Of a stretch of DNA of 9,151 nt, positions 1 through 9,151 are shown piece by piece (the stretch's first letter is position 1; each line of letters opens with the position of its first letter). The stretch lies in the NCBI GenBank assembly GCA_048939465.1, contig JBHLPL010000079.1, positions 1 through 9,151 of the forward strand, read 5' to 3'. The notes below the pieces were generated by a model that did no database searches, was not told the origin of the DNA, and saw nothing but the letters and a program-made list of their open reading frames with translations. The translations under genes and the position numbers were made by a program. The stretch comes from Promethearchaeota archaeon (lineage in GTDB: Archaea; Asgardarchaeota; Odinarchaeia; Odinarchaeales; JBHLKK01).

Positions 1-135
1 GATGGGAAGGTACTAAAGCGCTAAGGTTTTTTCTCTGCAGGATACTGATGAAGGGTTGGAAAATCGTCAGGAAACTGTGAAAAGGTCATGAAAAGCAGAT
101 GTAGAATCATTCTGTAATGCGCGCGTGCAGTCGAA

Positions 136-150
136 CGAAAGATTTATATA
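136..150 (+). promoter_or_regulatory. Archaeal promoter (BRE + TATA box) for hsp20 / heat-shock cluster
   Basis: CGAAAGA (136-142, purine-rich BRE) is directly followed by TTTATATA (143-150), about 40 nt upstream of the hsp20 ORF. Confidence 0.75.
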
Positions 151-189
151 GGGGTTTACTAATCTCGGTATATTACCTAAAGTAGTATA

Positions 190-744
190 GTGGAGGGAGT
201 AATAACGTCTAAGAAACAAAAAAAGAAGAAAGAAACCGTAGAATCTCCATCTTCAGAGGAGCGTGCTATGGTAGAGCGACCTACTCGTGATACTGCTCTA
301 TGGAGAGGCTTTGACAACATTCTCGAGGATTTCAGAAGATCTCTCGACGATCTTATGTCCCCTTGGTTGCCAGTGCGAACTTTCTTGTCAAGGACAAGGA
401 CGGGTCTTCCCATCAGAGCACCTCTCGTCGATCTGATCGACAAGGGCGACAAGTATGTCGTCAGAGCTGAACTTCCGGGTTACAGCAAAGACATGATCGA
501 CGTGGAACTAAACAAAGATATGGTAAGCCTGAAAGCCGAAAAGAAAACAGAGGAAGAAGAAAAAACTACGGATTACCTACACAGAGAACGAACCTATACC
601 GCATGTCAACGAACAATAAACTTTCCCGAAGAAGTTGATCCGTCCAAAGCTGACGCAACAATGAAGGATGGGATCCTGGAGCTACGGATGCCCAAGAAAG
701 AACCTAAACCAGAGGAAAGGATGAGAAAAGTCGAACTAAAGTAA
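190..744 (+). CDS. hsp20: Small heat shock protein, Hsp20/alpha-crystallin family (start uncertain: GTG190, ACG205 or ATG268)
   Basis: Alpha-crystallin domain motifs PLVDLIDKGDKYVVRAELPG, YLHRER, RTINFPEEVDPSKADATMKDGILELRMPK and a C-terminal V-x-L (KVELK). ATG268 has an SD-like GAGGAG at 256-261 and gives 158 aa. Confidence 0.95.
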   Translation: MEGVITSKKQKKKKETVESPSSEERAMVERPTRDTALWRGFDNILEDFRRSLDDLMSPWLPVRTFLSRTRTGLPIRAPLVDLIDKGDKYVVRAELPGYSKDMIDVELNKDMVSLKAEKKTEEEEKTTDYLHRERTYTACQRTINFPEEVDPSKADATMKDGILELRMPKKEPKPEERMRKVELK

Positions 745-780
745 AGAGGAAGAATGAATACACTCCCCCATCATTACCCA

Positions 781-790
781 CCTTTTTTGG
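781..790 (+). terminator. Possible oligo-T terminator after hsp20
   Basis: CCTTTTTTGG (T6 at 783-788) lies about 40 nt after the hsp20 stop, in a pyrimidine-rich spacer. Confidence 0.4.
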
Positions 791-811
791 AAAAATGACA
801 ATGAGGGATTT

Positions 812-1516
812 GTGATAGAGGCTGATTTAGATTCAATTTTGACGATTCTGGAGAACCCTACGCGGAGAGAGATCATTAAAAGGCTGAGCGAAGAGCCAAA
901 TTATCCTCTCCGACTAGCTAAAGACTTAGGTCTTGGCCAGCAACTCGTAGCAAAACACTTGCGAATAATGGAAGACGTTGGACTGGTCACATCTTCGATT
1001 GAATCCAGTCCGCACGGACCCAAACGGAGAATATACGCTTTAAGTCAAAGCGTGTCCGTGACACTGGATGTCTCCACTCATCTTTTCAAGGCTAAAGTGG
1101 TCTCTTTCGATGCTAAACCTGAAAGACAGGAAGCCTCAGAATCCTCCGCTTCACTGATGGATAGAATGGATGAAATTTCAGAACGCTGGGGAGAACATCA
1201 TAGGATTAAACCGTTTACAACAATAATATCTGACATCGACGAGGAACTTGAGGCTCTTGAGAACGAACGATCCGTCCTCCTATACATCAGGAATTATGCC
1301 CTGAAAGAAGCCTCACATATAATTGAGACTTTTGAGAACTCAGATACAAGAAGAATACTTTATCACACCCTAGATGAACGTGATGTTACCATCAAAGGCA
1401 TTTCTGAATCACTGAATTTGAGAGAGGCTGTGGTGCGGCAGGTTCTGTCAAAACTTAAAAAGGATTTCAATATTGGGGTTGAAAACGTTGAAGAAGAAAC
1501 AAAGGAAAACACGTAA
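812..1516 (+). CDS. ArsR-like winged-HTH transcriptional regulator, Phr/HSR1 (COG1777)-type heat-shock repressor
   Basis: GTG start after GAGGGA (803-808). The N-terminal wHTH LENPTRREIIKRL..LAKDLGLGQQLVAKHLRIMEDVGLV..GPKRRIY resembles Pyrococcus Phr as I recall it (LGNETRRRIL..LSRELGVGQKAVLEHLRILEEAGLI..GRPRKYY). It has a central coiled coil and lies between hsp20 and grpE. Confidence 0.85.
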   Translation: MIEADLDSILTILENPTRREIIKRLSEEPNYPLRLAKDLGLGQQLVAKHLRIMEDVGLVTSSIESSPHGPKRRIYALSQSVSVTLDVSTHLFKAKVVSFDAKPERQEASESSASLMDRMDEISERWGEHHRIKPFTTIISDIDEELEALENERSVLLYIRNYALKEASHIIETFENSDTRRILYHTLDERDVTIKGISESLNLREAVVRQVLSKLKKDFNIGVENVEEETKENT

Positions 1517-1532
1517 AGAGAAACGAGTTCCT

Positions 1533-2057
1533 ATGGAAGAGACGACAGAAAAAGGAGAATTCGAAGTAAAGGTAAAGAAACTTGAAGGAGAATTGGAGGA
1601 AGAGCAAGAGAAAACCAGAGAATATTTAAACCGTCTAAAATATCTGCAGGCGGACTTCGAGAATTACAGAAAACGTGTGGAAAAGGAAGTTCAAGAAGCG
1701 ACCCAAAGAAGCAACGAGAAACTAATTGCAGACCTAATCGTCATCCTGGATGATCTCGAAAGCGCAATTTCCGCGGGAAAAACAGCAGAAAATAAAGACG
1801 CTCTAGTAGAGGGGATCGAAATGGTTTATGAGAAGTTGAATGGACTATTAGAAAAAGAAGGATTAGTAAGAATCGAGTGTGTTGGACGTCCCTTCGATCC
1901 AAACACACAGGAAGTTCTAGCTGAGGTACTCACAAAAAACCATCAACGGGGAACCGTTATTGAAGAAGCTAGAAAAGGCTTCATGTTCAAAGGCAAAGTC
2001 CTTAGACCAAGCATAGTGAGAATTGCTCGTGAAGATTCAGCAGGTGAAAAGAAATGA
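1533..2057 (+). CDS. grpE: Nucleotide exchange factor GrpE (likely start ATG1533, 174 aa; ORF track extends to TTG1473, which overlaps the regulator)
   Basis: Motifs [65 protein letters not shown]. The stop overlaps the dnaK start (ATGA, 2054-2057). Confidence 0.96.
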
Positions 2058-3922
2058 GTGAAACAAAAACTAGGGAAAGGATATTGGGAATAGATCTCGG
2101 AACAACCAATTCCGCAGCGGCCATCATGGAGGCCGGAAGGCCAGTGATAATACCGAGTGCGGAGGGTCCCACCATCGCAGGCAAGATGTTTCCGTCAGTA
2201 GTCGCGTTCACCAAGGATGATCAGTTGCTCGTCGGCGAACCTGCGCTCAGACAATCCGTCACAAACCCCGAGGGGACCATTTTCGAGATCAAGAGGAAGA
2301 TGGGAACAGACTACAAAGTGAACATACACGGCAAAGAGTATACTCCACAGCAAGTCTCAGCCTTCATTCTACAGAAGATAAAAAGAGATGCGGAAACGTT
2401 CCTCGGTGAGAAACTGAAGAAGTGCATAATCACTGTTCCCGCTCACTTTAACGACAACCAGAGGCAGGCGACCAAGGACGCTGGCGAGATCGCAGGGTTC
2501 GAGATTTCAAGGATCATAAACGAACCAACAGCTGCCTCCCTGGCGTATGGTCTTGACAAGCTGGAGAAAGAGATGAAGATCATGGTTTTCAGCTTCGGAG
2601 GGGGAACCAACGACACCACCATTATGGACTTCGGCGGCGGCGTCTTCGAGGTATTGGGCACAAGCGGCGATACACGACTTGGCGGAACCGACCTAGACAA
2701 CGCCGTTGTTCAGCACATCCTCAAAGAGTTTCGTGATCAGACGGGTATCGATCTCAGTGGCGACAAGATGGCCATGCGAAGGCTTAAGGAAGCGGCTGAG
2801 AAGGCGAAGATAGAGCTTTCCACATTGACGACCACTGACATCGATCTTCCCTTCATCGCCTCCGACGGCAGCGAGCCCAAACACCTACACACTACTCTGA
2901 ACAGAGCCAAGCTTGAGGAATTGACGCAACCGATCGTTCAAAAGGTCAAGGAACCGATAATGCGAACTCTCTCAGACGCCAAGCTCAAGCCAAAGGATGT
3001 AGACAAGATTATCCTCATCGGCGGTCAAACAAGAATGCCTTTAGTAAGAAAGTTCGTAGAAGATTTAATGGGTAAACCCGCTGAACGAGGGGTAGACCCC
3101 ATGGAATGCGTCGCAGACGGCGCTGCTATCCAAGGCGGAGTTTTAGCTGGGGAGGTAAAGGATCTCCTACTCCTAGATGTCACACCCCTATCGTTGGGCG
3201 TCGAAACTCTGGGCGGTGTCTTTACGAAGATTATGGAGAGAAATACAACAATACCAACTAAGAGAAGCCAGATATTCTCAACAGCCGCAGATTTCCAAAC
3301 TGCTGTGACCATCAACGTACTACAGGGAGAAAGATCCATGGCTGCCGACAACATTTCGTTAGGTATGTTTAACCTCACCGGGATACCTCCGGCACCTAGA
3401 GGTGTCCCCCAGATTGAGGTAACGTTCGACATCGATGCCGATGGCATATTAAATGTCTCGGCCAAGGATATGGCTACTGGAAAGGAGCAGAAAATCACCA
3501 TTACAGCCTCAACAAAACTCTCAGAGAAGGAAAAGGAACGTATGATGAAAGAGGCTGAAGAATTCGCCGAAGAGGACAAAAGAAGAAGGGAGGAGGCCGA
3601 AGTTCGCAACAACGCTGACTCACTAATCTTTACAGCTGAGAAAACAAAGAAGGATCTAGCCGACAAGCTCGGGAAGGAACAAGTAGAGAGGATAGATAAC
3701 GCAGTTGCCAAACTGAGAGAAACGCTGAGCAGTAAAGACACAGAGAAGATCAAGGCTAAGAACGAGGAGTTGGCGAAGGTTCTACAAGAAGTTGGAACGG
3801 TCGTTTACCAGCAAGCGGCAGCGGAGCGAGCGCAGCAAGGAAAAAGGGAGGAGGCTAAAGAGCGCAAAGAGAAAGTTGTTGATGCTGATTATGAAGAAGT
3901 CAAAGAAGAGAAGGAGGAATAG
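2054..3922 (+). CDS. dnaK: Hsp70 chaperone DnaK, 622 aa
   Basis: Motifs [55 protein letters not shown] (linker), [16 protein letters not shown] and C-terminal [10 protein letters not shown]-like AGGTGA at 2042-2047. Confidence 0.99.
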
Positions 3923-3957
3923 GCTCTATTCTTCTCCCAACCTCAGGTTGACAGCTG

Positions 3958-4005
3958 ATGACCAACAAGCAAGATTATTACGAAGTCCTCAGAGTGCACA
4001 CATAA
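3958..4005 (+). pseudogene. dnaJ: dnaJ 5' remnant (MTNKQDYYEVLRVHT*)
   Basis: ATG 35 nt after the dnaK stop encodes KQDYYEVLRV, matching the J-domain start KRDYYEVLGV (AGA is one base from GGA). It sits in the canonical dnaJ position and stops after 15 codons at the tRNA 3' end. Confidence 0.8.
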
Positions 4006-4091
4006 TGGTAGCCCGGAGGAGATTCGAACTCCTGTCAGCGGGTCCAAAGCCCGCTATGCTTAGCCATTATTGGCCACTACACCACCGGGCT
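4006..4091 (-). tRNA. tRNA-Gln(UUG) with encoded CCA and a 10-nt insert in the D-loop
   Basis: Minus strand reads AGCCCGG TG GTGT AGTGGCCAA[TAATGGCTAA] GCAT A GCGGG CTTTGGA CCCGC TGAC AGGAG TTCGAAT CTCCT CCGGGCT A CCA. Acceptor, anticodon and T stems pair fully. A1:U72 is typical of archaeal tRNA-Gln. Length is 86 nt, or 76 nt without the insert. Confidence 0.95.
4060..4069 (-). other. Putative non-canonical tRNA intron at position 21/22 (TAATGGCTAA)
   Basis: Exon GGCC (18-20a) pairs with insert GGCT as a 4-bp helix. Cutting 2 nt 3' of each helix strand removes exactly 10 nt and restores the D-loop AGTGGCCAA. Confidence 0.6.
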
Positions 4092-4161
4092 ATAGTTTCT
4101 GGTGTCTTGTACTAATTTGTAATCAATACCACTTCTTTTTAAGAATTCTCTTTTGGTCTGC

Positions 4162-4168
4162 AAAAAAA
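4162..4168 (-). terminator. Oligo-T terminator of the ribophorin-like gene
   Basis: T7 on the minus strand, 4 nt after the TAA stop at 4173-4175. Confidence 0.6.
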
Positions 4169-4172
4169 GGGA

Positions 4173-5918
4173 TTAGAGAGTCTCTTCTTTTAACCGGATT
4201 AGCAACTTATCCATTCTTGATGATGTCTTTTTTAGTTTGTTCTCAAGATCACGTCGAAGTTTTTGATATGCTGCCGCGCTTATACGGTGCCTACGGTATC
4301 TCGATTCCAGGTGTACTAGGGATGTTTTTACACTTTCTCTTTCCGCTTCCCTTATTTCCAGTTGTTTTACTGTGTGCGCGTATCTTCCTCCTGCTTTGCT
4401 TAGTTTGGGCCTCAGCTTGGCAATGTCTTTCTCTATACCTGCTATATTCTTCTTGTACGAAGCAGTCTGTTTCTGGTACTCCCGTTTCTTGATCTTCCGG
4501 CGTTGGAATCTCTCATCCAGCTTTCCCATTTCAAGCAATAGGGCGATTTTTTCTTCATACAAACTGCAGAATTGACGAAGAACGGGATACGCTACAGCAC
4601 GCTCCACGACAACCAATGGCTCAGCCTCTGGACGTAATTTCTTTGTCGTTACGTATGCTGCTGCAATCACACCTATAATTAGTGTAAACAACAACGGTCG
4701 AGTGAGTGCAGCTAACAGGGACGGATTATAGCTTATCTCTAGGCTGATTTGATGGAAGGAGGTAACATTGTACGATCCATAGGTGATTATTTCTTGTGCT
4801 TCTGACGAAACATTTGCAGGAGGATTTGTAGAGGTTGATGAGCCCCCAGGTGGCAATATTACAACAATTTCCTGATGCTGGATAGTCCAGTTGATGGTAT
4901 TCGGGATGATTGTTAGCCTCGGTGTTCCTGATTCTACGCTCTGAATTGTATCAATTGGCACTCTGTAGTTTACGTAGAACTTGTAGGTTTGATTGGTCCA
5001 GAGGACATACCTGAAGGTTATTTCAAGAATGTTCATATCAGAATCATTGAGCTCTATAATGGACATGGAAATACTGCCGAGATCATCAGAGACGGTTATG
5101 TCATTCGCGTCTTTGGAAACCGGTACCTCGTGAGTACTAACGGCATTGGAAGACATTCTAATGTTTTTCACGACCAGCTCATAGGTATCCTTGATATTGA
5201 CTATTCCCCACGTGCCTACGTTGACTTCACGTTGAGCCAAGATATATTTGATCAACGGTTTTTCCGTGTAAGTCCACTCTACGTATAAAGCGGTAAAATT
5301 CAGCGGTAGAATATCTGTCCCGTTGAATTCTCTTGGCGTCGGTTCAACTATCGAGCCATTTACAGGAGCCCTAATCGATACATTACAGAAAGTTGTGTTA
5401 TAGGGTGTGGTTGGATAGGCATATAGGTCTGCATAATACCTACCTTCCCAACGCGGAAGGACCATGTCACCAAAGACCAGAATAAGGTTATATGTGTAGT
5501 TTTCACCAGGAGCTACTGAATCAGAGAGTGTAATGGTCCAGGCTGTGTTGTTTTCATCAAGTGAGTAACTCGCAGAAATAGGAAGAGATGCACCAGTTCC
5601 ATTATATGCGGACATGTAATAGAGATAGCCGGTCAGATTACTTCTGAGCGTAGCAATTACAAAATCTGTAGAGCTAGATCCAGTATTGTTTACAACAAAA
5701 GTATCATTCACAGCTATCAGCCCGTACCCATTTATTTGCACCGTCCTGTTTACTATGTTATTGATTAGAAAATCTTGAGGTGGAGTGGGCTGCTGTGTTG
5801 TAGATGTGGGGCTCTGAATTAATGTAGCAATTGCGAATGTGAGTACTGCCAAGATAACCAGTGTCTTTAGTCTCTTCAATGGAACACCCCAGCATCTTTT
5901 TCTCAGGAGGGATTTCAT
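4173..5918 (-). CDS. Ribophorin I (Rpn1/Ost1)-like type I membrane glycoprotein, 581 aa
   Basis: Architecture: basic-then-hydrophobic signal region (about aa 15-34), beta-rich extracellular part with 17 N-x-S/T sequons (hand count), TM helix about aa 401-423, charged helical cytoplasmic tail. Motifs parallel eukaryotic ribophorin I as I recall it: LINNIVNRTV (vs LINEDVKRTV), REVNVGTWGIVNIKDTY (vs RVIEVSHWGNIAVEE), DDLGSIS (vs DEIGNVS), FRYVLWTNQTYKFYVNYRVP (vs [20 protein letters not shown]), IVVILPPG (vs KIILPEG). Confidence 0.75.
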   Translation of the reverse strand: MKSLLRKRCWGVPLKRLKTLVILAVLTFAIATLIQSPTSTTQQPTPPQDFLINNIVNRTVQINGYGLIAVNDTFVVNNTGSSSTDFVIATLRSNLTGYLYYMSAYNGTGASLPISASYSLDENNTAWTITLSDSVAPGENYTYNLILVFGDMVLPRWEGRYYADLYAYPTTPYNTTFCNVSIRAPVNGSIVEPTPREFNGTDILPLNFTALYVEWTYTEKPLIKYILAQREVNVGTWGIVNIKDTYELVVKNIRMSSNAVSTHEVPVSKDANDITVSDDLGSISMSIIELNDSDMNILEITFRYVLWTNQTYKFYVNYRVPIDTIQSVESGTPRLTIIPNTINWTIQHQEIVVILPPGGSSTSTNPPANVSSEAQEIITYGSYNVTSFHQISLEISYNPSLLAALTRPLLFTLIIGVIAAAYVTTKKLRPEAEPLVVVERAVAYPVLRQFCSLYEEKIALLLEMGKLDERFQRRKIKKREYQKQTASYKKNIAGIEKDIAKLRPKLSKAGGRYAHTVKQLEIREAERESVKTSLVHLESRYRRHRISAAAYQKLRRDLENKLKKTSSRMDKLLIRLKEETL

Positions 5919-5977
5919 TCTTTATCGATTGTGTCCTGCCCCCGATGCAATTACCTCAACTACTTCAACTATAAGCA

Positions 5978-5992
5978 ATTATAAGTTTTTGT
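5978..5992 (-). promoter_or_regulatory. Candidate BRE/TATA for the ribophorin-like gene
   Basis: Minus strand reads ACAAAAA-CTTATAAT, about 60 nt upstream of ATG5918. Confidence 0.5.
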
Positions 5993-6152
5993 ATCGAGGC
6001 ATCAGATTCAAGTAATCTCTAGGTTTTTGTTAATGTTTGGTCACAATGACCCTATAAATGCCTTTCACTTCTTTATTATGTCTGTGAAATCCACCTTACT
6101 GAGTTGTGTTAACACACATAAAAAAAGGAGCTATTTTAACCTTTGGTGTTTT

Positions 6153-6200
6153 GAGAAAAAACTAATATAGAAAACTCTTCCTTAGGAAGCAGTGGGTGGA
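6153..6200 (+). promoter_or_regulatory. Candidate gcvPA promoter and ribosome-binding site
   Basis: GAGAAAAAA (BRE-like) then CTAATATAG (6162-6170, TATA-like). The palindrome CTTCCT-T-AGGAAG is at 6177-6189 and SD-like GGTGGA at 6195-6200 lies 8 nt before ATG6209. Confidence 0.5.
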
Positions 6201-6208
6201 ATAATGCC

Positions 6209-7635
6209 ATGAATAATACAAATCCATTTATTCCAAATTCGTCGGAATCCATAAAGAAAGAAATGTTGGAAGAAGTTGGCCTTAGTAGCATTGAAGAGCT
6301 CTATAAGGATATCCCACCAGACCTGAGATTAGACCGTAAATTAGATCTTCCTGGTCCTCTTTCTGAACACGATGTTTATCGAGCAGTAAAAGAGATTCTT
6401 GGTAGGAACTGCACTACAGAAGATATGCCAATATTCCTCGGAGCGGGCGTATATCCCCATTACATTCCTGCGGTTGTCAAATCTATGACTAGTCGGGGAG
6501 AATTCTTAACGGCTTATACCCCATATGACTGATCTAGTGATCATTCAGGGGAAATCAAGCAGAGATATCCCAAGGAATACTTCAGGCGTTCTTTGAGTAC
6601 CAGAGCCTGATGGCAGAGCTCGCAGATATCGAAGTAGTAAATGCTTCAATGTACGATTGGGCCTCAGCTTTGGGAGAAGCTGCATTGATGTCAAAGCGAT
6701 TAACCAAACGTAACACTTTCTTAGTACCCCACATAATTCATCCAGAGAGACTGGCTACATTGAGAACTTATGCCACGCCGGTCGGGATAGATTTAGTGGA
6801 AGTTGGGTTTAGCAGTGAATCAGGTCAGTTGGACATCGAAGATCTGAAGAGCAAAATCTCTGAGGACGTAGCTGGAGTATACATAGAAAATCCCTCATAT
6901 CTTGGTTTTTTGGAAACGCAAGTGGATGAAATAGCAGAACTCACGCATGATAATAAAAGCCTCCTAATAGCAGGCGTGGATCCCACATCTCTTGGAGTCA
7001 TAAGACCACCAGGAGATTACGATGCCGATATAATCATTGGGGAGGGGCAACCACTGGGGAGTCCGATGAATTTTGGAGGGCCGCTTCTGGGCATATTTGG
7101 GTGTAAGGACGATAGACGAATGATTAGGCATCTGCCGGGACGCTTAATTGGCATGACCACTACCGAAGACGGTAAGAAACGGGGGTTTACTATGACGCTA
7201 GGTTCAAGGGAACAGCACATCAGAAGGGAAAAAGCAACATCAAACATCTGTACGAACGAAGCTCTGGGTTGCGTGGCGGCCGCGGTTTACTTAACTTTGC
7301 TCGGTCCAGTAGGCATGCAAAAACTTGGAGAGATTATTCTTCACAATTCACATTATGCTATGAAAAAAATAGGGGAAATTACCGGAGTCGAAACACCTTT
7401 GTTTGAAGCGCCTCACTTTAAGGAATTTACAGTGAATGTCGACGAAACCGGAGTCGGCATAAGTGATATTCAGAAGAGTCTTATTGATTTAGGTGTTCAT
7501 GGAGGAAAAATAATCAAAAAGGAGTTTCCTGAATTCGGGGAGACCTCGCTCTTCTGTGTTACGGAAATACATACTCGAGAAGATATCCTTAAACTGGTCG
7601 ATGCATTGAGCGAAATTGTTGGAGGAGGAACTTGA
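6209..7635 (+). CDS. gcvPA: Glycine cleavage system P protein subunit 1, intron-containing: join(6209..6524,6554..7635), 465 aa after splicing
   Basis: Exon 1 has PFIPN, FLGAGVYPHYIP and SRGEFLTAYTP. Exon 2 has (Y)QAEISQGILQAFFEYQSLMAEL, NASMYD, GEGQPLG, FGGP, LPGRLIG and REQHIRREKATSNICTN. The joined length is 316+1082=1398 nt, a multiple of 3, with one terminal stop. Confidence 0.93.
6525..6553 (+). other. 29-nt BHB-type mRNA intron in gcvPA (ATGACTGATCTAGTGATCATTCAGGGGAA)
   Basis: Central helix CCCC(6519-6522):GGGG(6548-6551); 3-nt bulges AT|A (6523-6525) and AA|A (6552-6554); inner hairpin 6526-6547 with 8 Watson-Crick pairs, one C/T mismatch and a TAGT loop; outer pairs A6518:T6555 and GCTT(6512-6515):AAGC(6557-6560). 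It contains the in-frame TGA (6530-6532) and shifts the frame. Confidence 0.9.
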
Positions 7636-9151
7636 ATGATTAAGGAGTTTCATCAGGCAAAATGGAATGAACCTGTCATTTTTGAATTAGGACATAGAGG
7701 GAAAATCGGGCATCGACTTCGAGATGTGGACAAAATAATAAGAGAGGAAGTGGGAGACGTTCTGAGTAAGATTCCGTCAAACATGAGGAGAAAGAAGTCT
7801 CCTAATCTTCCGGAGATTTCTGAGGTGGAGGCAGTAAGGCATTTCACGCGTCTTTCACAGATGAATTGGGGGGTAGATTGTGGTATATATCCTCTTGGAA
7901 GCTGCACTATGAAGTATAGTCCAAAGATCAACGAAGTTATTGCCAATTTGGGTCATGTAGCAAATATCCATCCGTACCAAGATGAAAGAACAATTCAAGG
8001 TGCTTTGGAGATCATGTATAAGCTGGAGAGCTGGTTTGCGGAGATAACTGGAACACATCGTGTAACACTACAGCCTGCCGCTGGAGCTCACGGTGAATTC
8101 ACCGGCATACAGATCATTCGTGCATATCATGAACTTAACAACCAGCTTGATCAAAGGACTGAAATCGTAGTGCCAGACTCAGCCCATGGCACTAATCCGG
8201 CCAGCGCAGTGATGGGGGGATTTGACTGCGTTGTTGTTCCAACAAATGAGAACGGACTGGTCGATATAGACGCTTTGCAAAATGCAGTCTCGGAAAATAC
8301 CGCAGGACTTATGCTAACCAATCCAAATACACTAGGGCTTTTCGAAAGGGAGATAGGTGATATTTCAAAAATCCTACACAGTGCAGGAGCCCTGCTATAC
8401 TATGACGGAGCCAATCTAAATGCCATTCTGGGGAAAGTTCGTCCAGGAGACATGGGCTTTGATATCGTTCACGTTAACGTTCATAAAACGTTTTCGACAC
8501 CTCATGGGGGAGGCGGACCTGGTGCGGGTCCCTTGGGAGTTTCCAGCGAGCTTGAGAAGTTCCTGCCCGTCCCCCTTGTAGAGTTTGATGGTGAAAAGTA
8601 CTTTTTTGATTACGACCGTCCTCACTCCATCGGGAAGGTGAAGGGATTCTATGGCAACTTCGCAGTTATCGTAAGAGCCTTCGCTTACATCCTATCAATG
8701 GGACCGACGGGATTAGAAGAAGTGGCAGAGAATTCTGTCTTAAACGCCAACTACATAGCTCGGAAATTGCTAAAAACAGAGGGATATGAACTACCATATG
8801 CCCCTAAGACTCCAAGAAAACATGAGGTAGTTTTCAGTACCACACCGCTCTTGCAAAAGACTCACATTTCGGCATTGAATGTCTCCAAAAGACTGCTCGA
8901 TTATGGTGTTCACGCTCCCACAAATTACTTTCCATTGATTGTACACGAGGCTTTGATGATAGAACCTACTGAAACTGAACCAGAGGAAGAGTTGAATCGC
9001 TTTGTAGATGCACTAAAGAAGATTTCTGAAGAGGCTTTTACAAATCCAGAACTCGTGCTAAGTGCTCCCCATAATACAAGCGTTTCAAAACTAGATGAAG
9101 TAAAGGCAGCTCATCCAAAGACTATGCGCCTATCTTGGCGAATGAAAGAGA
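7636..9151 (+). CDS. gcvPB: Glycine cleavage system P protein subunit 2 (3'-partial, open to the window end; missing from the ORF track because it has no stop)
   Basis: ATG directly after the gcvPA TGA, preceded by GGAGGAGG. My manual translation gives 505 uninterrupted codons with EVEAVRHFTRLS, YPLGSCTMKYSPK, LQPAAGAHGE, PDSAHGTNPASA, YYDGANLNA, the PLP-lysine motif HKTFSTPHGGGGPG (Lys codon 8485-8487) and LMIEPTETE. Confidence 0.97.
   Translation, partial: MIKEFHQAKWNEPVIFELGHRGKIGHRLRDVDKIIREEVGDVLSKIPSNMRRKKSPNLPEISEVEAVRHFTRLSQMNWGVDCGIYPLGSCTMKYSPKINEVIANLGHVANIHPYQDERTIQGALEIMYKLESWFAEITGTHRVTLQPAAGAHGEFTGIQIIRAYHELNNQLDQRTEIVVPDSAHGTNPASAVMGGFDCVVVPTNENGLVDIDALQNAVSENTAGLMLTNPNTLGLFEREIGDISKILHSAGALLYYDGANLNAILGKVRPGDMGFDIVHVNVHKTFSTPHGGGGPGAGPLGVSSELEKFLPVPLVEFDGEKYFFDYDRPHSIGKVKGFYGNFAVIVRAFAYILSMGPTGLEEVAENSVLNANYIARKLLKTEGYELPYAPKTPRKHEVVFSTTPLLQKTHISALNVSKRLLDYGVHAPTNYFPLIVHEALMIEPTETEPEEELNRFVDALKKISEEAFTNPELVLSAPHNTSVSKLDEVKAAHPKTMRLSWRMKE

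Follow-up and report, generated by a model that had tools for sequence, protein, structure and literature searches.

A tRNAGln gene with an enlarged D-loop

Is a 10-nt insert in the D-loop of the tRNAGln(UUG) gene of an Asgard archaeon a very small intron, or is it an expansion that the tRNA tolerates or suffers from? The question was raised by a gene in a 9,151-nt window, which is a whole 9.15-kb contig carrying hsp20, an ArsR-type regulator gene, grpE, dnaK, the tRNA gene, a ribophorin-I-like gene, and gcvPA/gcvPB. The comparisons described here suggest that the ten nucleotides are probably a tRNA intron of minimal size that is inserted at D-loop position 21/22 and spliced by proteins; the cuts would be made by the tRNA splicing endonuclease EndA. 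The features of the gene are collected in Table 1.

Table 1. Features of the tRNAGln(UUG) gene in the window
Feature	Positions	Strand	Remarks
tRNAGln(UUG) gene	4006-4091	minus	86 nt; A1-U72, 4-nt variable loop, encoded CCA
5′ exon	4070-4091	minus	tRNA positions 1-21, ending in ...GGCCAA; same as the 5′ part of the intron-less D-arm in genomes G003-G006 of the same order
10-nt insert TAATGGCTAA, proposed mini-intron at 21/22	4060-4069	minus	removal gives a 76-nt cloverleaf
3′ exon	4006-4059	minus	tRNA positions 22-76, starting with GCAT...
Central helix H, 5′ strand	4072-4075	minus	exon bases G18, G19, C20, and C20a
Central helix H, 3′ strand	4062-4065	minus	intron bases GGCT, with AA and then the 3′ junction after them
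Anticodon TTG	4045-4047	minus	

Read on the minus strand, the gene has an acceptor stem AGCCCGG/CCGGGCT with the A1-U72 pair, a D-stem GTGT/GCAT, an anticodon stem GCGGG/CCCGC with the loop CTTTGGA (UUG), the variable loop UGAC of 4 nt, a T-arm AGGAG-TTCGAAT-CTCCT, the discriminator base A, and an encoded CCA. The D-loop, AGTGGCCAATAATGGCTAA, is 19 nt in length instead of about nine, as the initial annotation had noticed, and the segment to which that annotation drew attention (4056-4082) coincides exactly with the minus-strand D-arm, its stem and loop included. It was found that ARAGORN misfolds the intact gene and calls it a tRNAAla(agc). The Rfam tRNA model gives it 29.4 bits, just over the cut-off of 29, and aligns only with a 14-nt D-loop insertion. 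When 4060-4069 was deleted in silico, ARAGORN reported a canonical 76-nt tRNAGln(ttg), and only in this form is the D-loop 9 nt in length. The minimum-energy fold of the precursor is the cloverleaf with a small additional hairpin in the D-loop. In this hairpin, GGCC of the exon and GGCT of the insert form all four pairs (G.U, G-C, C-G, and C-G) and close a 6-nt loop AATAAT. The initial annotation had proposed cuts 2 nt 3′ of each strand of this 4-bp helix, and such cuts do leave the normal tRNAGln that ARAGORN recognizes.

Covariation and conservation of the insert

The assembly was scanned for Gln-type acceptor stems and UUG anticodon arms, and a single gene was found for each of Gln(UUG) and Gln(CUG). 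The assembly is 1.96 Mb in length and 91% complete, so that "the only Gln(UUG) gene" holds for the assembled part, and an insert-free Gln(UUG) copy may lie in the unassembled part. The tRNAGln(CUG) gene (G000:C134:29155-29269, minus strand) reads GTGT-AGCGGTC-AAAAAA-GATC-AA-TCAT in the D-arm and has, besides a canonical 37/38 intron, an insert of 10 nt at the junction where Gln(UUG) has its own. Its helix is GGTC:GATC, compared with GGCC:GGCT in Gln(UUG), and the difference includes a double change from C-G to U-A. Thus, the intron strand tracked the exon change at position 20.

The Gln(UUG) gene has 100% identity to its counterpart in the sister species G002 and 98% to that in G001, and both species keep the insert and its helix. 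Thus, the insert is not an assembly accident. Since the neighboring ribophorin-like protein is only 76% identical between this genome (G000) and G002, the perfect conservation of the tRNA gene reflects a genuine constraint. Between G000 and G001, there are two differences in the entire Gln(UUG) gene, both within the insert. The Gln(CUG) genes of G000 and G002 differ at 14 positions, of which 11 are in the 29-nt canonical intron, two are in the insert loop, and one is at the variable D-loop position 16. When these two comparisons were pooled, changed positions amounted to 4/20 in the insert versus 1/152 in the exons (Fisher P = 0.0006). The free loop bases, four per insert, have changed at a rate (3/8) similar to that of the canonical intron (11/29), while the helix strand has no changes.

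Geometry of the putative splice sites

Both predicted junctions are located 2 nt 3′ of a helix strand: GGCC-AA/U and GGCU-AA/G, the slash marking the junction. Judging from one sequence alone, three equivalent 10-nt placements are possible for the insert. The insert variant of G001, TAACGGCTAG, ends in AG. Since the last base of this insert is G, the conserved A21 is kept only if the cuts are made 2 nt 3′ of each helix strand. Thus, the G001 variant settles the three-position sliding ambiguity in favor of these sites. This 2-nt spacing is the rule of the archaeal endonuclease.

The motif itself is only a relaxed one. The inner helix h′ is absent, and the predicted 5′ site lies within the 6-nt hairpin loop. 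On the outer side, the D-stem is set apart from helix H by the unpaired A14-G15-U16, which together with the opposite strand makes a 3x2 internal loop. The lack of a second helix inside and the imperfect outer helix had both been pointed out from the start. With an offset D-stem and no inner helix, the motif places neither of its cut sites in a true bulge of 3 nt between two helices, and bulges of this size next to even a single flanking helix (h or h′) were not found in the 10-nt insert. The 4-bp helix is weak by itself. It is the comparison of sequences, that is, the covariation, the junction rule, and the substitution pattern, and not the fold, that raises the insert above chance.

Inserts at the same junction in other archaea

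Are such inserts common in the tRNAGln genes of Asgard archaea? An insert-blind search of 161 Asgard genomes yielded 115 tRNAGln 5′ halves. The D-loop is 8-9 nt in 107 of them, which makes the 19-nt loop an outlier, while eight have inserts of 10, 10, 18, 20, 20, 26, 26, and 28 nt. Inserts of 1-9 nt were found in 0/115, and the same was true of D-loops of 10-18 nt. In the same-order genomes G003-G006, the Gln(UUG) D-arm is GTGTAGTGGCCAAGCAT, which is identical to the predicted spliced D-arm and is also found in G033; the introns of the G003-G006 genes are placed elsewhere than at D-arm 21/22. The early suggestion of an intron at 21/22 with a relaxed BHL-like motif is thus supported by the orthologues, the CUG paralogue, the D-arms of these relatives, and the longer introns that others have at this junction.

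A metagenome scan limited to inserts of 1-15 nt gave 49 distinct inserts, all of 13-15 nt. When 59 insert-bearing D-arms were combined, two helix registers emerged. The type A helix is formed on G18-G19-N20-C20a, as in this gene, and is represented by 16 sequences with eight pair combinations; in the insert-blind set, the 4/4 pairs were obtained at zero shift only and in no case when the strands were slid by 1-3 nt. The type B helix is formed on G15-Y16-G18-G19. The covariation evidence was taken from insert-blind patterns only. A first GTDB-wide pattern was excluded from it, since this pattern was so loose that it gave many chance bacterial matches and since it forced the helix pairing.

Same-site type A introns of 12-28 nt occur in Woesearchaeota, Aenigmatarchaeota, Wukongarchaeum, Freyarchaeia, and metagenomes. 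They resemble the 10-nt insert in the junction, the G18-G19-N20-C20a helix, and the AA spacers. Most of them have an inner helix of 2-8 bp and a 3-nt 5′ bulge, whereas the 10-nt form has lost the inner helix. The longer ones (14-28 nt) add the inner helix and a 3-nt bulge just like genuine BHB/HBh′ introns; among them are those of 26-28 nt in Wukongarchaeum and one of 28 nt that has an 8-bp inner hairpin. Among the matches listed, the shortest beyond the genus are a 12-nt insert in a Woesearchaeota tRNAGln (L076), which is the nearest to the 10-nt form, and 13-nt inserts in Aenigmatarchaeota tRNAAsp; none of the listed matches outside the genus has a same-site insert of less than 12 nt. The cleavability of so small a substrate is therefore without precedent among the collected sequences. 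Taken as a series, these sequences suggest that the 10-nt insert is the smallest form in a genuine intron family that is widespread at this junction.

This distribution bears on the possibility that the insert is not spliced and that the mature tRNAGln retains a functional 19-nt D-loop with a mini-hairpin. The motif is too relaxed for a canonical BHB, and the conserved helix could merely hold the expansion compact. However, D-loops of intermediate size are missing from the Asgard tRNAGln set, and all the inserts are at least 10 nt in length and follow the helix-plus-2-nt rule, for which there would be no need in a tolerated expansion. Furthermore, the helix occupies G18 and G19, which are needed for pairing with the T-loop in the folded tRNA, and the longer same-site homologues are clearly introns. 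Retention of the insert is thus unlikely.

Abundant 13-15-nt D-loop introns were also observed in the tRNAGln genes of peat and sediment metagenome contigs (L165-L282). This family belongs to type B, with the helix shifted by two bases (GTGG:CCAC, CCAT, or CCGC), and five variants have only 3/4 pairs. In another case (L004, G014:C176:1-126), the 3′ two-thirds of a tRNAGln(UUG) lie at the start of the contig and are preceded by an odd D-arm region (GTGTAGTGGACAAGCAAGGATTGGCCTGGCGACAGG...). This tRNAGln(UUG) may be multiply interrupted.

Enzymes for splicing and aminoacylation

The genome encodes two EndA paralogues, C90 (204 aa) and C139 (191 aa). C90 is most similar to the catalytic alpha subunits of Aeropyrum pernix, S. 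tokodaii, and P. aerophilum (E = 1.5e-44 for the A. pernix alpha subunit). The Tyr-His-Lys triad is present in C90, with the His of GIDHSPF and the Lys of VRKK being kept, and a loop insert GIRKPKIPEF aligns with DVEKPRGADF of A. pernix, conserving the equivalent of K44. On the other hand, C139 has an Ala where M. jannaschii has His125, and the catalytic His is missing. It is known that, in vitro, the A. pernix EndA cleaves BHL substrates as well as a D-loop intron and requires Lys44 to do so (PMC3241643), and that Asgard EndAs are (alpha-beta)2 enzymes with the L1 loop (PMC5829648). The EndA of this genome is of the same broad-specificity (alpha-beta)2 type with the L1, or crenarchaeal-specific, loop.

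The genome also encodes RtcB. A side observation is that the RtcB copy at G000:C31:2961-5708 (minus strand) sits in a 973-aa open frame and matches Pfam in two pieces (1-57 and 45-426), which suggests an intein or another large insertion.

GatE is present, and nothing in the genome reached the cut-off for GlnRS. GatDE recognizes A1-U72, reads D-loop positions 19/20, and rejects tRNAGlu for its additional D-loop bases (PMC2330236). In this genome, the D-loop of tRNAGlu is 11 nt, compared with 9 nt for the spliced tRNAGln. Thus, the D-loop of tRNAGln is smaller than that of tRNAGlu only once the insert is out. As GatDE is the sole route to Gln-tRNA here, its rejection of additional bases (PMC2330236) is a further argument against a mature tRNAGln with a 19-nt D-loop.

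Splicing of the 10-nt insert may proceed as follows. In the precursor, the exon bases G18-G19-C20-C20a would pair with GGCU of the intron to form the 4-bp central helix of a BHB-like motif. The (alpha-beta)2 endonuclease would then cut 2 nt 3′ of each helix strand: the first cut would fall after A21, within the 6-nt hairpin loop, and the second after the final AA of the intron, in the small internal loop adjoining the D-stem. The exons would be joined by RtcB. G18 and G19 would be freed to make the elbow with the T-loop, and the D-loop would return to 9 nt, as GatDE-dependent formation of Gln-tRNA should need. From the comparisons described above, I infer that both cleavage and ligation take place.

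Another nuclease or an unknown factor might excise the ten nucleotides instead of EndA acting on the BHB-like motif, with RtcB as the ligase. Such a route would account for cut sites that do not lie in proper bulges, and 3-nt introns of nucleomorph tRNAs are known to be removed by an unknown route (Yoshihisa 2014, PMC4090602). However, a covarying 4-bp helix with a junction at a distance of exactly 2 nt on the 3′ side of either strand is the signature of EndA, and an EndA of the broad-specificity type is at hand in this genome, which leaves this possibility quite improbable.

Origin of the insert

How did the insert arise? The exon 10-mer just before it, TAGTGGCCAA, is identical to TAATGGCTAA at 8/10 positions, and the Gln(CUG) gene of G002 shows the same 8/10 identity. 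A tandem duplication had been put forward as an alternative to the intron at the outset. The resemblance is real, but it is not significant once the helix constraint is taken into account (P = 0.06-0.11). Any sequence that pairs with GGCC, a palindrome, must resemble it, and the duplication-like look is thus largely forced. That a recent duplication simply impaired the gene and that its tRNA, now defective or in decay, still shows the repeat in Gln(UUG) of G000 and Gln(CUG) of G002, is very hard to believe, because both tRNAGln genes have the insert with no further Gln gene found in the assembly, because three species have kept it despite the divergence of the neighboring protein, and because the rest of the gene is perfectly conserved with a compensatory change in the helix.

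Tandem duplication as the birth of a spliced insert is attractive but unproven, and shrinkage from a longer intron is equally possible. It is conceivable, albeit doubtful, that the substrate is a helix-only one with two-fold pseudo-symmetry (UAGU-GGCC-AA with UAAU-GGCU-AA) and that a single tandem duplication of the 10-mer T13-A21 gave rise to it. If so, duplicating a 10-mer with a palindromic core would make both helix strands and both cut sites, so that exactly one repeat unit would become removable. This would be a concrete route for de novo archaeal tRNA introns, which was left open by the 2026 Asgard census, and it would mean that the Asgard EndA needs no flanking helix.

Comparison with known introns

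Marck and Grosjean reportedly described relaxed archaeal splice motifs in 2003. D-loop introns as well as BHL motifs were already described in 2003-2011, and the 10-nt insert is an extreme case that calls for no new mechanism. The non-canonical D-loop intron of A. pernix pre-tRNAThr2(UGU), which is spliced by protein (PMC3241643), shares with this putative intron the location in the D-loop, the (alpha-beta)2 enzyme, the L1 loop, and the key lysine. In contrast, the A. pernix intron has a full BHB, whereas the motif predicted here has just the central helix with a loop of 6 nt, its outer helix being offset. The relaxed BHL, hBH, and HBh′ motifs of Crenarchaeota, Nanoarchaeota, and ARMAN (PMC4090602) likewise have a 4-bp central helix and one site in a loop. 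The present motif differs from them in that three unpaired bases across from the 3′ site separate the outer helix from H.

The initial annotation placed 10 nt at or below the shortest reported archaeal introns. This is true with respect to the range of 11-129 nt given in a review (Yoshihisa 2014, PMC4090602). However, BHL introns of 5-7 nt have been mentioned for A. pernix (Hirata et al. 2011, PMC3241643); these share the very short length with the present insert, which is therefore no length record. Similarly, position 21/22 is not demonstrably new, because the reviewed examples, 20/21 and 22/23, close with "etc." (PMC4090602).

Hidden intervening sequences in the D-arms of Asgard tRNAs have been described in a preprint of October 2026 (Goswami et al. 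2026, 10.64898/2026.10.13.758758) and by Valentin-Alvarado et al. 2024 (PMC11291895). They share with the present insert the look of an enlarged D-loop and the escape from standard callers. In the preprint census, the threshold was 10 nt and the median insert was 22-23 nt, and the present insert is thus at the very bottom of the range. A minority of the D-arm inserts in that census have no canonical motif and may use relaxed ones (10.64898/2026.10.13.758758). Under its strict rule, the 10-nt motif falls into the relaxed class, which is common by chance (10.64898/2026.10.13.758758). Odin-type lineages are unmentioned in the main text of the preprint. Here, the insert is found in both Gln isoacceptors.

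If the insert is spliced, both tRNAGln species of the lineage depend on the excision of a 10-nt intron having a central 4-bp helix only. This would define the minimum that an Asgard (alpha-beta)2 endonuclease has to recognize, and the precursor would be a ready-made minimal substrate for in vitro assays. The known picture of archaeal tRNA splicing would be unchanged. Since callers misread such genes, as ARAGORN did by reporting a tRNAAla, missing tRNAGln genes in Asgard annotations may be artefacts. A covarying helix 2 nt from each junction provides a cheap comparative rule for telling an intron from a D-loop expansion.

Genomic setting and other observations

The genome is rich in interrupted tRNA genes. 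ARAGORN found eight tRNAs without the intron search and 26 with it, while Rfam found 31. The genome-wide intron search of ARAGORN gave unreliable calls, and the tRNA genes were parsed by hand. It was revealed that an apparent Gln(ctg) gene called by ARAGORN at G000:C118:3938-4062 (minus strand) is really a tRNAAsn(GUU) with two introns: a 31-nt D-loop intron at about 14/15 and a canonical one. The D-loop intron of this tRNAAsn has a helix AGCT:GGCC (3/4 pairs), a bulge CAA, and an 8-bp inner hairpin.

In the window, a dnaJ-like start (MTNKQDYYEVLRVHT) follows dnaK at 3958-4005 on the plus strand and ends at 15 codons. The TAA of this fragment adjoins the CCA end of the tRNA gene, which is on the other strand. 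The 3′ flank of the tRNA gene cannot be aligned among G000, G001, and G002, while the 5′ side is conserved (the ribophorin-like gene and about 40 nt). The 3′ end of the tRNA gene looks like a rearrangement or integration junction. In the 5′ leader (4092-4116, minus strand), about 21 nt (TAGTACAAGACACCAGAARCT) are conserved in G000 and G002, as are the 17 nt available in G001. The leader holds ACACCA, which is complementary to tRNA bases 8-13. It was considered as a candidate for the outer helix of a BHB and was rejected, since ACACCA is unpaired in the predicted fold. A TATA-like sequence, TTAAAAAG, is located at 4135-4142. Farther along the window, gcvPA (6209-7635, plus strand) is split into two ORFs, 6209-6532 and 6610-7635.

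What the first reader, a model, noticed from the sequence alone, without database searches (positions are those of the whole stretch)
4006..6560. Two unusual endonuclease-type introns within 2.5 kb suggest a genome-wide micro-intron system
Seen: one non-canonical tRNA insert and one mRNA BHB insert in a 9-kb window. Both are tiny, and both end with a helix strand followed by AA at the 3' cut. Established: relaxed substrates are processed by heterotetrameric (alpha-beta)2 or epsilon2-type EndA enzymes. Inference: this lineage may carry many BHB micro-introns in mRNAs that are annotated as frameshifts or split genes.
Basis: inference. Interest (0 to 1): 0.75.

Follow-up and report, generated by a model that had tools for sequence, protein, structure and literature searches.

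The report
tRNA-type mini-introns in Asgard protein genes
This uncultured Asgard (Odinarchaeia) archaeon carries tiny tRNA-style introns in a tRNA gene, in the glycine-cleavage gene gcvPA and in at least eleven other protein genes, so many of its mRNAs very probably have to be cut and rejoined by the tRNA-splicing enzymes, something published for only one archaeal protein gene (cbf5).

Summary
Both inserts exist and both fit endonuclease-type introns.

- **gcvPA:** bases 6525-6553 (29 nt) interrupt the motif TPYQAEISQG. They fold as a 4-bp helix (CCCC/GGGG) between two 3-nt bulges. Cutting after the second bulge base restores the frame exactly. Four same-order genomes carry a 29-30 nt insert at the same codon, with different, compensated inner hairpins. 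More distant Asgard genomes lack it.
- **tRNA-Gln(UUG), 4006-4091, minus strand:** 10 extra D-loop bases (4060-4069) form a bulge-helix-loop. Odinarchaeum-type orthologues lack them. Removing them gives a standard 76-nt tRNA.
- **Genome-wide inference holds.** I verified 16 such introns (22-32 nt) in 12 genes of this genome: gcvPA, gatA x2, ahcY x5, aIF5B, kae1, an EF-2 paralogue, pyrG, a DRG-like GTPase, an MtaD-like gene, an aminotransferase and a radical SAM gene.
- **Length behaviour:** 6 of 16 lengths are multiples of three. Same-genus relatives differ by 1-3-nt indels inside the inserts.
- **Enzymes:** the genome encodes a catalytic EndA with a Crenarchaea-type specificity loop, a His-less EndA paralogue, and two RtcB ligases.
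- **Gap:** no RNA data were available, so splicing is inferred.

Earlier notes of this scan already reported the same system on other contigs of this genome and in related genomes. I re-tested most of those claims independently.

The parts
4006..4091 (-). tRNA-Gln(UUG) gene with encoded CCA. It is the only UUG-anticodon Gln tRNA gene found in the genome.
   Evidence: After the 10 nt are removed, ARAGORN calls a 76-nt tRNA-Gln(ttg).
4060..4069 (-). 10-nt D-loop intron UAAUGGCUAA, lying between A21 and G22. The registers 4061-4070 and 4062-4071 give the same product.
   Evidence: Absent from orthologues in G003-G006. Kept in same-genus G001 and G002, with two changes in G001.
4062..4075 (-). Bulge-helix-loop. 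Helix GGCC (4072-4075) pairs with GGCU (4062-4065) and closes a 6-nt loop. The 5' cut lies 2 nt into the loop (AA|U). The 3' cut lies after AA (4060-4061), before G22.
   Evidence: Fold. The tRNA-Gln(CUG) gene on contig C134 has a 10-nt insert at the same site with helix GGUC:GAUC, a compensatory C-G to U-A change. G007 has a 26-nt insert at the same site ending GGCUAA.
6209..6524 (+). gcvPA exon 1 (Met1 to the first two bases of Tyr106)
   Evidence: Pfam GDC-P profile positions 4-100; tblastn.
6525..6553 (+). 29-nt BHB intron in gcvPA. It holds an in-frame TGA at 6530-6532.
6519..6522 (+). 5' strand (CCCC) of the central 4-bp helix, lying in exon 1 and followed by the bulge AU|A
   Evidence: Invariant in all five genomes that carry the intron.
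6548..6551 (+). 3' strand (GGGG) of the central helix, followed by the bulge AA|A
6554..7635 (+). gcvPA exon 2
   Evidence: Pfam GDC-P profile positions 120-428. The joined frame reads TPYQAEISQGILQAFFEYQ.
7636..9150 (+). gcvPB, the downstream partner gene, which runs off the contig end
   Evidence: Pfam GcvP2_C and GDC-P.

Best explanation
Both inserts are endonuclease-type (BHB-family) introns. After transcription, a broad-specificity heterotetrameric EndA binds the 4-bp helix with its flanking 3-nt bulges. That enzyme would consist of a catalytic alpha subunit with a Crenarchaea-type specificity loop and a His-less structural paralogue. In the tRNA, the motif is one bulge plus a hairpin loop. 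EndA cuts after the second unpaired base on each side, and RtcB joins the exons. In gcvPA this removes 29 nt, including a stop codon, and rebuilds the codons for TPYQAEISQG. In tRNA-Gln it restores a normal 9-nt D-loop. The same process serves at least 15 further 22-32-nt introns in 11 other protein genes of this genome. mRNA splicing by the tRNA machinery is therefore a genome-wide layer of gene expression in this Odinarchaeia lineage. Shown here: the sequence geometry, frame restoration, comparative conservation and the presence of the enzymes. Inferred: the cleavage and ligation themselves.
For: (1) Geometry and exact frame restoration at gcvPA.

(2) Four same-order genomes carry a 29-30-nt insert at the same codon. 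The CCCC/GGGG helix and the bulges AU|A and AN|A are the same, but the inner hairpins are unrelated. L013 versus L016 shows G-C to A-U and G-C to G-U changes. One insert is 30 nt and carries an in-frame TAG. Twenty-three other Asgard genomes read straight through, with TPYQ(A/P)E seen directly in four of them.

(3) Sixteen introns in 12 genes sit at homology-defined breakpoints inside conserved motifs. Examples are MDEFA^MGSS, GSDTGG^SIRQPA, EE^TTTGV, WDFD^N, NTGH^FNVE, GGI^TQHIGA, GPGL^GPCLR, ERG^ITIK and CNFKCAH^CQN. Fourteen of the 16 have at least 3 of 4 central pairs and at least 3 inner pairs in the exact register, against about 0.6% per register in controls.

(4) Lengths are 22-32 nt and 6 of 16 are divisible by three, as expected for sequence under no reading-frame constraint (for fifteen introns; for the 30-nt radical SAM intron).

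(5) In same-genus genomes at 91-92% identity, the ahcY inserts are 22/20/21 nt and 30/30/32 nt, and the gatA insert is 32 versus 29 nt. All indels lie in hairpin loops.

(6) EndA alpha matches A. pernix 3P1Z_B at 1.5e-44, with the catalytic residues and the K44 equivalent kept. The second paralogue lacks the His. Two RtcB genes are present. The specificity loop is what lets EndA cut D-loop and bulge-helix-loop introns (PMC3241643).

(7) The inserts are present in DNA contigs of independent studies.

(8) Twenty of 24 detected tRNA genes are longer than 85 nt.
Against: There is no RNA evidence of any kind, because no RNA run holds the sequence.

The gcvPA fold is not unusually stable (z = -1.4) and its outer helix is weak.

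Several introns are relaxed. Four have one mismatch in the central helix: gatA-1, gatA-2, ahcY-1 and EF-2. pyrG and aIF5B have an interrupted inner helix.

Structure-only scans show no excess of BHB motifs over controls, so the case rests on homology plus geometry.

The tRNA intron is only 10 nt, and its 5' cut lies in a loop opposite a 3x3 internal loop.

The genome is a MAG of 152 contigs with 3.8% estimated contamination.
Confidence: 0.85

Rival explanations
1. The interrupted genes are pseudogenes, or the inserts are sequencing or assembly errors.
For: The genome is a fragmented MAG. Three apparent gene splits in it are only 10-N scaffold gaps, on C31, C20 and C116. One plain +1 frameshift exists on C106.
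Against: The same inserts stand in contigs of other studies and in up to six other genomes. They hit single-copy core genes: aIF5B, kae1, pyrG, ahcY and gcvPA. Flanking exons are under strong conservation while the insert interiors vary. Every insert has cut sites that restore the frame.
Confidence: 0.03
2. The inserts stay in the mRNA and are skipped by the ribosome (translational bypassing, as in phage T4 gene 60 or the yeast mitochondrial byp elements), or the gene is expressed as two polypeptides. The tRNA would simply have an enlarged D-loop.
For: The inserts are short hairpins, and most carry a stop codon just after the 5' junction, as bypass elements do. There is no RNA evidence to exclude this.
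Against: No matching take-off and landing codons flank the gcvPA insert or its relatives. The conserved features are the 4-bp helix and the 3-nt bulges, which bypassing does not need. One ahcY insert (27 nt) has no stop. Exon 2 of gcvPA has no start codon before 6610, so a second polypeptide would lack AEISQGILQAFFEYQSL. The same geometry occurs in tRNA genes, where translation plays no part. A 19-nt D-loop that sequesters G18 and G19 in a helix would not fold as a tRNA.
Confidence: 0.05
3. The inserts are BHB introns, but splicing is partial or conditional. They would act as regulatory switches or as selfish elements, rather than as constitutively removed spacers.
For: They lie in catalytic motifs of translation, methyl-cycle and nucleotide genes. 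ahcY has five of them. In Haloferax, removal of a 5' UTR BHB intron appears to be needed for efficient expression of the gene (PMC7714728). Nineteen nt of ahcY intron 5 recur in an intergenic stretch on C11.
Against: There are no data on splicing efficiency. The introns share no sequence family. Position in conserved motifs may partly reflect how they were detected, since alignments are best there.
Confidence: 0.25

Closest known systems
cbf5 pre-mRNA BHB intron of Crenarchaeota (Watanabe 2002; Yoshinari 2006; Yokobori 2009, PMC2738675)
   Same: It is a BHB intron inside a protein-coding sequence of an archaeon with a heteromeric, broad-specificity EndA. It is gained and lost among relatives.
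   Different: cbf5 is one gene with one intron, in Crenarchaeota. Here there are at least 16 introns in at least 12 genes, up to five per gene, one 15-nt micro-exon, and an Asgard host. PMC7714728 (2020) states that cbf5 was the only coding-sequence case reported to that date.
BHB intron in the 5' UTR of HVO_1309, Haloferax volcanii (PMC7714728)
   Same: It is an mRNA substrate of EndA, shown by circRNA-seq and in vitro cleavage.
   Different: It lies in a UTR and is 46 nt long, so it does not interrupt a reading frame. The enzyme is a homodimeric EndA of narrow specificity.
Non-canonical and multiple tRNA introns of Thermoproteales and of Asgard archaea (Sugahara 2008; PMC11291895; bioRxiv 10.64898/2026.10.13.758758)
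   Same: D-arm introns are missed by standard tRNA finders, most tRNA genes are interrupted, and two EndA paralogues are present.
   Different: Those reports concern tRNA genes of Atabeyarchaeia, Freyrarchaeia and Jordiarchaeia. The preprint never uses the word mRNA and does not mention Odinarchaeia. The insert here, at 10 nt, sits at that study's lower size limit.
HAC1/XBP1 unconventional mRNA splicing in eukaryotes (Ire1 plus tRNA ligase or RtcB)
   Same: It is spliceosome-independent. A small frame-shifting intron flanked by stem-loops is cut out by a protein endonuclease, and the exons are joined by the tRNA ligase. This rests on my own knowledge and on PMC4090602.
   Different: The nuclease is Ire1, not a Sen/EndA enzyme. 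There is one regulated substrate per genome and no BHB.
Translational bypass elements (T4 gene 60; byps of Magnusiomyces mitochondria)
   Same: They are short hairpin inserts of no fixed frame inside conserved genes.
   Different: They need matched take-off and landing codons and are not removed from the RNA. Such codons are not seen here.

Membership tests
Archaeal endonuclease-type (BHB) intron: gcvPA insert | A 4-bp central helix flanked by two 3-nt bulges on opposite strands | tested here: met
   CCCC:GGGG with bulges AUA and AAA. The 3' bulge is closed by only one A-U pair, so the outer helix is relaxed.
Archaeal endonuclease-type (BHB) intron: gcvPA insert | Cuts after the second base of each bulge give a functional product | tested here: met
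   Joining 6524 to 6554 gives TPYQAEISQG in frame. The 465-aa product aligns over its full length with intact homologues.
Archaeal endonuclease-type (BHB) intron: gcvPA insert | Structure kept among relatives while sequence changes (covariation; length free of the triplet rule) | tested here: met
   Five genomes carry inner helices of different sequence. L013 versus L016 shows compensatory changes. Lengths are 29 and 30 nt.
Archaeal endonuclease-type (BHB) intron: gcvPA insert | Excised from the RNA in vivo or in vitro by EndA, with exons ligated | not testable with these tools
   No RNA run holds the sequence.
Archaeal endonuclease-type intron: tRNA-Gln D-loop insert | BHB or an accepted relaxed form (hBH, HBh', bulge-helix-loop), with removal giving a canonical tRNA | tested here: met
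   A bulge-helix-loop: GGCC:GGCU, loop AAUAAU, 3' AA|G. Removal gives a 76-nt tRNA-Gln identical in its D-arm to G003-G006. The strand opposite the 3' bulge is also unpaired (AGU), so this is not a strict bulge.
(alpha-beta)2 broad-specificity EndA | Two different subunits: one catalytic (Tyr/His/Lys) and one structural without a full triad | tested here: met
   The C90 protein keeps YKDLR, DHS and RKKF. The C139 protein has VAK where the catalytic His stands. Actual assembly into a tetramer was not tested.
(alpha-beta)2 broad-specificity EndA | A specificity loop (CSL) with the conserved Lys that allows D-loop and bulge-helix-loop cleavage | tested here: met
   The alignment to A. pernix alpha shows a loop of equal length. 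K44 aligns with K and R46 with K. The loop's function is taken from PMC3241643.
RtcB-type 3'-phosphate RNA ligase | An RtcB gene is present in the genome | tested here: met
   There are two loci, at 506 and 327 bits. Activity was not tested.
Translational bypass element | Identical take-off and landing codons flanking the gap | tested here: not met
   None is present at gcvPA in the window or in the four relatives.

The most novel reading that the evidence does not exclude
mRNA splicing by the tRNA endonuclease and RtcB may be more than a tolerated oddity. It could be an actively spreading and possibly regulated layer of gene expression in a lineage of Asgard archaea. Under this reading, introns are repeatedly gained at conserved catalytic-motif codons, perhaps by reverse endonuclease/ligase reactions, and they tie the output of translation, methyl-cycle and nucleotide genes to splicing capacity. 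That would be a prokaryotic counterpart of HAC1/XBP1-type splicing in the closest archaeal relatives of eukaryotes.
Probability: 0.2. Interest if true: 0.95.

Novelty: new variant of a known kind. Interest (0 to 1): 0.85.

Why it matters
In print, protein-gene introns removed by the tRNA-splicing enzymes are a curiosity of one crenarchaeal gene. This genome has at least 16 of them in core genes, and related genomes share several.

That has three consequences.
- Such genes are probably mis-annotated as frameshifted, split or pseudogenes in Asgard MAGs. This affects metabolic reconstructions and any attempt to express the proteins (the actin gene of G003, for example, is interrupted).
- EndA and RtcB become essential for mRNA expression, not only for tRNA and rRNA.
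- The archaeal relatives of eukaryotes turn out to include lineages in which interrupted protein genes are routine. This gives a testable system for how protein-dependent introns are gained, kept and possibly used for regulation.

Tried and rejected
1. A structure-only genome scan for BHB motifs that fuse open frames gave about 18,600 hits, no more than with cut sites shifted by one base. Counts of strong motifs equal those in the reversed genome. The motif is too short to be found without homology.

2. In-frame, stop-free insertions relative to G003 carry BHB motifs no more often than control windows: 20 of 137, against 13.7% in controls. Only inserts with stops or frameshifts at highly conserved sites stand out.

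3. Candidates in an epimerase (C124) and the V-ATPase A subunit (C46) were rejected, because tblastn shows uninterrupted alignments. A split in a lipoate-ligase paralogue (C135) is left open.

4. Splits on C31, C20 and C116 are 10-N scaffold gaps.

5. 'Shared' candidates with identical length in both genomes and nonsense peptides are conserved non-coding frames, not introns.

6. RNA evidence: no RNA holder is listed for the window. Only DNA contigs could be laid.

7. The introns are not a repeat family. Only chance-level matches occur elsewhere, apart from one 19-nt match.

Full report
**Where the window lies.** The window is a whole 9,151-bp contig (C150) of a 1.96-Mb MAG. The MAG has 152 contigs, 43% G+C, 91% completeness and 3.8% contamination. 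The genes are Hsp20, an ArsR-type regulator, GrpE, DnaK, a tRNA on the minus strand, a ribophorin-I-like protein, gcvPA in two pieces, and gcvPB. The nearest named GcvPA sequences come from Odinarchaeota and Baldrarchaeota MAGs at 67% identity. One same-order relative, G003, is a closed 1,418,269-bp genome, and I fetched all of it.

**The gcvPA insert.** ORFs 6209-6532 and 6610-7635 match consecutive parts of Pfam GDC-P.
- Removing 6525-6553 gives a 465-aa protein that reads TPYQAEISQG across the joint. It aligns in one piece with 23 uninterrupted Asgard homologues.
- The minimum-free-energy fold and direct reading give the same structure. Helix CCCC (6519-6522) pairs with GGGG (6548-6551). 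The 5' bulge is AU|A. The inner hairpin abuts the helix directly. The 3' bulge is AA|A.
- With cuts after the second bulge base, which is the rule for archaeal BHB motifs, the frame is restored exactly.
- The fold energy alone is unremarkable (z = -1.4) and the outer helix is weak.

**Comparative evidence for gcvPA.** All four species of the neighbouring family (G003-G006) have an insert at the same codon.
- It is 29 nt in three of them. In the fourth it is 30 nt with an in-frame TAG.
- The CCCC/GGGG helix and the bulges AU|A and AN|A are the same in all.
- The inner hairpins differ in sequence, and L013 versus L016 shows compensatory changes.
- Genomes of other Asgard families read straight through.
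- DNA contigs of other studies, including a 17.7-kb mangrove contig, cover the region without gaps. The insert is therefore real DNA and not an assembly fault.

**The tRNA.** ARAGORN miscalls it and Rfam barely detects it, because 14 bases do not fit the D-loop.
- The gene is tRNA-Gln(UUG), at 4006-4091 on the minus strand.
- Orthologues in G003-G006 read AGUGGCCAA|GCAU. Here UAAUGGCUAA (4060-4069) stands between these two parts.
- The insert forms the helix GGCC:GGCU around a 6-nt loop and ends in AA before G22. Both cuts lie two bases 3' of a helix strand, which is bulge-helix-loop geometry.
- The tRNA-Gln(CUG) gene of the same genome (C134) has a different 10-nt insert at the same site with helix GGUC:GAUC, a compensatory change.
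- A more distant Asgard genome (G007) has a 26-nt insert at the same site with the same ends.
- Same-genus genomes keep the insert.
- After removal, ARAGORN calls a normal 76-nt tRNA-Gln.
- No other UUG-anticodon tRNA-Gln gene was found.

**Is it genome-wide?** A motif-only scan is useless, because the counts equal those of the controls. Homology works. I searched the stop-to-stop ORFs of G003 against this genome and the reverse. I also tested junction peptides of BHB candidates for ungapped alignments that span the joint. After discarding scaffold gaps and false positives, 16 introns in 12 genes remain. The coordinates of 15 are; the radical SAM intron is.

| Gene | Intron length (nt) |
|---|---|
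| gcvPA | 29 |
| gatA | 32 and 29 |
| ahcY | 28, 32, 27, 30, 22 |
| MtaD-like deaminase | 27 |
| aIF5B | 29 |
| kae1 | 25 |
| DRG-like GTPase | 24 |
| EF-2 paralogue | 31 |
| class-III aminotransferase | 30 |
| pyrG | 31 |
| radical SAM gene | 30 |

- In ahcY, a 15-nt micro-exon lies between the last two introns.
- Each intron sits at a breakpoint defined by homology inside a conserved motif. Each has the helix and bulges in the register that restores the frame.
- Fourteen of the 16 have at least 3 of 4 central pairs and at least 3 inner pairs. pyrG and aIF5B have interrupted inner helices.
- The control rate is about 0.6% per register.
- Six of 16 lengths are multiples of three.
- In the 15 introns tabulated, the base before the last is always A (AA 8, AG 5, AU 2) and the first intron base is A in 12.
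- The gcvPA, kae1, gatA-2 and radical SAM sites are also interrupted in G003, with different lengths at three of them (29/29, 25/28, 29/30 and 30/29 nt). The rest are intact there.
- G003 has a 34-nt intron of its own in the C-terminal actin motif PPERMYS^VWIGGS.

**Behaviour among close relatives.** In two same-genus genomes at 91-92% DNA identity, ahcY intron 5 is 22, 20 and 21 nt and intron 4 is 30, 30 and 32 nt. gatA intron 1 is 32 versus 29 nt. All indels lie in hairpin loops, while the flanking exons keep their frame. This pattern makes sense only if the inserts are removed before translation.

**The enzymes.**
- There are two EndA paralogues. The 204-aa protein from C90 is closest to the catalytic alpha subunit of the A. 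pernix (alpha-beta)2 enzyme (1.5e-44). It keeps Tyr, His and Lys. It also has a loop of the same length as the Crenarchaea-specific loop, with K44 kept and R46 replaced by K. That loop is what allows D-loop and bulge-helix-loop introns to be cut (PMC3241643).
- The 191-aa protein from C139 has no catalytic His.
- Two RtcB genes are present, one apparently with a large in-frame insertion.
- Of 24 tRNA genes found by Rfam, 20 are longer than 85 nt.

**Literature.**
- PMC7714728 (2020) states that the only BHB intron reported in an archaeal coding sequence is in cbf5, and it adds one 5' UTR intron.
- Papers on Asgard tRNA introns (PMC11291895; bioRxiv 10.64898/2026.10.13.758758) do not treat mRNA.
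- Searches for Asgard mRNA introns found nothing.

**Earlier notes of this scan.** Other agents have already described the same system on other contigs of this genome and in related genomes. I had found gatA-1, the five ahcY introns and aIF5B before reading those notes. I took kae1, pyrG and gatA-2 as leads from them and verified these myself. UPF0147 was not re-tested.

**Verdict.** What is missing is RNA evidence.

Noticed in passing
window 4173-5918 (-): A 581-aa protein matches Pfam Ribophorin_I (3.9e-18). This is a subunit of the eukaryote-type oligosaccharyltransferase and fits an Asgard origin.
   Followed up: no
G000:C31:2961-5708 (-), loci L003 and L005: One of the two RtcB genes is a 973-aa open frame. 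In it, Pfam RtcB positions 1-57 and 45-426 lie about 1.4 kb apart, which looks like an intein inside the ligase of the splicing pathway.
   Followed up: no
G003:C1 about 535,640-535,680 (+): The actin gene of the closed same-order genome carries a 34-nt BHB intron (GTAC TC|A ... GTAC AA|A) in the motif PPERMYS^VWIGGSILASL. The actin gene of the window's genome (C38:18286-19471) is intact.
   Followed up: partly
G000:C11:22897-22915 (-): Nineteen nt that are identical to the 3' part of ahcY intron 5, up to its exact 3' end, recur in a stretch with stops in all frames. There is no BHB there, and no other intron has such a copy.
   Followed up: partly
G000:C118 (low-coordinate end) and G000:C24 (end near 7574): The ahcY gene is split over two contigs whose ends overlap by about 40 nt inside intron 3. 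The assembly broke in the most intron-dense gene.
   Followed up: partly
G000:C134:29158-29269 (-): The tRNA-Gln(CUG) gene has two inserts: a 10-nt D-loop insert (AAAAGAUCAA) at the same site as in the window, and a roughly 29-nt insert after the anticodon loop.
   Followed up: partly
L196 (G007:C36) about 832-931: A tRNA-Gln(CUG) gene of another Asgard family has a 26-nt D-loop insert at the same position, with the same ends (GGCCAA| ... GGCUAA|GCAU). The site is therefore old or recurrent.
   Followed up: partly
window 4006-7635; G003:C1:823,480-828,393: tRNA-Gln(UUG) lies a few kb upstream of gcvPA in both families, and also in G005 and G006. Local gene order is thus conserved around both introns.
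   Followed up: no
G003:C1 about 541,770-542,680 (+): A gene with several paralogues in the window's genome (C38, C58, C84, C127, C128) shows a conserved -1 frame change. This is probably a transposase with programmed frameshifting, not an intron.
   Followed up: no
G000:C77:34681-34886 (-): A 201-nt in-frame stretch is present that both G003 homologues lack. It encodes hydrophobic segments, so it is an ordinary insertion rather than an intron.
   Followed up: no

What the first reader, a model, noticed from the sequence alone, without database searches (positions are those of the whole stretch)
6512..6560. Canonical bulge-helix-bulge intron inside a protein-coding gene (gcvPA)
Seen: the apparent 107-aa and 341-aa ORFs are two parts of one gcvPA gene separated by 29 extra nt inside the conserved YTPY|QAEISQG motif. 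The insert folds into full BHB geometry: 4-bp helix CCCC:GGGG, two 3-nt bulges on opposite strands, an inner hairpin TGA-c-TGATC-tagt-GATCA-t-TCA and an outer GCTT:AAGC helix. Established: archaeal EndA cuts after the second nucleotide of each bulge, here after 6524 and 6553. Those cuts remove exactly 6525-6553, one of the three possible placements that restore CCA-TAT-CAA. The structure-based and homology-based boundaries therefore agree independently. BHB introns are well known in archaeal tRNA and rRNA, but in mRNA the classic example is crenarchaeal cbf5. I do not know of a gcvPA case but cannot check the literature. Inference: an intron spliced by EndA/RtcB in a central metabolic gene, which standard annotation would call a frameshifted pseudogene.
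Basis: partly seen in the sequence, partly recalled or inferred. Interest (0 to 1): 0.95.

Follow-up and report, generated by a model that had tools for sequence, protein, structure and literature searches.

The report
tRNA-type intron inside Asgard gcvPA gene
A glycine-cleavage enzyme gene (gcvPA) of an Odinarchaeia (Asgard) archaeon is interrupted by a 29-base insert shaped like the introns that archaea cut out of tRNAs; every related Odinarchaeia genome that has the gene assembled keeps it with compensating base changes, so it is very probably a spliced mRNA intron, a kind published so far only for the cbf5 gene.

Summary
Removing window 6525-6553 (29 nt) joins the 107-aa and 359-aa reading frames into one 465-aa GcvPA. 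Pfam GDC-P positions 4-100 and 101-428 abut at the junction.

The window is a whole contig of an Odinarchaeia MAG. All five Odinarchaeia species genomes with gcvPA assembled, plus one metagenome contig, carry an insert at the same codon. It is 29 nt in four and 30 nt, in frame with a TAG, in two. All six fold the same way, and 7 of 9 inner-helix pairs show compensatory changes. The cut rule (after the second bulge base) gives CCA-UAU-CAA in every one.

No gcvPA listed for the rest of the phylum (400 genomes searched) shows the break. Independent DNA assemblies from three studies hold the insert without indels. A roughly 92%-identical strain differs inside the insert only in the hairpin loop, and its exon changes are mostly synonymous.

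The genome has two EndA paralogues, RtcB, gcvPB, gcvT and gcvH. I also confirmed breaks of the same kind in kae1 (7 of 7 Odinarchaeia genomes) and gatA; citG and an aminotransferase fold and rejoin alike.

Splicing itself is not shown, because no RNA data were available. This scan noted the same gcvPA intron before in another Odinarchaeia genome. In print, only cbf5 and one Haloferax 5' UTR are known.

The parts
6209..6524 (+). gcvPA exon 1 (codons 1-105 plus the first base of Tyr106)
   Evidence: ORF from ATG 6209; Pfam GDC-P profile 4-100
6525..6553 (+). 29-nt BHB intron; it carries the in-frame TGA at 6530-6532 and shifts the frame
   Evidence: Its removal restores YTPY|QAEISQG. The same site is occupied in 5 other Odinarchaeia sequences by 29 or 30 nt.
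6554..7635 (+). gcvPA exon 2 (last two bases of Tyr106 to the stop codon)
   Evidence: The frame from 6556 is open to 7635; Pfam GDC-P 101-428. There is no start codon between the in-frame stop at 6538-6540 and ATG 6610.
6519..6522 (+). central 4-bp helix, 5' strand (CCCC, from the exon codons ACC CCA); pairs with 6548-6551
   Evidence: MFE fold. Invariant C:G x4 in 6 sequences. ACC CCA in 6/6 intron-bearers, against ACC in 3 of 23 intron-less relatives.
6548..6551 (+). central helix, 3' strand (GGGG, inside the intron)
6523..6525 (+). 5' bulge AUA; predicted cut after 6524
   Evidence: Unpaired in the MFE fold of all six sequences; cut rule from PMC2738675
6552..6554 (+). 3' bulge AAA (AGA or AUA in relatives); predicted cut after 6553
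6526..6547 (+). inner helix h' and loop: stems 6526-6534 and 6539-6547 with one C/U mismatch, loop UAGU at 6535-6538
   Evidence: 7 of 9 pairs show changes on both sides across 6 sequences. The strain variant differs only at loop positions 6535, 6536 and 6538.
6512..6518 (+). outer (exon) helix h, 5' side: GCUU 6512-6515 pairs with AAGC 6557-6560; A6518 can pair with U6555
   Evidence: It is 6 bp (CCGCUU:AAGCGG) in most Odinarchaeum relatives.
6555..6560 (+). outer helix h, 3' side
7636..9150 (+). gcvPB (context): it starts directly after the gcvPA stop and runs off the contig end
   Evidence: Pfam GcvP2_C, GDC-P and Aminotran_5

Best explanation
gcvPA of this Odinarchaeia archaeon carries a 29-nt archaeal-type (bulge-helix-bulge) intron in its coding sequence. 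In the pre-mRNA, the exon bases CCCC (from the Thr-Pro codons ACC CCA) pair with GGGG at the 3' end of the insert. This 4-bp helix is flanked by two 3-nt bulges (AUA, AAA), an intron hairpin on the inner side and an exon-exon helix on the outer side. The tRNA-splicing endonuclease EndA, here probably a heteromeric enzyme made from two paralogues, would cut after the second base of each bulge (after 6524 and after 6553). RtcB would then join the 2',3'-cyclic phosphate and 5'-OH ends. The result is ...CCA UAU CAA..., an mRNA for a full 465-aa GcvPA that works with the adjacent GcvPB. Shown: the structure, the exact junction, conservation with covariation across Odinarchaeia, purifying selection on both exons, presence of the enzymes, and presence of the insert in independent DNA assemblies. 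Inferred: that cleavage and ligation happen in the cell, and that EndA and RtcB are the enzymes responsible.
For: (1) Junction. Removing 6525-6553 gives a continuous 465-aa GcvPA, and Pfam GDC-P coordinates abut at 100|101. (2) Fold. The MFE structure is the BHB. The five other insert-bearing sequences fold to the same architecture on their own, with z from -1.4 to -4.3. (3) Distribution. All 5 Odinarchaeia species genomes with gcvPA assembled have the insert at the same codon. No gcvPA listed in a 400-genome scan of the phylum shows the short open frame, apart from two cut by contig ends; 209 weaker matches were not listed. The 23 nearest intron-less loci were checked by sequence. (4) Covariation. 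90.8% of cells pair, 7 of 9 inner-helix pairs change on both sides, 0 of 500 shuffles reach this, and slid controls give 36-51% pairing. The own hairpin shares no sequence with those of the Odinarchaeum genus. (5) Length. The insert is 29 nt in four sequences and 30 nt (in frame, beginning with a TAG) in G006 and metagenome contig L042. The exons are therefore sometimes out of frame and sometimes in frame, yet the cut rule always yields CCA-UAU-CAA. This fits excision and rules out ribosomal frameshifting. (6) The 18 codons 6556-6609 have no usable start codon upstream in their frame. They are still 15/18 identical in protein to the Odinarchaeum genus, with several third-position differences between the DNAs. 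(7) Synonymous sites of the exon half of the helix are fixed: ACC CCA in 6/6, against ACC in 3/23 intron-less relatives. (8) Population data. A roughly 92%-identical strain in other samples has 18 synonymous against 7 non-synonymous codon changes (12:1 in exon 2), and its changes inside the insert fall only in the hairpin loop. (9) It is not an assembly error. Contigs from three studies span 6491-6568 with no indel, including a 13-kb contig. (10) Machinery and pathway. One EndA paralogue is closest to the 186-aa tRNA-splicing endonuclease chain 3p1z_B (E 1.5e-44), which from memory is the A. pernix catalytic alpha subunit. The second paralogue, RtcB x2, gcvT, gcvH x2 and gcvPB are all present. 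gcvPA is single-copy. (11) The same genome and class hold more interrupted genes of this kind: kae1 is split at the same profile position in 7/7 genomes, and gatA in 6/6 with a second break only in this genus.
Against: No RNA evidence exists for a spliced junction or a circular intron. No EndA cleavage assay has been done. The outer helix is relaxed: one A-U pair, then an internal loop. This is not the strict hBHBh' motif and would need a broad-specificity enzyme. The central and outer helices never vary, so they give no covariation evidence of their own. The six sequences come from one class and are not independent. Ab initio BHB-plus-ORF scanning gives no excess over a phase-shifted control, so the fold alone would not be convincing.
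Confidence: 0.85

Rival explanations
1. Split gene. The cell makes two polypeptides, a 107-aa N fragment ending ...YTPYD* and a 341-aa C fragment started at ATG 6610, and they assemble into an active GcvPA without any RNA splicing.
For: Both ORFs are intact. A Met codon at the position of 6610 is conserved in the relatives.
Against: The 18 codons 6556-6609 upstream of that Met are 15/18 identical in protein to the other genus and have no start codon in their frame. That would be unexplained if they were untranslated. The insert's RNA structure is maintained by compensatory changes, which a mere gene split does not require. The break cuts the conserved YTPYQAE motif.
Confidence: 0.05
2. Translational bypassing. 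The ribosome hops over the 29-30 nt, as in phage T4 gene 60, with no change to the mRNA.
For: A stop codon lies just after the take-off region (TGA 6530-6532; TAG in relatives), at the foot of a hairpin. This superficially resembles gene 60 (own knowledge). Like splicing, it tolerates both 29 and 30 nt.
Against: There are no matched take-off and landing codons. The codon before CAA is AAU here, GAU in four relatives and UAU in one, while the take-off codon would be UAU or CCA. The conserved features are exactly those of an EndA substrate: a 4-bp helix and two 3-nt bulges whose second/third-base cuts give the right junction in 6/6. Many other genes in the genome carry the same kind of motif.
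Confidence: 0.04
3. Decaying pseudogene. An insertion frameshifted gcvPA and the gene is on its way out.
For: Standard gene calling sees two fragments.
Against: The same insert is kept in two families whose proteins are only about 60% identical, and both exons are intact in all of them. The strain comparison gives 18 synonymous against 7 non-synonymous changes. There is no second copy. gcvPB, gcvT and gcvH are intact.
Confidence: 0.02
4. The insert is excised from the RNA, but by some machinery other than EndA/RtcB.
For: No enzyme assay has been done. The outer helix is non-canonical.
Against: The geometry and the cut positions match the EndA rule exactly in 6/6. At 29 nt the insert is far too short for a group I or group II intron (own knowledge). 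EndA and RtcB are present.
Confidence: 0.03
5. Assembly or sequencing artefact.
For: The source is a fragmented MAG of 152 contigs.
Against: Independent contigs from three studies, including a divergent strain, hold the insert with no indel. Five other genomes or contigs have it as well.
Confidence: 0.01

Closest known systems
cbf5 pre-mRNA intron of Crenarchaeota (Desulfurococcales, Sulfolobales; Watanabe 2002, Yoshinari 2006, Yokobori 2009 = PMC2738675)
   Same: A short BHB-type intron inside a protein-coding sequence. It is cut between the 2nd and 3rd bulge residues, often has a relaxed ('unconventional') BHB, occurs in organisms with hetero-oligomeric EndA, and was annotated as a frameshift.
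   Different: The gene differs (gcvPA, a metabolic enzyme) and so does the phylum (Asgard, Odinarchaeia). cbf5 itself is uninterrupted across the TruB_N domain here. Spliced cbf5 mRNA was reported experimentally (first examples, PMC2738675); this case rests on comparative evidence only.
Archaeal tRNA and rRNA BHB introns (Marck and Grosjean 2003; PMC4090602)
   Same: Same motif and topology. The exon strand of the 4-bp helix pairs with the 3' part of the intron, as anticodon bases do in pre-tRNA. The length lies within the published 11-129 nt range of tRNA introns. The presumed enzymes are the same.
   Different: The host is an mRNA, so splicing decides the reading frame. The exon half of the motif must also encode Thr-Pro-Tyr and Gln-Ala-Glu.
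BHB intron in the 5' UTR of Haloferax volcanii HVO_1309 (PMC7714728)
   Same: An mRNA processed by EndA, shown there in vivo by circRNA-seq and in vitro.
   Different: That intron lies in the untranslated leader and does not interrupt a coding sequence.
Unconventional splicing of HAC1/XBP1 mRNA in eukaryotes (IRE1 plus tRNA ligase or RtcB); own knowledge, mentioned in PMC13149111
   Same: Spliceosome-independent removal of a short insert from a coding mRNA by a protein endonuclease plus a tRNA-type ligase, changing the reading frame.
   Different: The nuclease is different (IRE1, which cuts stem-loops rather than a BHB). That splicing is regulated by stress and is not known to be evolutionarily related.
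Phage T4 gene 60 translational bypass (own knowledge)
   Same: A short untranslated gap in a coding sequence, with a stop codon and a hairpin at its start.
   Different: It needs matched take-off and landing codons, which are absent here. Here the BHB geometry is the conserved feature.

Membership tests
Archaeal BHB (EndA-type) intron | 4-bp central helix flanked by two 3-nt bulges on opposite strands | tested here: met
   CCCC 6519-22 pairs with GGGG 6548-51; the bulges are 6523-25 and 6552-54. This is the MFE fold in all six sequences.
Archaeal BHB (EndA-type) intron | Inner helix h' closing the intron side | tested here: met
   A helix of 8-9 bp, with 7 of 9 pairs showing compensatory changes.
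Archaeal BHB (EndA-type) intron | Outer helix h directly closing the exon side (strict hBHBh') | tested here: inconclusive
   Only one A:U pair (6518:6555) abuts the 3' bulge. A 2x1 internal loop follows, and then a 4-bp helix (6 bp in most relatives). This is a relaxed motif.
Archaeal BHB (EndA-type) intron | Cuts between the 2nd and 3rd bulge residues give the functional mature sequence | tested here: met
   The cuts give CCA-UAU-CAA and a seamless GcvPA in 6/6 sequences. The rule is taken from PMC2738675.
Archaeal BHB (EndA-type) intron | Splicing endonuclease and RNA ligase encoded by the host | tested here: met
   Two tRNA_int_endo genes and two RtcB genes.
Archaeal BHB (EndA-type) intron | Excision and exon ligation observed in RNA, or cleavage by EndA in vitro | not testable with these tools
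   No RNA run was listed for this sequence.
cbf5 mRNA intron family | Located in cbf5 at the codon of the catalytic Asp | tested here: not met
   The host gene is gcvPA. cbf5 (TruB_N 1-149) is uninterrupted in this genome. It is the same kind of element but not a member of that family.
GcvPA (glycine dehydrogenase subunit 1, Pfam GDC-P) | Full-length match to the family profile | tested here: met
   The two exons together cover profile positions 4-428 of 429. The protein is 68% identical to intact Asgard GcvPA.

The most novel reading that the evidence does not exclude
The gcvPA intron is one visible piece of a class-wide mRNA-splicing habit. Odinarchaeia (Asgard) would routinely interrupt essential and metabolic protein genes (gcvPA, kae1, gatA, citG, an aminotransferase and probably many more) with EndA/RtcB-spliced mini-introns. 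Some would be ancient (kae1 and gcvPA in both families), others recently gained (the second gatA intron, found only in this genus). Correct expression of a sizeable part of the proteome would then depend on the tRNA-splicing machinery, in the archaeal phylum closest to eukaryotes.
Probability: 0.6. Interest if true: 0.9.

Novelty: new member of a known kind. Interest (0 to 1): 0.78.

Why it matters
Papers up to 2025 name cbf5 as the only archaeal coding sequence with a BHB intron, plus one Haloferax 5' UTR (PMC7714728, PMC12397907 reference list, PMC2738675). A conserved intron in a central metabolic gene of Asgard archaea, together with further examples in the same genomes, would show that protein-gene splicing by the tRNA machinery is not a one-gene curiosity. 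It has three practical consequences. Such genes are mis-annotated as frameshifted pseudogenes, so metabolic reconstructions of Odinarchaeia would wrongly drop the glycine cleavage system. It provides a set of natural mRNA substrates for studying the specificity of heteromeric EndA. It also makes questions about intron gain and about coupling of transcription, splicing and translation in the closest prokaryotic relatives of eukaryotes directly testable.

Tried and rejected
RNA evidence: no RNA holder was listed for the stretch or the gene. The one raw-read DNA run tried (X21) laid no reads, so it gave no test.

Ab initio census: a genome-wide scan asked for BHB geometry whose excision merges two open frames. 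It gave 8 strict hits (including gcvPA and citG) and 87-90 relaxed hits. A control with the 3' cut shifted by 1 or 2 nt gave equal counts (87 against 87 and 97). This scan therefore cannot count introns, and the fold alone is weak evidence.

Metagenome pattern scan: 7 hits, only one of which (L042) is gcvPA. The rest are chance matches outside any ORF.

Mobile-element idea: blastn of the intron with its flanks against the own genome found no second copy.

gcvPA phylogeny: the backbone is unresolved. The own sequence groups neither with the Odinarchaeum genus nor with the 68%-identical intron-less family f15. After leaving out the long-branch rows L024 and L026-L029, an AU test does not reject one clade of intron-bearers (p = 0.18). 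A single gain is therefore allowed but not shown.

The two other genomes of the own genus lack an assembled gcvPA 5' part, so they give no information.

Literature searches for an Asgard or Odinarchaeia mRNA intron found nothing. The 2026 preprint on Asgard tRNA introns does not treat mRNA.

Considered and rejected: ribosomal frameshifting (29-nt and 30-nt variants coexist) and group I/II introns or an intein (too short, and not a multiple of 3).

Full report
OBSERVATION

The window is a complete 9,151-bp contig (C150) of a 1.96-Mb MAG in 152 contigs, 91% complete. At 6209-6532 an ORF of 107 aa ends ...LTAYTPYD*. From 6556 a second frame reads QAEISQGILQAF... to the stop at 7633-7635.

Pfam's GDC-P model matches the first piece at profile positions 4-100 and the second at 101-428. 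The two pieces are therefore adjacent parts of one glycine dehydrogenase subunit 1 (GcvPA). Deleting 6525-6553 (29 nt) gives one 465-aa protein containing ...TAYTPYQAEISQG.... Two other placements, 6526-6554 and 6527-6555, give the same product.

- an outer helix GCUU(6512-15):AAGC(6557-60);
- a central helix CCCC(6519-22):GGGG(6548-51);
- unpaired AUA (6523-25);
- an inner hairpin at 6526-47.

The energy is -16.9 kcal/mol, z = -2.5. The motif is canonical for the central helix, the 5' bulge and the inner helix, but relaxed in the outer helix.

WHOSE GENOME

A pattern search of species-representative genomes returned records titled Candidatus Odinarchaeia / Odinarchaeota. The window's class holds only seven species genomes, in two families. 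The window also encodes a Ribophorin-I-like protein. The stretch occurs in sediment and mangrove metagenomes from several studies.

COMPARATIVE EVIDENCE

Five of the seven Odinarchaeia genomes have gcvPA assembled. All five break at exactly this codon. In a 400-genome scan of the phylum, no other listed gcvPA shows the short open frame, apart from two cut by contig ends; 209 weaker matches were not listed. The 23 nearest intron-less loci were checked by sequence. A metagenome contig (L042) adds a sixth sequence.

The insert is 29 nt in four sequences. In G006 and L042 it is 30 nt, in frame, and begins with a TAG stop. Each of the six folds on its own into the same architecture.

I counted pairs for the common structure on the alignment:
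- 90.8% of cells pair, against 36-51% when the partners are slid.
- 7 of the 9 inner-helix pairs show changes on both sides.
- 0 of 500 shuffles reach the observed values.
- The central helix and the outer helix are invariant.

The window's hairpin (UGACUGAUC...) shares no sequence with those of the Odinarchaeum genus (GCCGC..., GCUGUGUUU...). Cutting after the second base of each bulge is the rule published for cbf5 (PMC2738675). Applied here, it gives CCA-UAU-CAA in all six.

The exon half of the central helix needs the synonymous choices ACC CCA. These are found in 6/6 intron-bearers, while only 3 of 23 intron-less relatives use ACC for that Thr.

BOTH EXONS ARE TRANSLATED

In the exon-2 frame the nearest upstream stop is at 6538-6540. 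No ATG, GTG or TTG occurs before 6610. Yet the 18 codons 6556-6609 are 15/18 identical in protein to the other genus, and several of the DNA differences fall at third codon positions.

Contigs from other samples carry a strain about 92% identical. Against it, 18 changed codons are synonymous and 7 are not (12:1 in exon 2). Inside the insert only the hairpin-loop positions 6535, 6536 and 6538 differ.

THE INSERT IS NOT AN ARTEFACT

Contigs from three studies cross 6491-6568 with no indel and no alternative joint. One of them is a 13-kb contig with 4 differences in 501 bases.

MACHINERY AND PATHWAY

- The genome encodes two tRNA_int_endo proteins. One is closest to the 186-aa tRNA-splicing endonuclease chain 3p1z_B (E 1.5e-44); from memory this is the catalytic alpha subunit of the Aeropyrum pernix enzyme. 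The other is closest to 1a79, with weak matches to the 'uncharacterized protein' partner chains of 3p1z, 3ajv and 2zyz.
- This fits a heteromeric enzyme, the type linked to relaxed substrates and to cbf5 splicing (PMC2738675, PMC5829648).
- Two RtcB genes are present.
- gcvPA is single-copy. gcvPB follows it directly. gcvT and two gcvH genes are intact.

CONTEXT: OTHER INTERRUPTED GENES

First-stage notes of this scan list many BHB-interrupted protein genes in this genome. I tested some of them.

- gatA appears as three Amidase pieces with abutting profile coordinates (1-105, 104-153, 155-445), separated by 26 and 32 nt.
- kae1 appears as two TsaD pieces (12-62, 64-264). A 25-nt insert folds into a clean hBHBh' motif, and its removal restores GPGLGPCLR.
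- citG (19 nt) and a class-III aminotransferase (30 nt) fold and rejoin in the same way.
- The AdoHcyase gene is also broken.

Across the class, kae1 is split at the same profile position in 7/7 genomes; in one of them the insert is in frame with stops. gatA is split at 153|154 in 6/6, again with one in-frame variant. The second gatA break occurs only in the window's genus. The gcvPA intron therefore belongs to a class-wide set, with both old and lineage-specific members.

My own ab initio scan could not count these introns. Its phase-shifted control gave as many hits as the true phase.

MECHANISM

Best explanation (0.85): EndA cuts the pre-mRNA after 6524 and 6553, and RtcB ligates the exons.

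- Shown: geometry, exact junction, covariation, selection on both exons, enzymes present.
- Inferred: the reaction itself.

Rivals:
- A split gene giving two polypeptides (0.05). It fails to explain the conserved, start-less codons 6556-6609 and the maintained RNA structure.
- Translational bypass (0.04). There are no matched take-off and landing codons, and what is conserved is an EndA substrate.
- A pseudogene (0.02).
- Excision by another nuclease (0.03).
- An artefact (0.01).
- Frameshifting is excluded, because 29-nt and 30-nt versions coexist.

COMPARISON AND NOVELTY

This is the same kind of element as the crenarchaeal cbf5 intron. It sits in another gene and another phylum, and cbf5 itself is uninterrupted across TruB_N here. 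Papers from 2009 to 2025 name cbf5 as the only coding-sequence case, plus a Haloferax 5' UTR. Searches for Asgard or Odinarchaeia mRNA introns found nothing. I therefore class it as a new member of a known kind.

An earlier follow-up in this scan (e1-2929216) reported the same gcvPA intron in another Odinarchaeia genome. The present window extends it to a second family and adds the 29/30-nt length variants, the population data and the independent-assembly check.

A gcvPA tree is unresolved, and an AU test does not reject a single origin (p = 0.18; long-branch rows L024 and L026-L029 were left out).

Noticed in passing
window 4006-4091 (-): ARAGORN calls this 86-nt tRNA gene Ala(AGC), and Rfam matches only part of it. 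The anticodon arm reads GCGGG-CUUUGGA-CCCGC. After deleting 8-19 nt from the D-arm region, ARAGORN calls tRNA-Gln(UUG) in 181 trial deletions. It is probably a tRNA-Gln with a small non-canonical intron in the D arm.
   Followed up: partly
G000 C69:30130-30154 (-); also G001-G006: kae1/tsaD is interrupted by a 25-nt clean hBHBh' insert whose removal restores GPGLGPCLR. The same profile break (62/63|64) occurs in all 7 Odinarchaeia genomes; in G004 the insert is in frame with two TAA stops.
   Followed up: yes
G000 C77:43519-44908 (-): gatA is in three pieces (Amidase 1-105, 104-153, 155-445). The 153|154 break is shared by all 6 Odinarchaeia genomes that have gatA. The 105|104 break is found only in the window's genus (G000, G002), which suggests a recent intron gain. 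My simple BHB finder did not resolve these two junctions.
   Followed up: partly
G000 C62:14791-14809 (-) and C4:11883-11912 (-): A 19-nt insert in citG (removal restores GWPKPGNVH) and a 30-nt in-frame insert in a class-III aminotransferase (removal restores VDVDGNKYID). Both have BHB folds.
   Followed up: partly
G000 C118:315-951 (-): The AdoHcyase (ahcY) match is broken after profile position 141, and the next piece contains stops. This fits the first-stage note of several mini-introns there.
   Followed up: partly
G000 C31:2961-5708 (-): One of the two RtcB genes lies in a 973-aa open frame, with the RtcB profile split into 1-57 and 45-426 about 1.4 kb apart. It looks like an intein-containing RtcB.
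   Followed up: no
window 4173-5918 (-): A 581-aa ORF matches Ribophorin I (oligosaccharyltransferase subunit OST1) over nearly the whole profile. This is a eukaryote-like protein known from Asgard archaea (own knowledge).
   Followed up: no
window 190-3922 (+): A heat-shock cluster: Hsp20, an ArsR-type HTH regulator, GrpE and DnaK.
   Followed up: no
window 6200-7000: The stretch is held by sediment and mangrove metagenomes from several studies. This Odinarchaeia family therefore seems not to be confined to hot springs. The link between Odinarchaeum and hot springs is my own knowledge; habitat was not examined further.
   Followed up: no
L003/L004 (G022, G032) against L005 (G003): The window's GcvPA exon 2 is 68% identical to that of an intron-less Asgard family (f15), but only about 60% identical to the Odinarchaeum genus, which shares the intron. 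The tree is unresolved.
   Followed up: partly
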